Positions 1-64,000 of a stretch of 64,000 bases of DNA are shown piece by piece. Below the pieces are notes generated by a model. The model saw only the letters and a program-made list of their open reading frames with translations. It made no database searches and had not been told where the DNA came from. Where the stretch lies: NCBI GenBank assembly GCA_004431415.1, contig QPMI01000623.1, positions 104,470 through 168,469 on the forward strand, in the 5' to 3' direction. The DNA is from Cyanophora paradoxa CCMP329. Taxonomy: Eukaryota > Plantae > Glaucophyta. Position 1 is the stretch's first letter. Each line of letters opens with the position of its first letter. A program made the position numbers and the translations under genes.

Positions 1-327
1 TCGGTTGGCTGAGCTCGAAGGCAAACCAAGCAGGAATGGCCGCCGCCCAGAGTGACGCTTTTTTTCGTCAGCAATGGGGTTCCTTTAAATTGTACCCCAG
101 CAGTTTTCAAAGAATATGAAGACAACGAGTCTGAGGTGAACGGCCTCAGCCGCACTCGGTGGGGCGACAAGTAAAACAGTAAACAAAGCGCACGGATCTT
201 GCCTGAGAGATGGTCAAGCGCATAAGCTCATGGAGCTAAAAAATACGATTACGATCAGATCCAAACAGAAGAATTACGATCGATCTAGACTGAAACCTCA
301 GATCCAAACCTCATAACCATTGCGATT

Positions 328-420
328 GCGATTACGATTAGGGCGTCCTTGATCTGCGATTACGATCGTAATTAGGACGTCCTAGCTTTGATCTGCGATT
401 ACGATTAGCTAGGGCGTCCC
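328..420. repeat. Three degenerate tandem copies of a 28-bp unit (gcgattacgattagggcgtccttgatct)
   Basis: Units at 328-355, 356-394 and 395-420. Units 2 and 3 differ from unit 1 by short insertions (cgtaat, agctt, ctag) and one substitution. Confidence 0.85.
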
Positions 421-617
421 TGCAGGGGGGCCACTCTCCTTACGGGGGCCACGCAGGGCCCGGCTGGCCGAGCGTGAGCTCGGCCGCGATGCATATGGGC
501 TGGGCCCGGGGCCCGCGGCCGCGGCGGCCGCAGTGTACATTCCCACACTTGTAGCCCGGACCTGCGTTTTTGTACGTGTACATGTCCAAATGCGTATAGT
601 ACTCAGTGACTTTTCCG

Positions 618-725
618 GAAAAGATTCGAATCTGGGGATCCTGCCAATCGGGGTGAAGATTGTTGACTTGATGCATATGGGAGCACGCTCATCTCCGGAC
701 CCGGGAGCACCGCGCCGACATGATG
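618..725 (-). repeat. Third, partial copy of the METTL21 terminal codons (LHPDWQDPQIRIFS, recoded form) plus flank shared with the copy at 2705-2813
   Basis: 618-658 is identical to 2724-2764. Similarity continues to 725 versus 2813 with three small insertions. Confidence 0.9.
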
Positions 726-728
726 ATA

Positions 729-2472
729 GGGTTGGGCTTACTAGTACTCCGGTAATACCCCGTCCGGGCCGAGTAAGGGTAAAGTACTGAAAGTTGCAAG
801 GGGGGGTACCCCCTCCCTTGCTCCCCTGGTGAGTTGGTGCGGCGTACTTTCTGTGTTAGCAATTTTTGTAAGATGAGATTCTTTGCATGCGCTCTCGTAT
901 AGGTGTGATCGCATCCTAGCCGCTGCGAGCGGCGGAAAAAAATGCAGGGGCGGGGCTGCGCAAACATGTCGAGGTCGCGCCTCACCTGCTATCGCTATCT
1001 GCACCAAACCACGTGCGCCTGAATGCTCTCAATGCGCTCTACAAACTCTGTCATACATGTCCGGGCTCGAGAAGTGGCGCGTGGCGCGCTAGGCCGCCTC
1101 AAGTACCTGTTGTACCAGGCGCCGGAAAAAAGTGCTCCTGCGAGTTTGGCGCCGAAATCGTGTTGCAGTACCCAGCAGACTTCGTTCGCGCGCTGGTACG
1201 GCGCTTACATCTGCAGCTGGGCGGAGGCGTGGCGCCGACCGAATGCAACTGGCAACACCATGCTCTGACCGTGGCGAAGTTCTGCTCTGCTCGACACCAT
1301 GCGGACACAGCCGGGGCAGATTTGTGGGTTGCGGAGCCTCGGAGAGCACCTACAGCTGCTGAACAACCTGTACAAGCACGTTCGTCTGCGCCGGTAGTAG
1401 GCGCCCGCGACGCCGCCTTCCGGTGCGCATGCGCGCGCGCCGCGGCCGCTTGGCCGACCGTCGGCGCCCTGCGCCCGCCGACCGCAGATCCGAGCTTCAG
1501 CAGCAGCAGCCCTGACGCGTGGGTCTGGCCTCTAGCTATAGCAGCAGCCGCCTCGCGTGCTAGGCGCTAACGCGCGGGCACGTCGTACGCGTGTTCGGCC
1601 GCGGAGTGCTCCTGCATCTGCCGTATTGGTCTGCATCGGCCCGCGCCAAGCCGCCCTCGCGCACCGATGCCGGCGCCATGTAGCCGGCGGCAGGCTCGAG
1701 AGACAAGCGGCGGCGCGGCCGCGGCTCGACGGGCGCGGCGGGAGCGCGGCGGGCGGGGGCGCGGCTCGCCGGTCAAGCATGTGCATGCGCAGGCTATGCG
1801 CAGGGCCCGGCGCCTCCTGCCGCCGCTCCGCCCGCTTCCTCGCCCGCCGCCCCGCCCGCTGCCTCAGCTTCGTCGACTCCAGGTTCGTCCCGCCGCTGCT
1901 GCTACGCACCTGACCCGGCCGATCCCGCCGGGCCCCGCCCCCGCACAGCCGCTGTCGGGGGCGAGCTGACGCCTCAGCTCTGCGCATGCGCAGGCTATGC
2001 GCAGGGCCCGGCGCCACCTGACGCTCCGCTCGCTTCCTCGCCCGCCGCCCCGCCCGCTGCCTCAGCTTCGTCGACTCCAGGTTCGTCCCGCCGCTGCTGC
2101 TACGCACCTGAACCGGCCGATCCCGCCGGGCCCCGCCCCCGCACAGCCGCTGTCGGGGGAGAGCTGACGCCTCGCGATCGGCCCTTCGCAGGCTATATAT
2201 GCGGAGGGCACGGCGCCACCTGCCGCTCCTAGCTCCCGTGCCCCTCCCCGGGCCCGCCGCCGCCTCGCCGCCGCCTCCCTCCCCACCCCACCCGCCCACC
2301 TCGGCACCCCGCCTGCCGCTGCCTGCCTTCCCCCCCCCCCCCCCCCCCCGAAGTGCCCTGCAATGAGTCAAGTACCCCCCCTTGCACCTCCGCGCGCGGC
2401 CCGCACTTGAAGCACTTGCACAGGGCCGGGCGCGGTCTGCTAGTATTACCCCGAGTATTACTGAGGAAACCC
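729..2472. mobile_element. Decayed non-autonomous TIR-bounded element carrying gene debris
   Basis: Exact 15-bp inverted repeat tgcaagggggggtac (795-809) / gtacccccccttgca (2372-2386), plus ggtaatac (751-758) / gtattacc (2443-2450) and weaker similarity out to about 729/2472. No transposase seen and no clear TSD. Confidence 0.5.
1783..2230. repeat. Tandem duplication with a period of about 200 bp (two near-identical copies and a degenerate third start)
   Basis: 1783-1975 aligns with 1984-2173; a partial third copy lies at about 2188-2230. Confidence 0.9.
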
Positions 2473-2481
2473 CTCTCCTCC

Positions 2482-2515
<34 letters not shown>

Positions 2516-2704
2516 CCCGGCGAGCTCGAGCTAAGGCGGAGGCATGTCCTGCGACGTGAGCCAGCGCAGCCCGGCTGGAAAGCTTCTGAATCGATAGCTG
2601 AGCAACGCTATATGCGCCAAACTGCGCTCCCCGCGCTGCTAGAGCCTGCCCTGCTAGAGGTTGGACGTGTTTGATTGCGATTGCGATCTGGGGTTGGACG
2701 GAAT

Positions 2705-2764
2705 CTAGCCGCGTTTCCTGCACGAAAAGATTCGAATCTGGGGATCCTGCCAATCGGGGTGAAG
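2705..2764 (-). repeat. Synonymously recoded copy of the last 20 codons (including stop) of the METTL21 gene
   Basis: Encodes LHPDWQDPQIRIFSCRKRG*, the same as 2893-2952. All 7 nucleotide differences are at synonymous third positions. Confidence 0.95.
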
Positions 2765-2892
2765 AGTGTTGACTTGATGGGAGCACTCTCATCTCCGGAG
2801 CACCGACATGATGTCACTGATAATGATGATGAGAGTGCTCCGGAACAGAGCTGGGCGCGCTGCACTACATCATGTGTCTACACTGAACGCTT

Positions 2893-3724
2893 CTAGCCGC
2901 GTTTCCTGCACGAAAATATGCGGATCTGGGGGTCCTGCCAGTCTGGATGAAGCTTGCCGGGTGGAACCTGTTCCACCGTAAAGTGCTGACATTCACTTTA
3001 GTTCTTCTACCAGGCTGGCATGGCATTAGGATCGGGACCATCACAAACCTGCATCAGCATCTTGTAGAAGTTCAGTTCTTCTGCTTTTCGAAGCTCGTGC
3101 GAGATAAGGACGGTTGACGTCGCGGTTGTAAGATCCAAAAGACTCTTCACAAGAAGTGGATGACTTTCAACTGTGAATCGGTTACTATCCATAAAATGTT
3201 TGTGGCACCGCGACACATGCATACCATAGTATAGGCAATCTGCAACCAGGACGATGTCGAACGGGGGCTGCAATGCGCTCGCGTCTGAGCCCCACTCGAA
3301 ACTCAAAATTTGTACTCGGTCGTCGACGTGGTTGCGTTGGGTATTCGAAGTCCTGCATTAAACTCGTTAAAACGAGTTTAAACCGAGTTGCAGCGCTTAC
3401 ATTAGAGGTATTAATGGTTTCCGGTCGGTCAGTACCACCTCCTTTGCACCAAGGACTCTAAGATCCAATGTCTTGGGGCTGGGGCATGCATATGCGTGGG
3501 GTCGCGTACGCGAGAGAGAGGCCGCAGATGCCAGTGCCTGCTCCCAGCTCGATCACTCTAGATTCCCGTAATCTCTCAGCAGAAAATTCCTCATTGGAGT
3601 GCGCCAGATACGCGCTTAGCACCAAAGCCGCATCCCATGTGGTACCGCCGTGAGCGAGCAGGCCGAGATCCTCCGTCGTTTTGACCTCGAGGCCGTCCCG
3701 CAGCGCGAAGACGCGCTCCGCCAT
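2893..3724 (-). CDS. METTL21-family (Methyltransf_16) protein lysine methyltransferase, 5 exons
   Basis: Motifs GGTTWDAALVLSAYL, VIELGAGTGICGL, VVLTD, FEWG and FDIVLVADCLYY. Four GT-AG introns join the exons in frame, ending ...RIFSCRKRG*. Confidence 0.9.
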
Positions 3725-3943
3725 ACGCGACGCTGCGCGGCTCGCTCGAGGGCACGAGCGCGGAGGCGACGCGCGCGCGCGCGCACCCGTCACGCGGAGC
3801 GCTCGTCGCTTGCGTTTATCCGCAGCTAGTATGCCCGTGTTATCAATGTGCAAGCCTTCGTCTTACGAGAGTACCCCCCGCAAGCTTCGTCCCCGGCTGT
3901 GAAGTTGAGCAGCCCGGCCGAACCGTTCCTCGTGCGGGTTACG

Positions 3944-6113
3944 ATGGCCGAGGCACTAGCTTCACGTTCACGTCTCAATCCGTCGACATCGGCCCCGGCC
4001 GGGACGCCAGGGTATGTAGGAGTTCGCGCGGCGTTGCGGGGCGATATGGCCGACCGTAAGCCGTCACTCTGGGAGCGCTGCACCGCGGTTTGCTCGGCGA
4101 GCAAGGTTGACCCGGCCTCGGTGCCCGCCGCGACCCGCAGTCAAGTTCGCAGCTGCTGACCGCCGCCCGACGGCGTCCAGGTTCTCGACAGCGTGGTCTG
4201 GGTAGCGGACTTTCAACAACAGGTATCTCTCTTGCCCTCTCTCTTGTAGCTATCTTGTAAGAGTTTTTGCCAGCTGCGAACAATCGAAGCCAAGAGGTAC
4301 ACGAGTGCGAGCGAATTCGAGCGCGACAGGCAACATGTCCTCGACTTCTTCCTCCGGGTGCAGCCCCCCGCCGTGCTGCACCCCCCGAGCGCTCTGACCC
4401 GTCGTGCAGGAGGCGGGCATCTCCGAGCAGTGTTCGCCCGGTCCGCCGGACGGCGGCCCTTCGCAGCTAACGCACCGAGCAGCTGGATATATTGTGCGGG
4501 AGGTGGCGCGCGTGAGCGAGAGCGTGACGAGGGGCATCGACGGGGCGAACAAGTCCCGCCTGCAGACTGCCGAGCGCAAGTCGGTCTTCTTGCAGGAGTT
4601 CAACCCGCATGTCGCCGTCCAGACCGACTCCGGTGCGCCCCGCTCCGCCGCCACGGGCATCGTTTCAAACTCGAGCCGCGCCGGGCAGCGGCGGAGCCGG
4701 GGGAGGGGGAGCTGCGGGCGCAGGCGAAGCGCGACCACGAGAAGCTCGTGGAGACGCTGGGGAAGCTGCGCGGCTTCGAGGAGACGGTGCGATGGCGCGC
4801 CTCCGGAGCGCGGCGGCGCTGACGCAGGCACGACCAGATCCGCTCCCTCGAGGCCTCCGTCCACGAGCTCGAGGCCGTCCGGGAGCGCTACGAGTCCGAG
4901 GCGCGTGCCTGCGCCCCCCGCCGGCCGCACACGTCGAGCGGGGCGCGCAGATCAAAGCGCTCTCCGACGAGGTCAGCACACTGGGGGCGGAGAACGTCGT
5001 CCTCAAGTGCATCGTCAAGCTGAAGGAGGTGCGCGGCGCTGCACGGCGCGGCGCGGGGGCGGGCAGGGCGGCGCGGGGAGGCGAGCGTGGCGGGGCGGCA
5101 GGTGGAGGCGCAGCAGCAGTCGCGGGGGAGCATGGCGTCGAACGCGCACGGGGACGACGGGGCGGAGGGGGAGGAGGGCGGGAGCCCGCGGCGCATCGCG
5201 ACGGCGTCGGCCTTCGCGGAGGCCCTCCAGGCCGCCGCCAGCGCCCGCACCTCCGCCGCCGCCGCCCCTCTCCCCGTCTGCCCCGCCCCGCCCGGCGCCC
5301 CCGCCCGGCGCCGACGCGCTGCAGGGCGAGCTCGCGTCGGCGCGGCCCTCGGTGATGGACGCGCGCGCCGAGCCCTCTGCCGCCGCGTCAGGCCGGCCCT
5401 CGGCGGCGGCGGCTACGGCGGCGGCGGCGCCCGACGAGGAGGCTCGGCGGCTGGCCCTGCAACGCGGCCTCAAGGTGCTCCGGCCCGGCCCGAGGGCGCG
5501 GGGCCGGGGGCGAGCGGGGCGCAGGGGTACATGAGCGACGTGTTCTCCCTGAGGAACCCGGCGTCGCCGCCGACGTCGCCGCCGGGGGCCGGCGCGGAGC
5601 TCGGCCCCGAGCTCGCCTCCACCCTCGCCGCCAGCGGCGTCGACCCCGCCTCCTCCGACCTCCTCCAGGACATCGCCCAGTACGAGGTGCGACCGGCGCC
5701 TGTCCGCGGGGCGCGCCCCCGCATCCTTGCCCCCCGCTCTCACTCACGGCCCTCGCGGGGCGGCAGGCGCGCCTGCGCTCGCACATGCACACCGTCGCGC
5801 AGGAGCGCCTCAAGGCCCGCCTCAGCGGCCAGCTCGGTCCGCCGCGCCGCGCCCGCCTTCGGTCCCCCTCCTGCGCGCTGAGGCCGCCCCAGCAGCTGCC
5901 GCGGGTAAGCCGCCGCTGGCGCCGGCGCCGCCGTCGGGGGGCACGTCGGTGGCGTCGACGTCGGGCGCGGAGAGCGGGCGCTCGAGCCGCTCCAGCACGG
6001 GCACCGGCCCCTCGCGGGCCCCCGCGCCCCCGACCCCGGGCTTCACCGTCGCCGTCCCCGTCGCCGTCCCCGTCGCCGTCCCCGGCGCCCGCCGCTCGAG
6101 CGGCGCTGCATAG
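3944..6113 (+). CDS. Hypothetical multi-exon coiled-coil protein
   Basis: Coding-like exons (AKRDHEKLVETLGKLRGFEET, IKALSDEVSTLGAENVVLK, DLLQDIAQYE) separated by typical short introns; no family recognised. Confidence 0.6.
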
Positions 6114-6165
6114 CGCTTTTTTGAAACTGTTTTGATTAGGGCATTGTACATGGACGTAAGCCCTC

Positions 6166-6862
6166 TCACGATCCTCCCGCCTCCCCCAACTGCTTCCTGT
6201 ACCAGCGGGAGACGCCCTGCACGGGCACACTTGATCAGCGAGCGGCGCCGACGTCGATTTGTCCCGGCCGCGGACCTGGCCGCCTTGGGGAGCGGCGGGC
6301 CGGGCAGGAAACAGGGCGGCGATGCCGAGGGCGCCGCTTGCGCCAAGGCGAGCGAGGGAGGCGTTCCAGGCCACCGCGGGGCCGCTCTCCGCGTATCCCA
6401 GCGTCGCGTAGAACGGCGCCACGTCGCTCTGGCAGCTCAGGTAGCACGCGCGCATCCCCAGGCTGCGATCCCGTCGACAAAGACCCCGCGCGCACGTGCC
6501 GGCCGCCGGGCGCACCTCGTAGCGAGCTCCTCGGCGGCGCGCATGAGCAGGCGGCCGAGGCCCGCCCTCCGCAAGGACGGGTCCACGAGCAGAGACTCGA
6601 TGACGCCGACGCCGTCCGCACTGGCGTCGCGCTCGGCCTCATCGACCGGTATGGCCTTGGACAGCTTCACATGCCCCACGACGCGCGTCCGGTCTTCAGC
6701 GGGGACCAGGAGCAGCCTGCACGGCAGCTGGCTCCCAGCCGCGCGCCTCTGAGCGTCCCTGGCGCTCTCGCTCTTATGCCACTGCTCGCTGAGGAGCGCG
6801 AGCGCCGCCGGCCAGAGCTCGGGTTGCGCGTCCAAGTCGATGACCTCGTACGCGCCGCTCAT
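6166..6862 (-). CDS. NAA80: GNAT acetyltransferase, NAA80 (actin N-terminal acetyltransferase)-like
   Basis: LLSEQWHKSESAR, VVGHVKLSK, acetyl-CoA motif LVDPSLRRAGLGRLLM, LSCQSDVAPFYATLGY and C-terminal WYRKQL; two introns. Confidence 0.75.
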
Positions 6863-7278
6863 TGCTGAAGCAAGATGAGCTGCGCGGCGGTGCGGCGGCG
6901 CCTGGCGCGGCCGCCGACGTCGACGGGCCGCTGCGAGCGCCGGCGGCGATCAGGGGGGTAGACTCGACGCAAGGCGGCCCGGCAACGTGGACGCTACGCT
7001 CATCGCTGAGCAGGAGTCAGACCCCCGACGAAATAGTGGCCGGCGCTGGCCGCAGCCAGAGCAACCGCTGCGCTCATCGCTGAGCAGGACTTCTGTCTGC
7101 AGCCCTGTATGTTTCTCGAAGTACAAAATAGTTGCCGCAGCCAAAGCTGCGCTCGTAAGCGCGTACGTGGTCACCGTATGCGTACTAGGGCGGGGCATCC
7201 AGCTCTGGCGTCTGCAGCTGCGTAGACGAGTAGTATGTTTCTCGAAGTACAGTAAGCCACGTCGACACCATCCTGCCA

Positions 7279-10200
7279 ATGGCCTCGGTTGAGGGATTTA
7301 CACTAGCTCCTCGTCCGGGCGGGTCGCTTTCCCAGCGGGCCCCGAGAAGGTCCAGCATCGCAGCCGATGAAGCGTACGCAGGCTTGCTGCAGCCTCCCAG
7401 GCCGCGGCGCGCGAGCGTGTCGGTGTCGCCAGCCCGGGAGCGAGCGATGGAGAGCGCCAGCGCCTATCTCGAGCACCTGCCGGCGATCGAGCCGCGTTTG
7501 GCTCTCAAGCTTCAACGACTGTCCATCCCGAGCCATAGGGCAGTGGACGGCGTGCCGGGGGCGCCCAGCGAGAGCGTGAAGCAGAGGCGTTCGGTGCGGC
7601 TCCTCGTGGAAGACGGAGACGCCGCGCAGCCTGCCTCGGAGACGGGCGGCAGCGCCGGTGCGCACCCGCAGCCGGCGGAGGCGACGGGCTCGGGCCCTGG
7701 CCCGAGCGTCCCGGCGCTGAAGAGCCACGGTCTCCGCGACGAGGGCGAGTCGCACAAGGCGGCACATGGCGGGGCGCAGGGGGCCCACCGCTCCCCGCCG
7801 CGGGCGTCCCACCGGCACCCGCCGCGGGAGGCGGAGGCCGGGGCGACGGGGGCGCACGTCCTCTACTCGAGCCAGAGCGTGCCGGCCCTGCACCCCGACG
7901 CTCACACGTCCTCGCGGCCCCACTTCCTTCGGCCGATGGCGCCGGACGCCTCGGGGCCGTCTTCGAGCGAGGAGCTGGGGCGGCAGCCGCGGCAGCGCGC
8001 GCTCTCCACGCCCTCGCTGCACCACGCGGGGCGGCCCCCGCAGGCGGCCTCGCACGCCGGCGTGCCGGAGGGCGAGGGTGGGGCGCCGGCGCCGGCGGCG
8101 ACGGAGGGCGACGTCAAGGAGGCGCTGTTCCTCGGCAAGATCCTCGTGCGCCGCGCCGCGGGGCCGGCAAGGGGAGGGAGGGGCGAGCGGGGCGGCAGGT
8201 GCGGTACGTGCTGCGGGCGGACGGGGGCCGGCTGGTGGCGCGGGACGACGTCGCCGCCGCGCTCGGCCTCCCCGCCTCCGCCGTCCCCGCCCGCCACCCC
8301 TCCGCCTCGCCCGGGGCGCGCCTCGGCCCGGGCGCCGCTGGAGGTGCCGTTCGCGGACGACGCGGGGGTCTTCGCGGCCTGCCTGGGGCGCGGGGTCCCC
8401 GCGGAGCGCGCGCAGGCCTTCACAGACTTCCTCCACGCCCTCGCCGCCCCTCCCCGCCCTCCCGCCCCGCCCGGCCTCGCCGCCCGCCCCGCCCTGGAGC
8501 CGGGCGACCCGAGCGAGCTCTGGCGCGCCTCGAACGCGGAGATCGCGAGCTGGCTCTCCCGCCGCGACTGCGAGCGTGCGTCCGGCCGCCGCCGCAGCCC
8601 CCCGCGCGCGGCGACGCGGCGCGCAGGGATCGACGAAGAGCGGACGCGCATGCAGGCGTCGCTGTCGGCAGCGTGGGAGACGGGCGTGGGGCCGGGGCCG
8701 GGGGCGGGGGCGGAGGGCAAGGTCTCCCCCACCAGGGGCCTCCTCTACGAGGGGGTGGAGGCGGGGCGGGAGACCCCCGCGCCGCCCTCACCCGCAAGGC
8801 GCGCGCCCCGCCGGCCGGCCCGCCGCCCGGGGCCTCACGGGCGGGGCGCAGTACGAGGCGCTGCGGGCGGCGGCGCGGGCGGTGCACGACACGCGCCGCG
8901 AGGTCGCCGACGAGCCCGGCCCGCCCGACGCCCGCCGCCGCGGGTGCGCTCCTCGCTCGCTTGCCGCCCTCCGCTGCCCCACGCGACCCGAGCCGGGCGC
9001 GCAGGTCGCTCGCCGGGTCCGACTCGGAGATGCCGCCGCCGGCGCTGCTCGCCGGCGGCTCGCCGCGGCGTGGGCCGGGGCCGCCTGGGCCGCCGGGGCG
9101 GGGCCGGCGCGGAAAGCGGGCACGGCGAGCGTGCCGGAGCTCGCGGCGCCGCGCGGGCGGGCGCTATCGGTCTCGCCGCAGCCGCGGCGGGCGGGGGCGG
9201 GGCCGGGGAGGCGGGCGGGGCGTGGCGGGCGGTGGCGATGGATGGCTGGGCGGCCGTGCAGGCGTTCATCAAGCGTCCGGCTGGCTCGCACGTGCCCATC
9301 CTCCGCTCCACCGGCACCGTCGCGGCGAGCCCCGCGACCGTCGCCTCGTTCCTGTGGAGCCGCCGGCGCGCGTGGTGCGCCCCCGCCCCGCGCGCCGGGC
9401 TCGGGGTCGCGGGGGCGAGGGGGGCGGGGCCAGGGAGGGGATGGCGCGCCACGTGGAAGTCCTCGAGATGCTCGACGAGCGCACCCGCCTCGAGAAGGCC
9501 CGCCCCACGCCCCCGCCCCGCCCCTCCCGCCCCCCACCCGACGCGCGGCGGCGGGGGCGCAGGTGACGCACGAGGCGCTGGCGGAGGGGGTGCCGCCGCG
9601 CGACTTCCTGCTCGCCACGACGTACCGCCGCTACGCCCCCGACCGCTACCTCGTCGCCTCCGCCTCCGTCCAGCACCCCGCCCACCCGCCCCGCCCCGCC
9701 GCCCCTCCCGGCCCCCTCCCCGGCCCCTCCTCCGGCCCCTCGCCAAGGCCCGCCCCCCCGCGCCCCCGCGATGCAGACAGCGGCGCCTCACCGGCGGGGC
9801 GCGCAGTCGACGAGCGAGCGGGGGCACGTCTTCTTCTCGGGGTGCGCCGCCTCCCGCCCCCGCCCCCGCGGCGCCCCGCCTTCTCAGCCCTCCCCCGCAG
9901 CTTCTACGTGCGCCCCGGGCCCCCGGGGGCGGCTGTCGGCCCGACGGGCGAGGCGGCCCAGGTGCGGCGCCGTTTCCGCCTCCCCTGCGACCCCAGCGGG
10001 CGATCCCCGCCGGCGCGGCGCCGCAGATCGTGCACGTGGCGCAAATCGAGTACGGGTCGCTGCTGCCCTCCTTCCTGCAGCGCTTCTGCTGGCAGAACGA
10101 GCTCCTCAACGGCGCGCCGGCCCCTCCCGCGGGGCGCCGGGGGGCGGGGCGGGCGGGGGCGACGGGGGCGGCAGTGGCGACGCTGCGGGGGGCGCTGCTG

Positions 10201-10666
10201 GGGAGCTCTCGACGGCCGGCTCGGGCTTCACGGCGCTGGCGGGGGCGCAGCTCGACGAGGCGCCGCGCCCCGCCGGCGCCGCCTGGCGCACCGCCTCCCT
10301 CGCCCTCACCGCCATCGCCGTCCGCCCCGCCCTCTGCCCCCTCGCAACCCCCTCACCGCAGCGCAGGCGGCGCGCGGGGCGGGGCGGGCGGGGCGGAGGG
10401 CGGGGCCGGGGGCGCGGGGAGCGCCTCGGAGGAGGAGGAGGCGGAGGAGCGGGTGCAGGCGGCCGAGGAGGCCGAGCGCCGCCGCATCGCCGCCGCCGAG
10501 CGCGCCGCCCGCACCCTCCCCAACCTCCAGTGCCCGCCCCGCGCCCCCGCATCCCCGCCCCGCGCCCCCGCCGAGGCCGCCGCCGCGCAGGCAGTGGACG
10601 GAGCTCGAGGAGAAGCGGGCGAGGCGCGAGGGGCAGCTACCGAAGGCCGACGCCCGGCCCCCCTGA
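7279..10666 (+). CDS. START-domain (lipid-binding) protein with a long low-complexity N-terminus
   Basis: Exons PILRSTGTVAASPATVASFLW, HVEVLEMLDERT, PPRDFLLATTYRRY...YLVASASVQHP and IVHVAQIEYGSLLPSFL match START-domain motifs. Confidence 0.75.
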
Positions 10667-11073
10667 CCATGATCCCGGCCCCCTCTTCGTACCCACCTTT
10701 CGTCCTGTCTTGTCCATGCCCCAATTTCGTCCCCACGCTTCAGTCTTAGGCCCCTGAGGCTTGGAGTCTGCTCTTTGCTGCACTGCGGCATGAAGCCACA
10801 CAGCTTTAAAAATTTCGTTACTGCAACAGTACAGGCGCCAATTGCAAACATCTCTGAATTTCAAGTTTACACATGTACATGTACATCATGGCATTGGTCG
10901 AGGCTCAGCGGCTTGCAAGGTTTGGTTGGAGTCGGTTTTGGCCCACTGGGCCAGTGGGGTCCCTGTCACTGATCATGAGAGTAGCTAAAGGTACCGTTGC
11001 ACTGGTTGAGCAGTGGCTTACAGCTACGTCCGCACGCTTCGAGGCTCAAGTGGGGCGGCCTTGCCAAGATGCA

Positions 11074-14000
11074 CTAGGCGAGGATAACGAGGGCGGCGGC
11101 GAGGGCGAGGGCGAGGGCGAGGAGGCCCGCCCGGGCGCGGGCCGCCGCGGGGGGCGCGCCCCCGCTCGCGGGCCCCGGGGACGGGCCGGAGGCGGCGGTG
11201 GCGGCGCCGCCCTCGGGCCCGCAAGGATGGCGCCGGGGCGCCGAGCGGGGTGGCGGCGGCTCCGGGGCCGGGGGCGGGGGCGCTGGGGGCGAGGGTGCCG
11301 TCGGCGGTGACGAGGAGGAGGGCGTAGGGCCCGGCGAGGCGGAGGGGCACGCGGATGCGGGGCGGGGCGGGGCCCGGGAGGGCCTCGTGGGGCACCTCGC
11401 GCGGCTCGGGGGCCTCGAATGTCGCCACCCGCACGGAGCGCAGGGCGCCCCACAGCCGCACCACCACCACCGCCTCCGCCGCCGCCACCGTCCAGTCTGG
11501 CCCCGCCCGGGCCCTCAGGGGATGCGGTGGCGCAGGGAGCAGGGGACGCGGTGGCGCACTGGCGGAGGCGGCGGGGTCGAGGGCGGAAGGCCTTCCGACA
11601 TAGTTCGTTACGTGGACGGCGAGGGTGCGGGGGTCGTCGGCGGCGGCCGCCGCCTCGAGGTGCAGGCGCCGGTCCAGCCCCGCCTCCAGCGCCGCCCACG
11701 GCGTCCCCGACTCCCGCAGCGCCGGGCCCGCCAGCGCCTCGAACCCTGCGCCCGTCACCGCTCGGCGCCACTGCGGGCGGGGCGGGGGCGGGCGGGGCGG
11801 GCCCGGGGTGGCGGGGCGGCCGTCGCGCATGTAGGCGGCGCCCGGGGCGTCGCGCAGGTAGAAGAGCGCCCCGCCCCCTGCGCCCCTCAGCGCCGCCGGG
11901 CGGGGCGCTGGCGGGCGCTGGGGGGCCGACCTTGGCCTTGGAGCGGAGGGCGGCGGCCGGCGGGGCGGCGGCGGCGCTGCTGAAGCCGAGGACGTCTGCC
12001 AGCGCGAGCTCCGTCCGGTTCGCCCCGTACTCTGCTCCGCCGGGGGCCGCCTCGAACACGCCCGGCGGGCAGGCGCGGCGGGGCGGGGGGCAGGGGGCGG
12101 GGCGGGGCACGGTCGAGGGCGGTGGGGCGGGGCCCCGTGAGGACGGCGGTGCCGCCGGCGGCGACGAAGGCGCGGATGGCCGCCGCCTCCGCGTCCGAGA
12201 GGGCCTCCAGCCCCGGGAAGTAGACCGTCTGCGGGCCCCGCGCCCCGCCTCGAATCCCCGGAGCGGGCTCGCGGGGGGGCGGGTGGGGCGGGCCTTGTAG
12301 CGGAAGAGGTCGGCGGCGGTGGCGGCGGGGCTCGCAAGGACGTCGAAGGGGACTGTTTTCTTGTAACGCCCCAGTACAAGGCGTGGGGCGTTACAAGAAA
12401 ACAGAATACTCACCCCCGGCGTGCAGCAGCGCCCGCACCGTCCCCCGGTACTCCGACAGGTACGGCCGCGCGTAGCACGACCTGCGTTGTTCTCGGTGGG
12501 CCGGCGGCCCCGGGGGCGCGGGCGGGGCGGAGGGCACCAGAAGGGGGCCCACGCCCACCACACGGAGCCGACGTCGCAGCCGGCCGGCGGCGCCGTCGTG
12601 CAGAACTGCGGCCGCCGGCGGGTGAAACTGGGGCGGGCTCGGAGGGCGGGGGGCTGGCTCCAGGCTCCCACCTGCCCCGTGCCGGGCGCCGAGCTGGGCG
12701 GGGGTCAGGGGGCGGTGTGAGGAGGGGCGGGGGCAGCGGGCGCGCCGGTCGACGAAGTCTCTGGAGGGGGAGGAGAAGTAGACGGCGACGCCGGCGAGAG
12801 AGCGGCGGGGGAAGATGGCGGCCCCGTGCCGCGCCAGGAACCCGTACACCCGCCGCCGGTACTCCCGCCCCACGCTCTCCGTCTGCGCCCCCGCCCCGCC
12901 CCCTCGCCGTCCCCCCGCGAGCTCGAACGGCCGGGGGCGGAGGAGGGAGCGCGCGGGCCTTGCCGGGGATCTTGGTCTCGTAGGGGGCGTTCCCCGCGGC
13001 GATGCACTCGGCGAGTACCGCCTCCGCGTCCGACGCCTCCGACCCGTACGAGAAGGCCCACGACGGCTTCGACGGCCCCACCGCCCCCCGCCCGTACCTG
13101 CCCCCTCCCTCAGACGCCCGCGCGCGGCGTGCAGTCGGGGGGCGGGGCCGGGGCGCGCTTGAAGAGGGCGATGAGGGCCTGCCAGTCCTCCTCCCGCGCG
13201 CACCGCATCCCGTTCGCGTTGGAGAGCTTGTCGACCTGCCCCCGCCGCGGCTGGCGCCGGGCGGCTGGGGCGGGGCGCGGGGCGCGGGGACCTCCCAGAC
13301 GACGGAGACGTTCTCCTCGGCGGTGAAGTAGCCCCCATCGAGGCCTAGCCGTGAAATAATGGTTCACGTGCAGCATCAGCTGCCTCACTGAGTAAACATC
13401 GATCATCTAAAACGCTTGAATCACCTGCTAAAGTCCCGTCCGCCCAGTCCACTGCGCCCCGCCCCGCCATGAGCCCCCGCCCCGCCCGCCCAGCCCCCGC
13501 CGGCCCGGCGCGCAGAGCACGCACGCGTGTACACCTGCGAGGGCGGGGGCGTGAGGGGGAGGCGAGGGGCGGGGCGGGGCGCGGGGGCGCCTGGGCGAGG
13601 ACGAGGGTGTCGGGCCGCTGCGCCCGCGCCTCCCGCGCCATCTCCGCCACGAACCGCCCCAGCGCCTCGTGCCTGCCACCCCGCCCTCGCCCCCGCCCGC
13701 TCCCCCGGCGCAGGGCGGGGCGGGCGGGGCGGGCGGGCCGCCAGACGATCCAGCGGCGGAAGACGGGGTCGCTCCAGTCGATCGCCCGCGGCAGCTGCAG
13801 GCCCGTCTCCCGCGCGAACGCCACTGCCCCTGCGCCCCGCCACGCTCTCCCCACGCCGCCGGGGCCCCGCGCGCGGCGGCGGCTCGCCAGGGAACGAGGT
13901 GTCGCTGAACTGGCGCACTGGGGGAGGTGAGCGGGGGGCGGGGGCCGGGGCGGCGGGGGCGCGGGCAACTGGAGTTGAAGTAGATGGGGACGTCCATCCA

Positions 14001-15136
14001 GAGGCCGTCGGCGCCGGCCTCCACGATCTTCCGCACGCGCCCCGCGAAGTACTCCCGCCACCCGCCTGCCCCGCCTCAGCACCCGCGCACGCCCCGCCGC
14101 GCCCGCGCCTGCACGGCCCCGCCCGCGCACTGTTCGGTGACATCCACGCCTGCGCGCGGCCGGGCGGGGGCGTCAGAGCGGCCGGGGGACCCGCGGAGGG
14201 GCGCCTCACCCCCTCCTGGTGCCCTTGCACCCACCAGGCACCCGGGTCGCCTGCGGCCGTCGGCCCGGGGCTCGGCGGCGGGACAAAAGGGGGGAGGGCG
14301 GGGCGGGGGCGGGGCTCGGGCGGGCCTGGGCGGATGATGTTGGAGAGGTTGGCCTGCGGCGTGCACTTCCACGTCGAGCCGCCCCCCGCCAGCGCCATCT
14401 GCCCCCGTCACGCCCCCGACCCCACCACCGCTCCCCGCGCCCCGCGCACCTCACTGCACTCGTCGTAGTACGACCACCCGCGCTGCAGCTGCGGCCCCGC
14501 ACGCGTCGGCCGCGGCCACCCTCGTACACGCGCGCCGATCGCGACCGACGGGGACGCACCCAGTCCGGATGCAGCTCGGACATCGGGGTCCGGCCCCATT
14601 TCGTCACCGCCTCAAGGGCGGGTATGTACCACACGGTCTTCAAGCCCGCCGCGTGTGCCGCGTTCTGCGCGCCCGATGAACGGTCTCTCCCGCGCCGAAA
14701 TTATAGCGCAAAGGCGCACGTTTATCCTCCGCGCTATCACCATACTCTTCTCGAACTCCGTGTCGTTGTCCTGATTCAACGCCTGCGTCGTTGGGCCCGG
14801 CCCGCGCGTGCGGCGGTTGCCGGTAAACTGCCGGCGCGCGCGCGCGCGCATGGGTCGGATTTCGTACATTATCGATCTCAATCACGTTGACGTGTTGCGA
14901 GGCCAAATCTTCAACGAGGCTCGCGAGGTATGCATTTGCGGTGGAGTCTGAACGTGCGGCGCACGTACGTCAGCAAAGCAAACCCTCGGGAGCGGTCGCC
15001 GACACTCGGTTCATGCACCATTCCAACTCGAGAAATACTGGAGGTGACCGACCCTCGCGCCGTGAGCCCAGCCGATTGAGGCGAGAGCGCCCTGCGCGAA
15101 CGAGAGCGCCAACAGAGCCACGGCAAACGCGCGCAT
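11074..15136 (-). CDS. Secreted, probably GPI-anchored glycoside hydrolase-like protein (TIM barrel of GHL6/GHL10 type plus a GH42 trimerisation-like domain)
   Basis: Signal peptide MRAFAVALLALSFAQGALA; AAHAAGLKTVWYI, ELHPDW, AWMSPNS, IVEAGADGLWMDVP and ALLHAGVPFDVL; hydrophobic C-terminus GLLALALALAAALVILA*. Many introns; one apparent 1-nt frameshift near 11230. Confidence 0.65.
12353..12413 (-). other. 61-nt GT-AG intron forming a perfect 21-bp hairpin that ends at the 3' splice site
   Basis: Arms 12353-12373 and 12384-12404 are exact reverse complements. Removing the intron restores ...LLHAG|VPFDVL. Confidence 0.9.
13345..13424 (-). other. 80-nt compositionally atypical (45% GC) GT-AG intron
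   Basis: Removing it joins DGTLAG|LDGGYFTAEENV in frame; neighbouring introns are far more GC-rich. Confidence 0.8.
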
Positions 15137-15275
15137 TGCAAGTGGGCTCGATCCGACGCGCAGGGAGAGTAACCGCGAGGCCTGCCGCCTGCCGCTTGCA
15201 GCCTGCTGCCTGCAGCTGAGCGGGGTAGAGGTCTCTTCGTTCGCAACTGTTCAGGGCGGCGATTAAAGTTCGACG
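15137..15275. promoter_or_regulatory. Compact bidirectional promoter between the glycoside hydrolase-like gene and PDH E1-alpha
   Basis: Inferred divergent ATGs at 15136 (-) and 15276 (+), 139 bp apart. Confidence 0.6.
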
Positions 15276-17239
15276 ATGCTCCGCCACAGCATAAAGATCT
15301 TCGCCAGGCCCTCCAGCAGCGGCCTGAACGTAGCAGTATCGGCTCGCGCGTTCGCATCGAAGGCGGCCAGCAAAGATGCCCAGAGGTTCGAGTTCACGGT
15401 GCGCCCGGCAGCGCGCGTGTGTTAGATACCTCTAGCTTCCCCGGAGACGAGGCTTGGGGACGGCTTTGAGATGCGCGCGCGCCGCCCGTGCGCGATCCGG
15501 GCTGATTTCATCGCGCCCCGACGTTTTTGCCATTAGCCCTTCGAGAGCCACCGCTGCGAGCCCCCGCCGAACTTCGCATACTCTACCAAGGAGGAGATGA
15601 TGCGGTTCCACCGGGAGATGTACGAGATGAGGCGCATGGAGCTGGTTTCGGACACCCTTTACAAGGCGAAGATGATCCGCGGCTTCTGCCACCTCTACGA
15701 TGGCCAGGTTCTTCAGCTTTCTTTATCCGTGCCGCCGGCGGGCCCGAAGCGCCCGCGCGCCCGCGATCAAGCCGTGCGTTCTGGCGCCGACCCGCCCACG
15801 CCGCGCAGGAGGCCATCACATCCGGCATGGAGGCGGTGCTCACGAAGCAGGACTCCGTGATCACCTCGTACCGCGACCACTGCACTCAGGCGCGGCGCAC
15901 CGTCTGGCCGGCCCTCGTCTCGCGTCGCTTCAGTTTCTGATCCGCACCGCGCCCGCACGCAGTGGGGCCGCGGCGACTCCGTCTTCAGCATCATGGCCGA
16001 GCTTATGGGCCGGTATCCTGGTGCGCGTGCCCTCCGCGTGCCTTCTTTTGTTCCTTTCGTGACCTCTTCCGCCAGGCTGCTCGAAGGGAAAGGGCGGCTC
16101 CATGCACTTGTACAAGCGCGACGCCAACTTCTTTGGCGGCAACGGCATCGTCGGCGCGCAGGGCCCGCTCGGCACCGGCCTCGCCTTCTACCACAAGTGC
16201 GCCGTGCGGGACCGCGAAGGCGCGGCTGAGCCTCTGACGCTCCGCCCCAGGTACCAGAACACTGGCGGCGTCGCCGTAACCATCTACGGTGACGGTGCCG
16301 CGAACCAGGTGCCGAGACCGCTCCTCCGCCGGCCCGCTCCCTCGCCCGCCTGACGCCGGGCGCCTCGCAGGGCCAGCTGTTCGAGGCCTTCAACATGGCG
16401 GCCCTGTGGCAGCTCCCCTGCATCTACGTCTGCGAGAACAACAAGTGCGCGCCGGCCGCCGAGGGCGTCGCCGGAGCGAGCGGTGGTCCTCTGACCGCAC
16501 GCGCGCTGCAGGTACGCCATGGGCACGTCGAACAAGCGGTCAGCGTACGCGGAGACGTACTACACGCGCGGCGACTACATCCCGGGCCTGGAGGTGCGGG
16601 GCGGCGGGGCGGGGCGGGCGGGGCGGGGGTGACGGGGGCGGGGGGGCAGGTGGACGGAATGGACGTGCTGGCGGTCAAGGTCGCCTTCGAGTACGCCGTC
16701 GCCCACGCCAAGGCGCCCCCGCCCCGCCCCGCCCCGCCCCCCTCCCCCGCACCCGCCCCGCCTGACGGGGCGGCGGGGCAGAACAACGGCCCGATCCTGC
16801 TCGAGCTGGACACGTACCGGTACCACGGCCACTCCATGTCCGACCCCGGCCTCTACCGCTCCAAGGACGAGGCCCGCCCCCCGCCCCCGTCCCCGCCCCC
16901 GCCCCCGCGCCTCTCCGCGCTGATCGGCGCTGCAGGTCACGGAGACGCGGCAGACGCGCGACCCGATCGAGCGCGTGAAGGCGCGCATCATCTCCAGCGG
17001 CTGGGCCACCGAGGAGGAGCTCAAGGTCCGCCCGCCTTCGCCCCGGCCCCCGCCGGCGGGCGCCAACGGCCGCGGCGCAGGCGGTGGAGAAGGAGATCCG
17101 CGGGAAGGTGGACGCCGAGATCGAGAAGGCCAAGGCTGCCCCGGAGCCGCCCGTCAGCGAGCTCACCAACGACATCTACAGCGGCAAGACCCCCCAGTTC
17201 ATCCGTATGCCCGACTTCAAGGCCTCCTTCTGGGCATGA
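15276..17239 (+). CDS. PDHA1: Mitochondrial pyruvate dehydrogenase E1 alpha subunit, 12 exons
   Basis: [39 protein letters not shown] motif [10 protein letters not shown]...[15 protein letters not shown] and RDPI; Arg/Ser-rich presequence; 11 introns, 3 of them GC-AG. Confidence 0.97.
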
Positions 17240-17685
17240 GCCGTAGCTTCTTACGGCATCTGTAGCGTTCATTTCAAGGAGTAGGTCCCCTGCAGAACGG
17301 ATGCATCGCAGCTTTTTCAAGCGATCCGAATATGATCGATATCGAATGCAATTATCGTATATCGAATTGAATGCGCCGTCAGCCGCGGCCGGCGCCGCCT
17401 ATGCAGCCGCTTACTAAGCCGCATGCATATGCGCATATACTAGTATGCATATGCGCATCATGGCATGCGCATGTTGATCCGGGCCTGGGTACAGCCGCTC
17501 AACGGGCCTGGTTACAGCAAACCCAGCACCTTGCATTGCCGGCGCCGTGCTCGTACGTGGTTAAGCCCATAGATCGCTCCTCGGCCCGACCAGTGCGCTC
17601 CTCGGCCCCCCTGCACGCGCGGTATCGGCGACACCTTTGAACAAAGCCGCCGTTCACCTGTCCAAGCGGCCTGCAGCGCTTGCAC

Positions 17686-20542
17686 ATGGACAGCATCAAG
17701 GTTCGCGCTCCCACCACCCCGCTGCTCAGAACGTGGTAGCTCTTAGCACTCAGAGTGCTGCGGCTGCGCCCGCGTTCGGCCGCCCCAAATAGACGTCGTT
17801 TTCTTTTCTCTTATCCTTTCTCGCGCCGTAGAAATGGGCCCTGTGCAAGTCGAGCAACGGCCCGGAGGAGGAGCGCCCAGCGTTCGACAATCGGGCCCGC
17901 GACATCCTCGAGCTCTGGGCTAGAGAGCTAGGTGCACACTTGCATTCGCGCCGACGCTGAAATTCGACCCCGCCTCTTGACACGCCCGCCGCAGTCGACC
18001 AGCGAAAGTACACGACCTTCGCACAGTGGGAACAGTGCGTGCCCGAGTGCCGTGCATGAGTCTCCCTGTTTTCTCATGCTCGGTCGTCCGCAGTGACAAG
18101 GGTCAGAGGAGATCTGGTTTCCTGTGACCGCTCTGCGATATCTGACTTGCGCTCCTTTTCCTTTCTCTTCGGCTCACAGAGAAGATGATGGACGTGCGTG
18201 TATCGTCTCTCTTTCGCATCCTCGCTTTTGGCAGCGCCTGAATCTCTTCTTGCCCGCGTGACAGGCCTACTTTGCAAACGCCCGCTCGAAGGAGGATCTT
18301 GTGTACCTGAAAGAATTTCTGCGGACGATGGGAAAGTAAGCGGCTTGCATTCCTTTGTCGCGGGCGTTGCAGATTGTCGTCGCAGGTCCGTCACCAACCA
18401 CCTGGAGCAGCTGTACGACGAGCAGGTCAGCGGGCTGAAGACGAAGCTCTTGCTCGTGCACCAGGCGATGGAGGACTGCCAGCTCCTGAAGTCCGTCGCC
18501 GTCGCGATCAGAGGTGCGGGGCCGCTGTGGCGTGGTCGGCGGCCTCGGGTGCGAGGGCCGCGCAGGGGAGTTCGCGGCGCGGCTGGACGAGATGGGGCGC
18601 GACATCGAGGAGTTCAAGCACAAGATGGAGCTCGTTGTGCAGATGTCCATCGGCCGCATCGAGGAGAGCCGCGGCGACAGCATCGTGCGCTTCCCCCGCT
18701 AGCCCCCGCCCGACCGCCCTCACTCCGCCCCCAGTCCGTCTTGCAAGAGGGCTTGGAGAAGGCGCAGGAGGAGATCGCTCGGTAGGCGCTGCCCCTGTCG
18801 CGCCGGCCGTCTGCGTTGACGGGCGCTGCGGGCAGGCTGCACGAGCTGCAGCGGCTGCAGGAGACGCAGAACAAGAAGGCGAAGGAGTGCATCGAGGCGA
18901 TGCAGCACGCGCTGCGCAACGCGGAGCGGGACAAGGGCATCCTCGAGCGCGGGCTCGCCGAGGCCCGCATGGAGATCGCCCGCCTCAAGGGCCTCGCCAC
19001 CGCCCCGCCGTCCGCGCCCCCGCCCTCGAGCCCCCGGCGCCCGCCTGCTGACACCCCGCCGCGCAGCGCCTCGCCGCCGCCGCCGACGGCGAGCGTGCCG
19101 CTACCCCCGATCGCGGAAGGCGCTCCGGAGGTGGAGGCAGCAGCGGAGGCGCGCAGCTCGGAGGGCACCGCCGACGCTGCGCCGGCGGCGCCGGCGCCGG
19201 CGCCGGAGGAGGGCGCGGGGAGCCCGCGGGAGAGGTCGCCGCCGGAGGCCGAGCACGCACCGGCAGAGGCGCCCGAGGCCGACACTCCTCCCGCCCCCGC
19301 CGATGAGCCTGAAACCCCGTCGGCGGACCCGCCAGCTGCCCCCGCGCCGCCGCCGCCCTCGACGCCGGCGGCACCGGCAGCGGCGAACGGCGCGCCGGTC
19401 GCGGCGCCGGCGCCGGCGCCCCTCGGGAAGACGATGCTTGCGAAGACCCCGATCCCCTGCCCGCGGCAGCGGCAGCGGCTGCGACGAAGCCGATGGCCGG
19501 CGCTCAGCCCGGCGGCAGGTCGCAGGCAGCAGCAGCAGCGCCCCCGGGCCACGCTTCGGCAGCGCCGGGCCCGGTCGCGGCGGCGAGCAGCGAGCAGAAG
19601 AAGCCGGCAGGGGCGCAGGGGCCTGCCGCGGCGTCCAAAGCGCCTGCAGGGCAGCAGGCTGCGCCCGCCGGGCGGCCGCAAGCACAGGCGCAGGGGGCGG
19701 CAGCGAAGCTCGCGCCGTGGCAGTCGGCGCGGCCAAAAACCGCCCCGGCCGCCCCGAGCTTCGTGCCGTCACCGGCGGTGGCGGCGGCGCGGGCGAGGGC
19801 GGAGGCTGCGGCACGCGCGGCGGCGGCGGCGGCGGCGGGGCCGACGAAGGCGGGGAGCCCGCCTTCCCAGCGGCCGGCGCCGGCGGCCGGCGCGGCGGGG
19901 GGCGCGGCGGCGGCGTCGGAGATCGGGACGGGCGGGGCGAGGTGAGTCTGGAGCGCTTCGCGGAGCTCTTCCAGCTCTCCCCGAGGGCCGTCGAGGTGCC
20001 CCGGGCGCGCCCGCACGCCGCGGGGCCGCGCCGACGCCGGCCTCCGCAGCGGGCGATCGCGGAGGAGGAGGAGAAGCGCAAGCGCGAGGCCGCCGCCGCG
20101 GAGGCCGCCCGCAAGGCCGCCCACGCCCCCAAGCCCGGCACCGCCCCCGCGGCCGCCAAGCCCGCGCTGAAACCCGCCCCCGCGCCTGCGCCCGCGGCGG
20201 CCGCGGCGAAGGAGGCCGCCGCCCCGCGGCCCGCCGCCAACGGCGCGCCGAAGACGGAGACACCCGCGGCGACCCCCGCGGCGGGGCCGGCGGCGGGGCC
20301 GGCGGCGGGGCCGGCGGGGGTTGCGGGCGGGGAGAAGCCGACGAAGAAGCCGAGCGAGGAGTACACGGAGGAGGAGAATCCGTTCGCCGAGGGTGCGCGC
20401 CCCGCCCGCCCCCCTCGCCCCGCCACCCCAGCCCGGCCCAGCGGCGGTTGACGCGGTGCGGGGCGCAGGGTGGTCGCCCCTGGACGCGGTGAAGAACATC
20501 GCGCCCAACCCGGGCCGCAAGATGCCACTGTCCGGCAGCTAG
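17686..20542 (+). CDS. Hypothetical coiled-coil protein with a long Pro/Ala-rich region (start uncertain)
   Basis: Coding-like exons (LEQLYDEQVSGLKTKLL, LDEMGRDIEEFKHKMEL, LHELQRLQETQNKKAKECIEAM) with typical introns; ends ...RKMPLSGS*. Confidence 0.55.
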
Positions 20543-20755
20543 CTCGAGCCTGCCCCCCGCGCGCCTCCGCCTGCCCTTGAGCTTCGGAGCACGTGTCGCA
20601 GCGCCGGCGCTGTTGAAGCTCGCGTGCGAGAGCTTGATATGCGTGCACACGTACGAGTACGCGTGCCGTGCCGCGGCCGGCGAGTGTGCTCAGTGCGCCG
20701 AAGTGCGCCGCTTAGTGCGGCTCCGCCCGGGTACAGGATTCTTGCCAGTTCTACG

Positions 20756-21505
20756 ATGACTGCGTTCTCTTTCTCCCCCGTTACCGCGAAGCCCACCAGT
20801 GCGATCACTGCAGAGGCGTTTCTAAAGCCCGCCGGACTGTCGTCCCGCCGTGCGCTGGTCGCTCGGGCCCAGCCTCGTTTTACCGCCCGCACCTTCGAGG
20901 CCGCGCCGGCTCCGAGCCGTCGGTTCTTCGTCGTCGCGTCCGAGGTGAGACGCAGCCCTTCCTCGCCGCCCGCCAGCCTGCGCGCACGTGCTTCCTGGGA
21001 CCGCACAGTGACGTATGCGATCGCAAATGATCGCACATAGCCAGCGTTACCGGACGATCACCCGTCACGTTTAGCCCATCATTGCTCGCAGTCCGCCCGA
21101 GGGCAGTCCGCCCCGGGGAGTGACGCATCGCAGGAGCAGGAGAAGCCCGAGGTGCCGGCGGCGGGCGGGGACAAGAAGAAGGACATTTACATGTCGGACG
21201 AGGAGATGGACACCCCGAAGTGTACGTCTGCGAATGTGGCACCGGGCGTGGGGCCAGCGCGCGTCTCACTGGGAGCAGACGTGGCGACGCCGCGGCAGCG
21301 GAAGATGCTCCGGGACGAGGTCGCGAACCCCTACCGCCAGAATTGGTTCTTCCTCATCTCCGTCGGGGTCCGCGCCCCCGGCCCCCGGGGCGCGCTCCCC
21401 GCCTCGTATGAGCCTGTGGCCTCCTCACTAACCGCCGGCCCGGCCGGTGCCCCGATCCAGATTGCGATCCTTGCCATCCTTAGCTACGTGACCGGCGCAA
21501 TTTGA
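20756..21505 (+). CDS. Small plastid-targeted protein with a C-terminal transmembrane helix
   Basis: Transit peptide MTAFSFSPV...RRFFVVA; mature part ends NWFFLISVG|IAILAILSYVTGAI*. Confidence 0.7.
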
Positions 21506-21706
21506 TGCGACCTCGGGCGGCACTGCGGCACTTCGAGTCCACAGCCTAGACTTCCTAGGCCTGGACCTGCACCCCCGAGCTTGCGCGTGCGCCTGTACAT
21601 GTTGATCGCAGCGCCAAGTTCGGTTCCGTCACAACTTCCGTGGCAGCGCCGCAGCTTTCGCCAGCTACATGGCCTGGGGTGTAGGGGCGGGTCCGGGTCG
21701 AGGGCC

Positions 21707-22395
21707 TCAGCTGGGTTTCTGGACCTGGGAGAACTGCTCGAAGTCTAGGCTGAGCTTGGGGCCGCTCAGCGTGATGTACGCTGCCTGGTTCCCGCAAGTT
21801 CCCAAATAATTCGGTGCCGAGAAGATAGTGATGAGTTTGTTTGGGATGTCGACGTGGTACCTGCGCGCGGAAGCACCCCGCCCGCCCGCTCGCTCTCCAG
21901 GAGCGGCCCGGGCCGGGCCGGGCGGCGCACCCCTTGCTCATCTCGGGGCGCTTTCGACGAAATTATGATTGATTATGGAGATGAGCACGGGGTGCGTGAG
22001 GCGCACCGTGTCAGGCCCCTCGTGGCTCCTGATGAGGGTGGTGAGGGCGTTCCTCTGGAGGAACTCCTCGAGGACGTCGGGTCCGTAGCGGAGGCCGCAG
22101 CCGCGGAACTCGTTCGGGTGCAGCCCGAACTTGCGCCCCGGGTCGCTCCACTGCCCCCGCCCTCCCCCTCAGCGCCGGCGGCGGGGCGGGGGGGCGGGGC
22201 GGGGGGACGGGGCGGGGCGGGGGGGCGGGGCGCGCCAGGACCTCCTCGAGGGGGCTCTTGAGCTTGGGCTCGCACTGCCGCGGCGTCTCCATCAGGTCCT
22301 CCAGCGTCCCCAGCACCTGCCGGTCCTTCCGCGACGCCCACAGCCCTGTCCCCCGCCCCGCCCCCAGCGACGCGACCCCGGTCGGCACGGGCGGG

Positions 22396-22433
<38 letters not shown>

Positions 22434-23907
22434 TCCGTGGAGACGGGTCATTGCTAGCTATACGAGGCGCGCGTGCAGCCGCTCACCGCCGTGGACGACG
22501 AGGATGCGGTTGGCGATGCGCACGCCGAGCGGCAGCGCGAAGAAGACGTCCAGGAAGGGCTGCCCCGCACGTCGCCCCCGCCCCAGCCCCCGCCCCGCCC
22601 CGGCCCCCGCACCCCCCGCCTCACCTTGTACATCTGCGGCGGCGCGTCTTCAGGCGAGGGCGCGGGTGTGCGGGGGAGGGGCGCCGAGGAAACCTTCTTG
22701 CTGTACTTCCTCTCGACCTCGTCCGCGAACCTGCGCCGGGCGCCTCAGCGCGCCGCTCCACCGCGCGCCGCGAGGCCCGCCGCCGGCGTGCACCCGTACT
22801 GCGCGGCGCGGGTGAGGGCGAGGGAGCGGGAGGGTGCAGCGGGCGCACCGCCTTGGAGCAGAAGCGGGTCTCGTGGTTGCCGCGGGTCATGTGGAGGGAG
22901 CGCGGGTTCGCCAACTTGAGGAGCAGCAGCGTCACGACCACCTGCCCGCGCGCAGGGGCCGAGCGCGGCGGTGCGTCAAAGGCGTCGCGGGGCGAGGGGC
23001 GCGGCGCTCGCCTCGACGCCGTCGTCGCCGCGGTCCACGTAGTCCCCGTTGAAGACGAACGCCTGCGACGGCGACGGGAACCTGCCGCGCCGCTCGAGCC
23101 ACGAGCCTGCGCCGCGCCGGCGCAGGATGCCCGCGCACCCTGCTTTCTGCGGGGGCGGGAAGGGGGCTCAGATCGGGAGGCGACGGGGCCTGCACAAGCG
23201 CGAAGAACCTTGAAGATGGTGAGGACATCGTGGAACTGGCCGTGCGTGTCCCCGCACACGATCACGCGCTGGCCCTCCTGTGGCGCCCCCACCTCCACCA
23301 CGTTATCCTCCTTCTTCAGCAGCGCCAGGCCTGCGGCAGAGCCGGCTCAGAGGCGCGCACGGCCCCGCGGCGAGCTGCCCGCTCGTGCACCCTTCTTCAG
23401 GATCTGCGCAGGGAGGTTTAGAAACGCTGCACGGATCGCAGCCGAGGCGGGGGATGTGCCTGGGACAGGGCCGAGGCGCTCAGCGCTTTGCCTTTGGCCA
23501 AGTCTGCGATCAGCGCCTGTGCCTTCTCCGGGGTCATCGGCCACGAGACGGACAAGCCCTTTTCCTCCTCCTCCTCGCAGCCGTCGATGTCCATCTCTTC
23601 CTCTTCTTCCTCGACGCCGGCGTCGTGCATGCCGCGCCCTTCAGCGCTCGGGGTCCGCGCGCGCGAGGACGATCCTGAATCCACGGCAGAGCTCACTGGT
23701 TCGGGCAACCCGTCGCCGCCAGCTTCCTCATCCTGTGCTGAGTCCCTGCTGTGCCTCCGCCTGATTCGGTCGTCTCTGAAATGCACAGATGCGCGTGCGG
23801 CGAGAGCTGCGCATGCGGGGGGCGCACCCACGCTTTCCTCCGCCGCCAGCGCCGCCGCCCGCGCCCTTGTCACGCTTCTCTCCGCCGGCACCCTTCTTTT
23901 TGCCCAT
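21707..23907 (-). CDS. PPP-family Ser/Thr protein phosphatase, PP7-like
   Basis: GDTHGQ, FNGDYVDRG, RGNHE, VHGG, WSDP, IRSHEGPD (PP7-type) and LITIFSAPNY spread over spliced exons. Confidence 0.9.
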
Positions 23908-24416
23908 GACGAGCTGCTGAGGCGCAGGCTGCAGGCTGCGAAATTCCTGCAATCCGCTGCAGGAATTGATGAAGTTGGACGAAAGTTGAGGTTTGATGGA
24001 CGAAAGTTGGACGAAAGCTCACAGTTGCAGTACCCCTTCACGCCCGCAGATTCGGCGCAGAACGGACAGCTGCAGGGCCCTGCGCGAGCCGGCTACGCCG
24101 ACCACGCCGGAAAACAGCGCTACAGTGAGTCTCCCCGCGCACTGCGCCTTTCAACCCCGCTCACGCCCCACACGGCCAGCCTCCCGCGAACGACCAGGAA
24201 TGAACACGGTGCGCTGCACGAAATCGCGCGTGCTGCGATACAAATGAGCACGACCCCCGCTAGCGCACGTATGCTAGCGCTCGCCTCGCCCCGCTCTCGC
24301 GCGATCTGGACCCACGCCATCCCGGCTGCCTTCGCATTTGCCCGCTCGATCGGCCGCGGTCGCCTTTTGCTTTCGCCTTTGCCCGACTGACGTGCGCCCC
24401 CCGCCCCCGGCGCCAG

Positions 24417-24759
24417 ATCGGCCCCGCCGTCTGGGGTGCCGCCGTCTTGGGGCCCCGCCTCGGGTTCATGAACGAGGGCAACGCGTGCTACGCCATCGTC
24501 GTGGTTCACTGCATCGCCGCCATCCAGACCTTCGTCGCCGCCCTCGGCACCGAGAACTGGCAAGGTGGCGTCGCGGGGAAGCTGCGGGAGCTCGCCTTGC
24601 AGGTGCGCGGGGGGCGCGGCTCCCCTGGGAGCTCGAACGCTCGCTAACGAGGCGAAGGTGTGCGAGGGGCGTCCCAACGGGGGAGGCGACGTGCACTCCT
24701 GCCAGGAGCTCAAGCGAGCGGTGGCGCCCCCCCGGCCCGAGATTTCGATCTCGAGCTAG
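24417..24759 (+). pseudogene. Truncated ubiquitin-specific protease (USP) Cys-box fragment
   Basis: LGFMNEGNACYAIVVVHCI resembles GLxNxGNTCYxNSxLQCL. One intron follows, then a stop after ELKRAVAPPRPEISISS; no QQD box or His box seen. Confidence 0.55.
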
Positions 24760-25220
24760 GGTAAGTAGACCTAGGTTTCGATCTCGAGCTTCGGTATTCG
24801 ATTTCGATTTTCGACGTCACTTGCCTATCTGACTGAGCCCATGGATTCGACCGGCGGCCCACTGCTAGCCAAACAGCTGGAGCTAGTCCAGATGTTGTCG
24901 GTCGTCTCTGAAATTGCAGGCTGAGCCGCTGTACGATATACCCCCCTCATCATCCTCGTCCGGATTCCTGCCAGGCTGGCCATGGTCTTCTAGATTTGGG
25001 ATCACGCGCGCAGCGATCATCGGATCGCGAGTCTCCCGCTATTAGGATTGCGACGCCAAGAAATTGCAAGTTGTTCTCGCGATATCGATCGAAGTCAGTG
25101 TTCTCAAGAGTCTTTTGCTCTCCTTCTAGGCTAGCTCTATCATGCATGGAATATACAGAGCGCTGCGAGCGTGTGCTCTCAATAAATGAATGTGGCGGAG
25201 GGCGAGGCCTAGGGTCGCCG

Positions 25221-28200
25221 TCAGAGGACGACGGTGTATTTGGGGCGGGCGGCGGCGGGCGCGGCGGCGGCGGCGGCGGGAGGTGCGCCGGGGGCGGTGC
25301 CGAAGGCGGCCCCCGCGCCGAGGGCGAGGGGCGCGGGCTGCTGCGCGTTGAGGCCGAGGCCGGGGGCGGGCGGCGCGGGGAGGCCGTCCCGCTCGAGGAG
25401 GGAGGGGCAGCGGAGCTCGCGGCCCCGCAGGAAGCCGAAGCGCGCCTCGCTGCGGCGCCTCAGCGGCGGCCGGCGCAGGGCGGGTCAGCGCGTGCACCAG
25501 ATGCCGGCAAGGTACCGCTCCGTGTAGCCCGAGGCGGCCGTCAGCGCCTCCCCCTGCACCCCGTCACGCCCGGCGGCGGCGGCTGGCGGCGGGGCCGGCG
25601 GGGGCACCCAGGGGAGGCCGCGCTGGCGCAGGGAGAGGAAGAGGGCGGCGGCGGCGACGAGGGACGGGTGCAGCTGCAGCGTGCTGTACTCCCGCGCGCA
25701 CTGCCGCAGCACCTCCTGCGCGCGCCATGAGCGCAGGGGGCGGGGGGCGGGGCGGGGTCGGGCACGGCGGCGAGGGAGGCGACCAAGTCGTCGACGGGGG
25801 CGTCGGGGCCGGCCGCCGCGGGCGCCTCCACCACCGCCGCCGCGCACACCAGCATCTCCGGCGTCACCGCGCACCCCGCCCCGGCCGGAGGCAGCGGCGA
25901 CGGGCTCCGGGGAGGGGGCGGCGGGGGCGGGGTGCGGGGTGCCGGGGAGGGGGCGAGGGGGGTCGGGGAGGCGGAGGGTGTGCGCGGGGGCCGCGGGGCG
26001 GGGCGGGCGGCGGCGAGGAGGTCGGCGAGGTGGCAGAAGGGGCTGTGGTGCTCGAGGTCGAAGGCGAGGAGCTGGAGCATGCAGGCCTCGAGTGCCATCA
26101 CCTCCCCCTGCGTGTACGAGTCGTCCGAGTAGTACACGATGTCCCGCGGCAGGATCGTCCCGTTCGGCACCTGCCCCCCCCCTCAGCCTCCCCGCCGGAG
26201 CAGGGCCGGAGTCGGGGGCGCGGCGGGGGCGCCTGCATGGTGCGGTCTGTCATGCCGAGCTTCGAGAAGAAGTTGTTCGAGGCGAGCATGAGCGCCACCG
26301 CCCCCACCAGCTGCGCCGCGTCAGGCGCGCTGACCGCCGGCCGGGCGCCGGGGGCGGCGGGGCGCGGGCCTGGTAGGAGGCGCGGGAGACGGGGAGGCGG
26401 GAGGTGTAGCGGTCGGTGTAGTGGGCGGCGCGGCAGAGGGCCTCGTCGGGCAGCGCGAAGGCCTCGCAGAGCTCCCCGAGCCAGTCGAGCAGGATCGCCC
26501 GGCAGTGCGAGTTGATCCCCCGCGGGTTCTCCGCCCCCAGGCACCCCGGCGACGGCAGCCGCCGCGGCTGCGCGGCGTCACGGAGGGCCGGCGGCGCGGG
26601 GGGCGGGGGCCGGGGCGGCGCACGGCGCAGGAGTCGTGGAGGATGACGGAGATGGGTTCGGAGGGCGCCCCCGACGCCTTGCGCGCCGCGCGGTGCGCGC
26701 TGGGGCCGGGGCCGCGTCGGGCGGCTCCTGCTCCTCGTCGGAGGTGGTGCGGCGGCGCTTGAGGAGGGCGAGGGCGGGCGCGGCGAGGGCGACGAGGCCG
26801 GCGAGGGCGGCGCCGAGCCGCGCAGCACCGCCAGCCGCCCCAGGGGCCCCGCCTCGCCCCGCCCGCCGACGCCGCCAATGCGGAGGCGTGGGGCACGGGG
26901 CCGGGGCCCGTGAAGGGGGAGCCGCCGGGAGGGAGCTCCCCGGGGGCCTCGGGGAGCGGCCGGGGCGAGGGTCCGGCGCGGCCTTCGAGGCGCGGGGCGT
27001 CGGAGAAGGCGGGGAGCGGGGAGTGGCGGGAGGCGGGGGGCGGGGCGGGCGGGGCGGGGCGGCCGGGGCGCGGGGCCGGGGCGAGGAGCTCGGCGAGGGA
27101 GATGTTGCCGCAGAGGTTCACCTGCAGGGGCGCCCGGCCGCACGCGCAGCGCTCGAAGGCCGGCACGGGCACGTCCAGCGCGTGCTCCTCGCCCGGGGCG
27201 GCGCCGTCGAGCAGCGGGTGGTGCACGAGGGCGCGCATACCCCGGCAGCACCGCCCCGACGTCGCGCACGCCCTGCCCCGCGCGTCAGACCGGCGGCGGG
27301 ACGAGGGGGCGGGGGCGGGGCGCGCGTGGTGGCCTCGAGGAAGCGGACGAGGGCGGCGACGCCCTCGCGCCCGATCGCGTTGTGCTGCAGGTCCAGGTAC
27401 TCGATCGTGCCCCCGGCCGCCGCCGCTGCGCCCCCGCCCCGCTCGCGCCGCTGCGCCGCGCGCGGCGGGGAGTGCGCGCGCGCGGAGGCACCCTCGACGA
27501 GGAGGCGGGCGCCGGCGGCGCGGAGGTCGTTGTGCGCGAACCCGACCCGCCGCAGCGTCCGCGTGCTCCGGAACGCCGCCGCGTACTCGCTCACTGCCGC
27601 CCCGTCAGCCGCGCCGGCGCGGGGCGGACGGCGGGGGCGAGCACGGATGTCGCCGGGGGCGCCGGAGCTGCTGGAGGCGATCCAGTTGCAGGAAAGGTTG
27701 ACGGAGGTGAGGGACGGGGAGCGGGCGAGGCCGCGGGCGATGGCGAGGGCGCGGCGCCAGCCGCCGATGGAGGAGCGCTCGAGGTTGAGGGAGAGGAGGG
27801 CGCGCGCCCCCTCGAGGGCCTCGAGGATGGCCTCGGGGCGGTCGTACGAGGTCGAGACGACGTCGTTGTACGAGAGGTCCAGCGAGGTCAGCGCCGGGCC
27901 CACCAGCAGCGCCGGCAGCGCAATCTTCCCCGCCGCGATGTTCTCCTGCGAGTTCCCCAGCAGCCCGCAGTACCTGCCCGCGCTCCCGTCAGGCTGGCGC
28001 GCCCGGGGCGGGGGGCGGTTCGGAGGGGGGGACCGGAGAGAGAGGCGGGTGAGAATGGGGTTGGTAGAGAGGGAGGCGGCGAGGGCGAGGACGCCGTCGC
28101 GCCCGACGGGGTTGTTGGAGAGGTCCAGCGTCCGCAGCGTCCCCGCCGCCCCCAGGCCGCCCGCCCCGCCCGGGGCCCGCACGCGCGGCACCAGCTGCGG

Positions 28201-29524
28201 AGGGCGTCAGCAGGAGGCGGGATTGAGGGCCGGGGCGGGGCGGGGGGCGCGGACGCCGTCGTCGCGGGGCTCGCGGTCGGGCCAGCGGAGGAGGTCGGCG
28301 AGGGCGGCGGCGCCGGCGGCGGTGATGGCGTTGTGGGCGAGCCCGAGGTCCGTGAGCCCGCCCCGCCGCCCAGCGCCGCCGCCAGCACCAGCGCCCCGTC
28401 GTCCCCGACCCCGTTCGACGCCAGCTGCAGCGCCGCCAGCCGCCCCGCCCCCCCCAGCGCATCCGCCACCGCCCGCGCCCCCGCCAGCTGCAGGTTGTTC
28501 CCCGTCAGGTCCAGCCGCGTCAGCGCCGGGCGCGCCGCCAGCAGCCGCCGAAGAGCCGGCAGGTCTGCGGGTCGGAGTCAGGGGCGGGGTGGCGGGCGGG
28601 GGGGGGGGGGGGCGAAGGTGCGGGCCGGGGAGAGTGAGGGCCTCGTCGCAGATGGCGAGGGAGGTGAGACCGGGGCCCGCGAGGCCGCGCTCGTCGGCGA
28701 GGGCCGCCAGCAGCGCTCCCGTCGCGGCGCGCTGCCGGTTCGTGAAGTGCGCGTGCCGCAGGTTCGGCAGCCGGGTGCCGGGGCGCGCCACGCAGGCGAG
28801 CTCGCAGTGGAGGGCGCCGAGGAAGGGGCCCGAGAAGGGGAGGGCGCGCAGCGAGTCCGGGAGGGGCCCGCCGGGGGTGGCGAGGGAGGCCTCCTCGGCA
28901 AGAGCGCGCTCGAGGACGTAGCGGGCCCACGAGCGGTGCGGGAGCAGCAGGTGCGGGAACTCCGCGTGCGCGTGCTCCGGGCCCCAGCGGTACGCCTGCT
29001 TCGCCGGCGCCTCCTCGAAACGCGGCCGCGGCGTTCGCGACGCCAGCCCCGGCCACAGCTGCATCGCCTTCTTCGCCCACAGGTCGTTCGAGCGAATGAC
29101 GTGCCACCACGCAGGGTTCGCCAAGGCCGCGGCCAGCAGGTCCGGGCCACTCAGAAGCAGAAAAATCAGCTGCGCTCACGAGAGCAATGCGTCAGTCTGA
29201 ACTTCATATTTATGTCGATGTTGATCTCTGATTCTCGCACCTGGTAGAGCTCCTGAGGAAACTGGCCGTCGACGAACGCAGACCTGCGTTCAATTGCAAG
29301 CTCCTGCGTCAGCGGGTGAGCGTGCAGAGCGGAGCGCGTATGGCGCGCCGAGACACGTCGCTTGCAGCGGAGATGCATGACGCTGCGTCCTCGTCGTCCC
29401 GTGCGTCCGGCGGGGGGGTCGGAGGCTTGTCAACCTCCCAGGGCCTCCAGGACCTCGAGCCCATTCGCCCTCCACGAGCTGGGCCCGACACCGAAGCGTC
29501 CCTCGAACTGTTGTCACGTTCCAT
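25221..29524 (-). CDS. F-box + RNI-like leucine-rich repeat + cyclin-box fusion protein
   Basis: F-box FPQELYQ|LIFLLLSGPDLL...WWHVIRSNDLW; LRRs (LRTLDLSNNPVGRDG, LTSLDLSYNDV, YLDLQHNAIGREG); cyclin box RAILLDWLGEL...DRY...YQLVGAVAL...EVMALEACML and C-lobe PSLVAAAALFL. Confidence 0.75.
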
Positions 29525-30369
29525 CTGCGCACGCGCGTGCAAGGCTAGGTCATCCAACGAAAACGGCGGTAGATCTTTGCCCCGGCACTTCAAAGCAAAG
29601 CCCAGCGCCTAGCTCTAGAAGGCCAAAAGCTAAGCAAAAGCTAAGAAATTGAATCGCAATAGAAATACCTCGATTTCGCTTTCGCGAAACCCGGGCAACA
29701 ATAGATCAAATCTTGTGCCGGGTCGAGCACGCCAGCGAGCTCGGCGAGCTCCCGCTAGAGGCTGTTCTCCCAGCTCTGCGCATGGAGCTCCTGCCGCGCT
29801 CGGCGGCGCTCGGTCACAGGAGGAAATCAGGAGGGGGGGTCGGGATGCTGGCCGGGTACTCTGTCTAGATCAGCCAGGCTGGCGTCGCGGCGCGCGCCCT
29901 ACCGTAGTACAGGTTCAGCCATAAAGCTTCAGCCTCACGCATCGCGCCCCAGCCCCCGGCGCGCGCCCTATATTCTAATCGCAGGTTTCAATAGGCGCCG
30001 ACGCCGCGGAAAGTCGCAAAGTGGGCGCACCACCAGCTGATAGCTAGAGCATGCGGCTTTGGACCTCTAATCGCAGCATCTATAGCCTGGTCGTAATCGC
30101 AGCTCAGCAAGCGCTGACACACGCGGCCGCGGCCACGGTCCGCCCGCATGCGCAGCGGATTCAAGCTCAAGCGCTACTAAGCTAGCTAGTGCGCGCGCGC
30201 TATAGCCCGACCTCTACGCAGCCTACAACCCGGGCGGCCGTTGCGCGGCTTGCGCTACGCGGACACCGCGTGCTCGGCAAGATCGAGCAAGCCCAGCTGA
30301 AGCGAGCGAGCAGCCAGTGCAGGCCGGCCCCAGCAGACAGCGCGCGGTGCCGACAGTTCTTACGGCGGG

Positions 30370-31090
30370 CCCAGCGGAGACATTCACGCACGTCTTCCTA
30401 TGCCCGGGGCCCCATGCAGTGGCGCACCGCGCGGAGACCGCCCGTGAGCTGAATCGCTTCCTGCGGCGCGTCCACCGCGAGGCTCACGGCTCCCAGCCCA
30501 AAAACGTCGATCCAACGCTGGCGCTCGCCTCCGGTCTTGTGCCCGCCTACCTGCGCGTAGCCGACGATGACGCCGCAGCGCGCAGACTCGACGACGACCC
30601 GACCGTCTTCCCGCGGCTCTGGGTACTCCAGGGCGTCGCTCCTACATCGCTCGAAAGCGACCTGATCCGTCGGCTCGACCTCGATCCGCGCCGCGCTCCC
30701 CGCACGGCTAAGCGCGTGCGCCAGATGCTAATAGAACGCGCGCGTCGGCTCTGGTCCAACAGGTGTGCGATCAACGCCGCATGGGAGAAGGATTGTCGCA
30801 TCTCCCAGGCCTCCAAACGCCGCCCGCGCCCGCGCCGCACAGGGGCTAGAGCTAAAGAGCGCGCCCGCGGCCCTCGTGCCCCGATAGAATACTGCCCCGC
30901 CTGCGACGGGCCCCTGCACCTCCATAACGAACTCCGTGCAGCCCAGAACGCTGACTGCCCGCCGGAATACCGAGGATGGAAGGCAGCACTTCAAGCCCAA
31001 GAGCTCTACGACAGCACCAAGGTCCGCCCCTGGAGTCTGCCCCCCCCGGCCGATTAACCTACCCTCGTAGGGGGGGGGGGGGGGGGGGGG
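30370..31090 (+). mobile_element. Probable 5'-truncated non-LTR retrotransposon remnant (C-terminal zinc-knuckle region) followed by a poly-G tract
   Basis: Intronless ORF with ETFTHVFLC and ARRLWSNRC, resembling the ETxxH..C / WxxRC tail of LINE ORF2. Codon usage is less GC-biased than host genes. No RT domain in the window. Confidence 0.5.
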
Positions 31091-32470
31091 CTACCACTGG
31101 AGGAGACGCGGAGACACGGAGACTCCATCACTACGCCCACTGACGACCTCACTCTCAACCTATCACCTACGGCCGCTCGCCGGGCCCTCGCGCCCGCCGC
31201 CGACCCGCCGTCGCCTGCGCGACTTGCGCCTCCACACCTCCCTCGCTACCGCCGATACGCTCGCCTCCTGCCGCCACCGCTGCTCTTGCTCCCCCTGCCC
31301 TCTCTCGCCCGTTGCCCCAGTCGCCTTCCCCCACGGCCCCACCCTCCACCCCCTCTGCCCCTGCCATTCTGCTGATCTCCCGCTACCCCAGGGAGGGGAC
31401 GGTGGTGCGGGCTGCCAGGTGGAAGGTCGTCAGTCGGCCGCTGAACCCACCGGCGCCTGCCCCGGCCACGCGCCAGGCCGGGGCGGTCGGACCGCCGCGG
31501 AGGGGGCTCGTCATTGCCCGCGGCGGGGGGGAGGCGGTCGGCGGGCGGCTGGAAGCCCGGCGGAACGCGCCACTGGAACCTCCCTCCTCCCGACCGCGGC
31601 TGCCCGACCCGGTCCTCCCCCGTCCTTTCCCGCCGCCCCACGTCGCCCCATGCCGTGCCCTCCTCCCTGCCCCCGTCCCCCCTTCCCCCGACCAATCTTC
31701 CCCGATGCTCTGAACCCGGCGGCTCCACCAGGCTTGCTCTCGCACGAGCGAGCCCCCGACCCGACCCGCCGTGCCGACGACACGGCGGGCCGTACTCTAG
31801 CGTGTACAGCGTGGCTAGATTATAGTGCACCTTCTCGGAGGCCCTAGCTTACTAGGCATAGCGCTAGCTACAGCTGCAGCTCACTCCGCTGCCCACCTCT
31901 GATTTCTACTCTCGTCCCTGGGTAGTCATCCCCTCTCCCGCGTAGGATCTTTCCTGTGCTGCAGCTTTAGAATTAGCCCCCGGGGTAGCTTCTCCAGTTA
32001 TTTCCACATCCGAGCTCCACCCGGTCCGATGTCCGAAAGGCTTAGTCCCGTAGGCTCATCTCTCGACTTGACACAGATGGACACCTCAGTTATATCTCTA
32101 GCCATTTGTCTCGGTGTGTGCGAATTCGATTCCCGTAGCGCGCGCTATAGCTAGCGCCCATGTATACAGGCACATGCGGCCAGCGCTAGCCGCTAGCGCT
32201 GAGCTGCAGCTGCAGTGGCTGCGATCGCGACTCGAATTCGAATCGATCTCAAAGTGCGAGCTCGAGCTCGAACTGCTCTCGCGCGCGGTTCCACGCGCAT
32301 ATATAGGATCAACATGTTCGAGAGCTTGCAATTGAGCTCGCTCAGACGGCTTTCGAAACCTTTCTGTTGCATGTTTTTTTCTGGTAAGAGAGGAACGGCA
32401 TTTAAAGAAGAATGGGAGGGGCAGCGGGGCGCGGAAAGTGGTGGGGGCTGTGTGGGGCGGGGCAAAGGGG

Positions 32471-34567
32471 TCATGGAGGGGGCGCTCCCTTCTCTTCCTC
32501 GTCCTCGCTGCTAGAGGGGGGGGCATCCTGCATGCGGCGCGCGGTGAGCGTGGGCGAGAGGCGGGGCGGTGTGGGCCAGGGGACGGACGGGAGGGTGGGT
32601 GGGGAGGGGCACGGGGGGGAAGGGCGAGGCGGCGAGGACGGGCTCGAGGGTGAGCTTGGGCACGGAGGCGCCGCTGGGGCGCAGCGCCTCCTGCGCCCCG
32701 GCCCCGTCACGGCCGGCAACGAGCGCCGGCGGGGCAAGGCCGCGGGCCCCGGGGACGCGCCACCTTCAGGGCCCCGGCGGGGGGCGACTGCTCGGGGCCG
32801 GCAAGGGCGGCGCCGAGGCCGACCGCGACGCGCTCTGCAGCCGGGTGACCTGCCCCCGCCCCGCCCCGCCTCACCCGGCGGCGGGGCGGCGAGCGCGGGG
32901 GGCGGGGGCGCGCCTCGAGGCCGAGGCGGGCGTTCTCGGAGGACATGCGGTTCAGCATCACCTCCGAGCGGGCCCATCTGCCGCCCCTCAGGCCCCGCCC
33001 CCGCCTTTCCCTGCCCCCGGCCCGCCGGCGCGCACTCGCGGGCCTTCTCCTCGGCCTTGCGGAGCTTCATCTGGAGCTGCGGGGGCGTGAGGGGCCGCGC
33101 GGGGCGCGGGCGCGGGGCCGGGGCGCACGGCGCGGTTCTCGGAGGCGAGGGCGCGGTGCTTCTCCATCCACTGCTGCGCATCCCTCTCCCCCGCCCCCGC
33201 CTCCGCCCCGCCCCCACCCCGACACCCCGCCCTGCTCCGCCTCGGCCCGCGCCTGCTCCGCCTCCGCGCGGGCGCGCTGCAGCTCGGCCTGGGCGGCGGC
33301 AGCGGCGGCGGCGGCGCGGGCCTCGGCGTCGGCGAGCTGGGCGGCGGCGGCGTCGCGCTGGGCGGCGGCCTCGGCGAGCTTCTTGCCCATGGCGTCGCGC
33401 TCGGCGCAGGCGAGGGCGAGCCGCTGCCGCGCGTGCGAGAGCTCCTCCTCCAGCGCCCCCGCTCCCCGCGGCCCCGCTCCTCCCCGGCCCGCGCCTCCCC
33501 AGCTGCCCTTCCCTCAGCGCTCCCCGGCGCGCGAGCCCGGCGGGGCGGAGCGGGGGCGACGCGCCTGCGCTGCCAGGGCGTCGCACTGGGCAGCGAGCGA
33601 TGCGGCCTGCGCGGGATTAGCGGGCGGGGCGGGGCGCAGAGCGGCGCGGCGAGGGCGGGCCTGCTCCCTGAGGCGCGCCGCCTCCTCCGCGGGGCCGCGC
33701 GCGGCGGCGGCGGCGCGGGCCTCGGCCTCCTCGAGGGCCGCCCGCGCCGCCTGCAGCTCGCCCCGCGCTGCCTCAAGCTCCGCGGCGAGCCCCCGCGCCT
33801 CCCGCTCCTTCGCCTCCGCGCGCCGCTGCGCCTGCGCGGCCGCCTCCTGCGGCCCCGCCGCCACGGCGCGCGCCCTGTCAAGCTCCCCCTTGATCTCCGC
33901 GCGCTCCGCCTCGGCGCGCTCGACGGTCTCTATCAGCAGTCGGAGCTCGACCGCCTGCTCGTCGATCAGCTCCTGCAGCAGCTCCGAGGCCTGCGCGCCC
34001 GTCAGCACTGCCCAGCCCCGCCCCACCCCGGACCCGGCCCCCGCCCCGACGCGCCTCGCGCTCCTGCAGCGCCAGCTGCAGGCGACGGTTGGAGGTTCGG
34101 GGGGAGAGCATCATCAGCAGCTGCTGCTTCGCCCACTTGCTCGTGAGGAACCGCGAGTTCGCCTGCGACGTGCGAGCTTAGCTGGGCGCGCATGGCCCCG
34201 TGCGCGCGGCCCGAGCACCAAATCGTCCACCAGCTGTCTCACGACGGCAATCATCTGCGCGAAAGCAGGCGGCGAGGTGAGAAAGTAGGCGCGCGCAAAG
34301 CAGCGGCCGAAGGCGGCGCGGCGCGGCAAGCGATGGTGCGGCGAGGTAGCCACGCCGTTCGTGAAACACAGAGAGGAATCTCCTACCTCGGCTCGTGCAA
34401 GCACCTCCATCACCTTCGAATTCACGGGGTTTTTCGACGCGAGCTCCATCAACTGCGACGCCAGGGAGTTAGCATCGCGAGTGCGCGTTCCCCTCTACAC
34501 GGCGCACCCTCGACCCCGCTCCGCCGAGCGAGGTCAACTCGCCGCCGGCGCCCCCGGAGGAGAACAT
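32471..34567 (-). CDS. Hypothetical coiled-coil protein (paralog of the 34716-37323 gene)
   Basis: Heptad-rich exons (ELLQELIDEQAVELRLL, RDAQQWMEKHRAL, MLNRMSSENARLGLE|VTRLQ). Confidence 0.65.
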
Positions 34568-34715
34568 TGATGCCCGCTTTCTACGCACTCATGGCACACA
34601 TGCGTTTCCTGCGAGTCCTAAACGTTCGTTCGGCGAGCTCGCTGGCTGCGTGGTAGCCGCGGTAACTGGCGTAACCAGGCGGCTCCGGTCTGGGGTACCG
34701 GCGTCTTTCTGTGCC

Positions 34716-37323
34716 ATGGCAATGCCGGCCGAGGCCGGAGACGCAGCCAGTGCAATGGAGCGGGTCAGATCCGTGCTCGCCCGCGCGTCCGCGATGGCCA
34801 CTCTTAAGACGATGGCGGGTGCGCGCGGGCAAGGTCCCACGAGCTTGGCCAGGCGAACGCCTTTTCCCTTAGTTTGAACGTACTCATCCTCTACATTGCA
34901 GATGAGCTGCAACGCTCTAGGCGACAGTTGAGCTGCAACACGGCAACGACCCCGAGGACCAGCCGGCGAAGGGTCCGCGGCGCGGTCCGCAGACGCACGA
35001 TGTGACCCTAATGTCGGTGCACGTGCAGGATCTCAACAACGAGCAAGCGGAGCAGACGCTGGCGGCTCTCGCCGACATCACATTCGAACAAAATGCCGAG
35101 CTTGCGGCGCTGGAGGCCGAGATCGCGGGCCTCCGGAGCGAGGCTGTGCGGGCACGGCAGGAATGCACTTCGGTGGTCGAGGCGGCGAGGCAGCGAGTCG
35201 CAGCCGTCGAGGCACGTCGCCGGCAGCGAGCAGGTGTGAAGGGCCTGACTGGCGTTACGCGCAGGAGCGGGAGCGGGAGTGGCTGGCGGACCGGGACAGG
35301 CTGGTGCAGCGGGTGCGGACGGCAGGGCGAGGCCGGGGGTCTGGGTGCGAGAGGCGGGGCGCAGGTGAACGACCTGCGGGCGCGGGAGCTCAAGATGGAG
35401 GGCGAGCTGCAGGCCGCCCGCCACGAGGCACCCCGCCCGCCCCGCCCCGCCCCGCCCCGCTGAACCCGCTGCGCAGTGCCAGCCGCTGCTCGAGGAGCTG
35501 CGCGACTACGCGGCGCGGGAGGCCGAGGTGCCCCGCCCCGCCACTCCCCGCGCCGCGCCGCGCCAAGCGAGACGGGCGGCAGTGGGTGGCCGAGCGGGCA
35601 CACATGATGGCACAGCTGCGGCGGCCGCCCCCGGGGGCCCCCGAGAGCCCCGCCGGCGAGGCCGCCGTCCCCCGAGCCCCGCCAAGGCAACCCCTGCCCC
35701 CACCAGCCCCCCCCCCCCCCCCCCCTCCCCACGGCCGCCTCATCCGCTCACGAAACCGCGCTCTGGAAGGAGGCGCCAAGCGGGTCGAGCGGGTCTCAGC
35801 ACAGGGCGGCACCGAGGGCGCGGCCTGGGGACCCGGGAGCTCGGTGCGCGGCCCGGGCGCCGCCGCCGGCGCCTGGCGACGAGGCTCGCAGCGGGAGGCG
35901 TGGGGGCCGGGGGCTGGGCCGGAGGCGGGCGGGAGGAGGGCGGGGGTCGGCGCGGGGCCGTGGGCCGCGAAGCTGCCCGGGGCGGTCATCCTCGAGAACA
36001 TCACCCTCAAGGCCGCCCCGCCGGCCCGCCCCGCCGCCGCCTGCCTCACGCGGCCCCAGGAGCGGGTGCTGGAGCTCGAGCGGGCGGTGGCGCAGCTGCT
36101 CGCCGAGCTCCACGACCCCGGGCGCCCCGGCGGCCCCGGCGCCCTCCCCGCCCGGAGCCCGCCCCCGCAGAGTCCGCCCCGCCCGCCCGCCCCGCCTCGG
36201 GCCTCTCTGAGGGCGGAGCGGGTGCAGGGCGGGGCGGGAGGGTGGCGGGGAGGCGCTGCGGGAGGAGAACGGGGCGCTGCGGGCGGCGCTGGAGGCTGCG
36301 GAGGGCGCCTGCGCGCCCAGGAGGCCGCCCTCGCCGAGTCCGCCCCGCCGCCCCGTCCCGCCCCGCCCCGCCCCGCTTGACGCGGCGGGGCGGGCGCAGG
36401 CAGTCCCGCATCCACGCCCTCCTCGCCCGCCTCGGCTCCGAGAACGCCCGCCTCGGCGCCGAGGCCCGCCCGCCCCGCCTCGCCTCCCGCCCCGCCCCGC
36501 CTGACCCCCGCCCGCAGGTGAACCGGCTTCAGGCGGCCCTCACACAGGGGCAGGCCGGGGCGCCCGCCGAGGCCGCCCCCGCCGCCGCCCCTCCGCAGCG
36601 GCCGCCTCGGCGGCTTCGGGGACCCCACCGCAGCCGGCCGCCCGCGGGGATCCTTCTCCTCGCCGCCCCGCCGGTTGCGGGGCCGGCGGGGCCGGCGGGG
36701 GCGCGCGGGCGCCGCCGCGGACGCCGCCGACGCCTGAGGCGGCGACGTCGGCGTCGCTACAGAGCACGCCCGAGGGGGGCGGCCTCTCCCCGGCCCCGCT
36801 CCGGCCCGCGCCGGCTGGCGCGAGGCCTCGAGCGGCGCCGAGCCGCGCCTGCCGCTCTCGCCCTGGGGCCCGCCCCCCTCGCCCCGCCCTCGACCGCCTC
36901 CTCCGAGTCCGGGCGGGCGCCGGGACGCCGCCCACCGCCCCGCCCCTCCTCCCCGCCTCAAGGCCCTCGCCGAGCCCGCCCCGCCCCCGCCCGCCCGCCC
37001 CGGCCCCGCCCCACCCCCGCCCCGCGCCCGCGCCCCTCCCAAGGCCCCCTCCCCCGCGCCGTGGCGGGGGCGAGGGCGGGGCGGGGCGGGGGCCGGTCCC
37101 TGTGGTTCCGCTGGTGACGGCGCTGCGGAACCCGTGCGTGGGGGGCGTGCCGCCGCAGGCCCCCTCCCTCTTCGAGGGTGCGGGGCGGGAGGCGCTGGCC
37201 GAGGCGCGGCGGGAGTGGCGCGCGATGCTCGCGGGGCCGCAGGCCGCGCTGAGCCCGCCGGGCGGCACCGTCCCCGACGGGCGTCGCGAGATCGCCTCCC
37301 TCGTCGGGCGCTCCCCGCTCTGA
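34716..37323 (+). CDS. Hypothetical coiled-coil protein (paralog of the 32471-34567 gene)
   Basis: Exons LAALADITFEQNAELAAL, KRDGRQWVAERAHM and LLARLGSENARLGAE|VNRLQ. Confidence 0.65.
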
Positions 37324-38552
37324 GGCCCGCCCCGCCCCGCCCTCCACGTGTACACCCTCTCGCACGCTTTTTCTTTGAATCTCCGAGCGTAGGAACAGTG
37401 AATCATTACAGCAGAATAGTGAATCATTACAGTAACATTACAATCCCACGATCGCCGAGTCGTGTCTGCCCAGTGCACGTGGCACGTGGCCCAGTGGATC
37501 ATTGGATAATCCGGCCTGGCCCAGTGGCGGCCCCCGGCCCGGCGGGACCGGGGCCAGTCCAGTCCGACGATCACCGGCGAGTTCAAAGCCGGCCCGGCGG
37601 GCTTGTAATTGCAACACGTACCGTAGTACGGTAATAAGCTACTAAGTTACTTGAAATGCCATCTATATACTATCATAGTATGATACGATATATATCATAG
37701 TATGCATCATCATGAAACTTGCCAATTGCAAGTTGAAATGTTCAAGGTTCAATCAAGCTTAACTTTAGTAAGGTTTCAAGTTTCAAGCTTCAAGGCTTGC
37801 CAGTCACTGAGTGTTCCGAAGTTCAATGTTGCCACGCCTTCAAGGCCCTGAGGCTTGCAAACTTTACTTGCATGCGCAATTGAAGGCCGCCCGGCGGCCG
37901 GCGCCGGGCTTCCAACTTGGCAACTTGGCAAGCCTTGACTCTGTGACCGTCGGACTTCGTGGGAACTTCGGAATCATGATTATCATGCCGTGATGCATCA
38001 TGATCATCATGGCATGGCATGACCGTCGGACCGACGGACTCCGGATCCAGGCTCCGAGTCGCCGAGTCGCGATCGGTGATGAGGCTGCGCTTTCATATGC
38101 CAGCCGCTGAGCTGCCATGGCCAGGCTGCAGTCTGCCAGGCTGATCATGAACTTTTGAACTTCGGAAGCCTCAGGGCCTCATGTCATGAGATCGATGATC
38201 AGGGCCGGCGCCCCCGGGCCCGGGCCTACCGTAGTACGAGCCTCGGAGCTCTCACATGCCATGATGAATTCGAATGTTTAACAGCCTCCCACTGCTCACC
38301 GGGCCCGGCCCAGCCTCCCATGAGCTTGCCGGAGTTCTGGGACGCTGCCATGGGCCATGCATATGGTGACTTAACAAGGCCCAGCAGCTGCAGCTGGCCC
38401 CTGGCACGCGCGTAGTGGCCCCGTCGCGTCGCCTCCGCCAAGCTTCGCTCTGTCATCGCACCACAGCGCCAGACAGGTACAGTGAAACACGCTGCCTACG
38501 GGGCTCCTGTTGAAAGTAGGGAGGGGCGGTGGAGGGGGAGGGGGGGGGCGGC

Positions 38553-39898
38553 CTAGAAGGAGAGGCCGAGGGCGATACCTGGCGCGGCGGTCAAGCGGGG
38601 CGCCACGCAGGGGCGGCTCGGGGGCGGGGGGCGGGGGCGCGGGCACCGTTGGCGAAGTGGACGAGGAGGACGACGAAGGCGGCCACGCCGAGGTAGGCGT
38701 GGGCGTTGCGGGCGGTCTCGCGGGAGGCGCCGCCGAAGGCGAGGGGGATGAAGGCGTTGACGACGAGCATGGCGAGGGCCAGGATGGCCGTGTAGTAGTG
38801 CCCGCTCTTCTGGATCTCCTGGCTCTGCATCACCATCGAGAGCAGGCCCCCCGTCGAGCCCAGGAAGAAGAAGAACTGCCCCCCGCCCGCCCCCCGAGAT
38901 CGGCCCCCGCGGCGCCGTCAGCCGGGGCTGGGGCGGGGGCGGGGCCGGGGCCGCACGGTGGCGACGGGCAGGAGCGAGGTGTGCAGCTCGATGGCCTTAG
39001 CGACGTCCTTCGGGTTCATCTGCGTCCGCCCCGCCCCCCGTGAGCACAACGCCGAGGCGAGGTGGCGGCGGCGGGGGGCCGGCCTTGTCGCCCTTGCGGA
39101 GGCGGTTGTTGCGGATCTTCCAGCCGGCGTCGACTCCGACGCCGCCCATCGCGAAGAGCACCACCGACATGAAGAAGGGGTGGCCCCAGTGCACTGGCCC
39201 CCGCCCCGAGCCCTGTCAGCCGCCCCGCCGCCTCGTCGGCCGCGGGGCGCGGCGGGGGCGCACCGAGCGGCTCCGGGAGGTTCAGCGCGGTGAAGTAGTC
39301 CGCAATCGGCTGCGCGCGGAGCGTCACCCGCTACCTCGCACCTCGCGCGGCGCCGGCGGATGGGCACGGCGGCACCCTGCGCGACGTGTTAGGGGCGCGA
39401 CAGGCGGCGGCTGCCGGGGGGGGCCGAGGCTCGCGCTCACTTGAGTGAAGCGGCGAGGCCGGAGTCGGCGGCCGCAGCAAGGAGGAGGGCCGGAAGGGCG
39501 ACGCTGTTGAGGGAGAACGGGGCCAGCGCCGCCTTCTCCTCCTCCTGCTTCTTGCAAACGATCGGGGCGGCAACCGCGAACTGACGAGGGGAGGCGGCAA
39601 AGGTCTTCTTCACGCCGAAGAACTGGCTGCGCGCAACCACGGCCGCATTCCGCGCCGCCGCCTGCGGCTGCGCATTCACGTGTGATGCCGCAAGCGGTCG
39701 ATCCGGTCGCAGCCGGCGAGCCGCCGCGTAGATTGCGAGCGTTCAGGCTAACATAGTATCTAGATGCTGCCCAGGCGAGGGAGGGCGCCGATCGGGAAAG
39801 TTCGCACGTGCGCGCACCTTCGACAGGCACCGGGAGGCCGCGGCGGGGCTGGCGAACGAGGAAGACGCAATGGCCGGCACGGGGGTGATGAATGCCAT
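38553..39898 (-). CDS. Plastid-targeted DUF4079-family membrane protein (cyanobacterial type, His-rich TM helices)
   Basis: Transit peptide MAFITPVPAIASSSF; LNLPEPL|VHWGHPFFMSVVLFAMGG, FFLGSTGGLLS, SGHYYT, ARNAHAYLG and IALGLSF*. Confidence 0.85.
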
Positions 39899-40019
39899 GG
39901 TTGCTACGCGCAGGGGCCGAACTTGAAACTGCTGACGACCACCTACTCGAACAAATGCGAACGAAGTGCGATCTCGGTATCCCAACCATTGCGGTGTAAC
40001 GCCGGTGTTGGATCATAGT

Positions 40020-41185
40020 ATGGCGTCGGCGTTTGCAACTGTGCCAGCAATGGCTGTACCAGCGTCGCTGGGCTGGACCCTCACGCCGCGTGCGCTTGCG
40101 CGTGCGCGGGCGCCGGTGCGGGCGCGACCCGACGCCTGCGCGTGGCGCGCGGTGCGGGCGGAGAGTGACGTGAAGTTCGAGGCGGATGCTCGGCCTACGC
40201 GCCGGGAGGCGCTGGGCCTGGCGGCGGCGGCGGTGGCGTCGGCGGCGGCGTCGCTGTCAACACCGGCGCTCGCGTCGGCGGCGGACGAGGCGGGAGAGAT
40301 GTGCGCGGCGGAGCCGGGCGCTTCGTGCGCGGCGTCTACCGGCGGAGCGTCGGCCGCCGGGCGAATCTCGCTCAGCACGGGCCGGGGCCGGGTCCGCGCC
40401 GCCGCTTCGCCCGCTCCGCGCGCGCGGGTGGGGCGGCTGACGGGGTCGGGGCGGGGAGCTCTCGGTGGGGGTCTACCCGGACTTCGCGTACAACGCGGAG
40501 GGCTTCGGTGGCGAGGGGACCTACCGCGTCGCCCCCGACGGGCGCACCGCCGACTTCGCCTTCCCCGCCGACGCCCTCTCCATCCCCCCAATGAGCTGGC
40601 GCACCGCCTCCATCCTCGGCCGTCCGCCCCGCCCGCGCCCGCGCCCGCGCCCGCCGCGACGCCCCGCGGGCGCAGTGCCGCTGCCGCCCTTCCTCGAGAT
40701 CCGCATCACGCCGCGCGAGGCGACGGGCACGTACGACCTCACGACCGGCGAGTTCAAGATGGCCTTCGACGCCAAGGTGCGCCCCGCCCGCAGAGTCCCC
40801 GAGGTGCCCCGGGGCGACGCTGCTGCAGTTCCAGCTCTTCCTCGCCGGCTCCGCCGCCTTCGTGCCGATCTCAGTCGTCACGAACCTGACCAGTGCGCCG
40901 CGCCCGCCCCCGCGCGCCACGCCGGCCGGCCTCGACGCGGCCCAGCCGGAGAGAGCGCGGGGCTGTTCAAGCGGGCGGCGGGGGCGGCGATCGACGAGAC
41001 GGGGGCGGGGCGACTGGTGGGGGTGGCGGTGGTGCCGCGGACGGGGGACGGGTTCATGGACGGCTTCCTCGGGCTCCCGGTGAGGCCCCCCGCCCCGCCC
41101 CGAGGCCCCCGCCCCGACCGCCCCGGCCCCGCAGACCGACACCCTCGCCGAGCTCCCCGTGCGGCTCTCCTTCGCCCCCGCCTAG
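40020..41185 (+). CDS. Plastid-targeted conserved uncharacterised protein with a possible twin-Arg (Tat) lumen signal
   Basis: MASAFATVP transit peptide, TRREALGLAAAAV signal, YPDFAYNAEG, LG|VPLPPFLEIRITP and LVGVAVVPRTGDGFMDGFLGLP; from recall this motif set occurs in a cyanobacterial/plant family. Confidence 0.7.
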
Positions 41186-41301
41186 CCCCGGACCCGGCGC
41201 CCCCCGCCCGCCCGCCCCGCCCGCCACGCGCCCCCGCCCCTTCCGAGCGCAAGAGTATTGCGAGAGAGCGTGGGGAGCGTGCTGGGGAGCTCGGGGCGGG
41301 G

Positions 41302-43000
41302 TCACGGGGCGGGGCGGGCGGGGGCGGGGCCGTCGGGGGAGGCGCGCCCCTCGAAGAAGGCCTTCTCGGGGGCGGGGGCGGGCGGGGCGGGGGCCGGGGG
41401 CGCGGGGCGCCCCACGAGGCGGAGGAGGAAGGCGCGCGTCTCGACGGGGTTCTTGGCGTACCCCTCGAGGAGCATGCCCGCGGCGAGGAGGCCCGTGGCG
41501 AGCAGGTGGCCCACGTGGAGCGCCTTCGGGAAGAGCAGGAAGCTCAGCACGATCTGCCGCCCCGCCCCCGCCCCCAGGCCTCAGCGCGGAGGGCGGCGCG
41601 GCACGGGCGGGGCCGGCGAACGGTGAGGAGTTTGCGGCAGCTACGCAGAGGGGGCGGGGCGGCGGGGTGAGACGGGGAGGCGCGCGGGGCCGAGGCGGGG
41701 AGATGGGTCCCGACCTGGTGACGACGACGCAGGTGACCGCGCCGAAGCGCTCGACGAGGACGAGCACGGCGTAGGTCCCCAGGTACGAGAAGAACCCGAA
41801 GACCAGCATCAGCGCGTACAGCTCCGGCCGCCCGCTGCAGAAGCGCAGCGCCGCCGCCAGCTCCCCGCTCCACGCGACGTACCCCACGCACAGCAGCGAC
41901 GCCGCCAGGTACGTCTGCGCCCCGCTCGCCCCGCGCCCCACCCCGCGCCCCCGGCCCCGGCCCGCACCCACTGGACCATCTCCGTGAGGGAGCACTGCGC
42001 CGGCGTCAGGCGGGGCCGGCGGGGGCGGGGGCGGGCGCGGGGGCGGGGCGGGGACCTTGTGGGCGCGGAGGAGCTTCTCCTGGGCGTTGCCGATGAATGC
42101 GTCTGCGAGGAGGGCGAGGAGGAGGACGGCAACGCCGGTCCACGAGAACTTTGCCTGGACGCGCACGTCCACCAGCCTGCCGCCCCCGCCTCGCGCGCCG
42201 GCTCCCGTGCGCGCGGGGGCGGAGGGGGCGGGCGGACGTGAAGGATGCGAGGCCGACGAAGAAGCACAGCGCCGACGCGTAGTCCTGCCGCCCCCTCGGC
42301 CCCGCATCCCCGAGGCCGCCCACGGGGGGGGGGGGGGGGGGGGGGGGCGGGCGGGCGGGGCGGGCCATGAGCTTGTACTTCTTGCCGAGGAGGAGGGTGC
42401 CGACGAGCATGACGGGGATCACCTTCGCCGACTTGAAGACGACCTGCCGCCCCCTCGCGCCCGGCCCCGCGCGCCCGGCCCCGTGCGCCGCGCCGCGCCG
42501 CGCGCACGAGGATGGGGTACGTGCAATAGTTGAGGCTCGCGTTCGACAGGCCCATCGACACGAGCAGCAGCGCCCCGATGACCGCGTACCTGCCGCCCCA
42601 GCCCCTCGCCTCGCGCCCCGCGCCGGCAGGGGGTTGGCGAGGGGGCGGGGAGGGGGCGGGCGGGGGCGTGCCACTTGGCGGGGGCTGAGACTTTGGTGGG
42701 GCAGCCCTCGCGCATGCGCTCGAGGGTGGAGAGGGCGAGGCCGAGCACGAAGGAGACCCCCACCATGAAGAACGCGAAGTCGAACCCCTCCACCGTGAAG
42801 ATCAGCTCTGCCCCGCCCCAGCTCAGCTGCAGCCGCCGCCCGCCGCCCCGGCATCCGGCGGTCGCGCCGCTGCTGCCGTGCGCCGGCGCGCTCGGACCTT
42901 GGATGTAGCTGTGCGCCTGGTACAGCACCAGAACGGATCCAGCGGCAATCGCGAACTGCGTGTTGCGCGGCCGCCGATCCAGGAACTTGCTGATGTCCAT
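41302..43000 (-). CDS. UAA-family nucleotide-sugar/PAPS transporter, SLC35B3-like
   Basis: SMGLSNASLNYCTYP, VVFKSAKVIPVM, LLADAFIGNAQEK, FGAVTCVVVT and LSFLLFPK. Confidence 0.9.
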
Positions 43001-43618
43001 CGCGGAGGGGGGGCGCGCGACGCTGGTAAGCTCGGTCGATGCTCTGCGCGCGCTGTGGGCTGCCGCCTCGCAACCAGCGGTGTCGAAAGCTGTCGCACCG
43101 CCGCGCGCGCCCCAGACCCAGTGCCGCGCGCCGCGCTACACTACTGAACTAACCGCCGGTAGTCAGTACCAGGTTCGCGCAGCCTTCCAGCCGCTAGCTA
43201 GCTACGTATACGTATGGAGTGCTTTTTAGTTAGATGAACCGCGGCGGAAACGTTAACTGGACTCCCGCGCGCGAGAGTAGGTTGAACTTGATGCGGTACC
43301 CGGGTCGAACGACAAAGTTGGACATACGTATACTCCGGACAAATTAAAGCGCCGCCGGGCCGATCGAGTGGCAAGTGAACGACGCGGCCGCGGCAAGTGA
43401 ACATCGATATCTAGATCTGTTTTTCGCATGTGCGTGCGGGGCCCGGGGTACGCCTCGCGTCGCTTCAGCACAACGGTTCAGTACAGATTCAGCATCGTTG
43501 CGTTTGTTAACACTGGCAGACTAGCTTGCGCTAGCTGCGGACATCGTTTGAAGTTCTATACAGAGGGTTTGCATGGAGCTCTACGATAGCTGCGTGCGAC
43601 GACACGCGGCGCTGCTGC

Positions 43619-46600
43619 TTAGTCGTCGGCGTCCGAGTCGCTGCCGACGAAGCTCTCATCGTCCTGCTGCGCGATGAGCTCGAGGGGCGGCGGTCGCGTG
43701 CGGAGGGGCGGGGACGCACGTCGGCCGGCTCCTCCTCGTCCTCGTCGTCGTCGAGCTTGTACTTCACGGGCGCCGCCGCCGCCGCGCGCCGCTGCGGCCG
43801 CCTGGCCGCCGGCGTCAGCGGGGGGAGGCGGGCGGCGGGCGGGCGGGGCGGGGGGGGGGGGGGGGGGGGGGGGGACGCACGGGGCGGCTGCGGCGGGCTC
43901 CGGGGCCGGGGCGGGGGCCTTCTTCTTCGGGGCGGGCTTCGGGGCGGGGGCGACCTGCTCGCCCGAGTCCTCCTCGTCGCTCGCCGGCGCCGCCTTCTTC
44001 AGGCGCCGCTTCTTCGGGGCCGGCGAGCTCCCCTCCTCCGCCGCCGCCTTGACGCCGGCCTTGGCCTTGGGCGCCGCCTTGGCCTTGGGGGCCGGCACGA
44101 GCTCCTCCTCCTCCTCCCCCGCCGCCTTCTTCGCCGCGGCGTCGGGCTTGGGGCGCTTGGCGGCGGCCTTGGGCTCGGCGGGGGCGGGCTTGGCCTTGGG
44201 GGCGGCGGGCTTCTTGGCCTTGGCGGGCTTCTTCGCGTCGGCGTCGGAGCCGCTCTCGGCGCGCCAGTCGTCGCCGGCGTCGCTCGCCTCGCTGCCATCC
44301 CCCTCCTCCTCCTCATCGTCGAGGAAGTCCATCATCTCGTCCGCGTACTTCACCGGCTTCCGCGCCCGCCCCGCCCCGCGCCCCGCCGCCCCAGTCTCCT
44401 GCGCCCCGCTCGCCTCAGACGGCGACGCGGGGCTGTGCGCGGGGCGCGGGGCGGGCCTCGGCGCTCTCCTCGTCGTCGGAGGGGGCCTTCTTCTTGGCCG
44501 CCTTGGGCGCCGCCTTCGCCTCCGGAGCCGCCTTCTTCGGCTCCTCCTTCGCCCCGCCCGCCTCCGCCTTCTTCGCCGCCGCCTTCGCCTTCGGCGCCGC
44601 CGGGGCGGGGGCCGCCGGGGCGGGGAGAGTGGCGGGGGCCTGCGGGGCGGGGGTGGGCGCGGGGCGGGCTGTGCTGGGCGGGCCGGGCGGACGCGTGCGG
44701 CAAGGCGGGAGGCGAGGTCCATGTCGTCGTCGTCGTCGTCCAGCGCGATCGTGTCCACCACCTTCGCCGGCGCCGGCGCCGCCGCCTTCTTCGTGGGGCC
44801 GCCTTCGCTGCAGCCGCCGCCGCGCTGCCGCTGCCACCGCCGCCGGCCAGCGGGAGGGCGGGCGCCGCGGCCGCGGCCGGCTTCTTGGCGGCTGGCGGGG
44901 CGTCGGACGGGGCGGGGCGGAAGGTCTCAGGGGCGGTGCGGACCGGGTGCCTTGGGTGCGGGCTTCTTCTTGGGGGCGCTCTCCTCGAAGTCGCTGCCGT
45001 CGTCGAGCTCCTCCTCGCTGCCGCTCTCCTCGTCGCTCCCCGCCTTCTTCGCCGCTGGCTTGCGGGGCTTGGCCGCCGGCTTGCGGGCCTTGGCGGCGCC
45101 GGCCTTGGGCTTGGGGGCCTTGGCGCCGCGCTCGTGCTCCTCGCGCTCGTAGGCGTCGTGGGCCTCGAGGAAGGCGTCGAGGTCGGCCTCCCACATCGCC
45201 GCCTCGGGCGTCGCCTCCAGCTCCGCCAGCTCCTTCTCGTTCCGCGCCTGCCCGCCCCTTCAGCGCCCCCCAACCCCGAGCCCGGCGCGGCGCCGGCGGC
45301 GCGCCTTCTCGTTGAGGAGCTCCTGCACGCGCTCGAAGGTGAGCGTCCACAGCGGCATCGAGAGGAGGTAGTCGTACGCCGACCGCTGCGCTCCCGCAGC
45401 CCCGCATCACGCCCCGCGGCGGCGCGGCGCGGGGGCGGGGCGCGGACCGTGGCGGCGGCGGGGGCCTCCTTCTCCTTGCGGCGGGAGGCCGGGAGGAGGT
45501 CGTCGTCGCTGGCGTCGTCCGCCTCGCGCTTCTTCTTCTTCTCCGCGCTCTCGATGGGGTCGTACTTGCGCGCCTGCAGCTCCGCCAGCAGCTCCGCCCG
45601 CTTCCGGTTCGAGACGACGAGCTCGCCGCGCACGACCTGGCGCCGCCTCGGCGGGGGCGGGGGGCGGGAGGGTGGGGGCGGGGGCGCGCACCTCGAGGAT
45701 GAAGCGGACCTTGTTGGAGAGGCGGACCTGCTGCTCGCGGAGGCGGGCGAGGAGGAGGGCCTTGCGCTTGTGGTAGTACTCGAGGCGCAGCGGGTAGAAG
45801 TCGCGGAGGACGTCGAGCGCCGAGCCGTACTTCTTCAGCTTCCCGTCCGCGCCCCACAGGTGCATGTTGTTCGTCGAGATGCTGTCCACCAGCTTGAACT
45901 TCTTCTCCAGCGCCGCCGCCTTCTGCTCCTCCGTGGTGGCGCCGGCGAGGGCGGCCGCCATCTGCTCCTCGGTCATGTGGACGACGAAGTGGACGGTGGT
46001 GTCCGTGTGGTGCTCCTTGAAGTCCTTGATCCAGACGCCCTGCTTGGCGTCGTCCCCCGTGATGGCCTTCTCGAGCACCGAGGCCTTGTACTTCTGCGTC
46101 CACACCCCGACGGGCAGCTCGGTGATCTCCACCGTCGTCGCGCTCGTCTGCGTCACCCGCCCGTGCACCGTGTAGCCCTTCGCCGTCGGGCGGATGTCCC
46201 CCGTGAAGCCGCGGTACCACGGGTGCAGCGGCAGCAGCTCCTCCTCGGGCGCATCCGGCCCCAGGCGCATCATCCGCCGCAGGTTCTCGACGAGGTCGCG
46301 CGGGTTGTAGCGCGGCACAGACGTGCTCCAGCCCGTGCCGATGCCCTCCGCGCCGTTGACGAGGACGAGGGGGAGGATCGGCATGTACCAGTGGGGCTCG
46401 ATGGACTGCCCGTCCTCCGTGTTGAACTTGAGGAGGCGGTCGTCGGCCTCGACGAAGAGCGTCCGCGTCGTCGGCGCCAGGCGCGTGAAGATGTAACGCG
46501 GGCTCGCCGCGTCGTCGCCACCCTGCCCAGCCCCCTCAGCCGGCGCCCGGCAGCGGCGGCGCTGGGCGTGGGCGAGCCATCAGGCGGGTGCCGAAGGTGC

Positions 46601-49472
46601 CGGACGGGTGGAGGAGGTTGACGTTGTTGGAGCCGACGAAGTTCTGCGCGAGCCTGCGCCGGCGTGAGCGGGGGCCGACGGCTGCGGAAAACGGCGGGCG
46701 CGCTTGATCATGGTGTCCATGAGGGAGACCTCGCCGTGGTGGTAGGCGGAGTGCTCGGAGATGTAGCCGGCGAGCTGCGCCACCTTGACATCCTCTCGCA
46801 ACCGCCGCTTGAAGCACGCGAAGAGGATCTTCCGCTGGCCCGGCTTGAGCCCGTCCACCATCGACGGGATCGAGCGCACGTTGTCCGCCTGCCGCCGGCT
46901 CGCGCGGGGCCGGCGAGCGAGGCGCGGGGCGGCGCGCCTGGGAGAAGAGGATGAGCTCCTTATCGACGAACTCCTTCAGGGGCAGCTGCGAGCGGTTGCC
47001 GTGGTCGAGGAAGGTCCCCGGCTGCGCCGGCGTCGGAGGCGGCGCGGGCAGGGGCCGGGGGCGGGGCGGCGGACGGCGCAGTTGAGGAGCCACTTCTTGC
47101 GCTCGTCGACGCGCTTGGAGGAGAAGGCGAGCTCGATGGCCTCGTCGTCGTGCGGGCCGGTGTGCGCGAACTCGATCCGGTGCTGCCCCAGGTCCGCAAA
47201 GTACTCCTTCGCCTCCGCCGCCGTGTTTGTGCCCAGACCTGCCTCCCCGTCAGGTCCTGCGGCACGAAGGGCGGGGCGGGGCGGGGGCGGGCCCTTGTAG
47301 TACTTGACGGACCAGCCGCGGGAGGCGGGGCTGTCCCGCCACTTCTCGTACTCCGGCATCGTGTAGAACGCGATCGTCTCCTTACCCTTGTGCGCCTGCG
47401 ACGAGGCCTCAGGGGCCGGCCCGGGGGCCGGTCGCGGCGCGGGGAGGCCGGGCTCGCCTTCACGATGGGGGTGATGAACTCGCAGAGGAAGCCCGGGATC
47501 TTGAGGAGGGAGGGCCACTGAGAGTGGATGAAGTTGATGAGGAGGCCCTTGATGTGCGACCCGTCGTGGTCCTGGTCCGTCATGATCATCAGGTGCCCGT
47601 ACCGCAGCGACCGCGTGTCCTCGTAGTTCTTCCCGTGCTGGAAGCCCATGATCTGCGCTCCTCCGTCAGCCCCGCCCGCCCCCGCCCGCCCCCGCCGCGG
47701 CGCTCGCCTTGCGGATGGCGTCGATCTCCTTGTTCTCGGAGAGCTGCTTGAACGTCGCCTCGCGCACGTTCAGCAGCTTGCCGCGGAGCGGGAAGACGCC
47801 GTAGCTGCGGGGCCGCGTGAGGAGAGAGGGGCGGGGGCCGAGGGCGGGGCGGACCGGTCGCGGCCGACGACGGAGAGGCCGGCGACGGCGAGGGCCTTGG
47901 CGGAGTCTCCCTCCGTGAGGATCAGCGTGCACTGGTCCGCGTTCCGCCCCCCCGCGTCGTTCGCGTCGTCCAACTGCTCCCGCGTCGGCACCGGGGGGCG
48001 AGGCCGGCCGCGCGCGGCGCTCGGCGGGCGGACCTTGTCGATTCCGACGAGGCGCTGCTTCTTCGTGCCGTCCTTCTTCTTAAGGGCGTTGCTCTGCTTG
48101 AATTTGGCGAACTCCATGAGCTGGTCCACGATTCCGGACTTCATCACTGCGCCCCGGCCGTCACGCGCGGGCCGCCCCGCCCCGGTCCCTCTGCCCGCGC
48201 ACCCTTCTTGATGATGTCTTCGCTGAGCTCGCACTTGGAGCCGAACGAGCTCGCCTGCGGGTGGCGGGCGGGGTGAGCGCCCACGTTGGAGCGGGCAAGG
48301 GGCGGCGGACCTTGAGGGTCATGTTCTCCTTGGTCTGCGAGTCGAACGCGGGGTTCTCAATGAGGCAGTTGATGAAGACGAAGAGGTAGTTCTTAACCTG
48401 CGCGCGCCACCCGCGTCAGGAGCGGGCGAGCGCGGCGCGAGCGCGGCGCGCACTTGGTGGTTCTTGAGCTGGATGCCCTTGACCTTCTTGTTGACGGCCT
48501 CGAGGAGCTTGCCGGTGACTTGGTCGGAGACGTAGTTGACGTGGGTGCCGCCCTTGCTGGTGCTGATGCTGTTGACGAAGCTGACCTGCTGGAACTGGCC
48601 GTCCGAGACGGCGACGCAGACCTCCCAGCGGTCGTTGACCTTCTCGTAGAAGCGCGGCTGCTCGCCCTTGTCGCCCTTGAAGTAGAGACTGACGTAGTCC
48701 TTGAAGCCCTTCACGGAGATGCGCGTACCGTTGAGGAAGACCTTGCAGCTCGACGTGCCCGCCACGTCGTACACGCGCTTCGTGAAGAGAGCCACAATGT
48801 CGTCGTCCAGGCCCTCCATGTGGAAGCGCCGCAGGTCCGGCACGAACGAGATCGACGTCCAGTTGTCCGACGCCTTGCAAGATTTGATCTCCGGCTCCCC
48901 GCGTCCTGCATGTTGTTCCGGAACACCTGCCGGTAACGCCGCCCGCGGCCGCCGTCGGCCGTCTCGACGATGAACTCGCGCGAGTAGATGTTCGTGAGCT
49001 TCGCGCCGTATCCGTTGCGCCCGCCGACGACCTTCTTCTCGTTGTCGTCGTAGTTGCTGGAAGTCAGCAGGTGCCCGAAGATCATCTCAGGAATGTAAAT
49101 CTGCTCCTCCTTGTGGATCTCGACGGGGATGCCCGACCCGTTGTTCCAGACGCTGATGCGGTTGTTCTCACGATCGATCTCAACTTTGATCGTGTCCATG
49201 TTCGCGTCGCGCTGCTTGTGGTCTGCAGCGTTAACGAGGATCTCGTCGAAGATCTTGAAGAGCCCCGGCGAGAAGGTCACAGGCCTGAACACCATGCCCT
49301 TGTCTCCGTCAAAGACCCAGAGCGGCAGCGACTGCTTCTCTGTGGACCCAATGTACGTGTCGGGCCGCAGGAGGATGTGCTCAAGCTGCGACTTCTTCTG
49401 ATAGATCTGCTCCAGCGTGCGCCCGCCATCGTTGCCGCCCGCAACGCCAAGAGCTTTCTTCGTAGTAGCCAT
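43619..49472 (-). CDS. TOP2: DNA topoisomerase II (type IIA), about 21 exons
   Basis: EHILLRPDTYIGS, FDEILVNA, GGRNGYGAK, TEGDSA, PLRGKLLNV, IMTDQDHDGSHIKGL, DGLKPGQRK and catalytic AASPRYIFT. 20 introns (8 GC-AG). Two 1-nt frameshifts at short homopolymers (about 48899 and 44797). Confidence 0.97.
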
Positions 49473-49883
49473 TCTGCTTACCTGCGTGCTGCGGGCGCTC
49501 CTCGCTCGCCTGCGCGGAACATGAGACCGCGCAAGCTCTCCAGACGCGGAACGCCGCCGGAAGGCGGTGCAAGCGGATGCTGGGGAGCGCCGCACCTGCT
49601 TGTCAGTCCAAACGCGGCCGCGCTCGCCGCCGCCGGACTGCGACCGTTGTTGGAAGACACGTACCCTGAGTTCGTCCCCCTCGTCCGAAATACTATACCC
49701 ACACACTCTCTGCGCCGCCTGCGCGACAACAACCGGCTCTCCGGCAGGGCTCTCCGGCAGGGCCACGTGCTCCGGTGCCTGCGGCGCCAGCTCCAAACCA
49801 TAAAGTAGCTATTCAGCGATTCAGGCGCCACGGTGCTAGCTTCCACGGTCCACGAATCGAGCGGGGGCTAGGCCCAGCTGGGG

Positions 49884-51660
49884 ATGCGCCGGGCCGGCAA
49901 CGCGGACCGGCTCGCGCCGCCCCCGACCCCGCCTCCCGGCCCGCTCGTGCGAGCACCGTTTGCGACGGAGGCGGACGAGCTTGAGCGCGTCAGCCTCCCG
50001 CGCAACCACGGTGAGGCTGCTGAGGGTTCGGTTGCTTGTGTGCGCGTCGATCTGGGCCGCTGCGCAGGTCCCGGAGACGCCCGTACGCGGGGAAGGGCGA
50101 GCCGCGGCAGCCGCACCGGGCCCGACGATGAGGACTACTGCTACAAGGCCCCGTCGAGCTCCGGGGGCGCGTCGCTGTACGCTCGGCCTGCGCGGAGCGG
50201 GCAGGAGCAGGCGATGGTGGCGAGGCCGGGGAGCCGGGGCGGCCGCTCGGCGAGCTTCGCGGAGGACGAGCCGCTGTACCGCCAGCCGCGAGAGCGCGTG
50301 GCACGGGACGGACCGGAGCCGGCCCAGACGCGAGAGGAGCGCCTGCGGGAACGGCAGGCCCGGCGCACCGCCGTCCCCACCCCCTCGCAATCGACATGTG
50401 CGCGGGCGCCCCGCCGCAGCCGCGCCCGCGCGCCCACAAATGGTCGTATCCACAGCATCGATGGGGTCGTCGCGGCGAGTGAGCGCCCTGAGGAGGAGCG
50501 TGATCGACGTCAGGCGACGGGGCGACGGGGAGGAGGTCGAGGAGGGGTCCCCCGAGGGCGGCGTCCGCTGGCGCGAGGAGGAGGAAGAAGAGGAGGAGGA
50601 GCCCGAGCGGGCGCCCTCCCGGGCCTCGTCCCGGGCCGAGCGAAGGCGGGAGGAGAAAGCGGGCGGGGCGCCCTGGTTCCCGTTCGGGAAGGGCGGGGGC
50701 GGGGCGGGGGCGCCGCTGCGGGACGAGGAGGGGGAGGCGGTGGCGGACCTGAAGGGGCTGCGCGGCCGGAGCATCACGCGGCACGACGAGGAGGAGGACC
50801 CCGATGAGAGCCTCCTCCGCACCCGTTCCGCCCGCCGCTACCGCGCCGATCTCCAACGCCAGATTCGCGAGAAGCAGGAGCGCGCCGCCCGCCAGAAGCA
50901 GGTACGCCCTCCGCCCGCCCCGCCCTGCGAGGCGGCGGCGAGCGGGGCGGCGGCAGGAGGAGCGCGAAGACGACGCGCGGCGAGAGCGGCAGCTCGCCGA
51001 CGAGCAGCGCGCCATCGCCGCGCGCGCCGCCGCCGAGAAGGTCCGCCCGCTTCGGCCCGGCCGGCCCGCCCCGCCCCGGCCCCCTGACCGCCCGGCAGGC
51101 GCGGGAGGAGGGCGGCAACCCACCGGCGGCGGGAGCGGGGCCGGCGGCGAGGCCGGCGCCTTCGTCGCCGCGGCGGCAGGGACGAGGCGCGGAGGGGCGC
51201 GGAGGCGGAGCGGGAGGGCGCGGGGCGAGGAGCGGGAGCGCGGCCCTGCACGCGGCGCGCACGCCGCCACGCGGGCAACCCCGGAAGATCGCGAGGAGGA
51301 GGAGGAGGAGGAGGAGGAGGAGCGGGGCCGGGGCCGAGGCGGGCGGGGCGGGGCGGGGCGGGGGCGGGGAGGGTCGGAGGCGGTGGCGCTGCGGCGGAAG
51401 CTGGAGCGCTTGGAGAGAGCATTCTGGGACGAACGCGATGCTGAGCGTGCGATGCCCGTGCGGCTCCGCCCTCCGCATCCGCGTCATCGCCTCGGCGCTC
51501 GAGGAGGACGGTGCCCACCCGCCCGCCCGCCCCCGCCCGCCACCGCGCCCGACCAAGGCCGCCGCCGCAACGCAGGCACCGTGCGGTGGAGCGCCAGCGT
51601 CGTGGCGGCGTCACGTAGCGCCACCAATCTGCTCCCACTACAGCTAGGCTTGCCCAAGTA
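49884..51660 (+). CDS. CSPP1/CCDC66-like centrosome or ciliary protein
   Basis: PFGKGGGGAGAPLRDEEGEAVADL resembles the CSPP1 GGGAPLRDxxG motif; YRADLQRQIREKQER resembles the CCDC66-type helix. Confidence 0.55.
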
Positions 51661-51824
51661 GCTTACTTGAGTTTTCGTTCAGACTCCTGTTCAATATTCA
51701 AACTGCACTAGATCGCTATCTGGCCTGCACTATCGATAACAGTAGACTAGCTGCAGCGGAGCGATCCGAGGAGGAAAGGAGCGAGAGGGAGAAGGCGGCG
51801 ATAGGGTTGGTGTCGGGGCGCGGG

Positions 51825-54574
51825 CTAGGAGACGCGGGCGACGGGGGGCGTGGGGGGCAGGATGGGCTGCGCGGCGGCCGTCGCGAGGACGGAGGAGGCG
51901 ACGGTGCCGCGAAGGTAGGCGTTCTCGCGCTCGAGCTCGGCGGCGCGGGCCTGCAGGCGGGAGACGAGGTCGGCCTCGCCGTCGGCCACCTGCTCCGCGC
52001 GCAGCCGGGCGACCTCGGAGCGCAGCTGCCCCGCCTCGGAGCGCAGCTGCCCGAGCTCGCCGGCCATCCTCCGGCCCTCCTCCTCCTGCACCGCTAGGCG
52101 CGCGAGCTCGCCCCGCATCGCGTCCACCTCCCCCGCCAGCCGCCCGTTCTCCGCTACCGCCCGCTTGAACTCGTCCCGCAGCCGCCCCAGCGCCTCCGCC
52201 TCATCCGCCCCGGCGCCGGCCGCCTCCGCCGCCGCGGCCGACGAGGACGAGGCGACGGCCGCGGCGAGGGCGGCGCGCAGCTCCTCGTTCTCTTTGCGGG
52301 CCTCGACGACCTGCCGCGCGAGGCGCTCGGCGATCTCGCTGCCGCCTTGGTGATGCCGACGTGGCCCCTCCGCCGCCTCGATCGCCCCAGGATGCACGAG
52401 AGCACCAGGTTCTCCGACATCAGCGCCGCGTCGCCGCTGGCGGCCTCCGGGGCGGCCGCGGCACGGGCGCGTGCGGGAGGCCGGTGAGGCGGCGGAGAGG
52501 TCGGCGGCGAGGCGGTCGCGCTCGGCGGTCATCGCCGCGAGCTGCTCCTGCAGCACCGCCTTCTCCTGCCGCAGGCTCTTCAGGCCCTCCGCCGTGATCC
52601 TGCCCCTCGGGGCGTCAGCGGGGCGGCAGGCGGGGCAGTTGGGGCTGGGCGGGGCGGGGCGGGGCGCGGGGCACCGCTCGAGGCGCTCGACCTTCTTCAT
52701 CCCCTGCTTCTCGAACGTCGCGATCCGCTTCTTCAGCTGCGCGCCCATGAGCGCCGGCCCGAGCGGCCCCGCAGGCGGCGCACGTTGATGTTCTCCACCC
52801 GGAGCGACACGAGCAGCGACTCGATCATCTGCACCGCCGCGGGACTGCGCGGATGCCGTCGGCCCCCTGCCACGCGGGCCGGCGGCGGCGGGCGGCGCGC
52901 ACTGTTCCCGTCCTTATCGCGGGGAGGACGAGGCGGGGATGTGCGCGTTGGGGTGCGTTGGGTGCTGCATGAGCATCACCTGCGGGGCCGGCGTCACGGG
53001 GAGCGGGGCCGGGCGGGGCGGGACGGGGCGGGACCTGGGCGCGCTGCATGTCCTGGGGCCCTGCCCTTGCCCTTGTCCTCCTTGACTTCTCGGGGCGGCG
53101 GGCTCTCGAAGAGGAGACGAGGAGGAGGTCCTTGAGGTCGCCCTTCTCCTCCATGAGGTACGCGAAGCCCGGCTCATCGTCGCCAGGTCCGACCGGCACG
53201 TCTCCATCGCCTCCCGCAGCCGCCGTTCTCCTCCTCCGTCCCCGTCTTCGCGGCGCTGAAATCGTCGAACTTGGACTGCAGCGTGATGTACCGGTTCTGC
53301 AGGTCTGTGTGCTGCACGCACGCCAGGTCCAGCATCTTCTTCGCCTGTTGTACTGCGACTCCAGCTCGTTCTTGATCTTCGTGAAGCTCTCCTGCATGTT
53401 CGCGTTCTCCTCGTACGCCAGCGTCAGCGCCGCCTCGATCCCCGTCCGATCCTGCTCCAGCTTCATGCAGTGTTGCTCGAGCGCCTTCATGTACTCCTTC
53501 ATCTGCTCCGACTCTTTCGTCGTCCGCTCCAGCTTCTCCGAGACCTCCTGCACCTTGATTTTCGTCACCACCTGCTCGTCCGCTCCGTGTTGCAACCCAC
53601 GTGCTTCATGTCCGCCAGCAGCTCCTGCATCAAGCTGCCTCCGCCGCTTAGCACGGCCTCCCGCTAAGGTCGGCCGGGCACAGACCTCGATTTCTTCTTG
53701 ATCGAGTCGATGCGCTGCCTGGAGAAGCGGTCGATGCCGTTCGCCACGATCTTGCCAACGCGGTGCAGCTCCTCGATGATGTAGAACATCTGTCGCAGCA
53801 TCAGCGACACCCAGCGCAAGCCGGGCGGCCGCGTGTTGAAAAAAAGGTGCGGAAACGGATGCTCGGACAAACCTGGTCTAGGCTCTGCACCTCGCGGTGA
53901 AGTACGTGATGACCTAGACGGCGCAGCGGTCAGCCGGGCAGGCCAGATGTGGTTTGCGACTGCGTACTTGTGCACGCTCCTGCTCCCACTCAAGGCAGTT
54001 CGCGTACTTCTTCTGCTCGAGCGCCCGGATCTGCGCAACCCGCCGCGGCCTAAGACCTTCACAGCTGAGAGCGCGCGGCTCTCGGACCTGCTGCTGGAAC
54101 TCAGCGTGCCAATGTAGCTTCTCGAGCACGGACTCAGGCTGCTCTACCGGCTGGAAGCGCGGCTAAGCAGTTTCAAGAGGGGTTCGAAGGAGCCAGCGGA
54201 CCGGTCCGGAAGCAGCCTGGCAGCCAAGTCGTCGGCGACGGCGTAGCATCGTCTCGGAGTGCAGCTGCAACGATGAAACGCGCAAAATCAGGGTGCGGTG
54301 ACCGGGCTGCTCTTAGTGGGCCGCCGAGCCAGGGCTTTGCGCGGCCGTGGCCGGGGGCTGGGCTGACGAGTGCAATGACTGCGGCTGCTCTAAATCTCGG
54401 GGCCGTCTGTGCACCTCTTACGTTGTTCGCGTTCCCTGGCTGGACCTTGTTCGTGCGCGAGGTCGCACGCTTCAGATCGTCGTCGCTGTCAAGCGAGTCC
54501 GCGAACTTGACCTTCGCTGCAGGGGCGAGGACGCGGCCGCGGTCAGCCTGGCCGGAAGACCACAACTCAAGCAT
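51825..54574 (-). CDS. Hypothetical long coiled-coil protein
   Basis: Heptad-rich exons (VQEVSEKLERTTKESEQMKEYMKALEQ, LRQEKAVLQEQLAAMTAERDRL) with typical introns; some apparent indel frameshifts. Confidence 0.65.
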
Positions 54575-55099
54575 CGAGCTCCGAGCCAGTGCCCCGGCAG
54601 CGACGGGCAGGAAACTATGGCTAGAGTGTGATACAAAGAACGCACGCTTCGGGCCAGCATCGTGCGGGTCTGCGAAGCACGCGGCGGAGGCTCTTAGCCC
54701 CTTTGAGGGGTACGTGTCCTTTGAATCGGGGATACCTTCGCTGCCTCAGCTGGCAGTTCCGCCCGTCCGGGCCCGTTCCGAGCCGCTGAGCCTCAGGCCA
54801 GCGCATATATAGCTAGTACTAATCCCTCTGTTCACAGCATCCTTACGTGCACGTACTACGGTAGACGCGTGTCGACGTCGGAGTCGTGTGGATCGTGTTT
54901 GTTCAATGCGTCTATATCTGTGTCACCGTACGCGTATACGTATGCGGCGGCGTGCGAATCGGCGCCCGCGACGCGGCGACACTAGTACTAGTATACGTAC
55001 TGCGCATGCTGAATCGATTGAGCGTGTGTTTTTGAGCATGTTGGAGGTAGCGGCGCGTGCTTCAGCGACAAGTGAGCGGCTACTCTCGGAGAAGCGTAA

Positions 55100-58000
55100 T
55101 TTCAAGGCGCCCGGGGGTTGGCGTCGGGGTCGAGGGAGCAAGGGGCGCGAGCTCGAGCTCAGGCCGCGCGGGATCCGGACCTGGACGCTGTGTGTCCCTG
55201 GGCGATGGTCGCGTGGCGGCCGCAGGGGCTCGCGGCCCCCTCGAGGCGCCGGGGCGGGCTGGCGCGGGGCGGCCGTGGGCGGGAGGGCAGGGATGCGCGA
55301 CGTGGGGCGCAGGCAGCGACCTCCTCGACGAGCTGCGGGGGCGTCGGCGCGGGGCGGTGGGCGGGGTGGCGGGGCGCGCCTGGAGATGCGCCGACTGCGG
55401 GCGCCGTAGTCATCGGCGAGACGGGCGCGCTCCTCGAGCTTTCCCGCCAGCGCCGCGCTCCGCTCGATGAGGCCGCGTTCTCCTCATACAGCAGCTGCCG
55501 CAGCGCCCGCGTCACCGCCCCGCCCCGCCCCGCCCCCGCGCCAGAACCGGTGCCACCCACCTGCACGAGGACAGCAGCTTCTGTGGAGCGCCCCCGCCGC
55601 CTCCCCCGCCTGCCGCTCCCTGCCGCGTGGCGCGCCGTCAGCGCGCCGGCGCACGGGCTGGCGTTCAGGCTCACTCGCGGCCCGCTCCTCGTTGCCGCGA
55701 GCGCGCCCGCTTCCTGCCAGGCCATCAGCGTAGGGGCACACGCACGGGTCAGAAGGCGGCCGCGCGCCTGCTGCTGCCGCAGGCGCCGAGGCGGGCGTCG
55801 GCGGCGTGGAGCGCCAGGCGCGCAGATCGAGCGCCGGATGCGCCGCTCGCCCGAGTCCGCGACGATGCGCTCGAGCGCCGCGAGCGGCCGCCGCCGCGTG
55901 TGCGAGCGCCAGCCCAGGAAGGCCCGCCGCGCCGCAACGAGGGCGCATTTCCTTGCGAGCGCTCCTGTGACGGCGCGTCGGGAGAGCCAGCAGGACGGAG
56001 GGAGCGGGGGCCGCACGGCCGCGGAGCAGGCGCGAGAGGCGCAGCGAGGTCGTGGGCCGAGGCGAGCCAGAGACGGCAGCGTCGCGGCGGCGTGGAGGCG
56101 CGGTGCGGGCGGCGAGATGCGCCTGCCAGATGCGAAAGACGCCCGCAGCGCTGCTCGTCCCACCGCTGCCGCTGCGCCCGCACGCAGCGCCAGTCGTCTC
56201 CGAACTTCGACCGCTCCCCGCCAGGCACGCAAGGCGCGCCGCTGCAGCTTGCGCAGCGGAGCGCCGCGGCCTCAGCGCGGCGAGCGCCAGGTGGCGAGGC
56301 CCGCGCGACGAGCGCGATCCAGCACACGCCGCGCCGCCGCGAGGCCCTTCGCCCTCCGCCGCCGCCTCGCGCGACCCGCCACGCCCGCAGCGCCCGCTTA
56401 GAGGCACAGCCCGGACGGGGGCGGCGCCCCCCGGTCCGACCGCTCCTTCAAGGAGGCCCACCGCCAGAGGCCGAGGCAGCCTCGAGGGTCCGGCGGCGAA
56501 GACGCGCATCAACTTTGGCTCTGGCGGCCTCGAGTGCGCGCCCTCCGAGCGGCGCGCGCATGCGAGTAAGGCGTGCCGCAGGGCCGCGGCGATCGACCGC
56601 AACGAGGGCGGCGGCCGCCGCCCCGCGCGCCTTCCGCCGTCGCTCCGCGCTCTGCAGGTCGCCAGGTGAGGGTACGGGCGTGGGAGGGGAAGGCGCGCAC
56701 TGCTGCCAGAGCGAGAGGGCGCCGAGGAGCGCCCGGACGCGTGCCGGGCGAGCGCGGCGCGCAGGAGGACGGCGCGCCGGCGCTCGCCGCCGCCCATGCC
56801 CGCCATTGGCGAACGCGCTACGCGCGGGCGGGGAGGGCTCGAGGGCCCTACCCAGCACCGCGACCGCCTGCGCAGCGTGGCTCGCGGGCCCGGCCCGGGC
56901 GCTCGCCACGCGCACTGCTTCCGCCGCTCGGCCGCCCGCGCCAGAGGCGAACGCCGCCCGCGCGCGGTGCGCGGCTTGCCACGCGCTGAGCTGACCGCCG
57001 CCTGCCTTAAGCCGATGCCCCGCCACGGCGCCTTGCCAGCGAGACCATGCGCCCGCAGCGCTGCCCGGCGCCGGGTGCCCAGCGCGAGCTGCACGGCCGC
57101 GTCCTGCGCCGCGGCCGCCTGCACGGGTGCGACGCTCCGTCAAGTGCGGGGCGGCGCGGGTCGCGCGCACGTGGCGGCGGAGAGCGCGGAGCCGTGCTCA
57201 AGTCCTCGACGCGGCGTTCGGCCGCTGCCAGCGCCTGCCGCGCGGCGCGCAGCTCGCCCTCAGCCGCTTCCCGCCCGCGACGGCCTCGCTCCGTTCGCCC
57301 TCGAGCATCGCCGCGTTTCGCTTGCCTGCACATGGGCGTCCGTGCGATGGAGCGAGGCTGCGCGAGCGGTGCACCGCTTCGGCCTCCTCGCGAACGTGAG
57401 TAGCTGGAGCTCGGCGGCGCGGCGGCGGTGCGGCGTGGCGACCTGCCTCCTCGGAGGCTGACATCCACGCACGCGCCGCCTCGAGCTCTGCCCCTGCTGC
57501 CGCCCCGCTCCGCCGCTTCCGCCTGCCCCGAGCGCACCGTCAGACGCCCCGTGAGCCGGGCCCCAAGGCGGTGCACCAGCTCGCGGGCTGCCGCGTCGAG
57601 CTCGCGCTGCAGGCCGGCCGCCTGCCCAGCGAGCTGCTCGCAGCGCGCGCGGCTGCGTGCGGCTTCTCCTCTGCCTCCGTCAGCTCCGCGGCGAACCGCG
57701 CAGCCTCGTCCTCGGCCTTGGCGGAATGGCCGCGGCGTCGGCAAGGTCGCGCGGAGACGCTCGAGCTCCGCCTCGGCCGCGTCGCCTCCACCAACGCGCC
57801 GCCAGCTGCTGCCGACTCGCGCCGCCTCCGCCCTCGCCGCCGCAGCTCCCCGTCCGCCTCCTCCGCTCCCTCGCGCCCGCGCGCGCGCCTCGCGAGCTCC
57901 GCCGCAACGCATCGAGGCCGCGGCGTCCCGTCGACAGCGCCTCGCGGGAGCCGCCGCACGGCGTCCGCTCCCCGCCGCCCCGCCCGTTCCTCCCTCGCCT

Positions 58001-58820
58001 GCTCGCCTCCTCGCGCACCGCCGCGAGCTCCAGCCGCAGCGCCGCGGAGACCTCCTCGGCCGCCCCTCGCGCCTGCTCGCGCTGCAGAGCTCGCTCCGCT
58101 GCGCGAGCTGCGGGTGTGCGACCTCGTCAACATTTGATTTCGATTTTTGTCACGAGGGGCGCGCGATGCCTCGACGAAAGAGTACCGCGCTCCGCAAGCA
58201 GCTCGTCACCTGCGCGGCAGCGAAGTTCAAATGAAATCTCGAATGCAGCCGTCGGCGTCATCACGCTCACCTGAGCTTGCAATTCCCTCTCGCTCGATCG
58301 ACGCTCGCCTTCGCAGCTGCGGCCGCGGCGAGCATTTTTGCCAGCGCCTCCCGATCAGCCTTCGCCACACTTGCCGTCTCTTGCGCCTCCTTGCATCGAG
58401 CGATCTGTGCTGTCGTTCAAGCTCCGCCTCCTCGCGCCCGCTCCGCCTGCACATGTGCGTATGTTTTTCTCGAGCGAGTGCTGCCCGGGCAGCGCACGCC
58501 TCCAAGCGAGCCCGTGTCTCTTCAGCTCTTCTCCAGAACGCCGACCACGCGCTTCTGCTCTTTCAGATCACGCGCCAGGTCGACCTTGAGCCGAAATGCT
58601 TCCGAAAGCGTATTTTTCGTATGCGTGAGGACAGTATCCGCGCCAGCAGCTTCTTCGATAGACTGAGAGCGCTGCCGCACGATGTCGCTCTCGTAGTTAG
58701 CTCTCCCCCGGATCTAGGAGCTGCGGTCAATCGACGCGGACGAGGCGGGGGGCGGTGAACCTTCTACTGTCGTATTAGGATCGCCACGGCTTATCCGCGT
58801 ACAGGCTTCGAATTTCCATG
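55100..58820 (-). CDS. Hypothetical coiled-coil protein with Trp-containing helical repeats (Sfi1-like); boundaries uncertain
   Basis: N-terminal heptads (FRLKVDLARDLKEQK) then repeated ..AF..W.. helices (RRAFLGWRSH, RAWRGAV, TLMAWQEA); several frameshifts prevent a clean model. Confidence 0.4.
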
Positions 58821-58977
58821 CGCTGGCGCTTGTGTCCTCACCACCGGTGTGCGCTCGGGTCGGGAAGCGCTAGATCCATCTCTTCAACGCCCGCCGCGCC
58901 TGCATCTCTACGCTTTGCGACGCCTGTGGCGGCGCTAGAGTAATACCGCCGAGTGTGCTGCTCGCGGCGCACGGCCT

Positions 58978-60175
58978 ATGGACTCGCCCAGCACACTTTT
59001 TTGCCGCCAACAAAGGTACGCTGATCTGCGACGCTGTCTCCAGCAGCGCCTTTGATCGGCGCAACGCGATGGAGGGACGTGTCGAACTTTATGGAGGAGT
59101 GGAAGAGTCCGTGGAGGAGATGCTGGAGTTTCGCGACGTTCTCGATGGCGCAGAGGACTGCCGCCTTGCCATGAGGTACAGTGGAAGTGGGTGTGTCTGT
59201 ACATCCGATCCCGCGCCTCACTCGCGCACCCCGCCGCAGAGGTCGGCCTTGCACGGCGCGCGCTCGAGAGCGGTTACTTCCCGCAATGACCACTGGCACA
59301 GCGAAATTCTGTGCTCACAAAGGACCTCCCTCGGATTCGTTATCTCTACTACGTGTACACGGTGCGCGCGTGTGGATGGCGACACGCTTGAGCGCATCCA
59401 ACTTTCGCGCGCGCGCGCTGGGACGCTGCGCGCAGACTGGTGCTTCGACAGTTTGTTGGAATTACGTCCATACCGAGCTGCCGCGCTACCTCGCCAAGAG
59501 CGAGCTCGTCCGCTGCAGCATCGACAAAGTCGAAGCGCGCTTCCACAGAGGTCGCTCCGGCCGCCGCTTCTCGCCGGGGACGCTCACGTCGCACAGGCTT
59601 CCTTGCTCGATGACTGTACCGAGCTGAAGAGCTCGCCAGGCGAAATCCGCTACCTCTCGGGTTCGCGGTGGCGCGCGTCGCCCATCGTCGGCGCTCTGCT
59701 CAGTGACGGCTTCAACGTCTCGAAGTCTACACCTACGGCAGTCCGGCAGCGCGCGCGCCGTGGCCGCCGCGGCTCACACCGGGCCCGTCGCCAGCGATGT
59801 TCACGGACGGGCCGGGCGCGCGTTCGACGCGTCGGGGATCAAGCTGTACCGGTGAAGCGGAGGGGATCGCTGCCGCAGCTGCCCTCGAATCGACGGCTCG
59901 CGCACTGGGCGCCGAGGTCGCTCCTCGACGGCCCGCTTCGCCTTCCGCCAGCGCGCCGCCGCCGCCGCCGCCTCCTGGCCGCTCCCAGGCGCCCCTCCCC
60001 CGTCGCCGCGAACGGTGCCCGACGGGGCGGCGTGCGTGGCGACCTGACGGCACAAGCAAAGCTGGCCCTGTACCCGCTCTCGAGTACGTCCGCCTCTCCG
60101 CGCAAGCTCGAGAACGCTGTCCGCGAGCCGCCCCCCGCCCCCAGCCAGGGGCCTAGAGCCGCCGCGATCTTGTGA
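58978..60175 (+). CDS. Hypothetical protein
   Basis: Coding-like segments (VELYGGVEESVEEMLEFRDVL, VHTELPRYLAKSELVRCSIDK, IRYLSGSRWRASPIVGALL) with intron-like spacers. Confidence 0.4.
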
Positions 60176-60381
60176 ATTCTGGCTCTCGCATTGCACGTTC
60201 AGGATAAGCAACAGTGCTACGTTTACCTGACAGCCATTTAGCTAGTAGTCGACGGAAAGAGCTGCGCGCGCGTCGCCTATCGTGGAGGGCGGACAGAGGG
60301 CAGCTCCCAAGCGAAGGGAGCTCCCTGACTTCTCCGTGCGCTCGCGAGGCAGGGGTGCGGTGGTGGGGCTCGTCGGGTGAT

Positions 60382-62984
60382 GGAATGGTGATGGAGAGGC
60401 AGGAAGCGCGCGCACGCAGCGGCGCCTCTCAAGCCGGCGCGGCGGCCGCCTGGCGCCCTCGAGCGTGCACGTGCACGCAGACCGGTCGCGCTCCAGGCAG
60501 CCTGAACGCGCAGCGTGACGTAGCGGAGCTGCATGAGCAGTCAGTGCGCGACCTCCGGAATCCGGGGCCAAGGGAAGCACTTGTCTTCAGGAGAGCTTAT
60601 GTGCTCGGAGAGCAGTTTAGCCAGCAACGCCAGCTCCTGCGCGCTGAATATCTTAGCTATAGCGCGATTCGCTTGCGCTCGAATCCAGACAGGCGCGCAA
60701 AGCTGCGCGAACCAGCAGCGCGTGGGATTCACTCGCTTGCGCGATTCGCTTGCGCTCGAATCAGACAGGCGCGCAAAGCTGCGCGAGACCAGCAGCGTGG
60801 GATTCAGAATCTGTACAACTGCGCAGCATGTGCTAGCGCAGCCGCGCGCGCGAGCGCCTCTCGCTGCACTTCACGGCGCGTCAGTTACCGCTGGCGGACG
60901 ACGGCAACGGAAACGCACGGTGCAACATCCGCACGGCGCGAAGATAGGGACCTCCGAATGCAAGGCGTGGTGTCCGCACGACGGCCCCCCCCCCCCCCCC
61001 TCCCCTCCCCCCCACGAACCTTTCACGTACCCCTCGGGACGAGCCCGGATTGCCAAGCAGAAAGGCACCCGTCCAGCGGCTTCGGAAATCGATGAGTGGA
61101 ATGGAGGATGACGGAGGGGCGATGTCGGATATGAGTGCTTCGCTGGAGCCAGCGAAGGAGGGCGGCAGTGGGACACCGCAGAAGAAGGAGCGCAAACCGC
61201 GAGCCGATAAAGGTTAGCCGGTCCCCTAGAACCCATTTCCGATCAAGAAAGACCCCGGTTGCAGGGAAAAAGCGAGGTCCCTACAAGTCGCGGAAGTCGG
61301 CCGGCGAGTCTTCGAGTGGCGTCCCCACTCCGAAACCGGCCAGCAAGCCCGCGTCCGTCCTTTTCATGTCCGATCCCTTCGCCTCGCTGACGGAAATCCA
61401 GCTCGGCACCAAGGAGTCGGGCTTCGGCGACGACGAACTCGATTCAACACATACCGCCTCCTCAAATGCTCGCAACGCATGGATCCCTGATGCGCTGGGG
61501 TCCCGATATGGTCCGTGACTTCACTGGGGTGCTCGTGGAGGCTGGTACGTAGCCAATCACGTCCTTCAAGTTCGAGCCGTTTCACGAGCCTTGGGCAGGG
61601 CTCGACGCCCTTCGCTGCGGCATGCTCTTGCACCGTATTCACGAGGTTAGTTGCTTTCCGGTCTCGCCTGCCGCGCCTTCGTCTGACAGTGAACAACAGC
61701 TGTACGGGCCGGACGGGCACCCGAAAGAGTTCCGACAGCTGCGGCAGGAGGGAATCGTCTACACCCGCCTGTTGGGCAGTCTTGCGCAGCAGACTCTGGA
61801 TCCGCAAGTGCTGCAGGCGCTGCCCGTGATCGAGAACCATGTAACGATGGCAGCCCGTCTCACGGGCATCGAAACAAGCTCCCCCGGCTTCCCCTTCATG
61901 CTCCAGCGCGTCGCTGCGGTGCGCTCTCTGTTTCCGATTTTCTCAAAGAGAGCTCTAAGCACCACTGCAGACGATCTTGCAGCCGGACAACCCTCCGCGA
62001 GTGAATGTGTGGCCAGCGCCGGAGGTGATCCAGCTGGCGCGGGTGAGGCAGAGCGAGGGCGTGCAGCAGGCGTGGTGGAACACGACTTGCGATGACCTCG
62101 TCCTCGAGCAGGTGCCCCCGGTCCCGCCCCTGCTGCTCGCTGGCGTGCTCGCTCAGGCCTTGCAGGCATCCCACCTGGGGATTGGGGACGGCTCGTGCCT
62201 GGTGCTGCTGGCGCGGCTTCGGCGGGTGCTGTTGGCGCCGCACGCGAACGCGGACAAGACGGGGGTCAGCGCGAAGGCGCTCCCGTGGTGCGTGCCGGTC
62301 GTGCGGGAGCTCATGGGGGCGTGCGCGGAGCTCTCCCTCGACCCCCTCCGCTCCGGCTTCCTCGTCCACCGCATCCACGAGGCCTGTCCCGCCCCGCCCG
62401 CCCCGCCGCCGCCGCGCTCACGGGCGCCGCAGTTCTTCGCGGGGGAGCAGGTCCTCCTCCCCTTCCCCCGCTCCCGCGATCTGGAGCTCCAGAGCCGCCT
62501 CGGCCCTCCCCCGCCGACCGCCCAGCACGCCCACCCCCGAACCTCGGACGGCGCCGCGGCTTCCTCCGGAGGGGCGCCCCTCGCCCTTCCGGCGCCCTCG
62601 CAGGGCGGAGCGGCCGGTGGCCGGCAGGATGTGCCCTCCTCCTTCGTGCCCCCCGTGGGCGAGGAGGACGGCGAGTCGGCGGCCAAGCGGCACCGGACGA
62701 GCGACGGGCGCGACCACGGCGGGCGCCCCGGCGAGGGCTCCGCGCCCAACGGCCAGCGCATGATGCAGGGCCAGCGCCCCGCCGCGTCGGGCTCCGGCAC
62801 CTACCCGGGGGCGCCCTACGCGTCGTCCTACAACCAGCCTTCGCCGGCGTCGGTGCGCGGGGCGGGGCGGGGGCGGCGGGCGGGCTGAGGGCGGCCGCAG
62901 TTCGCGCTCTTCTCGAGCTACACGTACCCGCAGTCGACGATGCACGGCGGAGACGAGGGCGAGGTCGAGTCCGTCGGCATGTGA
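60382..62984 (+). CDS. Hypothetical protein (basic KKRGPYKSRK segment and a globular central domain); start uncertain
   Basis: Long coding-like exons (QLYGPDGHPKEFRQLRQEGIVYTRLL, VQQAWWNTTCDDLVLEQV); ends ...EVESVGM*. Confidence 0.5.
60662..60806. repeat. Imperfect tandem duplication of about 70 bp
   Basis: gcgcgattcgcttgcgctcgaatc...gtgggattca occurs at about 60662-60731 and 60739-60806; the copies differ by small indels. Confidence 0.85.
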
Positions 62985-63091
62985 AGCCGCCCCGCCGCCC
63001 CGCCGCCGGCCCCCGGCCCGTTTTACATTGTTTAGTGCATGTAAGAGAACCAGAGTAGGAGCAGCCGGCGCGAAGGGGCGGGGGAGGGGCG

Positions 63092-64000
63092 TTACGGGCG
63101 CGGGTGCCGTGGAGGCGGCGGGAGCGGGAGGCGGTGAGGGTGGACGAGAGGGAGGGCCGCCCCCGGGTGACGAAGGAGGCGCCAGGGCCGGCGTGCAGGG
63201 GTGCCCCGCCGCGGGCGCGCCGGGCGCCGGCCCGCTGTTCGGGCGGAGAGGCGCTCCTCGAGGGCCCCCGGCACCGCCCGCAGCGGCGCCTCCTCCCGCA
63301 TGGTACGCGCATCAGCCGCCTCCCGCGGGCTCTGCGCCGCCCCCGGCTCGGTTGCGCGGGGGAGGGCGGGGCGGGCGGGGCGCACGACGGTGGCGGAGTC
63401 GCGAAGGAGGTCGGAGAGGGCGCGCTCTATGCGCGGCCGCCGCTCGAAGTAGGCCGGGTACCGCTTCTGCAGCGGCGACGGGTCCCGCGCCGGCCGCGGC
63501 GGCGAGATCGAGGGGCCGCGCGGCGCCCGCGTGTGCTGGTACAAGTCCTCGATCGACTGCAGCCGCCGCCTGCCCGCCTCGCCGCGCCACCTGCCGCCCC
63601 TCGCAGCCGTCCCTCGCGGCGCCGCACGGTCGGTGTGGCACCCGTCGGTGGCAAGGCGGGACTGGGTCGCTCCGCGTGGCGGGCGGCTGCCGGAGGCCTC
63701 GAACTCGGCGTCCGCCCGCGCGAAGGCGTCCCCCCCGAAGCTGCCGGAGACACGCCGCGCCCCGTCGGGGGCGCGGCGCGGGGGGCGGGCGTCGCGGAGC
63801 GCGGGAGGCAGGAGCTCCTCGCCGCGGGCCGCCTCCTCGCGCCAGGCGTCCCCCTCGAGGTCGCCCGCGCCCCCGCTTCCGACCGCCCCCGCGCCGCCTC
63901 GACCCCCCGCAGCCGCGCCACCGACCCTGTGCTCAACGCCGACACCCGCCGCCGGCCCGCCCCGCTCGGCCCCGCAACGTCGGCGTCGGCGTCGGGGGCG
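63092..64000 (-). CDS. 3' part of a hypothetical gene entering from beyond the window
   Basis: LQSIEDLYQHT...KRYPAYFERRPRIERALSDLLRDS followed by an intron-like spacer and a stop at 63092. Confidence 0.45.
   Translation of the reverse strand, partial: RPRRRRRRCGAERGGPAAGVGVEHRVGGAAAGGRGGAGAVGSGGAGDLEGDAWREEAARGEELLPPALRDARPPRRAPDGARRVSGSFGGDAFARADAEFEASGSRPPRGATQSRLATDGCHTDRAAPRGTAARGGRWRGEAGRRRLQSIEDLYQHTRAPRGPSISPPRPARDPSPLQKRYPAYFERRPRIERALSDLLRDSATVVRPARPALPRATEPGAAQSPREAADARTMREEAPLRAVPGALEERLSARTAGRRPARPRRGTPARRPWRLLRHPGAALPLVHPHRLPLPPPPRHPRP

Follow-up and report, generated by a model that had tools for sequence, protein, structure and literature searches.

The last 20 codons of a lysine methyltransferase gene of the glaucophyte Cyanophora paradoxa occur twice in the 64,000-nucleotide stretch of DNA analysed here (the window): once in place (copy A) and once further downstream (copy B), with an identical peptide and with nucleotide differences that are all synonymous. 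On balance it is probable that A and B represent the ends of two gene versions, both working and long diverged, which were joined by the repair of a break. The preliminary description of this locus had put forward an element integrating repeatedly at the gene end, with the remnant of a diverged paralog or allele as one of its alternatives, and that alternative fits the results better than the integrating element.

The gene and its two tails

2893..3724, minus strand: lysine methyltransferase gene, METTL21-like; five exons, 204 aa; open frame, Pfam PF10294
3724-3510, 3457-3401, 3352-3225, 3170-3049 and 2985-2893, minus strand: exons of the methyltransferase gene, with four GT-AG introns
2893..2952, minus strand: copy A, the gene's final 20 codons in place (sequence comparison, gene model)
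2705..2764, minus strand: copy B, the same peptide with seven synonymous differences in codons 2-12 (sequence comparison)
2704..2728: 25-bp identical block (codons 13-20 plus one base on each side), equal to 2892-2916
2605..2704, minus strand: sequence after the stop of B, with two 9-bp direct repeats and a faint likeness to the sequence after A

The Pfam scan placed a Methyltransf_16 domain (PF10294) in the minus-strand gene at 2893-3724, for which the subfamily name METTL21 comes from the preliminary description, and the EukProt protein model of Cyanophora paradoxa (P0001) matched its exons and had the same last exon, ending in copy A. The model is without a part of exon 1 (window positions 3510-3650) that is open in the window and contains part of the methyltransferase motif, and for this reason it looks mis-spliced in exon 1. 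The gene is AT-rich for the window, with a GC3 of 0.44-0.68 per exon vs. 0.986 in the topoisomerase II exon; GC3 is 0.86 over the initial 28 codons and drops to 0.56 over the remaining exon 1 (window 2893-3640). The other host genes recognized by Pfam encode a GNAT acetyltransferase (6440-6949), a dehydrogenase E1 (16293-17243), a cyclin (25488-27284), a UAA transporter (41057-43148) and a type II topoisomerase (45410-49808). The genome of C. paradoxa is described as likely haploid, with 29.4% of repeats (PMC6704402).

Both copies encode, on the minus strand, LHPDWQDPQIRIFSCRKRG-stop, i.e. 19 residues and the stop. The repeat of the last 20 codons with 7/7 synonymous differences was confirmed, all of them being at third positions (codons 2, 3, 4, 7, 10, 11 and 12), and so was the 25-bp identity running through the stop; two matches to the 24-bp core of this block were obtained in 0 of 100 window shuffles. 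The block also holds a 4-bp inverted repeat around 6 bp, which resembles a recombinase core and is too short to count. Under random substitution, the probability of seven synonymous changes out of seven was 1e-5 to 1.2e-4, which excludes the neutral decay of a simple duplicate, as had been argued in the preliminary description, and thereby indicates, as judged from the substitution pattern, that both tails evolved as working coding sequence. A six-frame scan identified A/B as the sole peptide-identical, nucleotide-diverged gene-end duplicate in the 64 kb. The differences are less strongly clustered than they appear: a run without changes has p = 0.006 if required at the stop end, and p = 0.05 if allowed to lie anywhere. 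Methylation-driven decay of the tails was rejected, with CpG being involved in none of the seven differences. The homology sets in abruptly at codon 1, without any clear homology further upstream and with five bases common to A and B at the 5' start of the copies. The likeness of the sequences following the two stops is faint (p = 0.02-0.07; matched by 132 of 2000 shuffles and by 73 of 3000 random segments), and was not significant in a stop-anchored alignment, where 1285 of 2000 shuffles were as good.

The two tails differ at seven of the 11 variable codons, which is close to the 6.4 predicted for saturation; the probability of a match at all of the last eight codons under saturation is 0.0003. 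Host-rare codons, with the topoisomerase II exon (GC3 0.986) as a reference, are present at three of the seven sites in A and at four in B; because of this, provided that the ancestral codons were host-like, it is likely that protein constraint acted on both lineages while they drifted, and on the same assumption the probability of 4/4 synonymous changes in a neutral B is 0.004. Codon usage was also tried as a pointer to a foreign tail and does not decide between A and B. An alignment was made with 136 of 151 fetched proteins, leaving out P0002 and 14 proteins longer than 360 aa. None of the 135 homologs in it had more than 8 of 12 tail residues in common with this tail, so that the donor of the second tail would have been a very close protein with distant codons. 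For two C. paradoxa strains, a nuclear dS of 1.21 and a dN of 0.04 are given in table 1 of PMC4453064; at this dN, 19 unchanged residues have a probability of 0.16, and the inter-strain values fit the A/B pattern.

Of 24 sequencing runs listed, 20 contain part of the window; no RNA run is on record among those containing it, which has no bearing on expression. The physical linkage was followed in short-read contigs of four runs (X1, X4, X9 and X14) out of 14 DNA runs. The recoded part of B, the spacer and A were found on one contig with 0 differences and at single-copy depth in all four (2736-3848 in X1; 2724-3848 in X4, X9 and X14), which rules out misassembly of A and B, named in the preliminary description as an outcome that would overturn its reading. 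The copy 3 region at 630-774 was also represented by a contig with 0 differences in X1. The contigs of X4 and X9 continue past 2724 by 68 and 98 letters, respectively, and the depth over 2661-2723 is low there. These extensions may represent a deletion or an empty allele (copy 3 to B), or else graph simplification, which can explain such ends because window-specific repeat variants are missing even in X1. Among the contig matches listed for the four runs there was neither an empty-site nor a circular joint.

A donor or a second allele did not emerge from the collections searched. Among 75 candidate proteins, only the query itself was recovered; the protein cluster of the methyltransferase had a single member, and the closest other representative was 44% identical, in a library that hides relatives above 50%. 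An exon 3-4 query returned 65 candidates, none of them close. The degenerate tail pattern had no DNA match in viral or metagenome contigs, and none of 22 candidates in viral contigs was the methyltransferase protein. Five of 212 candidate metagenome loci were distant relatives (27-38%), none of which had a duplicated gene end, and an intact gene with B-type codons was absent from the protein collections examined.

The spacer, the third copy and the surrounding repeats

2828..2892, minus strand: likely 3' UTR, immediately following the stop of A, from which the filler patches derive
2780..2814: filler-like patchwork with three exact inverted copies of the adjacent 3' sequence
2780-2793: patch, inverted copy of 2828-2841
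2794-2803: patch, inverted copy of 2835-2844
2806-2814: patch, inverted copy of 2867-2875
2765..2779, minus strand: 15 bp upstream of B, with an 8/9 match to the gene's last intron/exon border (weak)
618..725, minus strand: copy 3, which reproduces 2724-2813 (B's recoded codons and some spacer) and is the younger of the two
610..623: perfect 14-bp palindrome at the point of departure of copy 3 from B
727..2474: inverted-repeat element adjoining copy 3, likely non-autonomous, with approximate ends
285..2650: nest of multi-copy repeats with many footprint-like motifs

A and B are separated by a non-coding spacer of 128 bp, which was at single-copy depth in 4/4 runs. Its half facing B contains, 15-50 bp upstream of B, the three inverted patches of 14, 10 and 9 nt, all taken from the 65 bp after the stop of A, with the first two overlapping in their source. 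Three such inverted matches were obtained in 0 of 5000 dinucleotide shuffles and in 0 of 91 window tiles with a GC content up to 0.62; in the total of 499 tiles they were seen in eight, all at 80% GC or above. The B-side half of the spacer thus looks like a patchwork as in templated end-joining. A good hairpin fold was obtained for the spacer as well (z = -3.6). The 8/9 border match, with an in-frame GAG just upstream of it, was reached in 53 of 3000 shuffles. A search against Rfam gave two matches, both far below the threshold, and the spacer pattern had no match in viral contigs.

The third partial copy noticed earlier does exist, and is longer than the 618-658 claimed for it, extending to 725 (= 2813). 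Positions 618-659 are equal to 2724-2765 over exactly 42 bp; beyond 659 there are two substitutions and, up to 725, 18 extra bases in footprint-like insertions. Copy 3 covers B plus 49 bp of spacer, a sequence found ahead of B and copy 3 alike. It departs from B 5 bp into the identical block, as had been observed before; the departure lies inside the palindrome, and 612-616 match B again, because of which it may represent a 5-to-1 base replacement instead of a clean end. Since copy 3 carries the recoded codons of B exactly, its sequence implies two tail versions, not three. Copy 3 thus appears to be a later transposon-associated duplicate of B and not an independent tail, and as such it adds nothing in favor of repeated integration.

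The element abutting copy 3 has a 15-bp inverted subterminal match (795-809/2372-2386), a high summed contig depth and a joint from 791 to 2442 in 4/4 runs; no target duplication was found at it. It includes a 198-bp tandem repeat (1783-2229, 2.2 copies) that is multi-copy elsewhere in the genome. A 216-aa frame in the repeat had no Pfam match and produced weak, low-recognition Atlas matches only. The summed depth over the whole nest was about 4- to 280-fold above the flanks, a value that does not represent a copy number. Nine-base motifs composed of a triplet, its reverse complement and the triplet again, which resemble excision footprints of hairpin-type transposons spread over the genome, were counted 13 times vs. 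0.6 expected in 285-2723 and 87 times vs. 8.9 expected in 3849-64000, an excess of about 10- to 20-fold over 285-64000 relative to mononucleotide shuffles; some of them were polymorphic among the repeat copies. One such motif is located in the first intron of the methyltransferase gene (3486). Short repeats of the GATT(A/G)C type were present outside copy 3 (230-420) and after B (2673-2687), in the latter case between the 9-bp direct repeats, and are possibly subterminal motifs of one transposon family.

Origin of the two tails

The joining of two diverged gene versions by break repair would have proceeded as follows. A break in the last exon would have been patched with a diverged allele from a different Cyanophora lineage as the template; the copying would have run through the stop and about 65 bp beyond before it was aborted, and end-joining with snap-back synthesis would have tied the new end to the old tail, making A the incoming and B the displaced end. 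An old tandem paralog deleted down to its tail could have left the same trace. Our own division of the probability places its larger, still tentative, share on the allele, while the paralog is possible with a smaller share. The 25-bp block would be due to a later conversion between nearby repeats, or to chance if the divergence was moderate, and copy 3 would have arisen afterwards, through transposon activity. The spacer and the gene are single-copy, while copy 3 lies in repeats, and the exact inverted copies of junction-adjacent sequence are those by which templated end-joining is recognized. Several observations speak against break repair: a donor was found neither among the proteins nor in the viral and metagenome contigs searched; an extra conversion step is needed because the identical block is so improbable at saturation; the homology starts abruptly at codon 1, and the likeness of the downstream sequences vanishes when they are anchored at the stop; the published strain is likely haploid (PMC6704402), and no report of sex or DNA exchange in glaucophytes was met with in the literature searched; and the spacer is able to form a hairpin, which could equally be a property of a small cassette.

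Some of these difficulties disappear if B began as an exact local copy, the longest patch of the templated insertion to which the inverted patches are also due, and a diverged allele subsequently took the place of the gene body, with a crossover between codons 12 and 13, leaving B as a snapshot of the old allele. Such a sequence of events accounts for the abrupt start of B, for the identical block without a conversion step and for the weak 8/9 border match upstream of B, with all patches coming from within about 200 bp; however, the replacement tract must end within a few bases, the faint downstream likeness is not expected and no diverged allele was found in the protein searches, which makes it rather unlikely. 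A mobile origin, as suggested in the preliminary description, is unlikely as well, although we place it somewhat above the local copy; on this view a site-specific integrating element, a homing-type element or a tiny protein-less hairpin cassette, inserted in the last exon, would have brought tail A and pushed the native B downstream, its body being lost or never having existed. A duplicated gene end with an intact target protein, as at att-type sites, is present, and a layout of working tail, short insert and displaced tail is shared with att replacement sequences (PMC10111431) and with the endonuclease elements of fungal mitochondria, whose C-termini are foreign (PMC3630166). The differences between A and B cluster in 36 bp, the spacer folds well, identical sequence stands ahead of B and copy 3, and giant-virus insertions are reported in C. 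paradoxa (PMC12344493). Yet the gap between A and B is merely 128 bp at single-copy depth, only 5 bp are common at the supposed crossover, the inverted repeats look like filler in that they are copied from one arm with overlaps, copy 3 is no third tail version, and tail, spacer and protein are all without a match in viral contigs. The filler-like patches further tend to speak against a conservative att crossover, which would not be expected to leave any. No tyrosine or serine recombinase was found within the 64-kb window, a check which intron-split genes could escape. Pfam scans covered 222 of the 226 ORFs with 150 aa or more, i.e. all but four overlapping frames at the window's end, as well as 37 further frames around the locus (10 + 27); within the limits set by introns and the window edge, they revealed host genes and not one domain of a recombinase, integrase, transposase or nuclease. 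There was also no endonuclease ORF between the inserted and the displaced tail. With no body between the tails, filler-like sequence at the junction, no recombinase found and two tail versions only, the claim of repeated integration received no support; its other component, one tail displacing another with the protein kept intact, may be so. A glaucophyte nuclear element supplying its own synonymous tail, possibly as a protein-less 188-bp hairpin cassette moved in trans, is decidedly doubtful.

Two further explanations were considered. B might be a selected alternative last exon, spliced from exon 4 via the GAG acceptor seven codons upstream, which is in frame with the phase-0 donor and would explain selection on B in place. 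This is improbable: the four introns of the gene end with TAG or CAG, the acceptor lies inside filler-like sequence and the database model uses A, while Phe140, conserved in 120 of 135 homologs, would be missing from the product, in which the Val-to-Leu spacing would be reduced from four residues (118 of 135 homologs) to two (3 of 135). An origin of the copies in an assembly artefact or in the collapse of a second haplotype is barely credible. The region is repeat-rich, and the short-read contigs lack the repeat variants specific to the window; against this, contigs in four runs carry the recoded codons of B together with A, with 0 differences and at single-copy depth, run X1 also contains 630-774 without a difference, and the published strain is likely haploid (PMC6704402), so that for A and B an artefact is already largely refuted.

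Significance and comparison with known systems

If break repair indeed joined the two tails, the mechanism is ordinary DNA repair, and the scar records a meeting of two strongly diverged gene versions in one Cyanophora nucleus. Should one of them be the allele of another lineage, the locus would bear a trace, open to testing, of mating or of an exchange of DNA among glaucophytes, in which, to our knowledge, sex has not been observed. The literature searched had no passage showing sex or DNA exchange in this group, and the text available from PMC6492006 says nothing on glaucophyte sex. If, on the other hand, an element was responsible, replacement-tail integration would have a counterpart in the nucleus, and with the 188-bp cassette the bacterial/mitochondrial 'replacement tail' strategy would be operating in a eukaryotic nucleus. 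We know of replacement-tail integration only from bacteria and mitochondria. A nuclear element replacing the tail of a protein gene was not encountered in the literature searched, with searches not aimed exactly at this point.

The closest eukaryotic precedent for an integrating element is provided by the fungal mitochondrial endonuclease elements (Allomyces atp6; Glomus atp6, atp9, cox2 and nad3), which likewise combine a working end, a diverged second end downstream and a conserved protein (PMC3630166); in contrast to the 128 bp of non-coding nuclear DNA found here, they are mitochondrial and have a LAGLIDADG or GIY-YIG ORF between the ends. Bacterial tyrosine-integrase elements in icd and tRNA genes also duplicate the gene end while the target stays functional (PMC10111431), but they possess an integrase, a body and a core of about 7 bp and leave no filler, whereas the present locus has five common bases, no body and filler. 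Site-specific integration into eukaryotic nuclear DNA is known from the phaeovirus insertions in brown algae, with a 2-bp core and, in the portions of the source available, no description of a replacement tail or of the restoration of 20 codons (PMC13236599), and target-specific nuclear integration from the Dada transposons, which replace about 6 bp in RNA genes and do not restore 20 codons (PMC8869645); no element of either type was found at the locus. Complex insertions, in which copies of nearby sequence overlap, as well as inverted repeats of the snap-back type are reported as products of synthesis-dependent end-joining (PMC2943611), and filler and one-sided invasion repair are described in plants (PMC9299229). 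While those studies dealt with experimental breaks and known templates, and here the diverged homolog is unfound and the pathway is deduced from one scar, the junction, with several inverted copies of adjacent sequence that are exact and overlap in part, resembles the products of synthesis-dependent (polymerase theta-type) end-joining.
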